DNA of 64,000 nucleotides from the NCBI GenBank assembly GCA_038231455.1, contig JBBRLI010000005.1, forward strand, positions 64,001 through 128,000. Direction: 5' to 3'. The stretch is from Vulcanimicrobiales bacterium. GTDB taxonomy: Bacteria > Vulcanimicrobiota > Vulcanimicrobiia > Vulcanimicrobiales > Vulcanimicrobiaceae. Numbering within the stretch: the stretch's first letter is position 1; each line of letters starts with the position of its first letter. Of the stretch, positions 1 through 64,000 are shown one piece after another. The position numbers and the translations under genes were made by a program. Under the pieces are notes generated by a model that was not told the origin of the DNA, searched no databases, and was given only the letters and a program-made list of their open reading frames with translations.

Positions 1-832
1 TGGTATTGTTGACCTCGTGAGCCAGACACTCACGTATGCCTCCGCCGGTCATCCACCGCCGCTCCTCATCGAAGCGAACGGACCCGTCCGGGATCTGGAT
101 CATCTCACGTTGCCGATTGGCCTTCGCCAAGGGCATCAGGGACATGCCTCGACGATCCCGCTCCAATCGGGCGACGCGATCTGGCTCTACACCGACGGCC
201 TGATCGAAGCGAAGCACGATATTGTCGAAGGAACGCGATTGCTCGAAGCAACGGCTCGAGATGTGCAAATGCACACCGTTGCGGATCCGGCGGCGATGAT
301 CCGTCGACTCGTCATTCCCGACGGATCACCGGACGATGTCGCGATCTTAGTCGTGAAGATCGACTTTGTCGAATCCGAGCGGTATATCGTTCGCTCGACT
401 TTCAATTCATCCGACGCGGATGCGGCCCGCGAGGCGCGAAGAACGTTTGCAAACGGACTTTCAAGCAAACATTTCTCGCCGGTCGACATCGCCAATGCCG
501 AAGTCGTCTTCGGCGAACTCTGCGGAAACATCGCGCGGTACGCGCCGGGAATCGTCGATGTGATCGTCGACGGCAGCGGCGAGCAAACCGTGTTGCACGT
601 GCTCGATCGCGGCGTCGGATTCCGGCATCTCAGCCGACTTCCGTCCGACCCACTCTCTGAAGAAGGGCGTGGGTTATTCATCATCGCCGCAATGACGACG
701 GAGTTCACCGTCGGACAGCGCGTCGGCGGTGGAAGTCACGCGCGATCCGTCTTAGTCGGACGGTATCCGGTATCGTTACTGCGCGATCTCACGTTGCCGG
801 CGGTAACCGACCAGGTTTCGGAGACATTCTAA
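1..832 (+). CDS. SpoIIE/PP2C-family Ser phosphatase fused to a C-terminal RsbW-like HATPase_c domain (5' truncated by window edge)
   Basis: Frame is open from base 2. PP2C motifs YASAGHPPP, LYTDGLIEA and DDVAILVV, then anti-sigma kinase motifs ELCGNIARYA, DRGVGF and EEGRGLFII. Confidence 0.88.
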   Translation, partial: GIVDLVSQTLTYASAGHPPPLLIEANGPVRDLDHLTLPIGLRQGHQGHASTIPLQSGDAIWLYTDGLIEAKHDIVEGTRLLEATARDVQMHTVADPAAMIRRLVIPDGSPDDVAILVVKIDFVESERYIVRSTFNSSDADAAREARRTFANGLSSKHFSPVDIANAEVVFGELCGNIARYAPGIVDVIVDGSGEQTVLHVLDRGVGFRHLSRLPSDPLSEEGRGLFIIAAMTTEFTVGQRVGGGSHARSVLVGRYPVSLLRDLTLPAVTDQVSETF

Positions 833-848
833 ACGCGCCGATCGAATT

Positions 849-921
849 TGGAGGATAGGAGACTCGAACTCCTGACCCCTTGCATGCCATGCAAGTGCTC
901 TACCAACTGAGCTAATCCCCC
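849..921 (-). tRNA. tRNA-Ala(GGC)
   Basis: Reverse complement GGGGGATTAGCTCAGTTGGTAGAGCACTTGCATGGCATGCAAGGGGTCAGGAGTTCGAGTCTCCTATCCTCCA. Anticodon arm CTTGC-ATGGCAT-GCAAG, GTTCGA T-loop, G3:U70 pair; CCA not encoded. Confidence 0.97.
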
Positions 922-1040
922 GAGGCCGACCGACGACGATTTGTGAGTGCGCGGTATCGGTCCTGCCGCTCGGACAAACTTACGCCCGCGTTTCGCCACG
1001 TAACGCACGCGGCGCCGGTCGAGGCCCGGCCTCGAGTCGG

Positions 1041-1409
1041 TTAAGCCTTGGTCAACAGCAGCGCGTCCATGCGCCGCAGACGGTCGGCCATCGTCTGCAT
1101 GACTTCGATTGCGAAAAACGGTGTGTTCTGAACGAGGTAGAGGAAGCGCTCCGGCGTGATCGGGACGACCTTCGATGGCACGGTCGCTACGGCCGTAGCC
1201 GTGCGCTCTTTGTGCTCGATAAGCGCGAGCTCCCCGAACATCCCCCCGGGACCGATCCGCTCGAGAACCCGGTCACCGAGACGAATCTCGATCTCGCCCT
1301 CGATCACGACGTACATGACATCGCCGGTGTCGCCGATTTCGACGATATGCCGGCCAACCGCAACGTCCTGGATACTCGAATCATGCCGGAACACGTCGAT
1401 TGTCGTCAT
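1041..1409 (-). CDS. Stand-alone cyclic nucleotide-binding domain protein (122 aa)
   Basis: GDTGDVMYVVIEGEIEI...GGMFGELALIEHKERTATAVA is the cNMP-binding signature; no HTH. Start moved to ATG 1409 because the longer ORF overlaps the tRNA. Confidence 0.88.
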   Translation of the reverse strand: MTTIDVFRHDSSIQDVAVGRHIVEIGDTGDVMYVVIEGEIEIRLGDRVLERIGPGGMFGELALIEHKERTATAVATVPSKVVPITPERFLYLVQNTPFFAIEVMQTMADRLRRMDALLLTKA

Positions 1410-1483
1410 CAGTGCTGCTTTAGGAAACAGGGGAGGGGCTCCTTGGAGTGCTTTTTCCCACCTTGTTCCTGCCGATGGCAGCG

Positions 1484-1513
1484 AAAGAAAGGCCCGAGCG
1501 GTGAGCTCGAGCC
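1484..1513 (-). terminator. Intrinsic terminator after tRNA-Ala(TGC)
   Basis: Minus strand GGCTCGAGC-TCACC-GCTCGGGCC followed by TTTCTTT. Confidence 0.7.
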
Positions 1514-1523
1514 AAAAATCTTG

Positions 1524-1596
1524 TGGAGACGTGGAGATTCGAACTCCAGACATCCTGCTTGCAAAGCAGGCGCTCTACCAACTGAGCTACGTCCCC
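1524..1596 (-). tRNA. tRNA-Ala(TGC)
   Basis: Reverse complement GGGGACGTAGCTCAGTTGGTAGAGCGCCTGCTTTGCAAGCAGGATGTCTGGAGTTCGAATCTCCACGTCTCCA. Anticodon arm CCTGC-TTTGCAA-GCAGG; followed by CAA, not CCA. Confidence 0.97.
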
Positions 1597-1639
1597 GCGA
1601 CGCGTCATCTTCCGGATCGAGTGACGCGTACCCTTGCTT

Positions 1640-3769
1640 TCACGGTGAAACCATCTTCACAAACGTCGAAACGAAGCGCGGATCCCACTGCTTGCTCGCG
1701 CCATTTGTGAGGATACCGCACGCTTTGTCGACCGTCATGCCTTTGCGATACGGGCGCGTCGAAACCATCGCATGATACGCGTCGGCGATGCTGATGACGC
1801 GCGTCAAGCGAGGAATGGCCTCACCTTTGAGTTTGAGCGGGTAACCGGTGCCGTCCCACGACTCTTGGTGCGTTTCGACTAGCGTCGAGACGCGTCGCAT
1901 CTGCGGAATGGGGCTGAGGATTCGTGCGCCGTCGCCCGGGTGCTTGCGCATCACGTCGAATTCCGCATCGGTGAGCGGACCGTCTTTCCCGAGAATGCTC
2001 TCGGGGGTGCCGATTTTGCCGACATCGTGCAAGAGCGCGCCGAGGCGCAACTCTTCGAGCTCCGTCTCGCCATAGCCGAGGAGCTTGCCGAGTTTGAGCG
2101 CGTAGTTTGCAACGGCGTGCGAATGGCCGCTGGTGTACTTGTCGCGTACGTCGACGGCCTGTGCGAGAGCCAGAGCCATATCGATATTGCGACCGCCGCT
2201 GCCGGCGACGCGCTCGGCCGCTTTTTCGATTGCGTGCGGGCCGGTGGAAAACTGTTTGGACGTCAGGACTGCGAAAAACGCTTCTTGTGCCAGCCGTTCC
2301 CACTCGCTGTTGAGATTGCGATTGGCGACGTGCAGCCGATTGCGGCCGCCGTATTTGGCGACGTAGAGCGCCTTATCGGCCGTCTCGAGCAAACGATCCG
2401 CTTGCGTGCCGTGCATCGGTGTCTCCGCGATGCCGATCGATATCGTGCAGGCAGGCACGCCGTCGGGTGTATTCTCTGCGATTCGCTCGATGAGCAGACG
2501 CGCGCGTTGTGTCGCTTCTTCGACGCCCGTGCTGGGGAGCACCATAAGGAATTCCTCGCCACCGTAGCGCGCGGCGACCTCGTGCGATTCGACGCTCGCT
2601 TTCAGTTCCGCGGCAACGTAACGCAGCACGCTATCGCCGACGAGGTGTCCGTAGGCGTTGTTGATGTCGCGCATCTTGTCGATATCGATCATCAAGAGCG
2701 AGAGCGGGTTTTTCGACGAGCGCGCCTGCGCGAAGAGCGCCGTATACTGCTCCATCGCGAAGCGGTGATTGTAGATGCCCGTCAGGCCGTCGGTAATTGC
2801 TTCATACCGCAGGCGTTCGTAGCGTTCGGCGGTAGTGACGGCCGAGCCGACCATATTTGCGACGGCTTCGAGGAATTGCGCGTCGTCGGCGGAGAGGGTG
2901 GCGGCTGAGAGCGAGATATCCAGTGCACCGACACCCTCGCCGTTGACGATCATGGGGACCACGACACGCGTTCCCTCGAGATTGTCACGGACGAGAATCT
3001 CGCCCGTTTCGAGGGATTCTGCAATCGTTCGGTCGTTATTCGAACGAATCGAGACGCGGGCACTTCCCGCACCGTAGACACCGGCGAGCTGCATCGATAC
3101 GGAATCGATGATCGCATCGGCGCCCCGATGATCGGCGAGGGTCTTTGCAAGATTGCTCAGCATGTTGAGTTGCGCGCCGCGGACTTCGAGCGTCGGATCG
3201 CCTTCGGTGATGTGCAGGCCGCGTTTGGTGCCGCTGATTCCCGCACCGATGACGCGCGAAATTTTCTGCAGCGCCGTTTGCGCTTTTGCATCCCACATGC
3301 GCGCAGATGCATACACGTCGATAACGAGCAGGCCCGCGGGTTTGCGTTCGCTCGCGATCGGGACGATCAAGCTCGAGCGGACGTTCGAGAAGCGAAGCGC
3401 ACGCCGTTGACTCGGTGCGATCGGATAGCGGTCGTAATCTTCGATCGCGACTTGCATCCCGGTCTCGAGCGCATTCACCATAAACGCTGGCAACTGGGCG
3501 ATCGGGTGGATCGAACCTAGTAGCGACGGCGTCGCGCCGGTCGTTTCGTGCGTGACGACAAGCCGTTTTTCCGCAGGGTTGAAGCGGTAGACGACCGCTC
3601 GATCGATCCCAAGCAACACCGGTAGACGTCCGACGATTCGCTGCAGCCCGGCTCCCACATCGCGACGTGAGGCTAAGCGTTTGAATTCGTCGACTAATCC
3701 ATCGACGGGATCCAAAGCGGTCGGGGGTGCGACAGACAACGTGACTCCAAGCAAGCAAGTGGCGTACAA
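1640..3769 (-). CDS. GAF-GAF-GGDEF-HD-GYP c-di-GMP cyclase/phosphodiesterase
   Basis: N-terminal GAF-like segments; DGLTGIYNHR, MIDID and ARYGGEEF; YTSGHS, LHDVGKIG, HQESWDGTGYP, IADAYHAM..RPYR. True start may be a few codons downstream. Confidence 0.92.
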   Translation of the reverse strand: MYATCLLGVTLSVAPPTALDPVDGLVDEFKRLASRRDVGAGLQRIVGRLPVLLGIDRAVVYRFNPAEKRLVVTHETTGATPSLLGSIHPIAQLPAFMVNALETGMQVAIEDYDRYPIAPSQRRALRFSNVRSSLIVPIASERKPAGLLVIDVYASARMWDAKAQTALQKISRVIGAGISGTKRGLHITEGDPTLEVRGAQLNMLSNLAKTLADHRGADAIIDSVSMQLAGVYGAGSARVSIRSNNDRTIAESLETGEILVRDNLEGTRVVVPMIVNGEGVGALDISLSAATLSADDAQFLEAVANMVGSAVTTAERYERLRYEAITDGLTGIYNHRFAMEQYTALFAQARSSKNPLSLLMIDIDKMRDINNAYGHLVGDSVLRYVAAELKASVESHEVAARYGGEEFLMVLPSTGVEEATQRARLLIERIAENTPDGVPACTISIGIAETPMHGTQADRLLETADKALYVAKYGGRNRLHVANRNLNSEWERLAQEAFFAVLTSKQFSTGPHAIEKAAERVAGSGGRNIDMALALAQAVDVRDKYTSGHSHAVANYALKLGKLLGYGETELEELRLGALLHDVGKIGTPESILGKDGPLTDAEFDVMRKHPGDGARILSPIPQMRRVSTLVETHQESWDGTGYPLKLKGEAIPRLTRVISIADAYHAMVSTRPYRKGMTVDKACGILTNGASKQWDPRFVSTFVKMVSP

Positions 3770-3834
3770 TAGTAGGGTTCGGCAGAACGCCGTCGGATTC
3801 TGAGAGACCGCAATACTATGTAACCGGAGTGTAA

Positions 3835-5916
3835 TTGACCACGACGATCCCGACCTCAGGCGAATACCCGCAGGCCGACCGACTCGATCAGGTAGACGAC
3901 TATCACGGGACGCGCGTCGCCGACCCGTACCGCTGGCTCGAAGACGTCGATGCGCCGCAAACCGCGGCTTGGGTCGAGGCGCAGAACGCGCTAACGGCGC
4001 GCATCCTGGCGCGCTCGGATCGGCGCGCAGATATTCATGCGCGCCTCACCACCCTCTGGGACTATGAAAAGTTCGGCATTCCTCAGGCCGTCGGCGATCG
4101 ATTCTTTTACACGAAAAATGCCGGTTTGCAAAATCAGGCCGTCCTCTACACCGCGCGTTCGCTCGGTGCGACATCGCGCGTATTGATCGATCCGAACACC
4201 CTCTCAAGTGACGGTACCGTCGCGCTCTCCGGACTCTCGCTCAGTGATGACGGAAGATACGTCGCTTATGCCATCTCGGCTTCGGGGTCGGATTGGCAAA
4301 CATGGCGCGTGCGTGAAGTCGCCTCAGGTCGCGACTTGCCCGATACGATCGCGTGGAGCAAGTTCTCGGGCGCGGCGTGGCTGCTCGATGGCAGCGGCTT
4401 TTTTTATAGTCGGTTCGATGCGCCCGCCGGTGAAACGCAGTTCAAGGACGCAAACTACGATCACAAGTTGTACTTCCACGCTCTGGGCACGGCGCAGATC
4501 GACGATTTGCTCGTGTACGAGCGCCCCGACCATAAAGATTGGACGCTCGGCGCCGAGGTTACCGAGGACGGTCGGTATCTCCTTATTTCCGCCACCAAGG
4601 GAACCGAATCGCGCAATCGCGTGTTCGTGCGCGATCTGCAGTCGAACGACTCGGCCGTGCGCGGCCTCTTTACCGCGGGCGAGGCGCAATACCAGTTCGT
4701 CGGCAACGTCGGGACAACGATGTACTTCCAAACGACGAGTGATGCGCCGCTCGGCCAACTCGTCACCGTCGACGTCGATGCACCGCAACACCACCGGGTC
4801 GTACTTCCGCCATCCGCCGACACACTCGAGAGCGTGCAACTCGTCGGCGGTCGGCTGATCGCAACGTACTTGCACGATGCGCACTCCGTCGTACAGGTGT
4901 ACGACTTGAACGGGAAGCTTGCCTACGAGGTGGGATTGCCGGGTCTCGGCACGGCATCGGGATTCGCCGGACGCAAGCACGATACCACCGTGTATTTCGC
5001 GTTTACGTCCTACGTCGCACCGGCCGCGATCTACGCGCTCGATCTCGAATCGGCAACCACGACGCCGGTGTTTGCGCCGAGAGTCAATTTCGATCCAGCG
5101 GCGTTCACAAGCGAACAGGTTTTCTATACGAGTAAAGATGGGACGCGCGTGCCGATGATCGTCTCATCGAAAGTCGGCGTGCCGCGCGATGGCACGGCTC
5201 CGACGATTCTTTACGGGTACGGGGGCTTCGATATCTCGCTTACCCCGGCGTTCTCGCCGGCGATCTTGGTGTGGCTGGAACTCGGCGGTGTGTATGCCGT
5301 TGCCAATATTCGCGGCGGTGCGGAATACGGAGAGGCATGGCATCTCGCCGGGACGTTCGAGAAGAAGCAGAACGTCTTCGACGACTTCATCGCCGGTGCC
5401 GAGTATTTAATTTCGGAGCGCTACACCTCGACTGCGAAACTTGCGATTGCGGGTGGGAGCAATGGTGGGCTGCTCGTCGGCGCTTGCATGACGCAGCGGC
5501 CCGAACTCTTCGCGGCGGCTCTCCCGGCGGTCGGTGTGATGGACATGCTGCGCTTCCAGCATTTTACGATTGGTTGGGCGTGGACCGCGGAATACGGTTC
5601 GGCCGATAATTCGCAGCAGTTTCCCGCGATTTACGCATATTCGCCCTTACACAACCTGCGCGAGGGGACGCACTATCCGGCAACGCTCGTCACGACGGCC
5701 GATCACGACGACCGGGTGTACCCCGCGCACAGCTTCAAGTTCGCGGCGGCGTTGCAGCACGCGCAAGGCGGACCGGCACCGGTGCTCATTCGCATCGAGC
5801 AGAAAGCCGGGCACGGAGCGGGTAAACCGACCACCAAAGTGATCGACGAAGTCGCCGACCGATACACTTTCCTTACGCAAGTGCTCAACATCGCGAAGGC
5901 GGCGAAGGAATCGTAG
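3835..5916 (+). CDS. Prolyl oligopeptidase (S9A)
   Basis: ADPYRWLED N-terminus, beta-propeller region, catalytic GGSNGG, DHDDRV and GHGAGKP. Confidence 0.96.
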   Translation: MTTTIPTSGEYPQADRLDQVDDYHGTRVADPYRWLEDVDAPQTAAWVEAQNALTARILARSDRRADIHARLTTLWDYEKFGIPQAVGDRFFYTKNAGLQNQAVLYTARSLGATSRVLIDPNTLSSDGTVALSGLSLSDDGRYVAYAISASGSDWQTWRVREVASGRDLPDTIAWSKFSGAAWLLDGSGFFYSRFDAPAGETQFKDANYDHKLYFHALGTAQIDDLLVYERPDHKDWTLGAEVTEDGRYLLISATKGTESRNRVFVRDLQSNDSAVRGLFTAGEAQYQFVGNVGTTMYFQTTSDAPLGQLVTVDVDAPQHHRVVLPPSADTLESVQLVGGRLIATYLHDAHSVVQVYDLNGKLAYEVGLPGLGTASGFAGRKHDTTVYFAFTSYVAPAAIYALDLESATTTPVFAPRVNFDPAAFTSEQVFYTSKDGTRVPMIVSSKVGVPRDGTAPTILYGYGGFDISLTPAFSPAILVWLELGGVYAVANIRGGAEYGEAWHLAGTFEKKQNVFDDFIAGAEYLISERYTSTAKLAIAGGSNGGLLVGACMTQRPELFAAALPAVGVMDMLRFQHFTIGWAWTAEYGSADNSQQFPAIYAYSPLHNLREGTHYPATLVTTADHDDRVYPAHSFKFAAALQHAQGGPAPVLIRIEQKAGHGAGKPTTKVIDEVADRYTFLTQVLNIAKAAKES

Positions 5917-5938
5917 GGACGTAACAAAATGTGCGGTC

Positions 5939-7321
5939 ATGGTCGCACGTTTTTGTCTTGTCGTCGCGTTGGTTTTTTCGTTGGTCGGTGCGGATGCAAA
6001 TGCCGCGGGCCTGGGAGCACTCTCGACACCGCTGGCCGATCCGTTTCCCAGTACCTATGCACCCGCTCAAGCGCGAACGACGCTCATCCGTAATGCAACG
6101 ATTCTCACCGCCGCCGGCCCGACGATTCGGGCCGGCTCGATCCTCTTGCAGAACGGCAAGATCGTCGCGGTCGGTGCGAACGTTGCCGCTCCGCCCGACG
6201 CCCTGATCATCGATGGCACGGGGAAGTACGTGACACCCGGTATCGTCGACATCCACTCGCACCTTGGCGTGTACGCAGCACCCGGCACATCGGCGCTCGA
6301 TGACGGCAATGAGGCAACCAACCCGGTCACCGCAAACGTGTGGGCCGAACATTCGGTGTGGCCGCAAGACCCACAATTTCCGCGCATCCTCGCCGGCGGT
6401 GTCACGACGATTCAGGTGCTACCGGGTTCTGCCAATCTGATCGGCGGCCGCAGCGCGATTCTCAAAGTCGTTCCGTCGCGAACGGTTCAGGGCATGAAAT
6501 TTCCTGGCGCCAAATACGGCCTAAAAATGGCGTGCGGCGAGAATCCCAAGCGCGTGTACGCGCAGCGCGGACCCTCGACACGGATGGGCAATGTCGCTGG
6601 GTATCGCACGGCGTGGATTGCAGCGGAGGCCTATCGCCGCAAGTGGGATGCTTGGAATACGACCAAAACCGGCGAGCCGCCGGCGCGCGACCTCGGACTC
6701 GAAACGCTCGCGGAAGTCTTGCGCGGCAATATCCTGGTTCACAATCACTGCTACCGTGCGGATGAGATGGCGCAGATGCTCGACATCGCAAAAGAATTTG
6801 GTTACCAGATACGCGCGTTTCACCACGGCGTCGAAGCCTACAAAATCGGCGACATGCTTGCCGCAGCCGGAACGGGCGCCGCGGTGTGGGCGGATTGGGG
6901 CATGTTCAAACTCGAGGCGATGGATTCGATTCGTGCAAACATGGCGCTCGTCGACGCGGCGGGCGCAAAGGCCATGATTCACTCCGACGATCCCAACGGC
7001 GCGCAGCACCTCAGTCAAGAAGTTGCCAAGGCGATGGCTGCCGGTAATGCGCTTGGCATGAACATCTCCGAAGAGAAAGCCGTGCGCTGGATGACGATCA
7101 ACCCGGCCTGGGCGCTCGGACTCGACGACAAGATCGGTTCGCTCGAAGCCGGCAAGAACGCGGATGTCGCGCTCTGGAGCGGCGATCCGTTCTCGGTCTA
7201 TACCAAAGCGGAGAAAGTATGGATCGACGGTGCGCTGCTCTTCGATCGGAGCGATCCCGCCCAAAATTGGAAGACCGATTTCGAACTGGGCTTCGTGCGC
7301 CCGCAAGGAGCTGGTAAATAG
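5939..7321 (+). CDS. Exported metal-dependent amidohydrolase
   Basis: Signal peptide (…GADANA), PGIVDIHSH metal motif, KMACGENPK, HNHCYR, FHHG, HSDD, IGSLEAGKNAD. Confidence 0.9.
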   Translation: MVARFCLVVALVFSLVGADANAAGLGALSTPLADPFPSTYAPAQARTTLIRNATILTAAGPTIRAGSILLQNGKIVAVGANVAAPPDALIIDGTGKYVTPGIVDIHSHLGVYAAPGTSALDDGNEATNPVTANVWAEHSVWPQDPQFPRILAGGVTTIQVLPGSANLIGGRSAILKVVPSRTVQGMKFPGAKYGLKMACGENPKRVYAQRGPSTRMGNVAGYRTAWIAAEAYRRKWDAWNTTKTGEPPARDLGLETLAEVLRGNILVHNHCYRADEMAQMLDIAKEFGYQIRAFHHGVEAYKIGDMLAAAGTGAAVWADWGMFKLEAMDSIRANMALVDAAGAKAMIHSDDPNGAQHLSQEVAKAMAAGNALGMNISEEKAVRWMTINPAWALGLDDKIGSLEAGKNADVALWSGDPFSVYTKAEKVWIDGALLFDRSDPAQNWKTDFELGFVRPQGAGK

Positions 7322-8595
7322 TGCGCGTTCTTGCTTCACTTACCGCACTGATCGCGCTCGCACTACCCGTTGCCGCGAATGCTGCGACGATCGCCATCGT
7401 CGGCGGGACCGTGTATCCGGTCAGCTCCGCCCCGATCAAAAACGGTACGGTGATCATCACCGACGGAAAGATCACCGCGGTTGGCGCGAATCTCGCCGTT
7501 CCCGCGGGTGCGCAGCGCATCGATGCGACCGGCAAAATCGTTACGCCCGGATTAATCGACGCCTACACGCAAGTCGGCCTCGTCGAAATTGAGGCGCAGC
7601 GCGAGACGCGCGAGACCTCATCGAGCAATCGGATCGCACCATCGTTTATCCCGTGGGACGGTTTCAATACGGAATCCGTCATCATTCCGCCGACGCGCGA
7701 TGACGGCGTGACGAACGTCGTGATCGCACCCTCCGGTGGATTGATCGCCGGTCAGGCTGCGATGCTCACCTTGCGTCCCGGCAACCCGCGCTCTTTACTC
7801 GAAGGCCGTCTGGCCGGAATCGTCGTTCAATTCGATAACCCGCAAGCAGCGGGCGCGAGCTCACGCGGCGAGTTGATCGGCAAGCTGCATGCGCTCCTCG
7901 ACGATGTTCGTCTGTATGCAGCCAATCGCGCGAAGTACGACGGTACGACGCTTCGGACGCTCGGCGCAGCGAAGGCGGATCTCGATGCGCTCGTCCCCGT
8001 CGTGCAGGGGCGCGAGCCGCTCTTAGTCGATGCCGAATCGGTCGACCAGATCGAATCGGCACTCCAGTTCGCGCGCGACGAGCGCGTGAAGATCATCCTG
8101 GTCGGCGGAGCGGAGGCGTGGCTCGTTGCAGGCGACCTCGCGCGCGCTCACGTCCCCGTCCTCTCCGGGGCGATGAACAATATTCCGAATAGTTTCTCGA
8201 CGCTCAACTCGCGTCAGGAAACGCCGGCGCTCTTACGTCGTGCCGGGGTGACCGTCGTGCTCGTGAGCAGCGATCCCGGCGGCGATTCGCATAACTTCAA
8301 CGCCCGCAACATCAAATACGAAGCAGGCAACGCGGTCGCCTACGGCATGTCCCACGACGATGCGCTGCGCGCGATTACGTTGACACCCGCCGAAGTCTTC
8401 GGCGTTGCCGACCGGCTCGGTTCGCTTTCGCCCGGCCGCAATGCAAACGTTGTGGTGTGGAGCGGCGACCCGTTTGAATTTACGACACGTGTCGAACACG
8501 TTTTCGTCGACGGACGTGAATTGCACGAGCGCACGCGCCAAGATTTGTTGACGGAGCGATATCGCACGCTTCCACCCGCGAAAAAAGCCCCCTAA
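7321..8595 (+). CDS. Exported amidohydrolase-fold protein lacking the HxH metal motif (probable partner subunit)
   Basis: Signal peptide; PGLIDAYTQ replaces DxHxH; LGSLSPGRNANVVVWSGDPF. Start overlaps the stop of the upstream amidohydrolase. Confidence 0.85.
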   Translation: MRVLASLTALIALALPVAANAATIAIVGGTVYPVSSAPIKNGTVIITDGKITAVGANLAVPAGAQRIDATGKIVTPGLIDAYTQVGLVEIEAQRETRETSSSNRIAPSFIPWDGFNTESVIIPPTRDDGVTNVVIAPSGGLIAGQAAMLTLRPGNPRSLLEGRLAGIVVQFDNPQAAGASSRGELIGKLHALLDDVRLYAANRAKYDGTTLRTLGAAKADLDALVPVVQGREPLLVDAESVDQIESALQFARDERVKIILVGGAEAWLVAGDLARAHVPVLSGAMNNIPNSFSTLNSRQETPALLRRAGVTVVLVSSDPGGDSHNFNARNIKYEAGNAVAYGMSHDDALRAITLTPAEVFGVADRLGSLSPGRNANVVVWSGDPFEFTTRVEHVFVDGRELHERTRQDLLTERYRTLPPAKKAP

Positions 8596-8604
8596 GGTAA
8601 GGCC

Positions 8605-11481
8605 GTGCTGCGGATCGCACTCTTTGGCGAGCCGCGCTTCTCGTTTCGCGGGGAACCGTATCGATTCGAGGCGCTGCCGCGCGCCTTGCCGCTGCTCGCG
8701 TACCTGATCCTCAACCGTGCCCATCCAGCATCCGTCGATGCGGTCGCGACGCTGCTCTGGCCGGACGATCGCGAGTCGGATGCGCGCGTGAAACTCCGTC
8801 GGCACGTGAGCGTCTTGCAGACCGCCCTGCCGCCGGACGACCCCGCGCAGCCTTGGATTCACGCGACCCCGGATACGCTCCAGTGGAACCTCGCCTCAGA
8901 TGCGTTTTGCGATTTGATCGCGTTTGAAGAAGACGCCGCCAACCTCTCGACCTACGATGCTGCCGTCGCGCTGTACGGTGGCGAATTTCTCGTTGGATAT
9001 CATGCGCCGTGGATCCAAGTCGAACGCGACCGATTGCGCCGTATCGCGCTCTTCCGTCGCGAAGCGCTCATGGCGCTTGCGGAAGACGACGCGCGCACGG
9101 ATGACGCGATGCGACACGCGCGCGCGATTCTTGCGATCGATCCATGGCGCGAGAGCGCCGTTCGTGCGCTCATGCGCGAACTCGCGGCGCAGGGCGATTA
9201 CGCCGGAGCAGCGGCGGAATTCGACCGCTTCGCGCATCGGATGCGGCGCGAGCGTCTCGCCGAGCCGAGCGCCGAAACCGCCGCGCTTCTCCGCGCTTTC
9301 GTCGGCGACCGCGTGATACCGTCGCACGCGTTCCCGGGGCGCGAGCCCGCTTTGCGGATGCTCGAAGATGCGTATGCCATGGTTCAAAGCGGACGCGGGA
9401 CGACGCTGTTTCTCATCGGCGAGCGTTCTAGCGGAAAAGCGGAGTTTGCCGAAATGTTCGCTGATGGATGCACCGATGCACGCGTTTTTATCGGCCGTGC
9501 CGCCGGTCGCGAGGGTCGGCCGTACGAGCCGATCGCATCCATTCTGCGGTCGGCACTCCCGTACGTTCGCGAAGTCGTTCCGCCCGGCGAGATCGCGGCG
9601 CTGGCCGCTTTGCTTCCCGAAGTTGGGCGGCCCCTACCGCGGACGCACGCAAGCGACCTCGAGCGAGAACGGCGCCGTCTCTATGATGGAATCGCCGCTG
9701 CGGTGCTTGCGCTCGCGCGCCCCGGGCCGCTCGTGCTGGTGTTTCCCGATCTTCATCGCGCCGGTCATGCCACGGTTGCAGCGCTGGAATCGCTGGCACA
9801 TCGGATCGCGGGTGCGCCGGTGCTGATTGTGGCAACGGCTTCCTCCGTATCTGAACCGCTCGGCTCGTCGATCCGACGATTGAGCCATGCGGGGCGCGCC
9901 GCGACGATTCAACTTGTATCGAGTTCCAACGGGAGATATGAGTCGATTACCGCGCCGATGGCGCGAACGCCCGCGGCGGTTTCGGCAGAACAGTACGCAA
10001 TGACCGCGCGCGCAGCCGTTGAGATTTTCGCTGATGACGATGCGCGTATCGCGATCGAGCGCGGCTTGCGGGCGGAGCAAACCGAGCAATCCCGGTATGC
10101 GCTCCTGATCGAACAAGAACGCATCGCGGCCGCGAGCGCCGGGCGTGCCGATCACTTGCGGCTGCTCGGGGAACTCACGGAGCTTGCAACCGATTCGCGG
10201 AAACGTGCCCAGGTGCTGCAGCTGCGAATCCGTTGCGCGAGGATCGGGGGTGAGGTCGATGAGCGCGAGCGGCTCGTCGACGTATTCATGGCGTTCGCGC
10301 TTGAACTGGGAGACGCGGCACTCACGATGCGAGCGATGCTCGCCCGCGGTCAAGCCGCACGTGATGCGCAGAAGTTTTCCGCGGCGCGCATCGATCTCAT
10401 CGCCGCATCCGATCGCGCCCTCGCGCTCAACGCCGCGACGGTTGCCTGTGAGACGCTGCTAACGCTTGCCGAAATGGAAGCCTCGCTCGGCAATGCTCCG
10501 GCAGCGTACGACTATCTCAAACGCGCGGATCGCGAAGCGGAACATGCGGGCGATCTTCTCGGACAAGCGCAGATCGTAGGCCTCACGATCGGTATGCTCC
10601 TTGGTGAGATGCGCATGTCCGAGGCGATCGCGACGGCCGATTCAGCAGAGCCACTTTTCGCCGTCTCCGGCGATCGCGAGACGCATGCGGATGTCCGAAC
10701 GCAAGTCGCCCGCGCCCTCAACCGATTAGGGCAGTTCGAGCGGGCACTCGTGATCTATCGAAGTGTTGCACGGGTCTACCGCGAGCTCGACGTCCCGCTT
10801 GGCGAAGCAAAGACGCTCATCAACTCGTCGATCCCACTTATGCGGCTTGGCAACTACGATGAAGCGCTTGCAAGCGTTCAGCGGGCTGCAGCGATTTTCG
10901 AGCGGATTGGTGACGTTTTTGGGCATGCAACCTGCGTGAGCAACGCGGGTCTCATCGCCTACTATCGACATCGCTATGACGATGCGGTCCACGAATGGGA
11001 GCGTGGACTCAAGCTCGCAGAAAAGAGCGGCAATCGAGAGATCACCTCCAAAATCATGAACAATTTGGGTGCGGCGGAGAGCGCGCGCGGGAATTACGAA
11101 CGTGCGATCGACTTGCTCGAGCGCGGCATCCGCATGGCGACAGCGCAGGATCACGCGCTTGCCGTTGTTACCGAACTCCCGGACTTAGTACTGGCCTACG
11201 TGCGTCGCGGTGATTCGCGTCGCGCCGAAATGACCGCGCGGACCATGCTTGAGGTCGCCGCGCGCCTCACCGATCCGCACGATGAGATGTTTTATATCGA
11301 GTACGTCGCGGGGCTCGTGGACGATCGCCGTAGCCGTCTGAGTTCGGCACGGGCACACTATGCCGTCGCGGAACGCCTCTTCTTGGAACGCGTGGCGTCG
11401 TTTTCCGATGACGCCTCGCGTCGAGCTTTCCTCGATTTGCCGAACAGTCGCTTGATCCGCGAGGGGTTGAAGTTGCGCTAA
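8605..11481 (+). CDS. SARP/BTAD transcriptional regulator with AAA/STAND ATPase-like domain and TPR repeats
   Basis: RIALFG..LLAYL..LWPD wHTH; LYGGEFL..W and IDPWRESAVRALM BTAD; FPGRE, GERSSGKA and LVFPDLH P-loop remnants; C-terminal TPR repeats (NNLGAAE). Confidence 0.85.
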   Translation: MLRIALFGEPRFSFRGEPYRFEALPRALPLLAYLILNRAHPASVDAVATLLWPDDRESDARVKLRRHVSVLQTALPPDDPAQPWIHATPDTLQWNLASDAFCDLIAFEEDAANLSTYDAAVALYGGEFLVGYHAPWIQVERDRLRRIALFRREALMALAEDDARTDDAMRHARAILAIDPWRESAVRALMRELAAQGDYAGAAAEFDRFAHRMRRERLAEPSAETAALLRAFVGDRVIPSHAFPGREPALRMLEDAYAMVQSGRGTTLFLIGERSSGKAEFAEMFADGCTDARVFIGRAAGREGRPYEPIASILRSALPYVREVVPPGEIAALAALLPEVGRPLPRTHASDLERERRRLYDGIAAAVLALARPGPLVLVFPDLHRAGHATVAALESLAHRIAGAPVLIVATASSVSEPLGSSIRRLSHAGRAATIQLVSSSNGRYESITAPMARTPAAVSAEQYAMTARAAVEIFADDDARIAIERGLRAEQTEQSRYALLIEQERIAAASAGRADHLRLLGELTELATDSRKRAQVLQLRIRCARIGGEVDERERLVDVFMAFALELGDAALTMRAMLARGQAARDAQKFSAARIDLIAASDRALALNAATVACETLLTLAEMEASLGNAPAAYDYLKRADREAEHAGDLLGQAQIVGLTIGMLLGEMRMSEAIATADSAEPLFAVSGDRETHADVRTQVARALNRLGQFERALVIYRSVARVYRELDVPLGEAKTLINSSIPLMRLGNYDEALASVQRAAAIFERIGDVFGHATCVSNAGLIAYYRHRYDDAVHEWERGLKLAEKSGNREITSKIMNNLGAAESARGNYERAIDLLERGIRMATAQDHALAVVTELPDLVLAYVRRGDSRRAEMTARTMLEVAARLTDPHDEMFYIEYVAGLVDDRRSRLSSARAHYAVAERLFLERVASFSDDASRRAFLDLPNSRLIREGLKLR

Positions 11482-13148
11482 GGCGCGCGATAGACCGTGC
11501 GTCCGCCGACGACCGTCTGCAAGACGCGCGTACCGAGAATTTGTTCTGCCGGAACTTGTACGATGTCGCGATCGAGGACCACCCAGTCGGCATATTTCCC
11601 GACCGCGATCGAGCCCAGCAGGTTCTCTTGGAATCCTGCGCGCGCAGCCCAGATCGTCATCGACTCGAGTGCTTCTTCGCGCGTCATCCGTTCGCGCGGA
11701 TACCAGCCGCCCGGCGGTGCGTTCTTGCCGTTCTCGCGCGTCACGGCACTGTGATAGGTGATGAGCGGATCGACGCGCTCAACGGGAAAATCGGTCCCGT
11801 TCGCGATCTTGACGCCCGTGGCAAGGAGCGAATGCCACGCATACGCGCCGACGATGCGTTTAGGCCCAACGCGGGCTTCGGCCCACATCATGTCGCTGGT
11901 TTGGTGGCTTGACTGCATCGACGGAATGACGCCAAGCCGGGCGAAACGTGGAATATCGCTTGGTTCGAGAATCTGCGCGTGTTCGATGCGAAATCGCGCG
12001 TCTTTGGCAAGTGGAAAGGCCTCGAATGCTTGCTGATAGGCATCGAGCACGATGCGATTTGCTCGGTCGCCGATGGCGTGCGTCCCGACTTGAAAGCCGG
12101 CGCGTAAGGCGCGCTCGGCGATGCCTTCGATATGGCTTTGCGTTGAGACGAGCAAGCCGCTATTCGCCGGGTCGTCCGTATAGGGCGTGAGGAGCGCAGC
12201 ACCGCGCGATCCGAGCGCGCCATCGGCGTAGAGTTTGATCGACCGGATCCACAGGTGCCCGTCGTAGAGTGCGCTCTGCGGACCGCGCGCAAGATAGTAC
12301 GAGATGTCCGCGTCGTTGTCGCTGATCATCGCGTAGGTTCGCAGGGTGAGTTTCCCGGCACGAGCGAGTTCTTCGTCGACCTCGATGACGCTGCGCGTTT
12401 CGCCGGGATCGTGCACGGTCGTGAGGCCATAGCGATGCGCGACGGCAATTGCGTCGAGCATCCCACGCCGCACCTCATCGTGTGTTGGTGCGGGGACCGC
12501 GGCGGAAATGAGTGCCTTCGCGTTGTCGATGAAGACGCCGGTGGGCGCGCCGGTTTCATCGCGCAAGAGCCGTCCACCGACCGGATCGGATGTATTCGCG
12601 GTAATATTCGCAGCGCGCATCGCGGCGGCGTTCGCGAGCAGTGCGTGGCCGTCGATGCGCGTGAGTACGACCGGATGGTCGGGGATCGCCGCATCGAGTG
12701 CTTCATGCGTCGGGAACGCCTGCCCCGGCCAGCGATTTTGGTCCCAGCCGCGTCCGATCACCCACGCGCCCGGCGGCAATTCTTTCGCACGCTTTGCGGC
12801 CCGCGCGACGACTTCGTTATACGTTGGAACATCGACCAGGTCGACCGTCCGTAGCCCAAGTCCGAGGCCAAGTAAGTGACCGTGCGCGTCGATAAGACCG
12901 GGAAGCACCGTCGTACCGTGCGCATCGATCACGGTTGTCCGCGGACCGCGATAGCGCATTGCGCCCGGGGCATCGCCGACAAAGATGAAGCGCCCACCGC
13001 GTACGGCAAAAGCGGAGGCTCGAGCGTGCCCGGGTTCGACCGTGCGGACATTCGCGTTCTTTACGACCGTATCGGCCGGTTCGACCGGGCTGCCGGCTCC
13101 GAGAATCGGCACGAGCGCAAGCAACAGGACGACCACGATCGAACGCAT
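11478..13148 (-). CDS. Exported amidohydrolase family 3 (YtcJ-like)
   Basis: Signal peptide; PGLIDAHGH, KLYADGALGSRGAAL, HAIGDRA, RIEHAQ, GTDFPVE. Confidence 0.93.
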   Translation of the reverse strand: MRSIVVVLLLALVPILGAGSPVEPADTVVKNANVRTVEPGHARASAFAVRGGRFIFVGDAPGAMRYRGPRTTVIDAHGTTVLPGLIDAHGHLLGLGLGLRTVDLVDVPTYNEVVARAAKRAKELPPGAWVIGRGWDQNRWPGQAFPTHEALDAAIPDHPVVLTRIDGHALLANAAAMRAANITANTSDPVGGRLLRDETGAPTGVFIDNAKALISAAVPAPTHDEVRRGMLDAIAVAHRYGLTTVHDPGETRSVIEVDEELARAGKLTLRTYAMISDNDADISYYLARGPQSALYDGHLWIRSIKLYADGALGSRGAALLTPYTDDPANSGLLVSTQSHIEGIAERALRAGFQVGTHAIGDRANRIVLDAYQQAFEAFPLAKDARFRIEHAQILEPSDIPRFARLGVIPSMQSSHQTSDMMWAEARVGPKRIVGAYAWHSLLATGVKIANGTDFPVERVDPLITYHSAVTRENGKNAPPGGWYPRERMTREEALESMTIWAARAGFQENLLGSIAVGKYADWVVLDRDIVQVPAEQILGTRVLQTVVGGRTVYRAP

Positions 13149-13290
13149 GGTGCGAACTACTCCTGGGCAAGTAAGAAACCCGTTTCGTGGTCGCAGCTCG
13201 TGATAACCAAGGCGGCCTCCGGTTGATCGAGGAGAATCTTGGGCACGCGTGCATAGCCGGGTGAATTTTCAAATGTTGGGGAGATATTCG

Positions 13291-13593
13291 ATGAATGGCC
13301 TTCGGTCGGTAACTGCACTTGCGCTCGCGCTTTCGGTCTGCTTTTTGACTCCGCAGGGAGCGAACGCGAAAAATCCGTGCAAACAAAGTGGCGGGCGCCA
13401 GCTCAACATGCAGATCCATCAACTCGACGGACAACGCAAGCAGATCCAACGGCAATATCGAGGTCCGCAAAACGCGGTGGCTCGTCGCAATGCGCTAGCG
13501 CAAATCGATGCGCAGCGCGACGGACTCGAGGCGCAGAAACGCAACATGAAAGAGCGCGTAGAAGAGTGTAAAGAGGCGCACGGCCGGCGCTAA
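13291..13593 (+). CDS. Small exported helical hypothetical protein (100 aa)
   Basis: GGAG RBS before ATG 13291; signal peptide ending ANA; basic Gln-rich coiled-coil bracketed by two Cys. Confidence 0.6.
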   Translation: MNGLRSVTALALALSVCFLTPQGANAKNPCKQSGGRQLNMQIHQLDGQRKQIQRQYRGPQNAVARRNALAQIDAQRDGLEAQKRNMKERVEECKEAHGRR

Positions 13594-13674
13594 CGTGTGA
13601 TCCCGGTCCGCGTGTGGTGGAGAGCGGATCGGGTACACGCCCAGGGTGAACGTCAAATCCGGTCGCCCACGCTT

Positions 13675-14001
13675 ATGACCTTCGCCGATCCGATCGTCGT
13701 CGCGTTTACCGGTGATCTCGACGTTTCGAAGTACACGCAACTGCGCGATCGCTTGAACGAGGTGTGGGATGGCCGGTCGCCCATGATCGTCGATCTCCAT
13801 CAGGTCCGCTTGATGGACTCCACGTGTCTGAGCGAATTGTTATTGTTCCGACGACGCCTTCAACGCGCGGAAGCGGCCTTCGCAGCAATCGTCACCGACC
13901 CAAATATTTTACGTTTGCTCGAAATAACGGGCTTGAAGAAATCGCTGAACGTCGCAACCGACCTCGAGTCGGTTCTGCTGGCGTTTCGTCGCAGCGAGTA
14001 G
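13675..14001 (+). CDS. STAS domain anti-sigma factor antagonist
   Basis: GDLD…MIVDLHQVRLMDSTCL…RLLEITGL STAS pattern with the phosphorylatable Ser; start set at ATG 13675. Confidence 0.88.
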   Translation: MTFADPIVVAFTGDLDVSKYTQLRDRLNEVWDGRSPMIVDLHQVRLMDSTCLSELLLFRRRLQRAEAAFAAIVTDPNILRLLEITGLKKSLNVATDLESVLLAFRRSE

Positions 14002-14010
14002 CGACGGAGC

Positions 14011-14049
14011 AAAAAAGTCGACCGCCGATTGAACATCGACGGTCGACTT
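14011..14049 (-). terminator. Intrinsic terminator after tRNA-Ile (may also serve the convergent STAS gene)
   Basis: Minus strand AAGTCGACCGTCGAT-GTTCA-ATCGGCGGTCGACTT-TTTT. Confidence 0.8.
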
Positions 14050-14053
14050 GACT

Positions 14054-14130
14054 TGGTGGGCCATCCTGGGTTCGAACCAGGGACCTCATGCTTATCAAGC
14101 ATGCGCTCTAACCAACTGAGCTAATGGCCC
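14054..14130 (-). tRNA. tRNA-Ile(GAT)
   Basis: Reverse complement GGGCCATTAGCTCAGTTGGTTAGAGCGCATGCTTGATAAGCATGAGGTCCCTGGTTCGAACCCAGGATGGCCCACCA. Anticodon arm CATGC-TTGATAA-GCATG; CCA encoded. Confidence 0.97.
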
Positions 14131-14142
14131 GCACGGCAACTA

Positions 14143-14171
14143 ACGTTACGAGAGCGGACCAAATTTGTCAA
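14143..14171 (-). promoter_or_regulatory. Sigma70-type promoter of tRNA-Ile
   Basis: Minus strand TTGACA-N17-TAACGT, 12 nt upstream of the tRNA. Confidence 0.75.
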
Positions 14172-14189
14172 TCGCTTCGCGGACCCTGC

Positions 14190-14507
14190 CTAGATCAGCG
14201 CGATCCATTTCTTCAAGATCTCATCGTCGCGCTTGACCTGCTCCATCGAGAGGTCCCGCAGGGCGTTGAGTTCGCGGTCGAGTTCGGCCCGCTGCCGGAG
14301 CACGGTGTCGAACTGCATCCGCGCTTGAAGTGCCGCTGTTTCGTCCGCGCCCTCGGCGCTCGATTGGGCCGCGGTAACGGCAGCGGCAATCTTCTCAGCG
14401 AGTTCGTCGCTCGCGGCCGCCAACTCGACCTGCCTTCCGGTGTCACGGGACTTTGCAGCGGCGGACGGTCGGGCAGTCGCGGGTGCGCGGTTGTTGAGAA
14501 CGAGCAC
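14190..14507 (-). CDS. Small helical hypothetical protein B, paralog of 14512..14892
   Basis: Starts 4 nt after the upstream stop. Ala-rich N-terminus; C-terminal FDTVLRQRAELDRELNALRDLSMEQVKRDDEILKKWIALI. Confidence 0.8.
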   Translation of the reverse strand: MLVLNNRAPATARPSAAAKSRDTGRQVELAAASDELAEKIAAAVTAAQSSAEGADETAALQARMQFDTVLRQRAELDRELNALRDLSMEQVKRDDEILKKWIALI

Positions 14508-14511
14508 GCGA

Positions 14512-14892
14512 TTAACCGGTGATCGACTCGATGAATTTCTTGGTGATCTGGTCGTCGGCTTTGCGCTGCTGCATTGCGACTTCGCGTAAAACGTTACTTT
14601 GGCGCATCAGCTCGGATTTTTCCGCCGTCATCTGATCGAACGCATTCGATTGTGCCTGGAGTGCGAGTTGATAGTACGCATTTTGCGCGTTCATCCCATC
14701 TTGTGCGAGAAGGACGCCACTTTGCCAGGCGCCTTGCGCGCCATTTGCGGCATTGCCAATGGCAGCCGTACCGGTGGCGCCGGCGCCCGTAAAACCGCCG
14801 ACCGCCGCGGCACCCGCTGCGACCGCCGGATTGCCGGTGGTCAGGAATGTCTGCAGTCCCACGCCGAGCGCGGAATTGAGATTGAAGCCCAT
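14512..14892 (-). CDS. Small Gly/Ala-rich helical hypothetical protein A, paralog of 14190..14507
   Basis: Strong RBS TAGGAG. Gly/Ala-rich apolar N-terminus; C-terminal FDQMTAEKSELMRQSNVLREVAMQQRKADDQITKKFIESI. Confidence 0.85.
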   Translation of the reverse strand: MGFNLNSALGVGLQTFLTTGNPAVAAGAAAVGGFTGAGATGTAAIGNAANGAQGAWQSGVLLAQDGMNAQNAYYQLALQAQSNAFDQMTAEKSELMRQSNVLREVAMQQRKADDQITKKFIESITG

Positions 14893-14922
14893 GCTGATCT
14901 CCTAAAAGGACGAAGTTGCCAG

Positions 14923-14952
14923 TCGTTCACGCCGGGTGCGCTCGCGGCTAGT
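14923..14952 (-). promoter_or_regulatory. Putative alternative-sigma promoter ACTAG-N15-GCGTGAACGA (copy 1)
   Basis: Minus strand ACTAG CCGCGAGCGCACCCG GCGTGAACGA, 30 nt upstream of the protein A start; same boxes and spacing as copy 2. Confidence 0.65.
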
Positions 14953-14954
14953 CA

Positions 14955-15602
14955 TCAGATTATGAGGTTGCTTTGCGATCGATCATCATCGCCGGAAGCG
15001 AGAATTGACGCGCTATCGTCTTTCGGTGGTGCGGGTTTTTTATGCGCCGGAAGCGACGGACATGCTCCCGAAGCCGTGCCGAGCTGCGTGTAGAGGGACC
15101 GCAAAGCGTTGGTTTGGGCTGCGCTTTCCGGAAGTGCCGCGACCTGCACGTCGCGTGTCGCGGCGATCGCTCCGGGCGAGGAAGAAGTCGTGCTGATCCG
15201 CTGGTAATGGCGCAGGACCGAATCGGCGTAGCCGAGGGTCGTCCCGTCCCCCCAGGCCGTCTTGGTCCCGGCGGCTTTGGCGCTACCCGCGTTGTAACAC
15301 GAGAGCGCCGCATGCACGTCGCCCCCATTTTGCTTCACGAGGCCGGAGATGAGCCGCGCCGCGTACTCGGCGTTGGCTGCCGGGTCCATCGCCGCCGGGG
15401 TCTTGGCGAAAGGGTGCCAGCGGTCGTCGATTTGGAAGATTCCGTGGCCGTGGCCACCGTCGCCGACGATATTACGCCCGGAGTCGCTTTGTGGCCCGCC
15501 CGTTTCCTGAGCGGCAACCGCAGCGAGCAGACGTGGGTCAAGGTGGTGGCGCTGGGCGGCAGCGGCGATCTGCCTGCCGAACGCCACATGTAAACTACTC
15601 AC
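14955..15602 (-). CDS. Lytic transglycosylase (SLT domain) without signal peptide, with a low-complexity C-terminal tail
   Basis: AAQRHHLDPRLLAAVAAQETGG (catalytic Glu), GHGIFQID, DPAANAEYAARL, AALSCYNAG, YADSVL. Confidence 0.9.
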   Translation of the reverse strand: MSSLHVAFGRQIAAAAQRHHLDPRLLAAVAAQETGGPQSDSGRNIVGDGGHGHGIFQIDDRWHPFAKTPAAMDPAANAEYAARLISGLVKQNGGDVHAALSCYNAGSAKAAGTKTAWGDGTTLGYADSVLRHYQRISTTSSSPGAIAATRDVQVAALPESAAQTNALRSLYTQLGTASGACPSLPAHKKPAPPKDDSASILASGDDDRSQSNLII

Positions 15603-15607
15603 GGCCC

Positions 15608-15637
15608 TCGTTCACGCATCCTGGGCAAGCGCCTAGT
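15608..15637 (-). promoter_or_regulatory. Putative alternative-sigma promoter ACTAG-N15-GCGTGAACGA (copy 2)
   Basis: Minus strand ACTAG GCGCTTGCCCAGGAT GCGTGAACGA, ending 5 nt before the SLT GTG start. Confidence 0.65.
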
Positions 15638-15666
15638 TTGACACCGGAGGACGGCCATACTACAAT
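15638..15666 (+). promoter_or_regulatory. Sigma70 promoter of the yceD-rpmF-fab operon
   Basis: TTGACA-N17-TACAAT, 41 nt upstream of yceD. Confidence 0.85.
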
Positions 15667-15707
15667 GGGGCGTCGAGGCTCCCGCGCGGGGGCCTCGGTC
15701 GTGTGTT

Positions 15708-16184
15708 ATGCCTCCACTCACCATTGATATTGGCGGCCTGCTTGCCGCAGGTCGACCGATGATCCTCGACGGGCCCGTCGAGGTCGCGGCGTTTGGCGGC
15801 TTCACGTTCTCACAACCCGCCCGTGCCCAGCTCGAACTTCGTCGAGTGGACCGCGGAATCGAAGTTGATGGGACGATCGAGGCCACTGTATCCGGACCCT
15901 GCGACCGCTGCGTCGAGGACATCACCGTCCCCGTCGTCATCCCGGTCGAAGAACGCTTCGACCCGCCAAGCGGAACGAGCGATCCGTTTGCGGACAACAA
16001 CGTGCTCACGGGCAATCTCTTGGACGTCGAAGACCTGGTCCGGCAGCTAGTCACTAGCGCCTTACCACTGGGATTCTACTGCTCCGAAAACTGTCTCGGT
16101 CTTTGCCCCAAATGCGGACTCAACAAAAACGACGGCAACTGCACGTGCCCGTCGGATACGGAAGGCGATCATGGCGAATCCTAA
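15708..16184 (+). CDS. yceD: DUF177/YceD family protein
   Basis: CDRC…CSENCLGLCPKCG..N…CTC pattern; canonical position upstream of rpmF. Confidence 0.92.
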   Translation: MPPLTIDIGGLLAAGRPMILDGPVEVAAFGGFTFSQPARAQLELRRVDRGIEVDGTIEATVSGPCDRCVEDITVPVVIPVEERFDPPSGTSDPFADNNVLTGNLLDVEDLVRQLVTSALPLGFYCSENCLGLCPKCGLNKNDGNCTCPSDTEGDHGES

Positions 16185-16377
16185 ATGGAAAACCCCGCGC
16201 TCGAAAACGCGCAGCCGCCGAGCTGCAAACTGGAAGCTCAATCCCGTCACGGTGATGGAGTGCCCCCAGTGCCACCAGCCCAAGCTCCCGCATTTTGTGT
16301 GCGGAACCTGCGGCATGTATAACGGCCGCATGGTCGTTGAGCCGCGCGATGAACACGCCGGCCACAATCACGGCTAA
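16171..16377 (+). CDS. rpmF: 50S ribosomal protein L32 (Zn-binding form)
   Basis: MANPKWKTPRSKTRSRRA…CPQC..PKLPHFVCGTCGMYNGR. Confidence 0.97.
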   Translation: MANPKWKTPRSKTRSRRAANWKLNPVTVMECPQCHQPKLPHFVCGTCGMYNGRMVVEPRDEHAGHNHG

Positions 16378-17367
16378 TTGAGCGCCACGGGGGTCCGGAT
16401 CGCCGGGGTCGGGCATTACCTCCCCGAGCGGATTCTCACCAACGCCGATCTCGAGCGGACGCTCGATACGAGCGATGAGTGGATATCCAGCCGGACCGGG
16501 ATTAAAGAACGACGCATGGCGCGCGCCGATGAAGCGACGAGCGACCTTGCCGTCGCCGCGGCGCGCAATTGTCTCGAACGCTCCAAGCTCCAGGCAAGCG
16601 ACATCGATCTGTATATCGTCGCAACCTGTTCGCCCGACATGCCATTTCCGGCAACCGGGTGCATCGTGGTTAGCAAGCTTGGCGTCGTTGGCAAACCCGC
16701 TTTCGATATGGAGATTGCGTGCAGCGGTTTCGTCTACGGCCTCACGATCGCGAGCAGCATGATTCGCGCGGGGGTTTATAATCGTGTCATGTTGATCGGT
16801 GCCGAGAAGCTTTCGGCGATCGTGAACTATGAAGACCGCGGAACCGCCATTCTCTTTGGCGACGGCGCGGGCGCGGTGATCCTCGAGCGCGCGGAGATCG
16901 ATTGCTTCCTTGCCTCGGATCTCGGATCCGATGGCACGACGCCCGGCTTCCTCATGGTGCCGGGCGGCGGGACGGTGGAGCCGATGTCGCAAGATTTGCT
17001 CGACGTCCATCGCGACAAGATTCACATGAACGGGACGGGCGTCTTCAAAGTCGCCGTTAACAAGATGGCCGAGAGCGCCAAAGCGGTGTTGCGCCGCGCG
17101 AACCTGACGCCAGCCGATTGCGACTTCATGATCCCGCATCAGGCCAATCGCCGGATCATCGATTCGGTCGCCAATATCTTGTCGTTGCCAGCGGAAAAAG
17201 TCATCATCAACGTGGAGCAGTACGGGAATACGTCGGCAGCGTCGATTCCGATCGCGCTCTCCGAAACCGAACTTGCCGGTAAGCTCAAAGCCGGCGATAT
17301 TATTGTCTTTGCTGCCTTCGGCGGTGGACTCTCGTGGGGCGCGGTCGCATGGAAGTGGGCAGCGTAG
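16378..17367 (+). CDS. fabH: 3-oxoacyl-ACP synthase III
   Basis: DTSDEWISSRTGIKERR, ACSGF, LFGDGAGA, PHQAN, YGNTSAAS. Confidence 0.97.
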   Translation: MSATGVRIAGVGHYLPERILTNADLERTLDTSDEWISSRTGIKERRMARADEATSDLAVAAARNCLERSKLQASDIDLYIVATCSPDMPFPATGCIVVSKLGVVGKPAFDMEIACSGFVYGLTIASSMIRAGVYNRVMLIGAEKLSAIVNYEDRGTAILFGDGAGAVILERAEIDCFLASDLGSDGTTPGFLMVPGGGTVEPMSQDLLDVHRDKIHMNGTGVFKVAVNKMAESAKAVLRRANLTPADCDFMIPHQANRRIIDSVANILSLPAEKVIINVEQYGNTSAASIPIALSETELAGKLKAGDIIVFAAFGGGLSWGAVAWKWAA

Positions 17368-18311
17368 TGCGCGTCGGCGTTATCTTTCCGGGTCAGGGAT
17401 CGCAAGTCGTCGGCATGGGCGCGGATGTTGCCGCGAGCAATTCCACCGCCGCCGCGCTTTTCGGCTCGGCAAAACGCGTGCTCGGCTACGATTTGCTGGC
17501 GATTGCGAAAAACGGACCGGAAGAGAAGCTACGCGAGACGCGCTACAGTCAACCCGCGATTTTCGTCGCGAATGTCGCGCTGCGTGCGGCAGTCGGCGAT
17601 GCGCTCGCGCCGGTCGTTACGGCGGGCCACTCGTTTGGCGAATTCTGCAGTCTGACGATCGCAAATGCGCTGCCGTTTGAATCGGCGCTCGCGCTCGTCA
17701 ACGAACGCGCTCTTGCGATGCAGCACGATGCCGAACAGGCGCCGGGTGGAATGTCGGCCGTGCTTGGCCTCGATCCCGACAAACTGCGCGCGGCGGTCGC
17801 TGCGGCGCGTGAGAAGACCGGCGGGCGCGTCGCGCTTGCGACGTTCAACGCGCCGGGACAAATCGTCATCAGCGGCGACCTCGACGCCGTGACGCTTGCG
17901 GGAACGCTCTCCCTCGAAGCGGGCGCAAAACGCGTCGTTCCGCTCAACGTTTCGGGCGCGTGGCACAGCGAACTGATGATCGAGGCGCGCGACCGATTTG
18001 CGAAGTACGTAACCGATGCATCGATCGTGATGCCGACCTTCACCGTTCTTTCGAACGTCGATGCAAAGCCGTACGAAGACGTCGCCACGATCAAGAAACA
18101 TCTCGTCGCCTCAGTCACCGAGCCCGTGATGTGGGATGACACCGCAAACGCGATGCTCGGCTACGAACTCGATCTCATCGTCGAATTTGGCGCGAGTCCC
18201 GTGCTTTCGCCGCTTGCGAAACGGTTGCCGAATGCGCCGAAAGTCATTCACGTCGGAGACGCCGCCGGCGTTGCGAAATTGCTCGAAACACTCGGAGCGA
18301 CGCCGGTCTAA
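17367..18311 (+). CDS. fabD: Malonyl-CoA:ACP transacylase
   Basis: FPGQGSQ, GHSFGE, VSGAWHS; GTG start overlaps the fabH stop. Confidence 0.96.
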   Translation: MRVGVIFPGQGSQVVGMGADVAASNSTAAALFGSAKRVLGYDLLAIAKNGPEEKLRETRYSQPAIFVANVALRAAVGDALAPVVTAGHSFGEFCSLTIANALPFESALALVNERALAMQHDAEQAPGGMSAVLGLDPDKLRAAVAAAREKTGGRVALATFNAPGQIVISGDLDAVTLAGTLSLEAGAKRVVPLNVSGAWHSELMIEARDRFAKYVTDASIVMPTFTVLSNVDAKPYEDVATIKKHLVASVTEPVMWDDTANAMLGYELDLIVEFGASPVLSPLAKRLPNAPKVIHVGDAAGVAKLLETLGATPV

Positions 18312-19057
18312 TGTTGAGCGGAAAGAGCGCGCTCGTCACGGGCGCAAGTCGCGGCATCGGCCGCGCGATCGCAGTTGACCTTGCGCGCAACGGCGCCGAT
18401 GTCGTGCTCATCGGCCGCGACCGCGCAGCGCTCGATGAAACGGTCGCCGCAGTTTCCGCCGCCCGGGCGGATGCAAAGACGCACGTCATCGTTGCCGACG
18501 TTTCCGACGAGGCTGCCGTGCAGGCAGCGGTCGCCGAGACGATCGCAACATTCGGCAAAGTCGATATCGCCGTCGCCAACGCCGGTCAGTCGATCGACGG
18601 CCTCATGCTGCGCTTTAAGAGCGCCGATCTCGATCGTCTCCTCGACGTCAATTTGAAGTCGGCATTCTACCTGTGCGCGGCAGTAACCAAGCCCATGGTG
18701 AAGGCCCGAAGCGGCGCGATCGTGCTCGTCTCGAGCATCGTCGGCGTGACGGGAAATGCCGGTCAGGCCGCCTATAGCGCCACGAAGGCCGGACTGCTGG
18801 GCCTCGCCCGCTCCTTAGCAAAGGAATTGGGGTCGAGGAACGTAAGAGTCAACGCCGTCGCCCCCGGTCTCATTGAGACGGCTATGACCGCCGAAATGCC
18901 GGAGGCAGCACGCGCCCACTATATGCAAACGATCCCGCTCGGACGTCCGGGTAACCCCGAAGATGTTAGCGGAGTCGTCACCTTCCTTTGCTCCGATGCT
19001 TCCCGCTACGTCACCGGTCAAACGATCGTTGTCGATGGCGGTCTCGTGATGTCATGA
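18311..19057 (+). CDS. fabG: 3-oxoacyl-ACP reductase
   Basis: TGASRGIG, GNAGQAAYSATK, VNAVAPG, VDGG; fab context. Confidence 0.96.
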   Translation: MLSGKSALVTGASRGIGRAIAVDLARNGADVVLIGRDRAALDETVAAVSAARADAKTHVIVADVSDEAAVQAAVAETIATFGKVDIAVANAGQSIDGLMLRFKSADLDRLLDVNLKSAFYLCAAVTKPMVKARSGAIVLVSSIVGVTGNAGQAAYSATKAGLLGLARSLAKELGSRNVRVNAVAPGLIETAMTAEMPEAARAHYMQTIPLGRPGNPEDVSGVVTFLCSDASRYVTGQTIVVDGGLVMS

Positions 19058-19083
19058 CCCCTACTCTTACGGAGAAACGATAA

Positions 19084-19329
<246 letters not shown>

Positions 19330-20658
19330 ATGTTCGAGCAGCTCAGCGATCGTCTAAGCACGATCTTCAACCGTCTTTCGGGACACGGTCGACTCAGTGA
19401 GTCGGACGTCGCTGAAGTATTGCGCGAAGTACGTATCGCTCTGCTCGAAGCCGACGTCAATCTTGCGGTCGCAAAAGAATTCGTTAATGCGATCAAAGAA
19501 AAGGCCGTCGGCACCGACGTTTTAACCTCCCTGACGCCGGGTCAAACCGTCGTCAAACTCGTCCATGACGAACTGGTCGAACTGATGGGCGGCGCGCAAG
19601 CACGCCTGCAGTTCAGCGATGCACCACCCTCCGTCATCATGATGGTCGGTCTGCAAGGTTCCGGTAAAACGACGCATACCGGAAAGCTTGCGATGCGGCT
19701 CAAAGAGCAGGGACGCAAGTCGCTGCTCATCGCCGCCGACGTGTATCGTCCCGCTGCAATCGCGCAGTTGCAGACGCTCGGCAAGCAGCTCGATCTTCCG
19801 GTCTACGATCAAGGTGCGGGCGACCCGGTCAAGATCGCAAAAGACGGCGTTGCCGAAGCAAAGCGTCTTGGCATCTCAACCGTCATCATCGATACCGCAG
19901 GCCGTCTGCAAATCGATGAGACGCTTATGGACGAGCTGGCAAAAATCAAAGCCGCCGTCAATCCCAAAGAAATTTTGTTCGTTGCCGATGCGATGACGGG
20001 CCAAGAAGCAACGGCCGTTGCCAAAGGCTTCAACGAACGTCTCGCGATCACGGGCGTCATCCTCACGAAGATGGATGGCGATGCCCGCGGCGGCGCGGCG
20101 CTCTCGATCCACAAACTAACCGGTGCGCCGATCAAGTTTGTCGGCGTCGGCGAGAAGCTCGCCGCCCTCGAACCGTTTTATCCCGATCGGCTTGCCTCGC
20201 GCATCCTCGGGATGGGCGACGTGCTCACGCTCATCGAGAAAACACAGTCCGTCTACTCGGAACAAGAGGCAAAAGACCTCGCCGAGAAGATGCGCAAATC
20301 GGCGTTCACACTCGACGATTTCCTCGGGCAGTTGCGAACCGTTCGCAAAATGGGCTCGATGAACGACATCATGAAGATGATCCCGGGTCTTTCCAAGGCG
20401 CTGCCGAATGTCGAAATCGACGAAAAAGACGTCCAAAAGGTTGAGGCGATCATTTGCTCGATGACGATGCGCGAACGCAATCGTCCCGAGGTGCTGAACG
20501 CCTCCCGCCGCAAGCGCATCGCCGCGGGCAGTGGAACCCAAGTGTCCGACGTGAACCGCCTCATCAAGCAGTTCGAGGGCGCGCGTCAGATGATGAAACA
20601 GTTCGGCGGCGGGAAACGCCCGCGACTCCCATTCCCCGGAATGGGCCTCGGCCGCTAA
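19330..20658 (+). CDS. ffh: Signal recognition particle protein
   Basis: [38 protein letters not shown], Met-rich M domain. Confidence 0.98.
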
Positions 20659-20699
20659 AACACTACAACCAAACCCAGCTAGAAAGTAAGAAGACAACC

Positions 20700-20993
20700 A
20701 TGGTCCGCATCCGACTCCGCCGCATGGGCGCGAAAAAACAGCCGACGTATCGTTTCGTCGTTTCCGACGCACGCTCGCCGCGCGACGGCCGCTTCATCGA
20801 AATCCTCGGCCACTACAACCCCCGCACCGAGCCCAAGACTGTCGTCATCAACGAAGACAAGGTCAAAGAATGGCTCGCCAAGGGCGCACAGCCGAGCGAT
20901 CCGGTTCGCCGTCTCCTGGCCGAAAAAGGCCTCGTGGAACGCGGCTTCATTTCGCCGACCAAGAGAAAGCCAAAGTCCGAGAAGGCTGAGTAG
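20700..20993 (+). CDS. rpsP: 30S ribosomal protein S16
   Basis: [44 protein letters not shown] at 20700. Confidence 0.98.
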
Positions 20994-20995
20994 AC

Positions 20996-21550
20996 TTGTC
21001 CGCCTTCGACGACGAGTTCGGTCTCTTCGGGGATGATGAACCGAAGGAAGACGAAGAACGCAAACCCACCCTCGGCGCGCGCAAAATCGCCTCCGACGAG
21101 ACGACCGGTGATGGAGATATCGAGCCCGAGGACGACCGTCCGCGCCGGCCGCGCCGCAGCATGGACGACGGCCCGCCCGGTTCGCGTCCGCGTTTTGGCG
21201 GCGACCGCGGTGGACCGCGTCGCGAACGCGCTCCGCGTCCGCAGCTAGCGCCGGAAGTCTCCGAAGCACGCGCGATCGAGTTGCTGACGTTCCTTGCTAA
21301 AAAACTCGTCGCTGCGCCCGAAAAAGTGGTCGTGGTGACGGTTGAAGGCGATCGTGGCCCGGTCATCGAGCTCGAAGTCGATCCCGACGATCTCGGAAAA
21401 GTCATCGGTCGCGGCGGACGTGTCGCGCAAGCCTTGCGGACCCTGGTTCGCGCGGGCGCCGAAGGCCGTGTGACGGTCGACATTGTCGACTCCGAGGATA
21501 CGGAAGATCCCGCCAGTGGCGACCCCGGCGAACCCGAAGACGAAGCCTAG
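20996..21550 (+). CDS. khpA: KH-domain RNA-binding protein (KhpA/YlqC) with long disordered N-terminal extension
   Basis: LELEVDPDDLGKVIGRGGRVAQALRTL-type KH core; canonical position between rpsP and rimM. Confidence 0.88.
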   Translation: MSAFDDEFGLFGDDEPKEDEERKPTLGARKIASDETTGDGDIEPEDDRPRRPRRSMDDGPPGSRPRFGGDRGGPRRERAPRPQLAPEVSEARAIELLTFLAKKLVAAPEKVVVVTVEGDRGPVIELEVDPDDLGKVIGRGGRVAQALRTLVRAGAEGRVTVDIVDSEDTEDPASGDPGEPEDEA

Positions 21551-22061
21551 ACTTCGAGCCGGCCGCATCGCGGGGATCTTCGGACTCCGTGGTGAGCTTA
21601 AGCTCGATCCAACGCGGATCGGTGCCGACGCCGTCGGTCCGGGCTCGGAACTTGAGGCCACTCTCCCCGATGGGCGTGTACGCGATCTGCGCGTGCGCGC
21701 TCTGCGCATTCATAAAAGTCGCCCGCTCATCACGTGCGATGGCGTCGACGATGCAAATTCCGCCGAGGCGCTCGTCGGCGCGACGCTGACGATTGCGCGC
21801 ACGGACGTCGCGCTCGAGCGAGGCGAGTATCTCGATGACGATTTAATCGGCTGTGCGCTCGTGGATGCCGATGGCAACGAGCTTGCGCGCGTGGTCAATG
21901 TGATGCACACGGCCGCGCAGGATTTGCTGGTGCTGCGCGAAGGCGAATCGTACGTGCCGCTGGTTGCGCAGTTCGTTGGGCGGATCGACGTCAATGCGAA
22001 AACGATTCGCGTAACGTTACCGCCCGGCTTACTCGATAGCGCCGAAGCGGAAACGGCTTAG
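21483..22061 (+). CDS. rimM: Ribosome maturation factor RimM
   Basis: GRIAGIFGLRGELK, EYLDDDLIGC, AQDLLV, YVPLV..FV..IDV. Start may be GTG 21516; it overlaps khpA either way. Confidence 0.93.
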   Translation: MSTPRIRKIPPVATPANPKTKPRLRAGRIAGIFGLRGELKLDPTRIGADAVGPGSELEATLPDGRVRDLRVRALRIHKSRPLITCDGVDDANSAEALVGATLTIARTDVALERGEYLDDDLIGCALVDADGNELARVVNVMHTAAQDLLVLREGESYVPLVAQFVGRIDVNAKTIRVTLPPGLLDSAEAETA

Positions 22062-23221
22062 CGCTTTTTCCGCGGCGTAAGGTACGCGCCCGTGGCCATG
22101 CCGACGACGCGATCGATCGCGGTCTGCCAGTCGCGATCGCCGCTTGCATCTTGGTCGAACGACTTCTTGTAGATCGACTTGCCGTTGCAATCGTAGACGG
22201 AAAACTCAATGATGGCGGTCGTCGACTTGCCGTATGCCGGATCGCCCGGCTTTGTCGCAAGCGTGCCGCCAATTGCGCGCGTTGCCCCGTTGGTCTCGCA
22301 GAGCTGCGGGTTCACTTGTCCGGCGCTTGTCGGGACGCCATGAAGTTTGCGACGATCGAGTTCGGCCGCAATCTGCGTCGTCGCGTAATCGCGGCGCTCG
22401 GAATCGGCCGTGCCGCCAAACGCAAGAACGAGATAATTCCCGTCGGCAGTCGGCGCGGCAACGGCGACTGCGACGGGCGTCGGCGTGCTGCGCGGCGCCG
22501 GAGGGGCGGTCGTCGTGGCAACGGCACGCGCTTGAGCCGTCGCGACGGCCTTGGGTGCCATCGTGTTCAATGGCGCAAGAGTCGTTACGGGCTCCGGCGA
22601 GACGATCGCAATTGGAGTCGGCGATTTCGTCGGTTCGGCTGCGGGTTTGGGGGCGGCTTTCTTTTTCTTGAAGAGTCCGCCGAAGTTTGCTTGGCTCGAG
22701 TCGTTCGTCGCGGCGGGCGCGGGTGTCGCGGGCGGCGGCGTTGCGAACTGCTCGTACGCCGCGATATTGCGGCCCTGGTGGCGCAAGATTGCCGTCCGCA
22801 AGATATCGCCCTGGCCGCCGGCTTCGGCGTAGGTCTTGATCTGCGCGGTGTTGCTGAAGGCAACGATGCCGGTCTGTGCGCTGACGACTTGCTCGACCAC
22901 GGTGACTTCATCACCGATCGGCGTCACGTAGCCGCTGAGGTAATAGTCCGCGTTTGCGTTCCGCGCGGTTGTGAGGAAGTCGGCGCGCAGCGTGCCGGGC
23001 GGTCCGGGCTTGACCGTCACCCCGCCGATCTGGGCGATTTGCTCTCCAATTAAGACGGCAAGGCGCGCGCCGGATTCTTTTTGCGCATCGCCGTTCACGG
23101 TGAACGGATAGACGAGCAAGACCGGGGGCGGCAGAATTGGCGCCGCACCGATCACGAAAACGCAGAGAAACGCCAAGGCGCCGAAAGCACGTACAAAACG
23201 AAGCACGATTGGCATCTTCAA
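22058..23221 (-). CDS. Exported hypothetical protein: two alpha/beta (TolB-N/CsgG-like) domains joined by a Pro/Ala/Thr linker
   Basis: N-terminal hydrophobic signal; two segments starting LLVYPF / YLVLAF and ending in GYVT / GGTL strands; long PAT-rich linker. Fold call is by eye. Confidence 0.65.
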   Translation of the reverse strand: MKMPIVLRFVRAFGALAFLCVFVIGAAPILPPPVLLVYPFTVNGDAQKESGARLAVLIGEQIAQIGGVTVKPGPPGTLRADFLTTARNANADYYLSGYVTPIGDEVTVVEQVVSAQTGIVAFSNTAQIKTYAEAGGQGDILRTAILRHQGRNIAAYEQFATPPPATPAPAATNDSSQANFGGLFKKKKAAPKPAAEPTKSPTPIAIVSPEPVTTLAPLNTMAPKAVATAQARAVATTTAPPAPRSTPTPVAVAVAAPTADGNYLVLAFGGTADSERRDYATTQIAAELDRRKLHGVPTSAGQVNPQLCETNGATRAIGGTLATKPGDPAYGKSTTAIIEFSVYDCNGKSIYKKSFDQDASGDRDWQTAIDRVVGMATGAYLTPRKKR

Positions 23222-24093
23222 GCGCGGAACCGAATCGCCTCGCTAATCGGCGTGACGCTCGCTCCCGTTGCCCCTTCGCCCGCGAGGCGGCTGCGGAGAT
23301 CGTCGGCCTCCCATTCGGCACAGAATTGGGCGCCGAATAAAAAGATCGCGCCCATCAAATAAATCCAGAAGAGCAACGCAAGAATCGCCGATGCTACACC
23401 GTAAATGTGCAACACCGATGTGCTTGTTGTGTACACCGCGAAGGCGATTTGTACAACCTCAAAGAGGATGGCTGCAACCACCGCCCCCGGGATTGCAAAA
23501 TGAATGTCGGCTTTGCGGTTCGGCAAGACGGCATAGAGAATTGCCGTTACGATAAAGACGAGCACGACGGCGAGCGTGTAACCGCCGACTTCGGAGACGC
23601 CGCGCAGGTTCGGCAAGGTTGTGAAGCGCACGATAAACGAGATGACCAGCGGAAGCGCGGTCGCGCCGATAAGAAAGATTCCAGCGACCGGCAACATCAC
23701 GATCGAGCGGAGAAGATCGTGCAGATAGGGTCGCGCGGCAGGGATGCCGAGCGCTCGATCGAGCGCGTATGCAAGTGCGCTGAAGAGATTCTTGCCGCTC
23801 CAAATCAAGCTGACAAAGCCGATAATGCCCGAAATATTGCGCAGCTTCACCACGTTTGCGAAGTTATCGGAAACCGTGCCGCTCAGCGCCGGCGCAAGGT
23901 CGCCGATCAAGAGCAAGAAGCGCCGCTGGCCTTCGCTATCTCCGTAGATGAAACCGAGCAGCGAGATCGCAAGCAGCACGAGCGGAATCAGCGCGAAGAG
24001 CGCGTTGAACGCGAGCGCTTGGGCGAGAAACGAGCTGCCGTCGCGTGCGAACTTCAGACCGGCCGCACGACCGACGCGAAAAACTTTTGGCAA
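23218..24093 (-). CDS. YihY/virulence factor BrkB family membrane protein
   Basis: AQALAFNALFALIPL, LYAVLP, PGAVVA, IYG…LLFWIYL..IFLFGAQ. Confidence 0.92.
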   Translation of the reverse strand: MPKVFRVGRAAGLKFARDGSSFLAQALAFNALFALIPLVLLAISLLGFIYGDSEGQRRFLLLIGDLAPALSGTVSDNFANVVKLRNISGIIGFVSLIWSGKNLFSALAYALDRALGIPAARPYLHDLLRSIVMLPVAGIFLIGATALPLVISFIVRFTTLPNLRGVSEVGGYTLAVVLVFIVTAILYAVLPNRKADIHFAIPGAVVAAILFEVVQIAFAVYTTSTSVLHIYGVASAILALLFWIYLMGAIFLFGAQFCAEWEADDLRSRLAGEGATGASVTPISEAIRFRA

Positions 24094-24113
24094 AGGGCCT
24101 CGGTGCGGACGTT

Positions 24114-24671
24114 ATGATCGCCGTTTTGGCCGCGGCGATCATCCTCAATGGGTCGACGTACATTTCGCGTGTGCCGCCGCTCCTCGACGACGGTTCCGTC
24201 GCCGTTGCGGTCACTCCCGCTCTGACCCGGATCGTTCCGAGCATTTCCAGCGACCCCGACACCGGGCGCATTGTCTTTGCAAATTCTCAGCATCATGCGG
24301 AGATGCAGATTGGCGGACGGACCGCGCGAGTCGACGGTCGCGAAGTTTCCCTCGCATTCGCACCGTTCTCGCGAGCCGGCGAGGTATTCGTCCCCCTTGC
24401 AGACGTCGTCCGCGCGTTCGGAGGATCGATTGCCGAGGATGCAACGACCAAACGCATCTTGGTCTCGACGAATGAGTCCCTGCCGATCGCCACGATGGCT
24501 CCCTTTGATCCGCGTACTCGACAAGTCACGCCGCAAGTGATCTTTACGCCTCAACCAAAAGTGACGCCGCGTCCCGAAGTCAGCGGCTCACCGACCCCGC
24601 GTCGAACGCCAATCCCGGTTATTCCGTCACGACCCGACCCGACACAAGGTTCGATTGCACCGTTGTTCTAA
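24114..24671 (+). CDS. Exported protein with copper amine oxidase N-terminal-like (stalk) domain and Pro-rich tail
   Basis: MQIGGRTARVDGREVSL..APF…GEVFVPLADVVRAFGG pattern; start set at ATG 24114. Confidence 0.75.
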   Translation: MIAVLAAAIILNGSTYISRVPPLLDDGSVAVAVTPALTRIVPSISSDPDTGRIVFANSQHHAEMQIGGRTARVDGREVSLAFAPFSRAGEVFVPLADVVRAFGGSIAEDATTKRILVSTNESLPIATMAPFDPRTRQVTPQVIFTPQPKVTPRPEVSGSPTPRRTPIPVIPSRPDPTQGSIAPLF

Positions 24672-24709
24672 ATCGTTACGAGTTGCTTTTCGAACCGGAG
24701 GTGTGGTCG

Positions 24710-25405
24710 GTGAAAAAGACGCTTGCTGCGTTGCTTCTAGCAACGACGGTTCTTTTGACTTCTGTTCCCGCGAGCGCTAAGGCTCGAATCATCGCGGTCT
24801 TTGCGTTGCGCTCGACAGCCGAGGACGCACCCGCTGCATTGGCGATTACGAAGGCCATTCTGTCGCGCATCGGTTCGCTCGATGGTTACGATGCCGTCTT
24901 GCCGTCCGTTCCCTCGGGGGCGAACAGCGGCGCAACGGCTGCGACTCTTGGAGCAGAGTCGTACATTGTCGGACAGATAACGGCGGCCGAGGGTGATACG
25001 TTCGCGATCGTTGCTACGGAAGAACTCGATATCGAGGGTATGGTGATCGTCGAAAAAGGCGCCAAAGGACAAGGCACGATTGCCATGGTCGAGGGCGCCG
25101 GAAGCAACGGCCACGCCGGGAAGCTCGGATTGCAATACGACTACGTCACGGCCTCCGACGGGAACAAGATCAAACTTTCGAACACGCAGCACACCGACCA
25201 AGGCGAAGGTCAAGCCGGCAAAGCGTCAACGGCGACCGTCGCTACGTATCTCTTGCTCGGACCGCTCGGACTCTTCGCGCACAATTTTGTACGCGGCAAA
25301 GACCTAACGATCGATGAGAAGACGAAGCTCACCGCGTTCGTCGACACCACGGTTCATGTCATTGGTGCACGGAAGGCCCAAGCCGGTGCTGGCTACGCGA
25401 AATAA
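24710..25405 (+). CDS. Exported hypothetical protein, apparently chimeric (partial TolB-N-like domain plus TrbI/VirB10-like beta domain)
   Basis: GGAGG RBS, GTG start, signal peptide ending ASA; C-terminal half GDTF…VIVEKGAKGQGTI…GKLGLQYDYV…DG..IKL with a Gly-rich hydrophobic hairpin. Confidence 0.65.
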   Translation: MKKTLAALLLATTVLLTSVPASAKARIIAVFALRSTAEDAPAALAITKAILSRIGSLDGYDAVLPSVPSGANSGATAATLGAESYIVGQITAAEGDTFAIVATEELDIEGMVIVEKGAKGQGTIAMVEGAGSNGHAGKLGLQYDYVTASDGNKIKLSNTQHTDQGEGQAGKASTATVATYLLLGPLGLFAHNFVRGKDLTIDEKTKLTAFVDTTVHVIGARKAQAGAGYAK

Positions 25406-25409
25406 TCGC

Positions 25410-25664
25410 TCAGAGTTGTGCGTCGGTTAGGCTCTTCACAACGGCTTGAACGCGTGGACTTTCCCACCAGTTGAGGATGACGGCCTCGGCGGTGTGAATC
25501 CCGCGGAGGCGGTCAACGTGGCCCTCGATCGCGGTGCGATCGGGGGCTTCGCTTTGCCAAGCCGTGTGCAGGTCATCGGCTGCGGCGAGCCCCTGTGGAT
25601 CATCGCCGAGAGCGCTGCGGAGTTCGTCGAGCGGGACGGAGGGGCGATCGTTATCGTTCATCAT
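25410..25664 (-). CDS. Small acidic helical hypothetical protein
   Basis: Protein-like composition; fits the gap downstream of the large BNR protein on the same strand. Confidence 0.65.
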   Translation of the reverse strand: MMNDNDRPSVPLDELRSALGDDPQGLAAADDLHTAWQSEAPDRTAIEGHVDRLRGIHTAEAVILNWWESPRVQAVVKSLTDAQL

Positions 25665-25700
25665 TCTCGTGTACCCTGTGTGGGAGAGAAAGTCTCGCGA

Positions 25701-28700
25701 TTACGGGAGCGCGTCTTTGTCGCCGGTTTCGACGCGTGGAGCGCGCGATTTGCTGATTTGCAGCGTCGGCATGCTGGCGTTGGTCAGCACGGTATTGAGT
25801 TTGGGCACGTCCTTATCGCGTAGGTTTTGCCAGGTTGCGAGATTCCGATCGAGCGTCACGCGCAGTTCGCGTGCAGTGCGCACGTATTGCGTAGCGGGGG
25901 CATCGTCCGAGGCTTCGACCGAGGTGTAAACGCCGGTGATCTGTCCGTTGAGACGATCGAAGCCGAAGGACTGCAGCGATTTCCTGAGCGCGTCGATTTG
26001 TGCGCGTATTGCTGGGGTCTTCGCTGTTTTTTTGCGTTCGTTGAGTTGCGCCCCCAAGGCTTGCACGTGCGTGAGTGCATCCCACGATGCATCGATCTGG
26101 CTGCGCAGTTGAGCGGCGAGTGCGTATTGTTTGACCAGATCCGCACGGCTCGCGTGAACGCGCGGATCCATCGTGACGACGAGCGGCACACTTGCGCGCT
26201 GATTGTCGGCCACGATCGTGAGGGTGTAACGTCCCGGCAGGACGGCCGGACCGAGCGGTTCGCGCGGCGTATCGCGATAGACCGCCGAGATAGGAAATTC
26301 TCCGCGGACCGATGGCGGTGCGGCTTCGTGGAGATCCCATACGAAACGATGCATCCCCGCGCTCGTTTCGAGCGGATGGAACGGCCGAATCCAATACGTT
26401 GGTACGTTCAGGTCTGCATCGACTCGACGAGCCCCCTCGGCACTCGTGTAACGGCGAACTTCGTTGCCTCCGGCATCGGCGATCGAAAGCGCGACGTTGG
26501 TTGCGCCCTGGGCAAGGGCGTAGTCGATGATCGCGCCGTCCGGTGGGTTTTCCCCCGCGGGGACTTCGGGCGGAAGTGGCGTGTCGGTGTTCGTATTGCG
26601 GCGTACGCGCACGGCGACTTGCGGCGCGTAGAGATGGACGCCACCATGTTTTGCATCGAACTGGCGCAGCGGTGTGATGTCATCGAGGATCCAGAAGGAC
26701 CGGCCGTGCGTGCCGACCACGATATCGTCGCCCTTGATGACCAAATCGCGAATGGATGTGGACGGAAGATCGCGCTGCAGCGATTGCCAATGATCGCCAT
26801 CATCGAATGAAACGTAGACGGTGCGTTCTGTACCGGCAAAGAGCAGGCCGCGGCGTTTGGGATCTTCGCGCACGGTGTTCACCGCGGCATTGTCCGGTAA
26901 GCCTTGCGTGATCTTCGTCCAACTCTTGCCGCCATCGTGCGTGCGGAAGATATACGGTTGCAGATCGTCGAGGCGGAAGCGGCTGACCGATGCATACACG
27001 GTGTTGCGATCGAAGTGCGAAGCATCGAGCTGCGTGAACTTGCTCCACGCGGGAAGGCCCGGCGGCGTTACTTGCATCCAGGATTTGCCGCTGTTGCGGG
27101 TGACCCAGGCGAGTCCGTCATCGGTCCCAGCCCACAGCAGATTGCGATCGATTGGCGAGGGTGCAAGCGCGTAGATCACGCCGCGATGTTTGCCTGCGCG
27201 CGGATCGGCGGAGGAGAAGAACGCGAAGTTCGGCGGCGTGCCGGGATTCGGCCGCGTGAGATCGGGGCTGATGATGTCCCACGAATTACCGCCGTTCGTC
27301 GTGCGGAAGACGACGTTCGAGCCGAGATAGAGCGCGTGCGGATCGGCTTTGGAAAAAAGGAGCGGTGCCGTGCGGTTGAAGCGGTACGAATTAGGACCGC
27401 GTAAGACGACCGGCGCGATGTCGCGCGTTTGCCCGGTCGACCAGTCGTAGCGCGTGCCTTTGCCGCCGTAGATGTAGTTGGGGTTGAGCGGATCGGGTGC
27501 GACGTAGCCGTACTCTTCCACACCGACGGAATGCCACTCGCGGAAGGTGATCGCACCGTCGTTACCGCGACTCGCGGTGCCGATGCTGCCGCTTTCTTGC
27601 TGCGCGCCGTACACCCAATACGGATAGCGGTCGTCGGTGATGACGTGGTAAAACTGTGCGGTCGGCTGGTTGTACCACGAACTCCACGTCACGCCGCGAT
27701 TGACGCTTACGGTTGCGCCTTGGTCGCTACCAAGGATGATGATGTTGCGGTTGAGCGGGTTGATCCATGTCGTGTGATAATCGTCGCCGCCGGGCGCGCC
27801 TTTGATAGCCGTGAACGTCTTGCCCGCATCGATCGAACGATAGGTCGACGTGTTGGAGACGTAGATCGTGTCTTTGTCCTCGGGATCTACGGCGACACCC
27901 GCGAAGTCAGCGCCGCGGCCCCAGACGCGCTCTTCGTTATTCGTGCGCGTCCACGTCGCTCCGGAATCGTCCGACCGATAGACGCCGCCCTTGCTCGGCG
28001 AATCCACCATCGCGTAAATGCGCGTCGGATCGCTGCGGGAGATGCCAAGGCCGATACGACCCAGACCCTCGGCCTGCGTCGGTAAGCCGGTGGTGAGGGG
28101 TGTCCAGGTCGTGCCGGCGTCGGTGGACTTGTAAAGCATCGTTCCGGCGTCGGGGCGCTCGTAGCCGCCGCCAACCGACCACGGCGGACGGCGCGCGCTC
28201 CATAATTCTGCGTAAAGCGTTTGCGCGTTGCTGGGATCGATCGCAAGTTCGATCGCGCCGGCATTCTCATTCTTATACAGCACGCGCTCGAAGGTCGCGC
28301 CGCCGTCAGATGAACGGTACACGCCGCGTTCGGTGTTCGGCCCATACGGATGGCCCAAGACCGCAACGTAGAGGCGGCTAGGGTCTTTTGGGTCGACGAC
28401 GATCTTTGCGATCTGCTGGCCGTCGCGCAATCCGAGATGCGTCCAGGTCGCGCCTCCGTCGATCGACTTGTAGACACCATCGCCGGTGGCAAGGTCGGGA
28501 CGCTGTAGTCCCTCGCCGCTCCCGGCATAGATCACTTGCGGATTCGAGGGGGCAATCCCGATCGCACCGACCGAACCCGAGGGCTGGCCATCGAAGATTG
28601 GCTTCCAGGTTTGGCCGTAGTCGGTGGTTTTCCAAATCCCGCCGTTGACCGCGGCGATGAAAAAAACATTGGGTTGGTCGGGGATCCCAGCGACGGCCGC

Positions 28701-28844
28701 CGTTCTGCCCCCGCGAAAGGGCCCGATCATCCGCCAGTGCAGCGCCGATGCGATCCCCGCCTCGGTGGATTGCGCGCGCAGTGGCGCCGGAGCGGCCACA
28801 AGAGCGAGCACGACGAGCAATACGGCAGCACAGAAACGTCCCAT
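25701..28844 (-). CDS. Exported VPS10/sortilin-like BNR (Asp-box) beta-propeller protein, glycosyl-hydrolase-like
   Basis: Signal peptide; WRMIGPFRGGR start; many S/T-x-D-x-G-x-T/S-W Asp-boxes; C-terminal coiled-coil. Confidence 0.9.
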   Translation of the reverse strand: MGRFCAAVLLVVLALVAAPAPLRAQSTEAGIASALHWRMIGPFRGGRTAAVAGIPDQPNVFFIAAVNGGIWKTTDYGQTWKPIFDGQPSGSVGAIGIAPSNPQVIYAGSGEGLQRPDLATGDGVYKSIDGGATWTHLGLRDGQQIAKIVVDPKDPSRLYVAVLGHPYGPNTERGVYRSSDGGATFERVLYKNENAGAIELAIDPSNAQTLYAELWSARRPPWSVGGGYERPDAGTMLYKSTDAGTTWTPLTTGLPTQAEGLGRIGLGISRSDPTRIYAMVDSPSKGGVYRSDDSGATWTRTNNEERVWGRGADFAGVAVDPEDKDTIYVSNTSTYRSIDAGKTFTAIKGAPGGDDYHTTWINPLNRNIIILGSDQGATVSVNRGVTWSSWYNQPTAQFYHVITDDRYPYWVYGAQQESGSIGTASRGNDGAITFREWHSVGVEEYGYVAPDPLNPNYIYGGKGTRYDWSTGQTRDIAPVVLRGPNSYRFNRTAPLLFSKADPHALYLGSNVVFRTTNGGNSWDIISPDLTRPNPGTPPNFAFFSSADPRAGKHRGVIYALAPSPIDRNLLWAGTDDGLAWVTRNSGKSWMQVTPPGLPAWSKFTQLDASHFDRNTVYASVSRFRLDDLQPYIFRTHDGGKSWTKITQGLPDNAAVNTVREDPKRRGLLFAGTERTVYVSFDDGDHWQSLQRDLPSTSIRDLVIKGDDIVVGTHGRSFWILDDITPLRQFDAKHGGVHLYAPQVAVRVRRNTNTDTPLPPEVPAGENPPDGAIIDYALAQGATNVALSIADAGGNEVRRYTSAEGARRVDADLNVPTYWIRPFHPLETSAGMHRFVWDLHEAAPPSVRGEFPISAVYRDTPREPLGPAVLPGRYTLTIVADNQRASVPLVVTMDPRVHASRADLVKQYALAAQLRSQIDASWDALTHVQALGAQLNERKKTAKTPAIRAQIDALRKSLQSFGFDRLNGQITGVYTSVEASDDAPATQYVRTARELRVTLDRNLATWQNLRDKDVPKLNTVLTNASMPTLQISKSRAPRVETGDKDALP

Positions 28845-28943
28845 ACTCCCGAGCGTACCGTGCCGATGCTTGCGTCCCTGCCCCGGCTGGGCGCTGGACC
28901 TAGATCACCGTGCGTTTTGGCGCGCAGGCGTATCGTTACGGGG

Positions 28944-29165
28944 ATGAAGACCGCACCGATCGTCAATCCGCTCTTTCGCGACTTTTGCGCGTATATCGTT
29001 GCCGTTTTCTTTGTTGGCGCACTCTTAGCGAACGGCCACTGGCCGCGCACGCTCCAGCCTTACGAAGTGTTCGCTTTCACGCTCTTTCTGGGCGTCCTCG
29101 GAGCCTTTTTCCTCGGCGTCTTTCGGATGATCGCCGCGGACTCGCGCCGCCAGCACGACCACTAA
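28944..29165 (+). CDS. Small two-TM membrane protein (73 aa)
   Basis: ATG 28944; two clear hydrophobic helices; fills the intergenic gap. Confidence 0.6.
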   Translation: MKTAPIVNPLFRDFCAYIVAVFFVGALLANGHWPRTLQPYEVFAFTLFLGVLGAFFLGVFRMIAADSRRQHDH

Positions 29166-29196
29166 GCGGCTGCCCGGGAGCCCGGCGTCGGGCGCG

Positions 29197-29224
29197 TGAT
29201 ACAAAGCCGGTGTCGGCGGTGTTA
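29197..29224 (+). promoter_or_regulatory. Possible autoregulatory ECF promoter
   Basis: TGATACA-N16-TGTTA ends 10 nt before the ECF start codon; assigned by position and analogy only. Confidence 0.3.
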
Positions 29225-29234
29225 ACGGGATAGA

Positions 29235-29771
29235 ATGCTTGCACGAACGCCGGTGCCCCAATCGCCACTCGATCGGCTCTTCGCCGATGAGTTTGCGCGC
29301 GTCGTCGCGATCGCGAAGCGCATCGTGGGCGATCGAGCGACGGCAGAAGATGTCGCGCAAGACGTGTTCGCCCGGTTTGCGGAGCGGAGCGAAGTCGTCT
29401 CTGATGCCAGCCCCGGCTGGCTTCACGTAGCAGCAGTTAATACGGCACTCAACCTCGTTCGTTCGCGTTCTCGTCGCGTTCAACGCGAACTCGCGTTCAT
29501 CGACGGCACGCGACCGCAGTTACTCGCGGCACAACATGAGGCCGATCCCTCACAAAACGTCGTTCGTGCGGAATCCGTACGGGAAGTCGCTGCAGCGATG
29601 AAGCGACTAGGGACGCGCGAGGCCTCGCTCCTCGCCTTGCGCTACGGAGGCGGGCTCACGTACGCGCAACTCGCGCGGACGCTGAATCTGCCCTCAGCAC
29701 AAATTGGAACGCTTTTAGCACGCGCAGAGCGCGCGTTGCGATTGGAGATGACCCGTGTTACACCTCGATGA
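29235..29771 (+). CDS. ECF RNA polymerase sigma factor
   Basis: GDRATAEDVAQDVF..WL..AVNTALN region 2; LALRYGGGLTYAQLARTL…IGTLLARA region 4. Confidence 0.92.
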   Translation: MLARTPVPQSPLDRLFADEFARVVAIAKRIVGDRATAEDVAQDVFARFAERSEVVSDASPGWLHVAAVNTALNLVRSRSRRVQRELAFIDGTRPQLLAAQHEADPSQNVVRAESVREVAAAMKRLGTREASLLALRYGGGLTYAQLARTLNLPSAQIGTLLARAERALRLEMTRVTPR

Positions 29772-30816
29772 TAACCGACTCCGCCGACTGCACGACGAGT
29801 TCGCCCCAGACGACCGCGCCCACGTCAACACGTGTGCCGTCTGTGCCGAACGCGCGGCAGCGATCGGGGCCGATGCGCGCTACGCAGCGGCCGCGCTTAC
29901 GATGAACGATTCGGTCGATACAGCAGCCGCCCATGCGCGGTTTCTTGCACGTCCCCGTGTGATCCGACAACCGCGTGGACGATTCGGCTGGCCGGTAGGT
30001 CTTGCGGCGGCGGCCGTACTCGCGGTTGCCTTTGCAACAACGCCGCTCGGTTCGCATGCAGCCGACCTGCTCTCGATCTTTCGCCCGACAACGCTTGCCC
30101 CAATCAACCTCAGTACGACCGATATGACCTCGATGAGTAAGGCGATAGCACTTGAGGGTTATGGCTCGTTTCATTCGACAACGAAACAATCGCGTCGCGC
30201 GGTTACGCTGGCGCAAGCTGCCACGCTGACGGGGTATTCGATTCGCGTACCGCGAGGCGGACCGCTCGTGCCGCATGCGTCTTGGCACTATCAATTGAAC
30301 GCCGGTGGGTCGAGCACGTTTACGTTCGATGCAAAGAAGGCTCGACGGCTGAAAATGCCGGTCGAGCTTCCGGCAAAGTTCGATCGCGCATCGATCGTCC
30401 TCGTCGCCCACCCCGCGGTCGTCGGCTTCTATAGCGCACATGGAAACGACGGTCGTGCGGCAGGGTACGGCGCTTCGGTTTTGCGCTACGTTGAGATGGC
30501 TGCGCCGGAGGTACGCACAACGGGTGCGACGCTGGCTGAATTGGAATCGTTTGTGCTGGCGCAGCCGCAAATTACGCCGGAAGTCAAAGCGCAGTTCGAA
30601 GCAATCGCCGATCCGAGCCACACCCTGCCGATTCCGGTGAATATCGATAAGCGGACGGCTTCGACGGTTCAAATTGACGGCGTCTCGGGTCTCGCCATCG
30701 GCGATAACACCGGGGTTGGTGCGGGTGTTATGTGGCAGAAAAATGGCATGCTCTATATCCTCGCCGGGCAAATGAAACAAGACGATCTGGTCGCGCTTGC
30801 CAATGCTCTCCGCTGA
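29755..30816 (+). CDS. Zinc-finger (ZAS) membrane anti-sigma factor
   Basis: HVNTCAVC (HxxxCxxC), single TM, extracytoplasmic domain; overlaps the ECF gene. Confidence 0.85.
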   Translation: MLHLDDNRLRRLHDEFAPDDRAHVNTCAVCAERAAAIGADARYAAAALTMNDSVDTAAAHARFLARPRVIRQPRGRFGWPVGLAAAAVLAVAFATTPLGSHAADLLSIFRPTTLAPINLSTTDMTSMSKAIALEGYGSFHSTTKQSRRAVTLAQAATLTGYSIRVPRGGPLVPHASWHYQLNAGGSSTFTFDAKKARRLKMPVELPAKFDRASIVLVAHPAVVGFYSAHGNDGRAAGYGASVLRYVEMAAPEVRTTGATLAELESFVLAQPQITPEVKAQFEAIADPSHTLPIPVNIDKRTASTVQIDGVSGLAIGDNTGVGAGVMWQKNGMLYILAGQMKQDDLVALANALR

Positions 30817-31717
30817 ACCGGCGATCCTCACGACCGGTCTTGCAAAGAGCTACGGAGCAACGATCGCCGTTCGCGACTTGACCTTACGCGTCGAACGCGG
30901 CGATGTGTTCGGGTTTTTGGGTCCGAACGGCGCGGGGAAGACAACGTCGGTGAAGATGCTCGTCGGTCTGGTGCGTCCGAGCGGCGGACACGCAGCACTC
31001 TTCGGAAAACCCGTTGACGATCGGAGAATTCGAACCCGGATCGGTTACCTTCCCGAACTCTTTCGGTACCAGGAGTGGGCGCGCGCGCGTGACGTTCTGC
31101 GGTTTCACGGTCGCCTAATCGGCCTCGAGCCGCGGGCGATCGGACGTGAGATCGGACGCGTGCTCGACCTCGTCTCGTTGACCGAACGCGCAGCGGATCG
31201 CGTCGGATCGTTTTCGAAAGGCATGCAGCAGCGTCTCGGAATCGCAACGGCGCTCCTAGGTGCACCGGATCTCGTCTTTTTCGACGAACCAACATCGGCA
31301 CTCGATCCAATCGGCCGACGCGACGTGCGCGAGATCATTCGCCGCATCAAGAGTGAAGGCACGACGGTCTTTCTCAATTCGCATCTCCTCACCGAAGTTG
31401 CCGAAGTGTGCGACCACGTTGCGATCGTCGATAAAGGCGCTGTCATCATCGCGGGAACGATCGACGAGGTCGCCGGGACGGCGCGTGCCGTTCGTATGCG
31501 GCTAGTCGGGGATCAAGCGCGGATCGATGCGACGCTTTCGCCATTTGGACTTGTCTCACGAAGCGACGATTGGACGACCGTGACCGGCGTTGCCGCAGAG
31601 CGCGTTCCAGCGGTGATCGACGCACTCGTTGCTGTCGGCATCCGCGTCTATCACGTCGAGCCGAAGGTGGCAACGCTCGAAGAACGGTTTCTGTCCTTCG
31701 TCGGAGAGACACGGTAG
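30803..31717 (+). CDS. ABC transporter ATP-binding protein
   Basis: GPNGAGKTT, FSKGMQQR, FFDEPT, NSH. Confidence 0.95.
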   Translation: MLSAEPAILTTGLAKSYGATIAVRDLTLRVERGDVFGFLGPNGAGKTTSVKMLVGLVRPSGGHAALFGKPVDDRRIRTRIGYLPELFRYQEWARARDVLRFHGRLIGLEPRAIGREIGRVLDLVSLTERAADRVGSFSKGMQQRLGIATALLGAPDLVFFDEPTSALDPIGRRDVREIIRRIKSEGTTVFLNSHLLTEVAEVCDHVAIVDKGAVIIAGTIDEVAGTARAVRMRLVGDQARIDATLSPFGLVSRSDDWTTVTGVAAERVPAVIDALVAVGIRVYHVEPKVATLEERFLSFVGETR

Positions 31718-32577
31718 TGCGAATTCTGGCGGTCGCGCGTATGGCGCTCTCCGAACTGGTCGAACGACGCATCGTAGCGATTCTCGGCGTCGGCGTCGCC
31801 GTCTTCATCGCTTTGAGCGCGTGGGGATTTTCGCGCATTCCGACATTTCAAAACCGCGACGGTACGTCGATCGGGCACGCCGCGCAATTGCTGGCCGCCT
31901 CATCGATCCTCACATTCGTGATGTTTCTTTTTCTGTTCGTCTACGCGATGGGTGTCGCGTTTCTCGCTGCAAGCGCAATCGCGACCGAAGTTGAATCGGG
32001 CCTGGCCTTAGGAATTCTGTCGCGGCCAATCTTACGTGTCGAGTACATCGGCGGTAAGTGGCTAGGCGTGTGTTTTGCCGTCCTATTGGGCGCGCTGCCA
32101 AGCGTGACGCTCGAGTTTCTCGTCGTCTTTTGGACGACCGGCTACATGCCGCCTCATCCCCTCGCTGCGCTCGCCTCATTCGCCGTGTTTGGGATGCTCG
32201 TCGCAACACTCGCGCTCGCCCTTGGAACGCGCTTCGGCGCACTCGCAAGCGCGATCGTCGGGACGTTCGGCTTCGGTCTTGAATGGATCGCCGGTATTAC
32301 CGAACGACTGGGCGTTCAGTGGGGAAACGACGGTCTTGCCAACGTGGCAACCGCGATTGGCCTCGCCTTGCCGACCGACAGTTATTGGCGTGCAGCGCAG
32401 TGGGCGGTCCAGCCGAGCGTCATCACGGCGGCCTTCAACACACGCGACGCCTACGCGAAGGCGGGTCCGCTCGCGGGAGCGTTGCCGCCGACGGTGGCGA
32501 TGATGCTGCTGACCGCGCTCTGGTTTCTTGCGGTCCTGATCCTAGCAATGCGCGGGTTTGCGCATCGCGATCTATGA
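31717..32577 (+). CDS. ABC-2 type exporter permease
   Basis: About 6 TM; EVESG…LSRPILRVEYIGGKWLG motif; GTG start overlaps the ATPase stop. Confidence 0.9.
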   Translation: MRILAVARMALSELVERRIVAILGVGVAVFIALSAWGFSRIPTFQNRDGTSIGHAAQLLAASSILTFVMFLFLFVYAMGVAFLAASAIATEVESGLALGILSRPILRVEYIGGKWLGVCFAVLLGALPSVTLEFLVVFWTTGYMPPHPLAALASFAVFGMLVATLALALGTRFGALASAIVGTFGFGLEWIAGITERLGVQWGNDGLANVATAIGLALPTDSYWRAAQWAVQPSVITAAFNTRDAYAKAGPLAGALPPTVAMMLLTALWFLAVLILAMRGFAHRDL

Positions 32578-32748
32578 GATAGCGGAGACGATTCCGTAAC
32601 GTTTTTGGAGCTTGGCGCGGTCTTCGTCGAACATGGCGCGGATGCGTTCCGACTCGGTAACCGCGGCTTTCACCGCGACGTCGTTGGCTTTTGCTTTGCG
32701 ACGTGCTTCGGTGGCTTTAGCTTTCATCGCGGTCAATTTATCACTCAT
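32572..32748 (-). CDS. Small basic coiled-coil protein (58 aa, absent from the ORF track)
   Basis: Read by hand: MSDKLTAMKAKATEARRKAKANDVAVKAAVTESERIRAMFDEDRAKLQKRYGIVSAIS*; purine-rich GAAGAGG directly upstream; fills an otherwise empty gap. Confidence 0.6.
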   Translation of the reverse strand: MSDKLTAMKAKATEARRKAKANDVAVKAAVTESERIRAMFDEDRAKLQKRYGIVSAIS

Positions 32749-32845
32749 CCTCTTCAGGTTGCCGATTCACGTTAATCGACCTCTTTTCGCCTGCGGAACC
32801 TCGCTTGCCGCACGGGTAATCGCGCCGTTTCCATCGCGTGGTCCA

Positions 32846-34024
32846 TCAATGGGCGGCGAGCGACGGGGCGTAGCCGTAAAACCAATCGGTATCGCTGAAG
32901 TCGTCGGACTTGCGCGCTCGCAGATGCTTGTCTCGCGCGTCGCGCTCGGGGCCGGGGTGCAGATGCCAATAGTCGCCCCAGGCTCGGGCGAGCGTCTGCA
33001 CCTGCGCGGTGCGTGGCTGGCGCTCATTTTGGTAGGCACGAAGTCCTGCATCGATCCCTGAGGCCGCAATGGCGTCGGCGAAAACGACGGAATCTTCGAG
33101 TGCTTGGGCCGCGCCTTGGGCCAAGTATTGGAGCATCGGGTGAGCTGCGTCCCCGAGTAAGGCGATACGGTTGCGCGACCAACGCGTAATCGGTAAGCGA
33201 TCGAACATCGGCCAGCGGCGATTGCGCTTGATTTTCGTGAGAGCCGAGCGCACGAGTTCCGCACCCGTGCCGAAGTGCGCGTCCATTTCCTCGGGTGTGC
33301 CCCAGTCATCGGAATCAGCGCGATACCGCGGGCTTTTAAAGACCGCGACCTGGTTGTAGAGTTCGCCGCGTCGCACGGGATACTGAACCAAGTGCATGTC
33401 GGGACCCGTCCAGAGCATGACGCTATCGAGGCCCGCGTGTTCCGAGATTTCCGAGATCGGAATCGCTCCGCGATACGCAACGTACTGCGAGCACACGGGA
33501 TCGCCGTCGTCCACGAGAAACGCCCGGATCGTCGACCAGAGTCCATCGGCGCCGACCAGCAATTCGGCGGTGTAGGTGGATCCGTCGGCACAGTGCACCG
33601 CCGCAGAATCGCCGCGATCTTCAATGCGCGTGACGTCTTTGTTCGTTTCGAGGCGAATGCGCGGATGCGCGCGGCAGCGAGCGAGGAGCGCGCTTAGGAG
33701 ATCGCTGCGGTGCATGACCAGGTACTTGTAGTGATAGTGCGCTCGAAACGCGTCGCCCAAATCAAGGGTGGTCAGCCGGTCGCCGGAGACCGCGTCCATC
33801 CACTGGATCTGTGAGGGAAAGACGGCGTGCTCGTGGACGGCCGCGAGGATCCCGAGCCGATCGAGCGCCCACGATGCGTTGGGCGCAAGTTGGATGCCCG
33901 CGCCGATTTCGCCGAATTCCAACGCTTTCTCGATCACGAACACGTCGATGTCGTGTTGCGCGAGCGCGAGAGCCGTCGCAAGTCCGCCGATCCCGCCGCC
34001 TGCAATGAGAATTGCCATCTCCAC
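32846..34024 (-). CDS. FAD-dependent aromatic monooxygenase (3-hydroxybenzoate 6-hydroxylase/salicylate hydroxylase-like)
   Basis: GGGIGG, FGEIGAGIQLAPNA, GADGLWS, YPVRRGELYNQVAVF, LLGDAAHPMLQYLAQGA. Confidence 0.9.
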   Translation of the reverse strand: MEMAILIAGGGIGGLATALALAQHDIDVFVIEKALEFGEIGAGIQLAPNASWALDRLGILAAVHEHAVFPSQIQWMDAVSGDRLTTLDLGDAFRAHYHYKYLVMHRSDLLSALLARCRAHPRIRLETNKDVTRIEDRGDSAAVHCADGSTYTAELLVGADGLWSTIRAFLVDDGDPVCSQYVAYRGAIPISEISEHAGLDSVMLWTGPDMHLVQYPVRRGELYNQVAVFKSPRYRADSDDWGTPEEMDAHFGTGAELVRSALTKIKRNRRWPMFDRLPITRWSRNRIALLGDAAHPMLQYLAQGAAQALEDSVVFADAIAASGIDAGLRAYQNERQPRTAQVQTLARAWGDYWHLHPGPERDARDKHLRARKSDDFSDTDWFYGYAPSLAAH

Positions 34025-34112
34025 ATCTTCTCAACCGCGCTGCCAAAGCACTTGTCCCTTGGCAGACGGAATGCGCGTGGAAGTTTGCGAACGAGGCGCC
34101 ATGCCACTACAT

Positions 34113-35261
34113 ATGGTCCGGTTTTTCGCTTGCATGCTGCTCTGCTGTGCGATGCTTGCCCCGTCGCTCGTTCAGGCCGCGGAACTCGATCCGACGGCCG
34201 CGCTGCTGCGCGATATCTCCAATGCCGCAGGGCCTTCGGGGTTCGAAGAACCCGTGCGCAAATTAATGGTCGAACACATGCGCCCGTTCACCAAAAGCAT
34301 CACCTACGATGGGCTGGGGTCGGTGATTGCAACGCAAGGCACGAGCGGTCCGCGCGTGATGCTCGATGCGCATATGGACGAACTCGGCGGGATGGTTCGG
34401 CGGATCACGGGCGACGGCTTCTTGAGCATGCAGATGCTAGGAGGTTGGCTCGATCAGGCGCTTGTCGATCAGCGCTGGGTGATCATCACGGCACGCGGAC
34501 CGGTGAAGGCCGTCACGGGCATGCGCGACGTCCACGTCGTGACGACCGATGAACGCACGCGCGTGTTTTCTCGCGATTCGCTCTTTTTGGATATCGGCGC
34601 GAAAACCGCAGCCGAAGCGCGCGCGATGGGTGTCGAACCCGGCGACCCGATCGTGCCCGATGCGCCCTTCGAGATCCTCAACGGCTCGCAAAATTATCTC
34701 GGCAAAGCCTGGGACGACCGCGCGGGATGCGCGGTGCTGCTCGAAGTCATGCGCCGTTTTGCCACGCTCCCGCATCCGAATCAAATTTTCTATGCCGCGA
34801 CCACGCAAGAAGAAGTGGGCTTACGCGGCGCTCATTCGGCTGCCGATGCAATCAAGCCGGATGTTGGTATTGCGATCGAAGGCGGCATCGCCGGCGACAT
34901 GCCGGGGACGCATCCCGAAGAAACACAGGCAAAACTCGGTGCCGGTCCGGGCATTTTTCTCTACGATTCAAGCGCTCTACCCAATCGCAAGATGGTCGCG
35001 TTGACGAAGGCGGCCGCGGCGGAGAAGAAGATTCCGCTGCAACTCGATCTCGTGCAAGGCTACGGCGATGATTCGGCCGAGATCCAGAAGAGCACGATGG
35101 GCGTGCCGACGGTGAACCTCGTGGTTCCGGTGCGCTACACCCACGCGCACAATGGGGTGATGAACCGCGGCGATTTCGACCACATGGTTGACCTTGTGGT
35201 CGCCATGATCCAGAAACTCGATGGGCCGACGGTCGCCAAGATGCGCGACTTCACGCCGTAA
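34113..35261 (+). CDS. M42 family (TET-like) metallo-aminopeptidase with N-terminal signal peptide
   Basis: GPSGFE, DAHMDE, KAWDDRAG, QEEVGLRGA, RYTH; MVRFFACMLLCCAMLAPSLVQA signal; start set at ATG 34113. Confidence 0.92.
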   Translation: MVRFFACMLLCCAMLAPSLVQAAELDPTAALLRDISNAAGPSGFEEPVRKLMVEHMRPFTKSITYDGLGSVIATQGTSGPRVMLDAHMDELGGMVRRITGDGFLSMQMLGGWLDQALVDQRWVIITARGPVKAVTGMRDVHVVTTDERTRVFSRDSLFLDIGAKTAAEARAMGVEPGDPIVPDAPFEILNGSQNYLGKAWDDRAGCAVLLEVMRRFATLPHPNQIFYAATTQEEVGLRGAHSAADAIKPDVGIAIEGGIAGDMPGTHPEETQAKLGAGPGIFLYDSSALPNRKMVALTKAAAAEKKIPLQLDLVQGYGDDSAEIQKSTMGVPTVNLVVPVRYTHAHNGVMNRGDFDHMVDLVVAMIQKLDGPTVAKMRDFTP

Positions 35262-35279
35262 GGCGCGTTCCAGAAAGGC

Positions 35280-35311
35280 CGGCGAGGTGGAGTTGACACC
35301 TCGCCGTTTTT
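35280..35311 (+). terminator. Intrinsic terminator of the M42 peptidase gene
   Basis: CGGCGAGGTG-GAGTTGA-CACCTCGCCG-TTTTT. Confidence 0.8.
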
Positions 35312-35323
35312 GGCGCATACATA

Positions 35324-35337
35324 TAACCAGATGGTTA
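35324..35337. promoter_or_regulatory. Putative ArsR-family autoregulatory operator
   Basis: Palindrome TAACCA-GA-TGGTTA overlapping the ArsR ATG (35331); TTGACA at 35293-35298. Confidence 0.65.
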
Positions 35338-35675
35338 AACAAAGTGCCGACCTCGATGCCGTGTTCTCCGCGCTCGCCGACCCGACTCGGCGGAAGATCG
35401 TCGAGCGATTGACGCGCGGGGATCTCTCGGCCGGTGAAATAGCCGCCGGGTTTTCGATCTCTCAACCGGCGATCTCAAAGCACCTCAAAGTGCTAGAACG
35501 CTCGGGACTCTTGAAACGCAAAATCATCGGACGCGAACATCACCTGCGCCTTGCCCCACGAGCGATGCAAGCCGCAACGTCGTGGATTGAAACGCAGCAG
35601 AAATTTTGGACCGCTTCCTTCGACCGCCTGGACACCTATCTCGCCACAACGAAAGATGAGGACGACAAGCGATGA
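35331..35675 (+). CDS. ArsR/SmtB family transcriptional regulator
   Basis: FSALADPTRRKI…ISQPAISKHLKVLERSGL…GRE; coupled to SRPBCC. Confidence 0.94.
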   Translation: MVKQSADLDAVFSALADPTRRKIVERLTRGDLSAGEIAAGFSISQPAISKHLKVLERSGLLKRKIIGREHHLRLAPRAMQAATSWIETQQKFWTASFDRLDTYLATTKDEDDKR

Positions 35676-36127
35676 ACCAGACCAAAACGGCGAATGCGCC
35701 GATGCTTACCTTGCGCCGCACGTTCGCCGCGCCGCGCGCCCGCGTATTCGATGCCTGGACAAAACCCGACGTGCTCAAAGAATGGTTCGGGCCGCCGGGA
35801 TTTACGATTCCAACCGTCTCGATGGACGTGGTCGTCGGAGGCGCGTATCGAATCGTCATGCGCGCACCGGACGGCGAAGATTACATCGTGACCGGCGAAT
35901 TCAAAGCGATTCGCCCGCCGGAGCATCTCTCGTACACCTGGATCTGGGATGAAATGCCGCCGGATCCACAAGTGAATACGCTCGTGAGCATCGACTTCAT
36001 CGAGCACGGAAACGAAACCGAGATCGTGCTCACGCACGAAGGTTTCGCAAGCGAAGAATCGCGCGACCGGCATCAGAAGGGCTGGCTCGATACGTTCGCG
36101 AGCCTCGAGAAAGTCGTCACGACCTAA
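35672..36127 (+). CDS. SRPBCC (AHSA1-like) domain protein
   Basis: RTFAAPRARVFDAWT..WFGP…GGAYRIVM…YTWIWD…HQKGW. Confidence 0.92.
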   Translation: MNQTKTANAPMLTLRRTFAAPRARVFDAWTKPDVLKEWFGPPGFTIPTVSMDVVVGGAYRIVMRAPDGEDYIVTGEFKAIRPPEHLSYTWIWDEMPPDPQVNTLVSIDFIEHGNETEIVLTHEGFASEESRDRHQKGWLDTFASLEKVVTT

Positions 36128-36165
36128 GCAAAGGCAGCGGCATCGCATCGCCGAAGCGTGATGCG

Positions 36166-36402
36166 ATGCCGAACTCCGATACGAGCTGGGACGATCGCCT
36201 GCTGCCGCTCCTAACGGATGATTGGCAGAGCGCGGACTATCTGGCCGCCCGACTCCACGCGCCCGCACACACGGTCCTCGCGCGCCTGAAGGACATGATG
36301 CGCCGCAATCTCGTCGAGCGACGCATCACGCAAAAGCCGACGGGCAAAGGCCCGACCGGCCGGCCGTTGCAGATGGCCGAGTTCCGGCGCACGCCACTCT
36401 AG
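36166..36402 (+). CDS. Small winged-helix-like hypothetical protein
   Basis: SADYLAARL…TVLARLKDM..RNLVERR…GRP pattern typical of wHTH. Confidence 0.6.
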   Translation: MPNSDTSWDDRLLPLLTDDWQSADYLAARLHAPAHTVLARLKDMMRRNLVERRITQKPTGKGPTGRPLQMAEFRRTPL

Positions 36403-36411
36403 CGAACGACC

Positions 36412-37581
36412 GTGACTGATACCGTTGCCTCGAGCGTCGCGGCGTTCGTTGCGCTGCTCGCTTACGGTCTCACCGTTTCCATCGCAGCACAGCGCGTCCG
36501 CGTGCCGCCTGCTGTGTTACTCGTCGTCGTCGGCGCGATCTTTGGCACCATTTGGCATATCGCCCCGCCGTTTTCGTTTGGTCCGGCGCTGCTCGTCGTG
36601 TTCTTGCCGCCGCTCATCTTCGAGGCGGCATGGAATATCGATCTTGGCGAGATGCGGCGAGCCGCAGGGACGATCGCGACACTTGCCCTGCCGGGCACGC
36701 TCTTTAGCGCGTTTGCGATCGCTGGCGCGCTCGTTGTCATGCACGTCTTCGATTTTCCGATTGCGCTGCTCTTTGGTGCGATCGTCTGCGCGACCGATCC
36801 CGTGGCGGTTGTCGCCGTCTTTCGCAACGTTGCTGCACCCGCTCGCCTTGCGACGATCGTTGAAGCGGAGTCCCTTGCAAACGACGGTGTTGCCGTGGTC
36901 CTCTACGGCATCGCGCTTACCGTCGTCGGCGGCGGCGCAGTGGCATGGGCTTCTGGATCGCTGCAGCTCATCGTGTCGATCGGTGGCGGAATCTTGGTCG
37001 GGACGCTCTGCGCGATTCCGTCGTGGCTCGCACTTCGCCTCATTACCCTTGCCGAATACGAAGTCGCCGGTACGGTGGCGCTGGCGTACATCGCTTATTT
37101 GATCGCTGACCGTCTTGGCGTCTCCGGAATTTTCGCGACCACAGCAGCTGCAATTGCTTTACGCGCACTCTTGACTCGTCGAGCCAACCTCGATCACCGC
37201 GCTGACGTCGATGTCTTTTGGAATGCGACCGCATTTATCGCAAACGCCGTAGTCTTTCTTGCAACCGGTCTGCTGATCGATCTCCCGCGCGCCGTGCACG
37301 AGCCGGTGCTCGTGTTGACCGCCGTCATCGCAACCGTTGGGTCGCGCGTGTTCTTGGCGTTTGTTGCTGCTCGCGATCTGGCTGGACGAACCACCTTCGT
37401 CCTCGCCGGGATGCGCGGTGCGCTGCCACTTGCGCTGGCACTTGCATTGCCGCAGTCGATGCCGCATCGGGCGGAAATTGTCGACGGTGTGTTCGCGGTC
37501 GTTCTCGTAACACTCGTCGTACAGGGCGCTCCGCTCGAAGCCGTCGTGCGCCGATTCTATGGAGCGGCTCCGCGTTCGTAG
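36412..37581 (+). CDS. CPA1 family Na+/H+ antiporter
   Basis: FLPPLIFEAA, ATDPVAVVAVF, EAESLANDG, GMRGAL. Confidence 0.93.
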   Translation: MTDTVASSVAAFVALLAYGLTVSIAAQRVRVPPAVLLVVVGAIFGTIWHIAPPFSFGPALLVVFLPPLIFEAAWNIDLGEMRRAAGTIATLALPGTLFSAFAIAGALVVMHVFDFPIALLFGAIVCATDPVAVVAVFRNVAAPARLATIVEAESLANDGVAVVLYGIALTVVGGGAVAWASGSLQLIVSIGGGILVGTLCAIPSWLALRLITLAEYEVAGTVALAYIAYLIADRLGVSGIFATTAAAIALRALLTRRANLDHRADVDVFWNATAFIANAVVFLATGLLIDLPRAVHEPVLVLTAVIATVGSRVFLAFVAARDLAGRTTFVLAGMRGALPLALALALPQSMPHRAEIVDGVFAVVLVTLVVQGAPLEAVVRRFYGAAPRS

Positions 37582-38822
37582 CTGCGAGCGGAGCGCTCGA
37601 GCAAGAGCGTTCGCTCCCGCAAATTTTCGGTGAGCATCGCTGCGCGCTTGAATTCGATCGTGGCTTCGGCGAACCGCTCGAGCTTGAAGAGAAAGTCGCC
37701 GCGTACGCTTGGCAAAAGATAATAACTCGCAAGCGCCGGTTCGTGGGCGATGGAATCGATGATCTCAAGGCCCAACGCCGGTCCGTAGGCCATCGACACG
37801 GCGACGGCGCGATTGAGTTCGACAATCGGGCTCGGTGCGATTTGCGCGAGGGCGTCGTAGAGTGCGACGATGCATTGCCAGTCGGTCTTGCTTGCAACAC
37901 GAGCGCGGGCATGACATGCGGCGATCGCCGCCTGCAGTGCGTAAGGTCCAAGTGTTCCGTGCCGTTCGGCACGCGCAAGCGACGCGAGGCCGCGCCGAAT
38001 CAGGAGGCCATCCCAGCGACTGCGGTCTTGGTCCAGTAAGAGCACGGGTTCACCGCCGGGCCCGATCCGCGCGCGAAGACGCGAGGCTTGCAATTCCATG
38101 AGCGCAACGAGGCCGTGCACTTCAGCATCGTGCGGTACGAGCTCGGCGAGAACGCGTCCGACGCGAATGGCATCGTTGCAGAGCTCCGGGCGCGTCCAAT
38201 GCTCGCCCGCAGTCGCCGAGTAGCCCTCGTTGAAGATCAAATAAATAACGCCGAGCACCGACCCGAGTCGAGCCGGCAAGTCCGCTGTCGTCGGTACTTC
38301 GAAGGGGACGTGCGCTTCGGAAAGGGTGCGCTTCGCGCGCACGATACGCTGAGCGATGGTGGCGAGCGGAAGAAGAAACGCCGCTGCGATTTCTTCCGTG
38401 GTGAGACCGCCGACCAAACGCAGCGTAAGCGCGACGCGTGCCTCCATTGCGAGGATCGGATGACACGCGATGAGGATCAAGCGAAGAAGGGCATCATCTA
38501 CGCCCTCGTCGACGGCGGCGAATGGGTCGCTATCGTCTGCGAACGCCGCCTCCCGACCGATCGCCTCGTTTTTGCGCGCCATGTTCGTCGTTCTGCGGAT
38601 GGCATCGAGCGCGCGACGTTTGCCGACAGTCATCAGCCACGCGCCCGGATTTTCGGGGACACCGGTTTGCGGCCAACTCTCGAGCGCGGCGACGAGCGCA
38701 TCGTGGGCGAATTCTTCGGCTTGGCCGAGGTCCCCGACGATGCGCGCCAGTCCCGCGATGAGTTTTGCCGATTCGATTCGCCACACGGCATCGATCGTGC
38801 GATTGACGTCGGTTGACGACAC
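37557..38822 (-). CDS. ECF42-type sigma factor with C-terminal TPR extension
   Basis: WRIESAKL…AEEFAHDAL..ALESWP.TGVPENPGAWL, LRLILIACHP, AQRIVRAK, YLIFNEGY, GPYALQAAIAACH; paired with a DGPF protein. Confidence 0.93.
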   Translation of the reverse strand: MSSTDVNRTIDAVWRIESAKLIAGLARIVGDLGQAEEFAHDALVAALESWPQTGVPENPGAWLMTVGKRRALDAIRRTTNMARKNEAIGREAAFADDSDPFAAVDEGVDDALLRLILIACHPILAMEARVALTLRLVGGLTTEEIAAAFLLPLATIAQRIVRAKRTLSEAHVPFEVPTTADLPARLGSVLGVIYLIFNEGYSATAGEHWTRPELCNDAIRVGRVLAELVPHDAEVHGLVALMELQASRLRARIGPGGEPVLLLDQDRSRWDGLLIRRGLASLARAERHGTLGPYALQAAIAACHARARVASKTDWQCIVALYDALAQIAPSPIVELNRAVAVSMAYGPALGLEIIDSIAHEPALASYYLLPSVRGDFLFKLERFAEATIEFKRAAMLTENLRERTLLLERSARSYERGAAP

Positions 38823-38831
38823 GTCCGCGCG

Positions 38832-39257
38832 TTACGGTTTAACCATTTGCGTACGCATGCGTTCTTCTTGCTCGCGCAGTTCTGGCGTGAATGCATCGCC
38901 GAAATCATCGGCTTCGAACACCTGGCGCAGTTCGAGCACGACGTCCGCTTCACTCTCGATTGCGGGCCAGCGTTTGACCCATTCGAGCGCCTCCTCTTTC
39001 GAGCGCACTTCGATCATCGTGAACCCGGCGATGAGTTCTTTTGACTCGGCAAAAGGACCATCCATGACGCTGGGCTTTCCGGCGGAGAACGAAACGAGCG
39101 AGCCTTTCGCGGTCGGCTGCAGGCCTTCGGCGGCGACGAGAATACCCGCCTTCGCGAGTTCTTCGTGATACGTACCCATCGCGGCAAACAGATTTTCGGA
39201 TGGCATTACAAGCGCTTCGGTTTTCGCATCGGCGCGGCGAATGATCATAAATCGCAT
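38832..39257 (-). CDS. YciI/DGPF family protein
   Basis: DGPFAESKELIAGF motif; start set at ATG 39257. Confidence 0.93.
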   Translation of the reverse strand: MRFMIIRRADAKTEALVMPSENLFAAMGTYHEELAKAGILVAAEGLQPTAKGSLVSFSAGKPSVMDGPFAESKELIAGFTMIEVRSKEEALEWVKRWPAIESEADVVLELRQVFEADDFGDAFTPELREQEERMRTQMVKP

Positions 39258-39332
39258 TGGTAAGCCTTTCTCTTGCGGTGGTCGTTGAGCCGGTGCATCT
39301 CGCACGAGCCCCTTCGAGAGTTGGTTCTGATT

Positions 39333-39920
39333 TTACGTCGATCGAGGCGCAGCGAATTCGACATTGGCGCGAAAACATTCCGCGGCGTGGTCGTTTACCA
39401 CGCCCGTCGCCTGAAGATAGGCATAAACGATGGTTGGCCCGACAAAGCCGAAACCGCGCTGTTTGAGGTCGGCGCTGATCCGGTCGGAGAGCGGGGTCGT
39501 CGCGGGAAGCGGTGCTTCTAGGGGACGGTGCGTCACGATCGGTCGCTCATCGACAAACTTCCAGAGGTAAGCAGCAAACGATCCGAACTCACGCTGTACC
39601 GCGATGAACGCCACGGCGTTCTTGACCGTCGCGGCGATCTTGCCGCGGTGCCTGACGATCCTCGGATCGAGAGCAAGTTTTTTCATGGTCGCGACGGTAA
39701 AGCGGGCGACGGTCTGCGCATCAAAATCCTGAAATGCAGCGCGGTATCCGGCGCGCTTTCGTAAGACGGTGAGCCAACTGAGCCCGGCTTGCGCTCCTTC
39801 GAGGGTGAGCAGCTCGAAAAGCATCCGATCGTCGCGCTCCGGCACGCCCCACTCTTCATCGTGATACACGATTGATTCCGGCGCGGTCGCCCAACCGCAT
39901 CGAATTAGCGATCCGTTCAG
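39333..39920 (-). CDS. tag: DNA-3-methyladenine glycosylase I
   Basis: RCGWA…YHDEEWG, LFELLTLEGAQAGLSW, GFGFVGPTIVYAYLQATGVVNDH..C. Start uncertain; CTG 39920 proposed. Confidence 0.94.
   Translation of the reverse strand: MNGSLIRCGWATAPESIVYHDEEWGVPERDDRMLFELLTLEGAQAGLSWLTVLRKRAGYRAAFQDFDAQTVARFTVATMKKLALDPRIVRHRGKIAATVKNAVAFIAVQREFGSFAAYLWKFVDERPIVTHRPLEAPLPATTPLSDRISADLKQRGFGFVGPTIVYAYLQATGVVNDHAAECFRANVEFAAPRST
39337..39363 (-). promoter_or_regulatory. ECF42-type promoter of the DGPF-ECF42 operon
   Basis: Minus strand TGTCGA-N17-CGAC, matching the ECF42 -35 TGTCGA / -10 CG(A/T)C pattern; lies inside the last codons of tag. Confidence 0.7.
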
Positions 39921-40279
39921 TCGTGCGGGCTCGATGCGAACGCGATGCGGGATGAGGGCTGCGGCCGGTCGACGTTGTTTTTGAATATCCGCAGATGAAT
40001 GATCCGCCATGGGTGGCTGCGCGTGTCGGCTTGGGCCATGACGATCATCCCCGCTCGGAGGCGGTGGAGCGGGCCACGTTCGAGACGACAGACTTCCATT
40101 GCTTCGCCCGAGGTTTGTGTCGGGCCGCGGGCGATGAGGAGAGTCCCGCGCAAGTGGTCGACGGAGACGATTTTGCCCGCGAACCAGATGTCGTATCCCG
40201 GCTCGGCGGCGACGGCGAGCGTGCCCGCGCCAATGAGGACGAGCAGCAGGGCAAACGCACGAACCCGGGAGGCTCCCAT
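39917..40279 (-). CDS. Small exported beta-rich (OB-fold-like) hypothetical protein
   Basis: Signal peptide; GKIVSVDHLRGTLLIA…LRAGMIV pattern; operonic spacing. Confidence 0.6.
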   Translation of the reverse strand: MGASRVRAFALLLVLIGAGTLAVAAEPGYDIWFAGKIVSVDHLRGTLLIARGPTQTSGEAMEVCRLERGPLHRLRAGMIVMAQADTRSHPWRIIHLRIFKNNVDRPQPSSRIAFASSPHD

Positions 40280-40286
40280 GAATCAA

Positions 40287-41624
40287 CTATTTCTTATCGG
40301 CGACGATGTCACTTCCCAATACGATTGTAACGTCGACATCGGTGTCGGTCGTATTCGACGCACGGAGAATTGCATCTTGCGCGTTCTTCCCGAGGGCCTT
40401 GCGGATGCGGTAGGAGTTGGTCGCGCCCGTCTGCTGTGACCGGATCAGCGTGACGAGGTTGTCATGCGTCGGGGCATCACGCACATCGGCGACGGTAAAA
40501 CCGCTGCGTCGCAGGTCGGAGGCGACACGGGCAGCGAGGCCGGCGACCAGCGTCCCGTTTTCTACGCGAATGCGGATCGTCTCCGGCGCGGCCGCAGCGA
40601 CCTCCGGTTCTGAGGACGCGAGCATTGAGGCGACAAGGCGGCGTTTTTCGGTCTCGTCGGGCACGAGTGAATCGCCGTAATCAGGAAGCATGATGTTGCG
40701 TACGTACGGCACTTGCGCGGTCGCAATGTGGCTCGCCGGGACGTGGGCGAAGGCGATCGCCGTTGAGACTTGTTCTTGCGTGCTTAAATTTGTCTCGACG
40801 TCGTCGTGCATAACCGCAAGGAGCTGCCGCACGTGCGTGACGGTGTTGAATTGATTGTGTTCGATCTTGTCGAGAACGGCATGGATCATCTGCTGCTGGC
40901 GCAAGATTCGGCACGGGTCGCTGCACCAGTCGTGGCGGAAGCGCGCGTAGGCTACGGCTTGTTCGCCGGTAAAGTGTTGGTAGCCGGGCTTGAAGTGGAT
41001 CGAAAGATGGCCCCAATGATCGTCGTAATCGATCGGACCGTTCTTTCCGGTCCCACGAAGCGCGTCGGCATTTTTCGCGACCAGATCTACTCCGCCGATC
41101 GCATTGACGAGATCTTTTGCCGTGTTGATGCGTAGCACGATGTAGCGATCGAACGGCTTACTGCCGAGCCATTCAGCCACGACCGCTTGCGATTCTTGGA
41201 TCCCGCCTTCGGACTGCGCTTGATTGATCTTCGCACGCCGTCCGCCGGGCAGCGAGGCAACCATGTCGCGCGGGATCGAGAGTTCGGAGATGCGCTGCGC
41301 TGCAAAGTCGAGGTTGAGTGCCATGATGATATCGCTGCGCGCCTGCTTTGAGGTCTCCTGATCTTTTACGTCGTAATCGTAATCGAGCCCGACGAGTAGC
41401 ACGCGTAGGTTATTTTTGCCGAAGAGCGTCTTTGGATCCGGCACGAAGAACGATTCGACGGCACGGACCGGCGACGACGCGATCTGCCGTGCTTGCTCGG
41501 CAATACCCGGTCGAAACGCGAAAAAACCAATGAAGGCGGAGAGCACGCCACACACAGCGAGCGCGGAAATCACGATGCGATTCGAGAGATAGTCCACGAA
41601 GCGGCGCTTAGTCAGTGGGGCCAT
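40287..41624 (-). CDS. LCP (LytR-CpsA-Psr) family protein with LytR C-terminal domain
   Basis: RSDIIM, LSIPRD, KINQA, AVAYARFRH…D..RILRQQ; VENGT..GLAARV…DVTIVLGSD. Confidence 0.94.
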   Translation of the reverse strand: MAPLTKRRFVDYLSNRIVISALAVCGVLSAFIGFFAFRPGIAEQARQIASSPVRAVESFFVPDPKTLFGKNNLRVLLVGLDYDYDVKDQETSKQARSDIIMALNLDFAAQRISELSIPRDMVASLPGGRRAKINQAQSEGGIQESQAVVAEWLGSKPFDRYIVLRINTAKDLVNAIGGVDLVAKNADALRGTGKNGPIDYDDHWGHLSIHFKPGYQHFTGEQAVAYARFRHDWCSDPCRILRQQQMIHAVLDKIEHNQFNTVTHVRQLLAVMHDDVETNLSTQEQVSTAIAFAHVPASHIATAQVPYVRNIMLPDYGDSLVPDETEKRRLVASMLASSEPEVAAAAPETIRIRVENGTLVAGLAARVASDLRRSGFTVADVRDAPTHDNLVTLIRSQQTGATNSYRIRKALGKNAQDAILRASNTTDTDVDVTIVLGSDIVADKK

Positions 41625-41698
41625 GGAGTCCCTAGTGCAAGTGGGTAACCGGCAAGTCGGTTTAACCAGTTGCTAACTTGCCGACGCCAAGATAGCAA

Positions 41699-42448
41699 GT
41701 GAAGCGCATTGTAGCTTTCACTCGAGAGGAAGCACGTATTTCAACTAAATTTTCCCGACCAACCGGCCCACCGGAAAGTCACGCGGTCGGACGACTTGGA
41801 TGGTTGCGGGCAGCGGTCTTAGGCGCGAACGACGGACTGCTGTCGACCGCGAGTCTTATTGTGGGCGTGGCGTCTGCGGCTGGAACGCATGCAAACATTC
41901 TCATAGCCGGGGGTGCCGGGCTTGTCGCTGGTGCCATGTCGATGGCCGCCGGGGAGTACGTTTCCGTCAGTTCGCAAGCCGATTCTGAACGAGCCGATAT
42001 CGGTCGAGAGAAAAGAGAACTGCAACAAGACCGAGTTGGAGAGCTCGAAGAATTGGCGGGCATTTACGTCGCACGAGGTCTCGCTCCGAGTTTGGCTCAC
42101 CAAGTCGCCGAGCAGCTGATGGAGCATGATGCGCTGGGCGCCCACGAACGCGACGAACTGGGCATCTCCGAGGCCACAACGGCAAGACCGGTCCAAGCTG
42201 CACTCGCGTCGGCCGGCTCATTTGCGATCGGCGCTCTCTTGCCGCTTCTGTTTGTGATCGTTGTACCGGTCCAATCGCTCGTCATGGTCGTCTCGGTTGC
42301 GTCGCTGATTTTTCTTGCGTTACTTGGCGCAGTTTCGGCCAGAGTTGGTGGCGCACCGATCCTCAAATCGACCATCCGCGTCACGTTCTGGGGGGCTTTG
42401 GCGATGGCGGTGACGGCCGGAATCGGCGCGGCTTTCGGAGCCCGATGA
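41699..42448 (+). CDS. VIT1/CCC1 family transporter
   Basis: WLRAAVLGANDGLLS, AGAMSMAAGEYVSVSSQ, H.RDELG; start uncertain. Confidence 0.93.
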   Translation: MKRIVAFTREEARISTKFSRPTGPPESHAVGRLGWLRAAVLGANDGLLSTASLIVGVASAAGTHANILIAGGAGLVAGAMSMAAGEYVSVSSQADSERADIGREKRELQQDRVGELEELAGIYVARGLAPSLAHQVAEQLMEHDALGAHERDELGISEATTARPVQAALASAGSFAIGALLPLLFVIVVPVQSLVMVVSVASLIFLALLGAVSARVGGAPILKSTIRVTFWGALAMAVTAGIGAAFGAR

Positions 42449-42456
42449 GGCACTGT

Positions 42457-44007
42457 TCATGTATGCGCAAGGACCGTGTCCGTCATTACTCTGTTGAATA
42501 GTTCGGGCTGCTCGAATAGTGGCCGATGCCCAGAGGTATCAAAAATGATCAGCCGCTTCGTCGGTGCGTTCAGCTTTCGATACCACTCCGCAGCCAGCAA
42601 GGCACGGCCCCGCGCCTCGTGCCGGCCCTCGATAAGGTAAACCGGTACGTGGAGCCGGGGGACTTGCGTGCGGAAGTCGATGTTTTGCAACTGAGGATAG
42701 AGTACCGCGAATACGTCGATTACACCGGCGAAAGCGTGTAGCTGCTCCATCAAGCTATACTCTTTGACAAAGATGTTCGTGGAGTAGCCACCCGCGCTCT
42801 CGGCGTTGGCACGGTGATCGTAGGGATAAACGTCATTCTCGTACGTCAGCAAAGCCGGTTCATATTTGCGCACGTCCGAGTAGGGCGGCGGTCCATTTCT
42901 GGTCAGGGTGTTTCCTACTGCGGTCTTGCCGGTACGTTTGGCCCACGCGAGGGTATCGGAGTAGAAGATGCGGTCCGTTTCTCGGATGCTGACCATCTGC
43001 CCGGTGCCGATGAACGCCCGATACAGTTCGGGATGTTGTTGCACCGCGAGCACTCCGAGGATCGTTCCCCAGGAGTTACCGAGCACGTAGATTTTGTCTT
43101 GATGAAACCGGTTGCGGAGGTAATTCGTCACCTCGACGGTGTCGCGAACCGCGCCGTCAAGCGTGAGCGTCGAGGTCGGGTCGAGTTGATCGTAGGACTT
43201 GCCGGCACCACGCTGATCGAAGGTAACAACCACGAAGTTCTGCTCGAGCGCTTGGCCGTGCCGGCGCATCGCCCCCATCTCTCCGGCCCCCGGGCCACCA
43301 GCGAGGAACAGCAGCACCGGATTTGTCGTCTTGCGCCCTCGGATCATCATCGCGAGGCGGTGACCACCGATCTTCACGCGGGTCAGCTCGGCAATGCTTC
43401 CGGAGCGTGCGTGGCCGTCGCCGTCCAGAATTGGATCGGTGCTCGCCGAGCGGACGATGGCCAGGCTCAGTGCCACCATGCCTGCACTCGTCAGGGCTGC
43501 GCAAATCCAACGCAGCCACAACCCGATTTGTGTCCATCCGTGCCGGTGCCGTCCGGTGCGGTCAAGGCGGCGCGCGAGGGCTGCGCCGAACGTGACACCC
43601 AGCAGCATCGGCACGATGGTCAGAATGCCCTGAAATCCGCGGCCGAGGACGAAGGCGATAATGCCAAGTGTGCTGTCCAAGTGAATGGCGTCCACTAGCG
43701 GGCCCGTCGTCTTAATCCGCACGAGTTCGAATACGGCCACGAATACGGCGGGAATCAGCAGCATTACCCATCGGGTCCGCATAACGCGTCCCGCGAGCAA
43801 GCCCACAAGCAGGCTGCCGCCGATCGTGGCCAATGCCTGCGCTGATGTAATCGGTCCCCGGGGAGTCCACCATCCAGTCAGCACACCAAAGAGAGCAGCG
43901 GCGGCCAGAGCGAATCGCAACCCGATTCTTCGATTCCGCGTCGCCGCAAATGCGCGGTTGGCAGCGGCGATCCATGTAAGGGCGCTGCGAGGCAATGCGT
44001 TGCTCAC
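42457..44007 (-). CDS. Membrane-anchored alpha/beta hydrolase (proline iminopeptidase-like)
   Basis: About 5 N-terminal TM; LAGGPG, DQRGAGKS, GNSWG nucleophile, SGHRP; start set at GTG 44007. Confidence 0.88.
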   Translation of the reverse strand: MSNALPRSALTWIAAANRAFAATRNRRIGLRFALAAAALFGVLTGWWTPRGPITSAQALATIGGSLLVGLLAGRVMRTRWVMLLIPAVFVAVFELVRIKTTGPLVDAIHLDSTLGIIAFVLGRGFQGILTIVPMLLGVTFGAALARRLDRTGRHRHGWTQIGLWLRWICAALTSAGMVALSLAIVRSASTDPILDGDGHARSGSIAELTRVKIGGHRLAMMIRGRKTTNPVLLFLAGGPGAGEMGAMRRHGQALEQNFVVVTFDQRGAGKSYDQLDPTSTLTLDGAVRDTVEVTNYLRNRFHQDKIYVLGNSWGTILGVLAVQQHPELYRAFIGTGQMVSIRETDRIFYSDTLAWAKRTGKTAVGNTLTRNGPPPYSDVRKYEPALLTYENDVYPYDHRANAESAGGYSTNIFVKEYSLMEQLHAFAGVIDVFAVLYPQLQNIDFRTQVPRLHVPVYLIEGRHEARGRALLAAEWYRKLNAPTKRLIIFDTSGHRPLFEQPELFNRVMTDTVLAHT

Positions 44008-44303
44008 AAGCCGGCAATTTCTGAGGTCACCATAACACACGCCCACAAAAGAGCATCACCGCAATTGCGATTAAGAGTCCGATGCTCGATGAGATCAGGC
44101 CGGTAGGCGTTGAACGAGGCCCATCGCGCCCGTCGCAATCGATTGCACGTCTGCGGCGTTTTTCGGGATCCACCGCGCTGAACCGGCACAAGATCGTTCG
44201 GGCCGTGACGTTGCAGCCGCCGTGCCGCCTCGAGGCTTGTGAGCCCGAGCAGCATACTTCCAGCCTCGCCGGGCGCCAAATCAATGTTCGCGGCATTTGG
44301 CAT
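44004..44303 (-). pseudogene. Remnant of a P-type cation-transporting ATPase (N-terminal motif only)
   Basis: GLTSLEAARRLQRHGPNDL is the Cation_ATPase_N motif; no TM/A/P/N domains follow and the frame ends within about 100 codons. Confidence 0.65.
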
Positions 44304-44444
44304 TGTATGGCTGACTTTAAGCAATTCCCATGTGCATTGCGTGAAGAAGGCCACCGACGAGAATTCTCATCATCTTCACGAGAGATTCGAAGCGAGGCGC
44401 TACGTTCTAGCAAACGACCCCGTGGCCGAGATGAGGATATGTCA

Positions 44445-44930
44445 ATGTTTTCGAAAATCGTTGTCGCAGTCGACGGCGGGGGCCTTACCTCGAAGATCAC
44501 GGCATATGCTGTGCGACATGCCGGGCGGGCTGAGATGCACTTTGTGTGCGCGCTCGACCCCAATCGATTCTTTAGCGATGCGACGGCGGGAATTTTCGAT
44601 GCGGCAACCGAGCACACGGCCGCTATCGCGGCCGCACGGGCGGTCGTCGACCAATGCGTTGCGACTGCAACGAAAGCCGGAGTTCGAGCCGATGGACACG
44701 TCGTGGAACAACCTCCGGTGGATGCGATCCTTGATACGGTCCGGAAGACCGGAGCTGACGTAATCGTGATGGCATCGCATGGCCGGAGCGGACTTACCCG
44801 GGTTGTAATGGGCTCCGTTGCGGAAGGCGTCGCCCGTCGAGCGAGCGTTGCAGTGCTCTTCGTGCCCACGCGATCGCTCGCAGACGCGAAGCCAGAAGCG
44901 ATTTTTGAAGATATTCCGTCTCTAAGGTAA
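44445..44930 (+). CDS. Universal stress protein
   Basis: MFSKIVVAVDG…ADVIVMASHGRSGLTRVVMGSVAEGV; GAGGA RBS. Confidence 0.93.
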   Translation: MFSKIVVAVDGGGLTSKITAYAVRHAGRAEMHFVCALDPNRFFSDATAGIFDAATEHTAAIAAARAVVDQCVATATKAGVRADGHVVEQPPVDAILDTVRKTGADVIVMASHGRSGLTRVVMGSVAEGVARRASVAVLFVPTRSLADAKPEAIFEDIPSLR

Positions 44931-45021
44931 GCGGCGCGTTTACTCGCTACAACGCAAACGCTGGCCGGCCAAGCTGGTAAGCGATCCGTGTAGCTCGCAC
45001 GTGATGCGGGCACCTTAGCCA

Positions 45022-46122
45022 GTGGTGCTCCTTCGGCGCCGGAAGGTTGCCACGGTGCCCCGCTCCCACGCCGTCCCGAACGTTCGTTTAGTTACTATCG
45101 CCACCGCCGTCCCCGAGAATGTAATCGATCAGGCGGCCGCAGCCGAACTGTCGCGTCAATTTTTCGCTGCTCGGATGCCAGCTTACGATCGTCTGTCACG
45201 CGTTTTCGTCACGACGGGCGTGGAGCGGCGCTACACGGTCGTTCCGACAACGTGGTTCAGCGAAGAGCACGGGTGGGAAGATCGCACCAACGCGTATACC
45301 GCAGGCGCGTCGGATTTGTTCGAGCGTGTCGTACGCAGTGCGCTGGATCGCGCTTCACTACGTGCCGACCAAATCGACACCGTTGTCTTTATCTCATCGA
45401 CCGGGATTAGTACCCCGAGCATCGACGCGCGGATCCTACCGAAGCTTGGATTTCGGCCCGACGTGATGCGCGTGCCGGTTTTTGGACTCGGCTGTGCGGG
45501 CGGCGTGTCGGGCTTCGGTCTTGCCTCGCGTCTGGCCGCCGGATCCCCGGGAAGCCACGTCTTGCTCGTCGCGATCGAACTTTGCAGCCTTGCTTTTCGA
45601 CTCGACCGCGCATCGAAGGCCGATGTGATTTCTTCGTCACTTTTTGCCGACGGCGCCGCTGCTGCGATTCTCTCGAGTACCGAGGGTCCAGGCCCAACAG
45701 TGATCGGTTCGACCGAAAACCTTTGGCCGGAGACCCTCGATATCATGGGTTGGAGTGTCGATGAAATCGGTCTTGGGGTCGAACTCTCGCGTTCGTTACC
45801 CGCGTTCGTTGCCGAGCGTTACCGCGCTGCGTACGATTCGGCTCTTACACGAATGAACGTCGAGCCGACCGACATCGATCGTGTCATCTGTCATCCGGGC
45901 GGAACCAAAGTGCTTGAGGCAATCGAAGCGGCACTCGAAGTGCCCGGCGGCACGCTCGATCACGAACGTACGGTGATGCGCGATTTCGGCAACATGTCCT
46001 CACCGACCGCGCTCTTCGTGCTCGATCGCGCACTGCGCGCTACGCTGCCGCGGCGCTCCATCTTCGCAGCGCTGGGACCCGGTTTTACGGCAAGCTTCGT
46101 CACGCTCGAACAAGCGTCGTGA
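45022..46122 (+). CDS. Type III polyketide synthase (SrsA/BpsA-like)
   Basis: Catalytic Cys (GLGCAGG), His (HPGGTK), Asn (FGNMSS); ELCSL, LFADGAAA, GPGF. Start may be GTG 45055. Confidence 0.94.
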   Translation: MVLLRRRKVATVPRSHAVPNVRLVTIATAVPENVIDQAAAAELSRQFFAARMPAYDRLSRVFVTTGVERRYTVVPTTWFSEEHGWEDRTNAYTAGASDLFERVVRSALDRASLRADQIDTVVFISSTGISTPSIDARILPKLGFRPDVMRVPVFGLGCAGGVSGFGLASRLAAGSPGSHVLLVAIELCSLAFRLDRASKADVISSSLFADGAAAAILSSTEGPGPTVIGSTENLWPETLDIMGWSVDEIGLGVELSRSLPAFVAERYRAAYDSALTRMNVEPTDIDRVICHPGGTKVLEAIEAALEVPGGTLDHERTVMRDFGNMSSPTALFVLDRALRATLPRRSIFAALGPGFTASFVTLEQAS

Positions 46123-46610
46123 TCCCGGCTTGGGTCATCCTCGCGCTCTTAACGGTGCAGCGGCTAAGCGAACTTGTTATCTCGTCGCGTAATACGAAAG
46201 CCTTGATGCAGTCGGGGGCGACTGAACGTGCACGCGAGCAGTATCCATTTATGATCGCGCTCCACGCGACATGGCTCGCGAGCTTGTGGTACTTTTCTTG
46301 GAGTCACGAATTCAGTTTCTTGTGGCTCCTACCACTCGCACTCTTGCAAGTCGGTCGCTTCTGGACGATTAGGACCCTCGGCTCGCGCTGGACAACGCGA
46401 ATCATCGTTCCACCGAACGCTGTGCCGCTCGTTTCAGGACCGTATCGATTTTTGCGCCATCCGAATTATTTGATTGTTGCAATCGAGTTACCATGCATAT
46501 CGCTTGCACTCGGTCTTGCGTTGCACGCGGCGCTCTTCGGCGTGCTCAACCTTGCGATGCTTTCGTGGCGGGTTCGCGAAGAAGACCGCGCGCTTCTTCG
46601 TGCTGCTTAG
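46119..46610 (+). CDS. Isoprenylcysteine carboxyl methyltransferase family protein (SrsB/BpsB-like)
   Basis: QRLSEL..S.RN, TLGSRWTTRII, GPYRFLRHPNY; coupled to the PKS. Confidence 0.92.
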   Translation: MIPAWVILALLTVQRLSELVISSRNTKALMQSGATERAREQYPFMIALHATWLASLWYFSWSHEFSFLWLLPLALLQVGRFWTIRTLGSRWTTRIIVPPNAVPLVSGPYRFLRHPNYLIVAIELPCISLALGLALHAALFGVLNLAMLSWRVREEDRALLRAA

Positions 46611-48295
46611 GCGGTCGTTCGCTCGGCTTCGATTTTACTGTCCGGCGGGTTACTCGTCAACGTGCGCGCAATTGCGCTCGCAAAGGTAAGCACCACATCT
46701 TGAGGATCGAGTCGGTCGGTGATGCCCGCACGAATGAGTTTTCCGGCGACGCGCTCGTTTGCTTCACAAAGGATGACGCGGACATGGCGTCTTTCAAGTG
46801 TGCGAAGCACTTCGTCGAGCGACTGCAGTCCGGTGCTGTCGATGAATGGCACATAACGCAGCCGGATGACGGCCGTCGTCGGACTCAAGTGCGTGTCGAT
46901 CAGCGCTTTGATGAAATTGTGCGCGGCGGCAAAGAAGACGGGCCCTTCGATTGCGTAGACGACGACTCCCGGAGGAAGAGCGGGCATCGTACCGGATAGT
47001 TCGGCGCGAATGTCGTGTTCGCTCATCGTACGCACATCGACCGAGCTTGCCATTCGTCGTAAGAATTGAATGGTTGCAAGGATGATCCCGACGTTGACCG
47101 CGATCACGAGCGTGGTAAAGACCGTTAGGAAGAACGTGATGAACAAGATTGCGACATCGGCGCGCGGCGCTGTACGCACCATGTAGCGGAAATGGGCGAT
47201 GTCGCTCATATTGTAGGCCACAACGAAGAGGATCGCTGCCAGTACCGCGAGCGGAACGTTTGCCGCTAGCGGGGCTAAGAACACGACGGTCAAGATGAGC
47301 ACGACGGCGTGGGTAGTTCCGGCGATTGGATTCGTCCCGCCGTTGCGAACGTTGGTCGCGGTACGCGCGAGGGCACCAGTTGCTGCAAACCCGCCAAAGA
47401 GCGGGGCGACAATATTTGCAAGACCTTGCCCGATAAGTTCTTGATTGGAATCGTGTTTGGTATTGGCCATGCCATCGGCGACGACCGCCGACATGAGCGA
47501 TTCGATCGCGCAGAGCAGCGCAATCGTGAAAGCGGGGCCGATCAATTCGAGGACGATTTGCGTACTAAACGGCGGCAGCGCAAGATGCGGAAAGTGCTGC
47601 GGGATCGCGCCAAAGGCACTCCCGATCGTCGCCACACCCCGGAAGTGAAATATCGCCTCAGCAAGCGTTGCAAGCACGAGCGCGATAAGTGGTGATGGCA
47701 CGCGGGAAAGACCGCGGACCTTCGGTGCAAAGATCAAGATCGCAACGCTAGCGATTGCGATGAGTGTCGGCGCTGGCTGGAGATGGGGAAGCGAACGGAT
47801 CAGCGCCCAAAGTGTCGCGAGCACGTTGGGCTCGTGCACCGGAGGCAAGCCGAAAAAGTCTTTCCATTGACCGATCCAAATTACGACACCGATACCGGTG
47901 GTAAAACCAACGATCACCGGCGCTGGAATGAACGCGATAATCGCACCTAGGCGGAACACGCCCATTGCGACGAGGATAACGCCGGCCATGAGCGTCGCTG
48001 TCTCGAGCCCCGCAAAGCCGTATTTTGCTGTAATGCCCGAGAGAATGACGATGAACGCCCCCGTGGGGCCGGCGATCTGCACCGGGCTACCGCCAAACGA
48101 GGCAACGATCAGTCCGGCGACGATCGCGGTATAGAGCCCGTTTTCTGGCCGCGCACCCGAGCCGATAGCGAAAGCCATCGCGAGAGGCAACGCAACGACG
48201 CCAACGATCACGCCAGCAAGAATATTTGGCAGAATCGCGCTTCTGACGAAACGCCGGTCGCGCCACGCCGCGACCAGGGCGATCACTGGGAACAC
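46607..48295 (-). CDS. SulP family anion transporter with STAS domain
   Basis: AGVIVGVVALPLAMAFA, QIAGPTGAF, NQELIGQGLAN, ATGALART; C-terminal GPVFF…FIDSTG. Confidence 0.95.
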   Translation of the reverse strand: MFPVIALVAAWRDRRFVRSAILPNILAGVIVGVVALPLAMAFAIGSGARPENGLYTAIVAGLIVASFGGSPVQIAGPTGAFIVILSGITAKYGFAGLETATLMAGVILVAMGVFRLGAIIAFIPAPVIVGFTTGIGVVIWIGQWKDFFGLPPVHEPNVLATLWALIRSLPHLQPAPTLIAIASVAILIFAPKVRGLSRVPSPLIALVLATLAEAIFHFRGVATIGSAFGAIPQHFPHLALPPFSTQIVLELIGPAFTIALLCAIESLMSAVVADGMANTKHDSNQELIGQGLANIVAPLFGGFAATGALARTATNVRNGGTNPIAGTTHAVVLILTVVFLAPLAANVPLAVLAAILFVVAYNMSDIAHFRYMVRTAPRADVAILFITFFLTVFTTLVIAVNVGIILATIQFLRRMASSVDVRTMSEHDIRAELSGTMPALPPGVVVYAIEGPVFFAAAHNFIKALIDTHLSPTTAVIRLRYVPFIDSTGLQSLDEVLRTLERRHVRVILCEANERVAGKLIRAGITDRLDPQDVVLTFASAIARTLTSNPPDSKIEAERTTA

Positions 48296-48332
48296 ACCGC
48301 TAGTCTAGATCTCGCATAATGCGAAACAGGTG

Positions 48333-48365
48333 AAAAGAAGAAGGCGACGTTTTCACGTCGCCTTC
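48333..48365 (-). terminator. Intrinsic terminator of nrdJ
   Basis: Minus strand GAAGGCGACGT-GAAA-ACGTCGCCTTC-TTCTTTT. Confidence 0.85.
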
Positions 48366-48399
48366 ACATCTCACCGCTCGTGAACGGATTCGGTCGTAC

Positions 48400-51300
48400 T
48401 TACGAGCAGCCGCTCGTGGTGCCGCAGGTGTCGCACTTCAGACACGTGCCGTTGCGCACCAGCGTGAAAAGACCGCATTCTCCGCAGGCATCGCCTGCGT
48501 AGCCTTTAGCAACAGCGACGCGCATTTGTTCGGTGCGCGTTGCGGTAGCCGTGGCAGTGGCGTTTGCACCCGGGTTGTCCGACCAGTTTGAGGAGAGGGC
48601 TTCGAGTTTTTGACCTTCCGTTTTTACGAGGATCGGTTCCGGTGCAACTGGTGTTGCGACTGCTGCGACGGGCGTCGATCCCGGGCGTAGGTGGGGACTC
48701 GTTGGGTGGAGCGTTGCTTGCACGGAGGCTTGCACCACCGGCGTTTGGCGCGTTTCACCGGCGGATTCACCGACGTATTCGGGTTCGGGTCCCATCGCGT
48801 CCACCGACATCCCCGGCTGTACTTGTGCGAGATCGTAGCGGCCAAGATAGCTCACGGCGAGTTCGCGGAAGATATAGTCGATGATGGATGTCGCCATCTT
48901 GATGTTTTCGTGTCCGACGACCGGGCCGTTGGGCTCGAAGCGCGTGAACGTGAAGGCGTCCACGTATTCTTCGAGCGGCACGCCGTGCTGGAGACCGAGC
49001 GACACCGCGATTGCGAAGTTGTTCATCAGCGAGCGGAACGCGGCGCCTTCTTTATGCATGTCGACGAAGATCTCGCCGAGCGTGCCGTCTTGATAGTCGC
49101 CGGTGCGCAGGTAGACTTTGTGTCCGCCGATCGTCGCCTTCTGCGTGTAGCCACCGCGGCGATCCGGCATGCGCCGGCGCTTGGCGATGTAGCGGTAGAC
49201 GATTTTCTCCGCGATCGTGACCGGGGTGAGGTACGGCTGCTGCGCGGCGGCATCATCCGAAAAGTCATCGCCCAGGTCGTAGCTCGAAGCCATCGGCTGC
49301 GAGAGTTTGGATCCGTCGCGATAGAGCGCGACGGCCTTAGTCATGCGCTCCCAGCTATAACGGTAGGCTTCCTTGACGTCGGCGATCGTCGCCGTTTGCG
49401 GAAGGTTGATCGTTTTGCTGATGGCGCCGGAGATGAACGGCTGGGCAGCCGCCATCATGTCGACGTGTGCGAGCGGGCGGATGTAACGCGAACCGTGCTT
49501 GCCGCACGGCGTCGCGCAATCGAAGACCGGCAGATGCTCGTCTTTGAGGAACGGTGAACCCTCGAGCGTCATGCGCCCGCAGATGACATCCGATGCCTCA
49601 TCGATTTGCGTGTTGGTGAAGCCGAGACCATCTTTGAGGATCGAGAACTGCCAGTTGTTCAGCTGATCGTCGGTGAGGCCCAGGGTCGTTTTGCAGAACT
49701 CTTCGCCCAGCACGTACTGGTTGAAGACGAACGACAACTCGAATGCACCCAGGAGCTGCGCTTCGATCTTGTCGAGCGTTGCCTCATCGAAGCCTTTTGC
49801 TTTGAGCGTCGCACGATTGATGTGCGGCGAACCCTCGAGTGTTGCCGTGCCCTTGGCGAATGCTTCGATTGCTGCGATCTGTTCGCTTGTGTAACCGAGT
49901 TTGCGGAGCGCCGGTTCGACCGACTGGTTGACGATCTTGAAGTAGCCGCCGCCGGCGAGCTTCTTGAATTTCACGAGCGCAAAGTCGGGCTCGATGCCCG
50001 TGGTATCGCAGTCCATCACAAGGCCGATCGTTCCGGTCGGAGCGATGACCGTGACTTGTGCGTTGCGGTAGCCAGCGACTTCGCCGACGCTTAGTGCCTG
50101 GTCCCAGAGGTTTTGCGCGAGCGCCCATGTCTCTTGTGTGAAGAGCGTTGGCGTATGCGTGGTCGGAACGATGGTGAGGCCTTCGTACTCATCGTTCGAG
50201 GCAGCGTATGCCGCGCGACGATGATTGCGGATGACGCGTAGCATGTCTTCGCGGTTGTTCGAGTAGCGCGGGAAGGCCCCGAGCTGTTCGGCCAGTTCCG
50301 CTGATGTTGCATACGCGGCGCCCGTCATGAGTGCCGAGATCGCTGCGCACCAGCCGTCGCCTTCGGGCGAATCGTATGGCAGACCGAGGCGCATCAAGAG
50401 CGTGCCGAGGTTTGCGTAGCCGAGGCCTAGCGTGCGGTAATCGTACGAACGCTGGGCAATTGCTTGCGAGGGGAATTGCGCCATCAGGACACTGATCTCA
50501 AGCATCGTCGTCCAGACGCGGCAGGCTTCTGCGAACGTTGCCGCATCGAATCGATCGTCGCTATCGAGGAACTTGACGAGGTTGAGCGATGCAAGATTGC
50601 AGTTGTGTGCAATCAGGCCTTCGGCTACGAGCGAGTGAGTTTCAGGTTCGGTCACGTCATAGACCATTTCGACGCCGTCTTCGACAATCGAAACGACCTT
50701 CGGCGCACGTGGATTTTTTTCAGCGCCGCCAAACGGCTGCGACATTATTTCCGAAGCTTTCTGGGCCTTAGCTTCAGAACACGGAAATCCGATCAATGAG
50801 AAATATTTGCGCGCCTGCATGTTGGAGATATGCAATTGTCCTTGCGGATTCTTACGACCATCGGGTTGGAACCAAGAGATGCGCGAAGTGATACCGACAT
50901 CAGCAAGCAGCAACTGTACCGAGCGCAGCATCGCTGATGAGGAAGAAGCGAGCATGACCTCGTGCGCGACGCCTACTCCTTTGCGAATGCAACCGTCGGC
51001 AGAAAACAGTCCCTGTAAATAGGCAATCTTTAGATCATCGGCAACGTCGTGAATTGCTGCAGGCACGTCCTTGTCAATAGCCGTGCATTGCTTCACGCCG
51101 TAAGTCTTCTCCAGCATCGAGACAACTGATTGCTGCGTCGTCATTACTTGCATGACGCCGTTCTTCTGCGTGAAGAGGGTAGACGTACGGACCGGCAGAG
51201 GCATCATTGAGCCGGTGTCGACTTGGGCTGCCTCAGCTTTAAGTTCGTTGAATCGCTCTTGCATATCAATAGCATTCTTTTGTTCGTGTCCACCGAAAAC

Positions 51301-54261
51301 AAGCGCTATATTCCCCTTAGAGAATACGCCGTCGCCACTCAGCCAGCCAAGCATTTGCCAACGCTTCGTATCTTCGAACGAAGATGAAAAAGCGACGGTA
51401 TTGCCTGACTCACGAATTTCCAACCTGTCCGACCCAGGCAAAATCCGATCTACCCGTTGCCAGCCCCGGTCTTTCGTCAGGAATTTATGGTCGGCAGTGG
51501 CTCGAATTGAACGACCATCTTTCAAGTCAATCTTAAAGACTTGCTTAAGTCCAACTTTTGTGACGGTCGCTTTTCGATGTGCTGTCAGGCGCGCCGTGTC
51601 GTGCTCGCCTTGGATATCGGTTGTTACGAGGACTTGCTTCCCGGTTTGCTGTTCCAGGTACAGTCGTTCGACCGTCCGCATTCCCTCAGGCGTGCTGATT
51701 CGCGTTTCCGGTGCAAAGCACGCGGTATCGTCAAGGAACATGTACTCCGAGCAGTTGTGCACGATCATGCCGTTGGCGATGAAGTGCGACGTATCGGGTT
51801 CCGTGAGGTCGAACACGTCCTCGATGCCTTCATAGAGGAGCGCATCGAACGCATCGGTCATACGATCGGCGTACGTCGAGACGCTCGCATTGAGTGTGCG
51901 CAGAGATGCGTTCTTTGCCGATGCATCGTGGAAGCCGATGAACCGCTCGAAGAGCACGCGCGACGAGCGCGAGATGCGCAGCGAGTGGTACGGAAGTGTT
52001 GCGTATTCTGCGCTACCGCCGTGGCCATCGGGAAGCAGCGACGTCGATGCCGTCTTGCGATTCTCGTAGATCTTGCTCTTGATACCAAAGCCCAGCATGA
52101 GGACTTGGAGCTGGCGCAACAGTTCGATCGAGGTCGAGTCGAGCGAGACGTAGTGCGACTTCTCGCCGTAGTTTGCAACGGTGCCGTCGGCCGTCGCAAA
52201 GCCGCGGATCAGGGCAGCCGTGCTCGCTGCGTTGAGGCCAAATGCCGCATCCGTGAGCCGTTTGCCCTGGCTGCCGGCATCGAGTACCGCGTAGGTTGAG
52301 AGTTCGGCGATCAGCGCTTGCGAGCGTGTCGCGAGCTTTGCGCCGCTCTGCGGTGCGTTGACCGTGACCGGACGGGCGCGGCGTCCGTCGCCGTCGGCGG
52401 TATCGGGCTTGAAGCGGTTGATCGTTGCAGCCGCGTCCTGGACGATCGCGGTTTCTGCATCCGACATCGTGAGCGAAAACGCTCCGTCTGCCGAGACGCA
52501 TCCATCGCCGAGTGCAAGACCGATGAGTTCGGCCATCTTCGGATCGAGCTGCATCGCGCCGAATGGCGATGCGACGAGTTGGATCTGATCGCCATCGACG
52601 AGTTCACTTGCCGGAACGTCGCCGCGGTTTGCCGTGAGCACGCGGTGATCGGCCGTCAGTCGAACCGAGTAGCCGCTCTTCGTGCGCATACGGAAGACGG
52701 GTTTTGTTCCCGTCGGGAAGATGCGGTTGACGAAGTGCAATTCGCCGTCGCTGCCGGTGACGAACGCCGACTTGCCGACGAGTTCGCCGATGCGCTGAGG
52801 ACCATCTGCTGTCGCGATAAGCGTGTCGGCTGTGACGCACGGATTGGATGCGTTGATGCGGCCATCGGAGGGGCACGTGTGCCACTCGTTAATGGTCGTG
52901 TCGAATTGCACGCCGGGGTCGGCGCACTGCCATGCCGAGAGCGCGATTTTCTCCCACAGGTCGGCGGCTTCCATCGTGCGCGCGGGACGGCCGTCGGTAC
53001 GACGGATCAGATCCCACGACTCGTTGTTATCCAGCTTATTGAAGAAGTGGTTCGGAATGCGCACGGAGTTGTTCGAGTTCTGACCCGAGACGGTTCCATA
53101 GGCTTTGGAATCCCAGTTCGTGTCGTACGTCTCGATATCGAGTTCGCGATAGCCCTGTTTTGCAAAGTCGAGCGCGTACTGCACGTTCGCCGGCGGAATG
53201 CCCGCGGTGAGCGCTTCGCGCATCGCTTTCTTCAGGTGCGGATTTAGCGCCGGATCGAGTCGTCCGGCTTCGGGAATGCGTGAATCGTGCGCGGAACCGA
53301 GGATCGCATTGAGATGCTTCTTCGCTGCAATCGAACCAATAACCAGATCCGAGACTTTCTGTTCTTCGCGCACTTTCCAGAGCACGAAGTCTTCGATGTC
53401 CGGATGATCGAGATCGAGGCAAACCATCTTCGCGGCGCGTCGAGTCGTGCCGCCAGATTTAATCGCACCGGCTGCGCGATCGCCAACGCGGAGGAAAGAC
53501 ATCAAGCCGGATGACGTGCCGCCGCCGGAGAGTTTCTCACCATCGCCGCGGATCTGCGAGAAGTTCGATCCGGTACCCGAACCAAATTTAAAGATACGCG
53601 CTTCACGAACCCACAGGTCCATGATCCCGCCTTCGTTCACCAAATCATCGGAGACGGATTGGATAAAGCAAGCATGTGGGGCTGGATGCTCGTAGGCGTT
53701 GACCGAGCGGGTCAGCTCGCCCGACTTCGCATCCACAAAATAGTGGCCTTGAGCGGGGCCTTCGATGCCATACGCCCAGTTGAGACCCGTGTTGAACCAC
53801 TGCGGGGAGTTCGGGGCGCCGATCTGGCGTGCGAGCATGGCGCGCATTTCGTCGTAGAAGATGCCCGCATCGGTTTCCTTATGGAAGTAGCCGTGCTTGA
53901 AGCCCCAATAGGTCCAGGTGCCGGCAAGGCGGCCGAACACTTCGCGCGAGTCGCCCTCAGCGCCGAAATGCTCTTCGCGCGGAATGGCGGCGAGGGCCGC
54001 CTCATCGGCGACCGAGCGCCAAAGCCACTCAGGCAAGCCGGGTTCGGGCACGCGTTTGAGCGCCTTCGGCACGCCGGCCTTGCGGAAATATTTCTGCGCA
54101 AGGACGTCGACGGCGACCTGGCTCCAACCGGCCGGGACCATAACATCTTTGGCTTCAAAAACGACGGAGCCATTCGTATTGACGATCCGCGATGTGCGCG
54201 GCTCAAACGTCACGCCAGCGTACGGGTCTTCGACGGTGGAATAGGTGCGACGGAATTTCAT
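48400..54261 (-). CDS. nrdJ: Adenosylcobalamin-dependent (class II) ribonucleotide reductase precursor with two inteins (1953 aa; 1218 aa spliced)
   Basis: [45 protein letters not shown] is restored after removing the inteins; IAPTGTI, ISKTIN, YRDGSK, TSCPD-like domain, C-terminal Cys cluster. Confidence 0.97.
50602..51720 (-). mobile_element. Intein 2 with LAGLIDADG homing endonuclease (373 aa)
   Basis: Starts CFAPETRI, block [18 protein letters not shown] and [16 protein letters not shown], ends AHN/C. Confidence 0.95.
51754..52839 (-). mobile_element. Intein 1 with LAGLIDADG homing endonuclease (362 aa)
   Basis: Starts CVTADTLI, block [18 protein letters not shown] and [16 protein letters not shown], ends VHN/C. 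Confidence 0.95.
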
Positions 54262-54297
54262 GCTGCCTCCAGGCCTGCTTTTTCGGAGGACGACGAA

Positions 54298-54313
54298 TCG
54301 AACACCTGTTCGA
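54298..54313. promoter_or_regulatory. LexA (SOS) box, Gram-positive/actinobacterial type
   Basis: TCGAAC-ACCT-GTTCGA, 36 nt upstream of the nrdJ ATG. Confidence 0.75.
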
Positions 54314-54339
54314 TACAGGTGGCCCGATTCGCGCCGTGC

Positions 54340-54387
54340 GTACTAGATATTGTACCTCGTGTAGAATTCGAATACAAGATATCGTTG
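54340..54387. promoter_or_regulatory. Tandem NrdR boxes
   Basis: GTACTAGATATTGTAC (54340-54355) and ATACAAGATATCGTTG (54372-54387) resemble acaCwAtATaTwGtgt; 32 bp apart, upstream of nrdJ. Confidence 0.85.
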
Positions 54388-54508
54388 TCACGTCCCTTGG
54401 GGACACACTAGGCCAAGTGGTGCATATCGAGAGATTCCCGTGCATAAGCCGGTGGACGCGCGTCTGCCCGTACGAACGGACTGTGGAGAATTCCGAGGAT
54501 AGCGGGGA

Positions 54509-55015
54509 TTGGGGGGCGCACAGCGCGGGGTGTTCGCTCCCGACGCCCACTCCCACACGATCGTCGACGTTTCCCTCGCTGGCCTGTGGGAGCGCGGCTT
54601 TCGAGGCCTTATCGTCGACCTCGATAACACGGTCGTCGGCTACCACGAATCGCATTTGATTCCGGGCGTGCGCGACTGGGTCGCCGAGGCGCGCGAGCGT
54701 GGATTTGCCGTCGTTTTGCTTTCGAACAACTTTCCCGAACGCGTCGCTGCGATCGGCGCGAAACTCAACGTTCCGACCGTTCCGAATGCCCTGAAGCCCT
54801 TGCCACCGAGTTTTTTGCGTGCGCTGAGGATTCTGGGCACCCCGCGTTCGCAGACCGTCGTCATCGGCGATCAACTCTTTACCGATGTCTTGGGCGCGAA
54901 GCTCATGGGCATGCATGCCGTTCTGACCGAACCGATCGTCGCAAGCGATTTTCCGCTCACGCGGGTCCTGCGCTTGCTGGAACGTGTGTTCTTTTCGCGA
55001 AAGCCGCGCGTATGA
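54509..55015 (+). CDS. yqeG: YqeG family HAD-IIIA phosphatase
   Basis: GLIVDLDNT, LSNN, ALKP, VIGDQLFTDVLG; upstream of aroE. Confidence 0.92.
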   Translation: MGGAQRGVFAPDAHSHTIVDVSLAGLWERGFRGLIVDLDNTVVGYHESHLIPGVRDWVAEARERGFAVVLLSNNFPERVAAIGAKLNVPTVPNALKPLPPSFLRALRILGTPRSQTVVIGDQLFTDVLGAKLMGMHAVLTEPIVASDFPLTRVLRLLERVFFSRKPRV

Positions 55016-55686
55016 CGATTCGGGCAGTCATCTTCGACCTGTACGGCACGCTTCTCGATATCGAGAAGCTTGCCGACCGCGTAGCACGGTATGTCGATCC
55101 GCCGCACGCGTTCGTCACGGCGTGGCGGCAAAAGCAAATCGAATACGCGTTCACCACCTCGCTTGCCGGCCGCTACGACGATTTCGATCATCTGACCCAG
55201 CGAGCACTCGACTTCGTCGCGGAGACATTTCATCTGAAACTCGAGGATGCAGCCAAGACGGATCTGATGGCCGGATGGCTCGAGCTCCCACCGCATGCCG
55301 ATTCCGCAGCCGCGCTCGATGCCGTCGCGGCGCTGGCATATCCGCGCCTGGTGCTCACCAACGGCGTTCAAGCATCCGCGCAGCGTGCACTCGTCGCCGG
55401 GAAACTCGATTCGCGCATCGATGAGGTGCTTTCCGTTAGCGCGCATCGCGTTTACAAACCAGCACCCGAAGCCTATCGCGTCGCGACCGAACACCTGGGG
55501 TGTAAAGCGGCTGACATCGTGTTCGTCTCATCGAATGGTTGGGATGCGGCGGGTGCAGGGTCCTTTGGTTTTCGCGTCGTTTGGTGCAATCGGAAAGGCG
55601 CTCCGCGGGAGCGAATCGGTGCAGCACCGATCGCCGAGATCCGTTCGCTTGTTGAACTACGTCCGGTACTGGAGCGACTCGCATGA
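55012..55686 (+). CDS. Haloacid dehalogenase type II, copy 1
   Basis: FDLYGTL, WRQKQIEY, LTNG, YKPAPEAY, FVSSNGWD. Confidence 0.92.
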   Translation: MTIRAVIFDLYGTLLDIEKLADRVARYVDPPHAFVTAWRQKQIEYAFTTSLAGRYDDFDHLTQRALDFVAETFHLKLEDAAKTDLMAGWLELPPHADSAAALDAVAALAYPRLVLTNGVQASAQRALVAGKLDSRIDEVLSVSAHRVYKPAPEAYRVATEHLGCKAADIVFVSSNGWDAAGAGSFGFRVVWCNRKGAPRERIGAAPIAEIRSLVELRPVLERLA

Positions 55687-56342
55687 ATATCGTCGCCGTC
55701 GTCTTCGATCTCTACGGAACCCTCATCGACATCGAATCGCTTGCCGGGCGCGTCTCGAAAATTACGAAAACGCCCGAGCAATTCGTCCAACTTTGGCGCG
55801 ATCGGCAATTGGCGCTTGCATTCGCGACGAGTAATGACGTTGCGTACGCGGATTTCGACGAACTAACTGCGCGTGCTCTCGATGAAACGGTCGCACGATT
55901 GCAGATCACCATCGGCGGCAACGCGCGCGCGGAACTCCTTGCCGGTTGGACGGACGCGACGTTTTACGCCGACGTCGTGCCGACGGTTCTTGCGATACGC
56001 GAGCGCGGCTATCAGACAGCCGTACTGACCAACGGAACGGCACGTTCGGCGCGCTTGGCTCTCACGAATGCGGGGTTGATAACCGAACTCGATGCCGTAT
56101 TGACTGCCGATACCGTCCACCGTTACAAACCGGAAGCTGCGGTGTACCGCATGGCTCTCGAGCATTTCCACTGCGAGGCCGACGAGATTCTCTTCGTTTC
56201 ATCGAACGACTGGGATGCATCGGGGGCGGCACGCATCGGATTTCGGTCGATCTGGTGCAATCGCGGCGCAGCGAATTCACGCCGGCCCGAACGCACGATT
56301 ACCAAACTCGACGAGTTACTTACGATCCTCGATACGGAATGA
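55683..56342 (+). CDS. Haloacid dehalogenase type II, copy 2
   Basis: FDLYGTL, WRDRQ, LTNG, YKPEAAVY, FVSSNDWD. Confidence 0.9.
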   Translation: MNIVAVVFDLYGTLIDIESLAGRVSKITKTPEQFVQLWRDRQLALAFATSNDVAYADFDELTARALDETVARLQITIGGNARAELLAGWTDATFYADVVPTVLAIRERGYQTAVLTNGTARSARLALTNAGLITELDAVLTADTVHRYKPEAAVYRMALEHFHCEADEILFVSSNDWDASGAARIGFRSIWCNRGAANSRRPERTITKLDELLTILDTE

Positions 56343-57088
56343 AGCTCGGCGTCATCGGCGATCCGATCGCGCATAGCCAGAGCCCCGCGCTGCATCGCGA
56401 GTTTCTCACGCAGGCGGGGATCGAAGGCAGCTACGATGCGATTCTTGTTGAGGCGGGCAACGTGCCGATGGCGATTCGTCTCGTCCGGGAAATCGGGTAT
56501 CTGGGGCTCAACGTCACCACGCCGCTAAAAGAAGAAGCCTACGCAGTATGCACGGAGCTGGATGACCGTGCGCGAGCGGCCGAGGCCGTCAACACGCTGA
56601 CGTTTCTTCGCGACCGGGTGATCGGGAGAACGACCGACGGTATCGGCGCTTGCGATGCGATCGCCAAAGTGGTACCGCATCTCGATCGAGCCTCGATCGC
56701 CGTTCTCGGCGCGGGGCCAACCGCCCGCGCCATCATCGATGAAGCAAAACGTCGCGGCGCGAAGGTCGCGCTTTGGAATCGAACCGAATCGCGAGCCGTT
56801 GCGTTACGCGCGAAATTTGCGGTCGACGCGGTAGATTTTGAGCAGACGTACGACGCGGTGTTCTCGACGTTGCCGCCCGATGCGGAGCTGTGCGATGAAC
56901 TCATTCATATGCTGACCCGGTCCTCTCTTGTGATCGATGCGAACTACGGCAACCGCGCGACGTTAGCGAAGGCGATCCGACGCGCCGACGTCGTCGACGG
57001 CATCGATATGCTGATCGCGCAGGCGCGCGCTTCGTTTGCGATCTGGCAGCGTGCGGCGGAGACCGCAGCGACCGCCGCCGATCCGTAA
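56339..57088 (+). CDS. aroE: Shikimate dehydrogenase
   Basis: GDPIAHSQSP, GLNVTTPLK, AVNTL, TDGIG, GAGPTAR, NRT, DGIDMLIAQA; ATG 56339. Confidence 0.93.
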   Translation: MKLGVIGDPIAHSQSPALHREFLTQAGIEGSYDAILVEAGNVPMAIRLVREIGYLGLNVTTPLKEEAYAVCTELDDRARAAEAVNTLTFLRDRVIGRTTDGIGACDAIAKVVPHLDRASIAVLGAGPTARAIIDEAKRRGAKVALWNRTESRAVALRAKFAVDAVDFEQTYDAVFSTLPPDAELCDELIHMLTRSSLVIDANYGNRATLAKAIRRADVVDGIDMLIAQARASFAIWQRAAETAATAADP

Positions 57089-57356
57089 GCCTGGGGCTGT
57101 GCCAAGGCGATGACCGTGCCCAGCGTGCGTGCCACGACGATCGCCCACGCGAAGCGTGTGCCGAAGGTCGAGAGATGTGCCGCTGCTGTTGCGATCATAA
57201 GCCAATGGTAGCGAGCCGTCAGTCGCCAGTCTTGAAGCGACGATGAAGGGCTCCTTAGAGTCAGATGAAGCCGTGTGCGTGGCCTCACACGCCGCCAAAA
57301 AGCGACTGCCTCGCCGGACCCTTCGCCACGCGCTTCAACTGATCTGACTAACCCAA

Positions 57357-58034
57357 TTAAGCTGCGTTCGTTCGTGTATCTTCGTATTGCAACAATGCCT
57401 TCAGTTGCGCTGTGGCCATGAGGACATCTTCGCCAGAGAGGCTCTCGGCGAAGCGGCGAAACCACGGGGCGGTTTGCGCGCCGCGTCCATAGCGCTGCGC
57501 TAGCCAGAGAGCTGCCACGAGCACGGCCACGCCGCACGCAACATTTGCGAGGAGCCACGCGAGCCCAAAGGCCGCGATTGGTTCGATATGGAGCATTCCG
57601 CGCAGCCCGACTACTGCCAAGGCTGGCCACATCAGCGGCGCTAGCGTGAGCGTCCACATTGCGGTTCGGGCCCGTAAGAGTTTCAATCGTTCGACCTTTT
57701 GCGCAATCGCTATGACTGGCTCTTCGAAATTGACTGCCGCGGCGGCAAGTTGCGCCACGGTCGATGCCAGGATCGCTATCGCATAGCTATCAAGAAGAAC
57801 GCTTGCGAGAAAGACCGGAAGTTCACGCGCGTGATCTGCTGAAAACGCCCCAAGTAAGACCACAACGATGCTATTCATCAATATTTCTAGCTGCAGCGTG
57901 CGGCGGAGCCGATCGAGCACTGTTTGCGTGACGCCGAGCGAAGAGCGTCGCAGTATCAGTGTGTTGCTTTGCACCATTTCGTCAAGCCGCGCGTCATATC
58001 GCCGCCACACGGCGGTCACATCATCATTTTCCAT
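57357..58034 (-). CDS. Multi-TM putative anti-sigma factor
   Basis: ATG 58034 overlaps the ECF stop; short cytoplasmic helix (DDVTAVW), then about 4 TM. Confidence 0.75.
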   Translation of the reverse strand: MENDDVTAVWRRYDARLDEMVQSNTLILRRSSLGVTQTVLDRLRRTLQLEILMNSIVVVLLGAFSADHARELPVFLASVLLDSYAIAILASTVAQLAAAAVNFEEPVIAIAQKVERLKLLRARTAMWTLTLAPLMWPALAVVGLRGMLHIEPIAAFGLAWLLANVACGVAVLVAALWLAQRYGRGAQTAPWFRRFAESLSGEDVLMATAQLKALLQYEDTRTNAA

Positions 58035-58560
58035 CCGTCTCTCCTTGTGAAGCGTTTCGATTCGTTGTGAGAGCGACTCGCGCTCGTGCTCTAAGTCGTC
58101 CGATTTTCGTCGCGACATTTGTTTCGGTGAGCCCGAGAACCGCGGCGATACTTCGGTGATCGTACTCATCGAGGTAGAGCAACATAAGGGCTTTGTCCAT
58201 GTCCCCGAGGCCCGCGATAAAATCGTTGAGCCGATCCACGCGATCATCAGGCTCGGAGTCGCGTTCGTATGATTGGCGCGCAATTGACTCGGCGCGCTCG
58301 GTACGCTCGGCCCGGCGATACTCCGTGCGGTAGAACGAAACGGCGACATTGAGGGCGATCCGGTACATCCACGTCGAGAAACGACGTGCTTCATCGAAGC
58401 CGGCGAACGATTTCCAAAGTGCGCCGGTGATCTCGGCGGTGAGATCTTCCCGGTCGACTGCCGTGCGACCGTACGCTCCTGCGATCTTATGAAGGATCTT
58501 CTGGTTCTGCGTCAGCCGTACGAGAAATGTTTCCTGATCGTTCATCCGTTCTTGGTCCAC
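58024..58560 (-). CDS. ECF sigma factor (ECF22-like)
   Basis: ILHKIAGAY…DREDL..EI..LWKS…FSTWMYRIALNVAVS; DKALMLLYLD…IAAVLGLTETNVATKIGR. Start GTG 58560 or ATG 58545. Confidence 0.92.
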   Translation of the reverse strand: MDQERMNDQETFLVRLTQNQKILHKIAGAYGRTAVDREDLTAEITGALWKSFAGFDEARRFSTWMYRIALNVAVSFYRTEYRRAERTERAESIARQSYERDSEPDDRVDRLNDFIAGLGDMDKALMLLYLDEYDHRSIAAVLGLTETNVATKIGRLRARARVALTTNRNASQGETDGK

Positions 58561-58568
58561 GCCTCATG

Positions 58569-58596
58569 ATTCGCTCGAAGCAGGCGAAAAATCACA
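58569..58596 (-). promoter_or_regulatory. Putative autoregulatory ECF promoter
   Basis: Minus strand TGTGAT-N17-CGAAT, ending 8 nt before GTG 58560. Confidence 0.5.
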
Positions 58597-58613
58597 TGCC
58601 CCGGCTTGTCTCG

Positions 58614-59138
58614 TCAATACCAGCGTCGAAACTTGTCTCGTCGGTTGAAGGCGAGAAGCCGAAGCGTTGAACCGGCCTGCTCGATCAACCCAGCTCGAAC
58701 GAGTTCCGTTACGGCGTGTGGAGCGCGTTCGATTACGGGAGCGAGCCTGTTCCCGTCCACGAGAAAGCTCAGCGACGCAAGATCGATCGCCGGATCCGCG
58801 AGCCAAAGACTATCCTGTTCGTCGATCATGGTGAGTAGCAGATCGGCGGCTTCATGGGAGAGATCCCAATAGGCGCTATCACCGACACCATCTGCCGAAA
58901 TCACCGGCGAACCTTTTCGGTAGCCGAAATGCTCTTGGCACTGAAACGTGAGGCAGTGGCCACCGTCATATCGCGGAGCGGTTTCGCAGCCGCAAGAAAA
59001 CGACAAATTCCCGCCCACGAGCGCCTTCACGGGATCTGAAGCAAGCCATACTCGCGAAAAGCTCCCAAGCGAATAGGCCGCCGGCTCGCCGAGCACGGCC
59101 GCCAACTCCTCTAGCGTGTACGTTCCACCCTCGCGCAT
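58614..59138 (-). CDS. Hypothetical protein with a CGC…C…CxxH putative metal site and C-terminal wHTH-like segment
   Basis: FSCGC-x10-C-x4-CQEH; AVTELVRAGLIEQ. Start set at ATG 59138 to avoid overlapping valS. Confidence 0.55.
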   Translation of the reverse strand: MREGGTYTLEELAAVLGEPAAYSLGSFSRVWLASDPVKALVGGNLSFSCGCETAPRYDGGHCLTFQCQEHFGYRKGSPVISADGVGDSAYWDLSHEAADLLLTMIDEQDSLWLADPAIDLASLSFLVDGNRLAPVIERAPHAVTELVRAGLIEQAGSTLRLLAFNRRDKFRRWY

Positions 59139-59192
59139 CAGATCGATCCGATTCGTAGGGTGCGTCCGGCTCGCCCGCAAACAACGGGGCCG

Positions 59193-61823
59193 ATGCATAC
59201 CGACGGGCGCCCTGAACTTCCGAAAACCTACGAACCCTCCGAAGTCGAGCCGCGCCGCTACGCCGAGTCGCTTGCTCGCGGGGTGTTCCACGAAGACCCC
59301 GACCCGGCGCGGCCGGCATTTATCATCTCGATGCCGCCGCCGAACATTACGGGGCGCGCGCACCTCGGCCACGGCTCGACCTATACGCCGATGGACATTC
59401 TCACGCGCTACCACCGGATGCTCGGCGAGAACGCTGACTGGCTGCCCGGCCAAGATCACGCCGCGATCGCAACGGAGACCGTGCTCGTGCGCGAGCTGGC
59501 AAAAGAGGGCCTCACGCGCAACAGCCTCGGGCGCGAAGCGTATCTCGAACGGGCATGGCAATGGCGCGATCAATACGGCGATACGATCGACTCGCAGTTC
59601 CAAATGCTGGGCTTCGGGCCCGACTGGGATCGCAAACGCTTCACGATGGATCCGCCGCTCTCGGCTGCGGTCATCCGCGTTTTCGTGCGACTGTATCGCG
59701 AGGGCTTGATCTATCGCGGAACGCGCTTAGTCAATTGGGATATCAAGGCCCAATCCACGCTCTCCGATGCGGAAGTCGAATACGAAGAACGCAACGCGAA
59801 AATTTGGGAAATCCGCTACGAGACGGAAGACGCGAGTGGCAGCATCGTCGTCGCGACGACGCGACCCGAGACGATGCTCGGCGATACGGCAATCGCCGTC
59901 CATCCAAGTGACGCACGCTACTCCTCGTTGATCGGTAAGAACGTGATCTTACCGCTGGTGAACCGATCGATTCCGGTGATCGCCGATGCCTCGGTGCTTA
60001 GCGACTTCGGCACAGGCGCTGTGAAAGTGACGCCCGGGCACGATCCGAGCGACTACGAAATCGGCCAGCGCCACAATCTGCCGATGCCAAGCGTCATCGC
60101 ACTCGACGGAACGATGAGCGGCGATGTCGGCCGGTACGAAGGCATGGACCGCCTCGACGCGCGCAAAGCGATCGTCGAGGACTTGCGCTCGAGCGGTGCA
60201 CTCGTGAGCGAGAAAGACTATCTGCAGAAAGTCTCGATCAGTTCGCGGTCGGGCGAAGTGATCGAACCGCTGCTCTCGCTGCAGTGGTTCTGCAAAATGG
60301 AGTCGCTTGCGAAGCCTGCGGTCGAGGCGTATCGCAAGGGCAAGATCAGGTTTGTCCCGGAGCGCTTTGGTCGCACGTACGAAAACGGATTTGAGAACCT
60401 GCGCGATTGGAACATCTCGCGGCAAATCTGGTGGGGCCATCAGCTTCCCGTTTGGTACACGCCAAACGACGAAGTCGTCGTCGCGGAATCCGAAGACGAA
60501 GCGCTTGCGATCGCTGAGCGCGATTTCAAAACGCGCGAGTTGCGTCGCGATCCCGACACCCTCGACACGTGGTTCTCAAGCGGCCTGTGGCCGTTCTCGA
60601 TTCTCGGCTGGCCGGACGAGACGGCCGAGATGGCGCACTGGTATCCCAACCAAGTGATGATCACCGGACGCGATATCATCTTCTTGTGGATCGCGCGCAT
60701 GGTGATGCTCGGGCTCCATTTTGCGGACGATATCCCGTTTCGCACGGTGTTCGTTGCGCCGCTCGTGTTCGACAAGCACGGGCGCAAAATGTCAAAATCG
60801 CTCGGCAATTCGATCGATCCGCTCGACCTGATCAAGGAGTACGGTGCCGACGCGACGCGCTTTGGCATCATCAAACAGATGCGTCTCGAATCGCAAGAGC
60901 TGCGGTTCGACGAGCGCGCGTGCGATGATGCGCGGCGCTTCAATACCAAGCTGTGGAACGCGCTCCGGTTTATTTGTTCGCTCGAGGAAGGGTTGCCGAC
61001 GGCATCGCGCCTTCCGAAGAACGACGAACTCACCGTTGCCGATAAGTGGATTCTCACGCGCTTGCGTGAGACCGTCATCAAAATCACCGAGGCCTTCGAC
61101 CGCTTCGAATTCGGCACCGCGGCCGACGAACTGCTCGACTTCGGTTGGTTTACGTTTTGCGATTGGTATCTCGAAGCCTCAAAAGCCCCGGGCGAACGCG
61201 CGACGCGCGCTTCGGTGCTTTCGTATGTGTTCAATGCGTTCGTTCGGCTCATGCATCCGATCGCGCCGTTCATCACCGAGGAAATCTGGCAGCAACTCCC
61301 GCACGACGGCGCGACGATCGTCACGGCTTCGTGGCCGGATCCGTTGCAAGACCTTGCCTACTACGATGGTGCGGGCGGCAGCTTCGAGGCGGCGCGGACG
61401 GATTTTGAAGCCTTTATCGTGAGTGCTGGAACCATCCGCAACGTGAAAGCCGAGATGGGCATGGGGCCGAAAGACCGGCTCACGCTGGATGTTCCGCCGG
61501 GTCTGCCGGACTGGGTCGCCGAGCAGTTCGCCGTGCATGCAAAAGCTGAGCTCGTCGTTGATGCAGCGCGCGTCGCGGGGCCGACGCTTGCCGAAAAGCT
61601 CGCCACGATCACCGCGCAAGCGCCCACGGGACTCTTGCGGGAACGCTACACACGCGAGATCGCAAAACTCCAGAGCGAGGTCGAGCGCGGCGAGAAGAAG
61701 CTCGCGAACGAATCGTTCATCGCCAAAGCCGCCCTCGACGTCGTGGAGAAAGAGCGCGAGAAGCTCGCCGGCTACGGGCGCGACCTCGCGCGCGTCCGCG
61801 ACGAGCTTGCCAAGCTTGGATGA
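59193..61823 (+). CDS. valS: Valine--tRNA ligase
   Basis: PPPNITG.AHLGH, DHAAIATE, ATTRPETMLGD, DWNISRQIWWGH, KMSKSLGN, C-terminal coiled-coil. Confidence 0.98.
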   Translation: MHTDGRPELPKTYEPSEVEPRRYAESLARGVFHEDPDPARPAFIISMPPPNITGRAHLGHGSTYTPMDILTRYHRMLGENADWLPGQDHAAIATETVLVRELAKEGLTRNSLGREAYLERAWQWRDQYGDTIDSQFQMLGFGPDWDRKRFTMDPPLSAAVIRVFVRLYREGLIYRGTRLVNWDIKAQSTLSDAEVEYEERNAKIWEIRYETEDASGSIVVATTRPETMLGDTAIAVHPSDARYSSLIGKNVILPLVNRSIPVIADASVLSDFGTGAVKVTPGHDPSDYEIGQRHNLPMPSVIALDGTMSGDVGRYEGMDRLDARKAIVEDLRSSGALVSEKDYLQKVSISSRSGEVIEPLLSLQWFCKMESLAKPAVEAYRKGKIRFVPERFGRTYENGFENLRDWNISRQIWWGHQLPVWYTPNDEVVVAESEDEALAIAERDFKTRELRRDPDTLDTWFSSGLWPFSILGWPDETAEMAHWYPNQVMITGRDIIFLWIARMVMLGLHFADDIPFRTVFVAPLVFDKHGRKMSKSLGNSIDPLDLIKEYGADATRFGIIKQMRLESQELRFDERACDDARRFNTKLWNALRFICSLEEGLPTASRLPKNDELTVADKWILTRLRETVIKITEAFDRFEFGTAADELLDFGWFTFCDWYLEASKAPGERATRASVLSYVFNAFVRLMHPIAPFITEEIWQQLPHDGATIVTASWPDPLQDLAYYDGAGGSFEAARTDFEAFIVSAGTIRNVKAEMGMGPKDRLTLDVPPGLPDWVAEQFAVHAKAELVVDAARVAGPTLAEKLATITAQAPTGLLRERYTREIAKLQSEVERGEKKLANESFIAKAALDVVEKEREKLAGYGRDLARVRDELAKLG

Positions 61824-61856
61824 ACGAAAAGGCCAGGGGCAGCCGGGAGCCGTAAT

Positions 61857-62429
61857 TTGAGCGGAATCGTGACTAGCCCGCTGCTCGGCAAACGCCGTAC
61901 ACTCATGTCCCCCGATGAGATCGACCGCGCGATCGCTCGCATGGCGCATCAAATCGTCGAGCCGAGTGATGCACAGGACGGCCTTCTTTTGATTGGGATT
62001 CGCCGTGGCGGCGAGTCGCTGGCGCGTCGGCTTGCATCGAAGATCGCGGAGATTCGCGGCAGCACCCCGACCTTGGGTTTTCTCAATATCAACCTGTATC
62101 GCGATGACGATGTGGCGCGCGATCTGCCCGAGTCCGAGATTCGCGGCGAGATCACCGGGCGCACCGTCGTCGTCGTCGATGATGTTCTCTATACCGGCCG
62201 CACCGTGCGTGCGGCCCTGGATGCCGTGACCGACCTCGGCCGTCCGAATGCGATCCGCCTTGCGGTGTTGATCGATCGCGGTCTGCGCGAACTGCCCGTT
62301 CAAGCCGACTATATCGGTAAACTGATTCCCACGAGCCGGAGCGAGCGCATCGACGTAGCGTTATCCCCGCAGCGCTCCGAACGCGACGAAGTCGTCGTGA
62401 TCGCCGATGAGGACCGTGCCGGCACGTAA
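61857..62429 (+). CDS. pyrR: Bifunctional pyrimidine regulator/uracil phosphoribosyltransferase
   Basis: LYRDD, VVVVDDVLYTGRTVRAA, LIDRGLRELPVQADYIGK; start uncertain. Confidence 0.95.
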   Translation: MSGIVTSPLLGKRRTLMSPDEIDRAIARMAHQIVEPSDAQDGLLLIGIRRGGESLARRLASKIAEIRGSTPTLGFLNINLYRDDDVARDLPESEIRGEITGRTVVVVDDVLYTGRTVRAALDAVTDLGRPNAIRLAVLIDRGLRELPVQADYIGKLIPTSRSERIDVALSPQRSERDEVVVIADEDRAGT

Positions 62430-63330
62430 TTTGCTCGACGTCGATGACGTCACACGTACCGAACTTTCCGCTCTCCTCGATCGTGCCGCCGCTTTCAAAC
62501 GCGAGGGCGCCGCGCGCGACTTGCTCGCCGGAGTGCCGGTCCTCAACTTGTTCTTCGAGGCGAGCACGCGCACGGCGACCTCGTTCACGCTTGCCGAACA
62601 ACGCGTGGGTGCCGACATCATTTCGTTTGCGCCGGGGACGTCGAGTTTAGGGAAAGGTGAGACGATTGCTGACACTGCGCTCACCCTCCACGGCATCGGC
62701 GTGCGCGTCATCGTCGTTCGCCACCCGGAGTCGGGTTTCGCGCGCCGGCTTGCCGACGCGTTCGACGGTCACGTGGTCAACGCGGGCGACGGCGCGCACG
62801 CGCACCCGACGCAGGCACTGCTCGATCTGATGACCCTGCGGAACGAATTCGGCGGCTTCGACGGACTGCGCGTTGCGATCGTGGGGGATATCATCCACTC
62901 GCGTGTGGCACGCTCGAACATCGTCGGGATGACGATGCTTGGCATCGACGTCATGCTCGTTGGACCGCGTACGCTCTTGCCCGATGCAATGGAACGCCCG
63001 GGCGTGCGCATCTCGCGCGATCTCGATGCCGTCCTTCCCGAAGTCGATGCGGTCATGATGCTGCGTATCCAACACGAGCGCATCACCTCGAGCCTCTTAC
63101 CGGCCCTAAACGACTATACACGCAACTATCAACTCAACCGCTCGCGACTGCGCGCGCTCAAGGCAACAGCGGTGATCCTGCACCCCGGCCCGTACAATCG
63201 CGGCATCGAACTCACCGACGACGCGCTTGCCGATCAGCGGTCGCGGTACAAAGTTCAAGTCGAAAACGGCGTCTTCGTGCGCATGGCCGTACTCGACCAT
63301 CTCGTCAACGGCGCTGCGGTGCCCGCATGA
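62407..63330 (+). CDS. pyrB: Aspartate carbamoyltransferase catalytic subunit
   Basis: FFEASTRT, NAGDG.HAHPTQALLD, HSRVARSN, LRIQHER, HPGP.NRG. Confidence 0.97.
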   Translation: MRTVPARNLLDVDDVTRTELSALLDRAAAFKREGAARDLLAGVPVLNLFFEASTRTATSFTLAEQRVGADIISFAPGTSSLGKGETIADTALTLHGIGVRVIVVRHPESGFARRLADAFDGHVVNAGDGAHAHPTQALLDLMTLRNEFGGFDGLRVAIVGDIIHSRVARSNIVGMTMLGIDVMLVGPRTLLPDAMERPGVRISRDLDAVLPEVDAVMMLRIQHERITSSLLPALNDYTRNYQLNRSRLRALKATAVILHPGPYNRGIELTDDALADQRSRYKVQVENGVFVRMAVLDHLVNGAAVPA

Positions 63331-64000
63331 ACGCGCTCATCATCCAAGGGGGCCGGGTGATCGACCCCTCGCAGGGACTCGATGCGGTCCGCGATGTGCT
63401 CGTACGCGATGGCAAAATCGCCGCGATCGGCGAACACCTCGATGTCGGGACGGCGACGGTCGTCGATGCGCGGGGATTGATCGTCGCCCCGGGTTTCATC
63501 GACATGCACGTGCATTTACGCGAGCCGGGTCAAACGCACAAAGAAACGATCGCGACCGGGAGCGCCGCGGCCGTTGCCGGCGGCTTTACCGCGGTCTGCG
63601 CGATGCCCAACACGACCCCCGCAATGGATTCGCCGGCCACGCTTGCCGAAGTCGCGCGCCTCGCGGGGGCAGCCGGCCTTGCGCGCATCTACCCGGTCGC
63701 TGCGATTACCAAGGATCGCGCAGGCGTCGAACTCGCACCGTATCATTTGCTCTCCGATGCGGGAGCCGTTGCTTTTAGCGACGACGGCAATACGGTCGAG
63801 AATCCGCGCGTGTTACGCCAGGCCGCACGCTACGCAAAAGATCTCGATCAACCGTTCATCTCGCACTGCGAGGATGCGCAGCTCAAAGGCAGCGCCGTTA
63901 TGAACGAAGGCTTTTCATCGGCGAAACTTGGCCTTGAGGGTTCGCCCAACGTGGCCGAAGAGATCGTGATCGCGCGCGATCTGCTGATCGCCGCCGATAC
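63327..64000 (+). CDS. pyrC: Dihydroorotase (3' truncated by window edge; absent from the ORF track)
   Basis: Read by hand from ATG 63327: MNALIIQGGRVIDP…PGFIDMHVHLREPG…AGGFTAVCAMPNT…FSDDG…SHCED. Confidence 0.95.
   Translation, partial: MNALIIQGGRVIDPSQGLDAVRDVLVRDGKIAAIGEHLDVGTATVVDARGLIVAPGFIDMHVHLREPGQTHKETIATGSAAAVAGGFTAVCAMPNTTPAMDSPATLAEVARLAGAAGLARIYPVAAITKDRAGVELAPYHLLSDAGAVAFSDDGNTVENPRVLRQAARYAKDLDQPFISHCEDAQLKGSAVMNEGFSSAKLGLEGSPNVAEEIVIARDLLIAAD

Follow-up and report, generated by a model that had tools for sequence, protein, structure and literature searches.

How might a bacterium manage a peptidoglycan-cleaving enzyme that is made without a visible export signal, and what part do the two small helical proteins encoded beside it play? 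Peptidoglycan glycosidases are dangerous to the cell that produces them and are therefore normally kept in check through export signals and through partners that place them. Here, we focus on a three-gene locus in a window of 64,000 nucleotides (the whole stretch of DNA that was analysed) from a member of the Vulcanimicrobiales. In this abundant soil phylum, of which few members are in culture, a whole lineage keeps a GH23 enzyme that appears active from its sequence and has no visible export signal. Its partners are two proteins of an undescribed family, A and B, one of which is occasionally fused to the enzyme. Learning how the enzyme gets to its substrate, and what A and B build, could uncover either a novel way of controlling cell-wall cleavage or a novel route of export or assembly in diderm Terrabacteria, and the existence of a cultured member, Vulcanimicrobium alpinus, makes the module testable.

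Layout of the locus and its products

The enzyme gene and the genes for A and B lie on the same strand between a tRNA-Ile gene and the divergent yceD-rpmF-fabH-fabD genes (table 1). In the window, B begins 4 nt past the stop codon of A, and in relatives the two genes overlap or abut; the stop codon of the enzyme gene abuts the ribosome-binding site of A in most relatives, so a single operon is the usual arrangement. The operon is chromosomal and is possibly read through into tRNA-Ile, which follows B on the same strand in 22 of the 24 related loci that were scanned, in 18 cases at a distance of no more than about 100 nt. That a prophage or an island left a remnant at this tRNA was considered and ruled out, because synteny is fixed across 80 related loci. 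The sigma-70-like promoter listed in table 1 is context and stands outside the enzyme–A–B module.

Table 1. Positions of features at the enzyme–A–B locus, numbered from the first letter of the window.
Feature	Position	Strand	Details
GH23 peptidoglycan glycosidase gene (predicted)	14955..15602	-	215 aa, GTG start
Gene A	14512..14892	-	126 aa, ATG start
Gene B	14190..14507	-	105 aa, GTG start, paralogue of A
Bipartite motif (putative promoter), copy 1, CTAGGCGC-N11-GCGTGAACGA	15608..15636	-	ends 5 nt before the GTG start of the enzyme gene
Bipartite motif (putative promoter), copy 2, CTAGCCGC-N11-GCGTGAACGA	14923..14951	-	between the enzyme stop and the ribosome-binding site of A
Shine-Dalgarno AGGAG of gene A	14899..14903	-	6 nt before ATG
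tRNA-Ile(GAT)	14054..14130	-	directly 3' of B, same strand
Terminator-like hairpin followed by a T run	14015..14049	-	after tRNA-Ile; consensus scan only
Sigma-70-like promoter TTGACA-17-TACAAT of the divergent yceD-rpmF-fab operon	15638..15666	+	11/12 matches

A sequence-only reading of the window had described this layout, together with a strong ribosome-binding site for A, a bipartite motif ahead of both the enzyme gene and the A–B pair, a C-terminal motif common to the two small proteins and the lack of a Sec signal in all three products; each of these observations holds. AAAGGAG-like sites also lie upstream of A in the relatives compared. The motif, in the form CTAGsCGC-N11-GCGTGAACGA, matches twice in the window and not once in 100 shuffles. 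The whole 3.71 Mb genome holds two copies, both at this locus, and a genome-wide regulon search gave no further one; relaxed versions merely gave matches scattered over the genome. Among the upstream regions of relatives that were compared, only that of the nearest relative (L004) retains the motif. Its assignment as an ECF or sigma-54 promoter was dropped, the spacing being unlike the consensus sequences. Of the sequencing runs listed for this stretch of DNA, none is of RNA; one DNA run contains the stretch and may be its source, and the others contain small shares of it.

In the enzyme, a low-complexity linker joins the catalytic domain (approximately residues 1–140) to an acidic C-terminal tail. 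It matches the Pfam SLT family (PF01464) at E 5.6e-9, with 36 bits against a cut-off of 21.3, and 32 orthologues share 52 invariant columns that include the active-site blocks. Among the invariant positions are E33, the AAQETGGP block and D48, D59 and D60, Asp residues that presumably have a catalytic role, while the catalytic Glu lies in a conserved E-S/T block. The best sequence matches in the PDB are two structures of salmon lysozyme g, 3mgw and 4g9s (E 1.4e-4), and both Asp positions align; enzyme and lysozyme coincide at the ES/ET catalytic block, at GDxGxGxG(L/I)xQ(V/I)DxRxH and at YNAG. Both the GDxGxGxGLMQVDxRxH-type block and the closest sequence relatives place the enzyme in the goose-type subgroup of GH23. 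The sequence-only reading had called it a lytic transglycosylase: membership of GH23/SLT stands, but GH23 glycosidase is the better name, because the closest solved sequences are those of goose-type lysozymes, and hydrolysis and anhydro-muropeptide formation cannot be told apart from the sequence of this enzyme. On inspection, a signal peptide is visible in none of 78 orthologues, all of which start 5–25 residues ahead of an invariant LLAAVAAQETGGP block. Kyte–Doolittle maxima over 19 residues (KD19) are 0.57 for the enzyme, 1.15 for A and 0.87 for B. The first gene is thus predicted to encode a GH23 goose-lysozyme-like glycosidase that is made without a recognizable export signal.

A and B are 47% identical over 45 C-terminal residues (BLASTP E 4e-11), and the family profiles A3 and A5 align in hhalign with a probability of 99% (E 6.7e-18, 50 columns); from gene order and sequence, the two are predicted to be translationally coupled paralogues of a lineage-specific family. 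Residues 1–64 of A are uncharged and Gly/Ala-rich, with two predicted short helices flanking a TGNP turn, and are followed by a long predicted helix that ends in a near-invariant RKADDxITKKFIESIT block; the C-terminus is highly charged. B has a variable, basic, Pro/Ala-rich N-terminus and then an A-type C-terminal helix (KRDDEILKKWIALI). This helix is nearly invariant across relatives. The AF2 monomer model of A, of low confidence (pLDDT 61), predicts a short N-terminal hairpin and one long helix.

The system as a whole had also been put forward as a candidate undescribed one, and neither A nor B matches a characterized family in Pfam, NCBIfam, PHROGs or an exhaustive protein search. The comparison with PHROGs gave nothing below E 0.07 and no holin family, and in NCBIfam TrbL for A (E 0.021) and KdpC for B (E 0.62) both fell far under their cut-offs. 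A Pfam search with the N-terminal 50–60 residues of eight A orthologues returned a weak Gly-zipper_Omp match (E 0.039) for one of the eight and nothing else. Searching the PDB with the family A profile yielded only chance low-complexity matches, and the best of these, cystathionine gamma-lyase (E 0.0014), was rejected, as it falls on the Gly/Ala-rich part. The exhaustive search of 1.84 billion proteins recovered 206 A-family representatives at E <= 0.001, and the best 150 of the 206 are 34–274 aa in length.

Distribution in Eremiobacteria

The trio is conserved in relatives with the same synteny: 80 related loci, all divergent from yceD-rpmF-fabHD, contain the enzyme in 78 cases, A in 79 and B in 66. 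An A-family profile finds matches in 127 of 201 sampled genomes, distributed over family f1 (108/113), f2 (3/3) and the sister family f3 (15/15), with none in the other families (0/69). Within Eremiobacteria, the main family typically has the enzyme–A–B operon, and the A/B family is restricted to one class. In f3, the relative of A is distant, occurs in a single copy and is divergent from rpmE (L31)-prfA-prmC; neither the enzyme nor B is found there.

An enzyme orthologue (E <= 1e-30) is present in 102 of 113 f1 genomes. The remaining 11 have no orthologue-level enzyme, and nine of these have A, one of them marginally. In three genomes that were inspected (G169, G130 and G055), A and B adjoin yceD without the enzyme. 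A–B is therefore the conserved core of the module and the enzyme a frequent but dispensable first gene. As A and B persist without the enzyme, they must have a function beyond controlling it.

Type III export genes and the locus

The interpretation put forward from sequence alone was that of a satellite module encoding filament or rod subunits and their muramidase for a type III-like or new envelope-spanning machine. Elsewhere in the genome of the window there are indeed two clusters of export genes, one flagellar, the other derived from a flagellum and of non-flagellar appearance; this second cluster encodes FlgC-like, FliE-like, FliF, FliH, FliI, SLT, FliM/N and FliP proteins on contig C20 and FliQ, FliR, FlhB and FlhA on contig C23. 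Among the titles listed in a literature survey, which was not exhaustive, none concerns the enzyme–A–B module or a second export cluster in Eremiobacterota. The FlhA type of the second cluster is confined to A-bearing families, with identities of at least 56% in f1/f2 and 46–55% in f3, against 41–44% elsewhere. The cluster has an SLT protein of its own, which is 27% identical to the enzyme described here.

Protein language-model features bring A close to the HrpA_pilin cluster (0.89; 188/256 features) and an HrpE-like cluster (0.85), and B close to HrpE (0.89), SctF (0.85), HrpA-like (0.85) and T3SS_needle_F (0.81); these are the nearest named clusters, and their nearness to Hrp pilins and SctF needles is a lead only. 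A and B resemble such proteins in size (approximately 80–130 aa), in a variable N-terminus and in a conserved helical C-terminus. They differ from them in having no HMM match: Pfam gives none at E <= 1 to SctF (PF09392), SctI, HrpA (PF09589) or the HrpE-like family (PF28047), and none to FliE (PF02049) or WXG100 (PF06013), two further families against which the small proteins were to be checked, or to the Flg_bbr_C domain of FlgB/C. In hhalign, family A reaches a probability of 0.25% with the FliE-like and 0.07% with the FlgC-like protein of the same genome. Moreover, A is predicted, in a low-confidence model, to form a hairpin and a long helix and not the helix-turn-helix hairpin of needles and pilins. 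The enzyme in turn matches the IagB/EtgA equivalog NF011856 weakly (E 5e-5), scoring 22.9 bits where the cut-off is 208.

Dependence on a type III apparatus can be judged from genomes that lack one. FHIPEP is absent from 12 of 201 genomes, and all 12 keep A (12 of the 127 A-positive genomes), with a marginal match in one of them (G089, E 6.5e-4). FliP was found in none of ten FHIPEP-negative genomes tested, of which one (G128) is flagged unpublished, and FlhB in none of the five of these ten that were tested for it. In one genus, the export genes have been cleanly deleted at a syntenic locus, within a single contig, in G043, G081 and G194, whereas their congeners G093 and G061 keep the genes there. 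The three genomes with the deletion retain the enzyme–A–B locus, although the enzyme gene of G194 has an in-frame TAG, and within this clade dN/dS is 0.03–0.04 for A, 0.10–0.20 for B and 0.06–0.11 for the enzyme. Where the export genes were deleted, purifying selection on A and B is strong, and the module is independent of type III secretion. What the sequence-only reading called a module is real and conserved, and type III gear is present elsewhere in the genome, but its proposed dependence on a type III machine is contradicted. Markers of other routes gave no matches: VirB4 in the window's own genome, VipB in five genomes, and WXG100 (PF06013) in five genomes including the window's own.

Enzyme–A fusions and the roles open to the small proteins

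The enzyme and A form one polypeptide in several lineages. Three of 78 enzyme ORFs (L018, L025 and L076) are in-frame enzyme–A fusions, those of L018 and L025 without the low-complexity tail of the enzyme, and the database protein P0067 is a further fusion. A word-indexed search for fused or longer forms of A had returned none, and must be regarded as weak because both the loci and the exhaustive search then yielded fusions. When P0067 is modelled with AF2, blocks covering residues 231–274 have a mean pLDDT of 83–94, against 55–61 for the equivalent region of A folded alone; this rise is at most compatible with docking. Fold searches with the P0067 model concern its enzyme domain only. Residues 7–147 score a fold Z of 12–13 with both family 1 lytic transglycosylases and goose-type lysozymes, and the engineered EscI–EtgA fusion 8urn is matched through the enzyme domain (Foldseek rank 25, VIA Z 10.3). 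The enzyme differs from goose-type lysozymes in being bacterial and signal-less, with an acidic low-complexity tail and a helical partner that is adjoining or fused. A complex prediction for A, B and the enzyme scored 0.01 against a mark of 0.32 and is evidence neither way.

Our preferred reading, held tentatively at a probability of roughly one in three, is that A and B form a coiled-coil scaffold that tethers and controls the glycosidase. A and B would pair via their shared, near-invariant C-terminal helix, and the uncharged, glycine-zipper-like N-terminal hairpin of A could place the scaffold at the membrane or envelope. The glycosidase would be held non-covalently by way of its acidic C-terminal tail, or covalently in the natural enzyme–A fusions, and tethering may thereby limit where and when peptidoglycan is cut. 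The process served by the cut could be growth, division or another envelope structure. Against this proposal, the N-terminus of A is not a classical transmembrane segment as judged by its KD19 maximum (the usual hydropathy threshold is approximately 1.6); A and B outlast the enzyme, which is missing from the three inspected genomes and has an in-frame TAG in its gene in G194; and the single-copy relative in f3 stands without enzyme and B.

Such a scaffold would follow a logic like that of EscI and EtgA, again a small helical protein alongside a GH23 enzyme, without dependence on type III secretion. In attaching-effacing E. coli, EtgA is the T3SS peptidoglycan glycosidase and EscI the inner-rod protein; the C-terminal helix of EscI is reported to bind the back of EtgA and raise its activity (PMC10880428). 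The present module differs from this pair in that A and B resemble rod and needle families neither in sequence nor in profile comparisons, and in that the enzyme comes first and the helix second, both in gene order and in the fusions. EtgA also has a signal peptide, which the enzyme here lacks.

A domesticated lysis-type or 'type 10' cassette is an unlikely alternative to the scaffold. In such a cassette, a holin- or SAR-like A would let the muramidase through the inner membrane and an antiholin-like B would oppose it, in the service of autolysis or of the release of vesicles or proteins. As in phage holin–endolysin(–antiholin) systems, a signal-less muramidase adjoins a small protein whose Gly/Ala-rich, uncharged N-terminus is weakly hydrophobic and whose C-terminus is highly charged, and B is a paralogue that has only the C-terminal helix in common with A and lacks the hydrophobic part. 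Among PHROGs, the enzyme is best matched by endolysin, lytic tail protein and internal virion protein families (E 5e-9 to 2e-7), a weak Rz-like spanin match (E 0.011) falls on the A part of P0067, and in the genomes tested for each, no type III, IV, VI or VII marker points to another route. However, whereas holins have at least one transmembrane domain, the hydropathy of A stays below the transmembrane threshold, and neither A nor B matches a PHROG holin family. There are no phage genes nearby, the core-genome position is fixed family-wide, A–B is kept after loss of the enzyme, and in the fusion the enzyme lies N-terminal to the hydrophobic region.

Quite improbable is the view that A and B self-assemble, like needle or pilin subunits, into an unrecognized envelope structure or filament of Eremiobacteria, independent of type III secretion, for which a muramidase was recruited in most lineages. 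It is consistent with the language-model features of both proteins, with an invariant C-terminal helix such as a polymerization interface would have, with the strong ribosome-binding site of A and the translational coupling of B, with the retention of A–B in genomes that lack the enzyme and in others that lack type III genes, and with a family limited to one class that matches no known family. Yet no export apparatus, secretin or ATPase lies beside any of the 80 loci, and the AF2 monomer is of low confidence. If this view were true, a structure with no type III, IV, VI or VII apparatus would bring along its own signal-less muramidase, and there would be a new inner-membrane route for small helical proteins and a peptidoglycan glycosidase in a diderm.

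It is similarly doubtful that A and B are cytoplasmic proteins, for example in translation or growth control, that have nothing to do with peptidoglycan, with the glycosidase as a later passenger. The locus is divergent from yceD-rpmF (L32) in f1 and f2 and from rpmE (L31)-prfA-prmC in f3, export signals are missing from the enzyme, A and B alike, and A–B occurs without the enzyme. Nearness to ribosomal-protein operons may nevertheless be coincidence; several lineages have in-frame fusions, which point to a physical link, and the enzyme orthologue is present in most f1 genomes.

That a type III (flagellum-derived) apparatus exports A and B as needle, rod or pilin-like subunits, with the enzyme as their dedicated muramidase, is very improbable, for the language-model look-alikes, the weak IagB match, the second export cluster and the confinement of its FlhA type to A-bearing families are outweighed by comparative genomics that already contradicts it. 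A protein may resemble needles and pilins in language-model features without depending on type III secretion. A looser parallel is FlgJ, the flagellar rod cap fused to a GH73 muramidase without a Sec signal. Here too, a helical, putative assembly or scaffold part is combined with a signal-less peptidoglycan glycosidase, as one polypeptide or as a pair; the enzyme here belongs to GH23, the domain order differs, and the module is independent of the flagellar export gate.

Organization of the module and its products

The module comprises a GH23 (SLT-domain) glycosidase, here the enzyme, and two small helical proteins, A and B, and lies divergent from yceD, rpmF, fabH, fabD and fabG, which are upstream of the enzyme gene. 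The sequence AGGAG is found six bases upstream of A's ATG, and the start of B follows the stop of A by 4 nt. The three-gene module described in the sequence-only reading was confirmed as a whole. The bipartite motif that it placed before both the enzyme and A, CTAGsCGC-N11-GCGTGAACGA, is also genuine: it occurs twice in the window, has no further copy in the 3.71 Mb genome and was absent from 100 shuffles. Among the upstream regions compared, the copy before A is kept only in the closest relative, L004; in the other relatives the enzyme stop codon directly abuts the ribosome-binding site of A, and a single operon is therefore the common state. The motif is a lineage-specific feature.

Coordinates of the module, its neighbours and related features (window positions unless a locus or genome is named)
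Feature	Position	Strand	Remarks
Enzyme ORF	14955-15602	-	215 aa
Protein A ORF	14512-14892	-	126 aa
Protein B ORF	14190-14507	-	105 aa, GTG start
Bipartite motif, two copies	15608-15636; 14923-14951		before enzyme; before A
Sigma-70-like promoter	15638-15666		upstream, at divergent yceD side
tRNA-Ile(GAT)	14054-14130		downstream of B
Terminator-like hairpin	14049-14015		after tRNA-Ile(GAT)
114 aa and 134 aa ORFs	13249-13593; 13597-14001		downstream of tRNA-Ile
tRNA-Ala(GGC), tRNA-Ala(TGC)	849-921; 1523-1596		
Enzyme gene of G194	G194:C21:6012-6404 (L066:5204 onward)		in-frame TAG after codon 56
Distant A-like gene, f3	L103:5341-5634		noted with L103:4394-5269; divergent from rpmE (L31)-prfA-prmC
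Second export cluster, part 1	L087:6026-15171		contig 20 of G000, the window's genome
Second export cluster, part 2	L086:4449-9778		contig 23 of G000
Second export cluster of G093	L093:3495-17159		one 13.7 kb operon
PF13650-domain proteins	L087:10178-12031; L093:11347-13176; L103:7233-8951		third: f3, 1.6 kb from distant A-like gene

Of the two ORFs beyond the tRNA, the first is Gln/Arg-rich with a hydrophobic start; several related loci hold weak relatives of the second (27-30% identity) past their tRNA, and it may be STAS-like, to judge from appearance alone. The tRNA-Ala pair lies a few kb past tRNA-Ile, as in many related loci (L009, L011, L015 and others); the tRNA-Ile and tRNA-Ala genes appear to be free-standing.

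The enzyme matches Pfam SLT above the cut-off (E 5.6e-9). Among solved sequences, fish goose-type lysozymes are closest to it (E 1.4e-4), and the alignment with them includes the block of the catalytic Glu, GD...G.G(L/I).Q(V/I)D.R.H and YNAG. Within the domain of about 140 residues, 52 columns are invariant in 32 orthologues. For a naturally fused relative modelled with AF2, g-type lysozymes are the first Foldseek matches; VIA-align places lytic transglycosylases and g-type lysozymes equal (Z 12-13). The sequence of the enzyme fits hydrolysis and anhydro products alike. In all 78 orthologues only 5-25 residues precede the catalytic domain, and they contain no hydrophobic stretch, which bears out the earlier remark that the enzyme has no Sec signal peptide. 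Behind the domain, the low-complexity linker is variable and the end acidic.

A and B, already noted to share a C-terminal motif, are paralogues by sequence comparison: they are 47% identical across the last 45 residues (E 4e-11), and their family profiles match with a probability of 99% (E 6.7e-18). Residues 1-64 of A carry no charge, are rich in Gly, Ala, Thr and Asn, begin with a conserved MGFNL and contain a TGNP turn. The AF2 prediction has short helices at 5-19 and 22-35 (pLDDT 70-78) and one long helix at 41-125 (pLDDT 51-61), with a mean pLDDT of 61. B joins the same C-terminal helix to a variable, basic, Pro/Ala-rich N-terminus of 20-90 residues. The common helix has invariant polar residues (E, R, N, D, Q, K, DD, KK) over a heptad-like hydrophobic pattern, which suggests a specific pairing or binding surface. 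Searches of A and B against Pfam and NCBIfam gave nothing at a meaningful level, and no PHROG family matched; the family is thus undescribed, and a non-exhaustive literature search found no paper on it.

Distribution, fusion and loss of the enzyme

The organism belongs to the Eremiobacterota (Vulcanimicrobiota, WPS-2), as do most of the 80 related loci by taxon label, a few having another label or none. These loci were taken from one-genome-per-species contigs, all from metagenome bins; 78 enzyme genes, 79 A genes and 66 B genes could be called in them. Gene order is always enzyme-A-B, opposite yceD-rpmF-fabH-fabD among the matches listed, and tRNA-Ile(GAT) is downstream on the same strand in 22 of 24 loci scanned (directly adjoining in 18). 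Across 201 genomes sampled evenly from the phylum, the profile of family A matched 127: 108/113 in the main family (f1), 3/3 in f2, 15/15 in f3 and 0/69 in all other families. When 1.84 billion representatives were searched exhaustively with the profile, 206 proteins matched (E up to 0.001); the best 150 listed are 34-274 aa long. Ten longer ones were scanned, and no Pfam domain was found save in one enzyme-A fusion. In P0147, a 187 aa database protein, the last ~35 residues of A follow an N-terminal coiled coil unrelated to A; it may be a gene call spanning an insertion or rearrangement within an A gene.

Two observations on the enzyme point in different ways. On the one hand, enzyme and A form one reading frame in L018, L025, L076 and database protein P0067, the catalytic domain being joined through a short linker to the N-terminus of A; L018 and L025 lack the low-complexity tail, and in L026 the enzyme tail itself holds an A-like MGFSL...ANP segment. 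In the AF2 model of P0067, blocks over residues 231-274 are predicted with mean pLDDT 83-94; when A is modelled by itself, this region scores 55-61. On the other hand, the enzyme is dispensable. Of the f1 genomes, 102/113 have an orthologue (E up to 1e-30), and the f2 and f3 genomes have none; in G169 and G130 (f1) and G055 (f2), A-B stands directly next to yceD without the enzyme. In f3, a distant single-copy A-like gene (encoding 97 aa in L103) faces rpmE-prfA-prmC and is accompanied by neither B nor enzyme. A-B is thus the core, and the enzyme a client that joined in the main family. The neighbour is both times a small ribosomal-protein operon, rpmE (L31) in f3 and yceD-rpmF (L32) in f1/f2, which may be coincidence.

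Independence from type III secretion

The window's genome carries a full flagellar cluster on contig 9 and a second, flagellum-derived export cluster split across two contigs. Its contig 20 part encodes FlgC-like and FliE-like proteins, FliF with a FliG-like end, FliH, FliI, FliM-like, FliN and FliP, together with its own SLT protein, an aspartyl-protease-domain protein (PF13650, ~570-620 aa), an uncharacterised protein and a weak FlgE/F/G-like protein; the contig 23 part encodes an ECF sigma and anti-sigma pair, then FliQ, FliR, FlhB and FlhA. No flagellin, hook or motor genes were seen in the cluster. Its FlhA shows an identity of 56% or more among f1 and f2 genomes and of 46-55% in f3; other families have relatives of only 41-44% identity. 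In many f1 genomes this type is the only FHIPEP (FlhA-type export-gate marker). The sole cultured species is described in PMC9758169 as a diderm without flagella or a flagellin gene that moves by type IV pili.

A and the second cluster co-occur at clade level, but the link breaks within the clade. FHIPEP is absent from 12 of the 201 genomes, and all 12 have A (one marginally); of these, 0/10 tested have FliP (0/9 without G128, flagged unpublished) and 0/5 have FlhB. In so compact a cluster all markers could be lost to a single gap in an assembly, and G093's 20 kb region was therefore aligned onto four congeners. The whole region is collinear in G061. In G043, G081 and G194 a single contig carries both flanks together with a 0.9 kb gene and the aspartyl-protease gene, neither of which belongs to the export genes; FlhA-FliQ, the stretch from FliP to the uncharacterised gene and that from SLT2 to FlgC are missing. 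The deletions are clean and have an identical structure in these three genomes of one genus.

The enzyme-A-B locus is still in place in all three; the G194 enzyme gene alone has an in-frame TAG, which could mark a pseudogene or a sequencing error, and its A and B are intact. In the export-less clade dN/dS is 0.026-0.041 for A (dS about 0.9-1.2), 0.10-0.20 for B (dS about 0.6) and 0.06-0.11 for the enzyme (dS about 0.4-0.9), enzyme pairs with G194 using just its first 56 codons. The cluster's own SLT is 27% identical to the module enzyme, and family A has no profile similarity to its FliE-like and FlgC-like proteins. The retention of A without FHIPEP or FliP, the clean deletions, the retained locus and the low dN/dS therefore argue against type III dependence, and the module is independent of type III secretion. 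As far as markers go, it is also independent of type IV, VI and VII systems: VirB4 was not found in the window's genome, nor VipB and WXG100 in five genomes, two of them export-less.

A proposed scaffold for the glycosidase

The best overall explanation, to which we give roughly one chance in three, is that the glycosidase is tethered and gated by an A-B scaffold located at the membrane or envelope. A and B would pair via their common helix, the glycine-rich hairpin of A would place the scaffold, and the enzyme would be held through its acidic tail or by fusion. The operon structure, the paralogy, the conservation, the fusions, the loss of the enzyme and the type III independence are established, while the pairing, the tethering, the localisation and the physiological role are inferred. 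The weakest point is the export route of the enzyme. A precedent is EscI, which binds and activates EtgA (PMC10880428); unlike that pair, the present module works without type III secretion. Peptidoglycan glycosidases that have a helical partner of their own are a known kind; unusual here are that the enzyme has no export signal, that the module is independent of every recognised secretion machine, that enzyme and A are naturally fused in places and that the core pair outlives the enzyme.

A cassette resembling holin/antiholin and endolysin is a less likely account; the hydropathy maximum of A, 1.15, is below the value for a classical transmembrane helix. Two further accounts are less probable again, and equally so. 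In one, A and B would build a type III-independent, so far unrecognised envelope structure, a form of the wider idea that they are structural subunits with a muramidase of their own. A protein language model places A nearest an HrpA-pilin cluster (0.89, 188 shared features) and also an HrpE-like cluster, and B nearest HrpE, SctF, HrpA-like, needle and OrgC clusters (0.79-0.89); all scores are below the tool's 0.9 line, and a named family is probably wrong when few top matches agree, so this is resemblance in kind, not membership. In the other, A-B would have a cytoplasmic role with the enzyme as a passenger, a reading to be set beside both the enzyme's loss and its fusions. Very improbable is the type III satellite first proposed, with A and B as filament or rod subunits and the enzyme as their muramidase: an export apparatus does exist elsewhere in the genome, but where its genes are deleted the module is kept.
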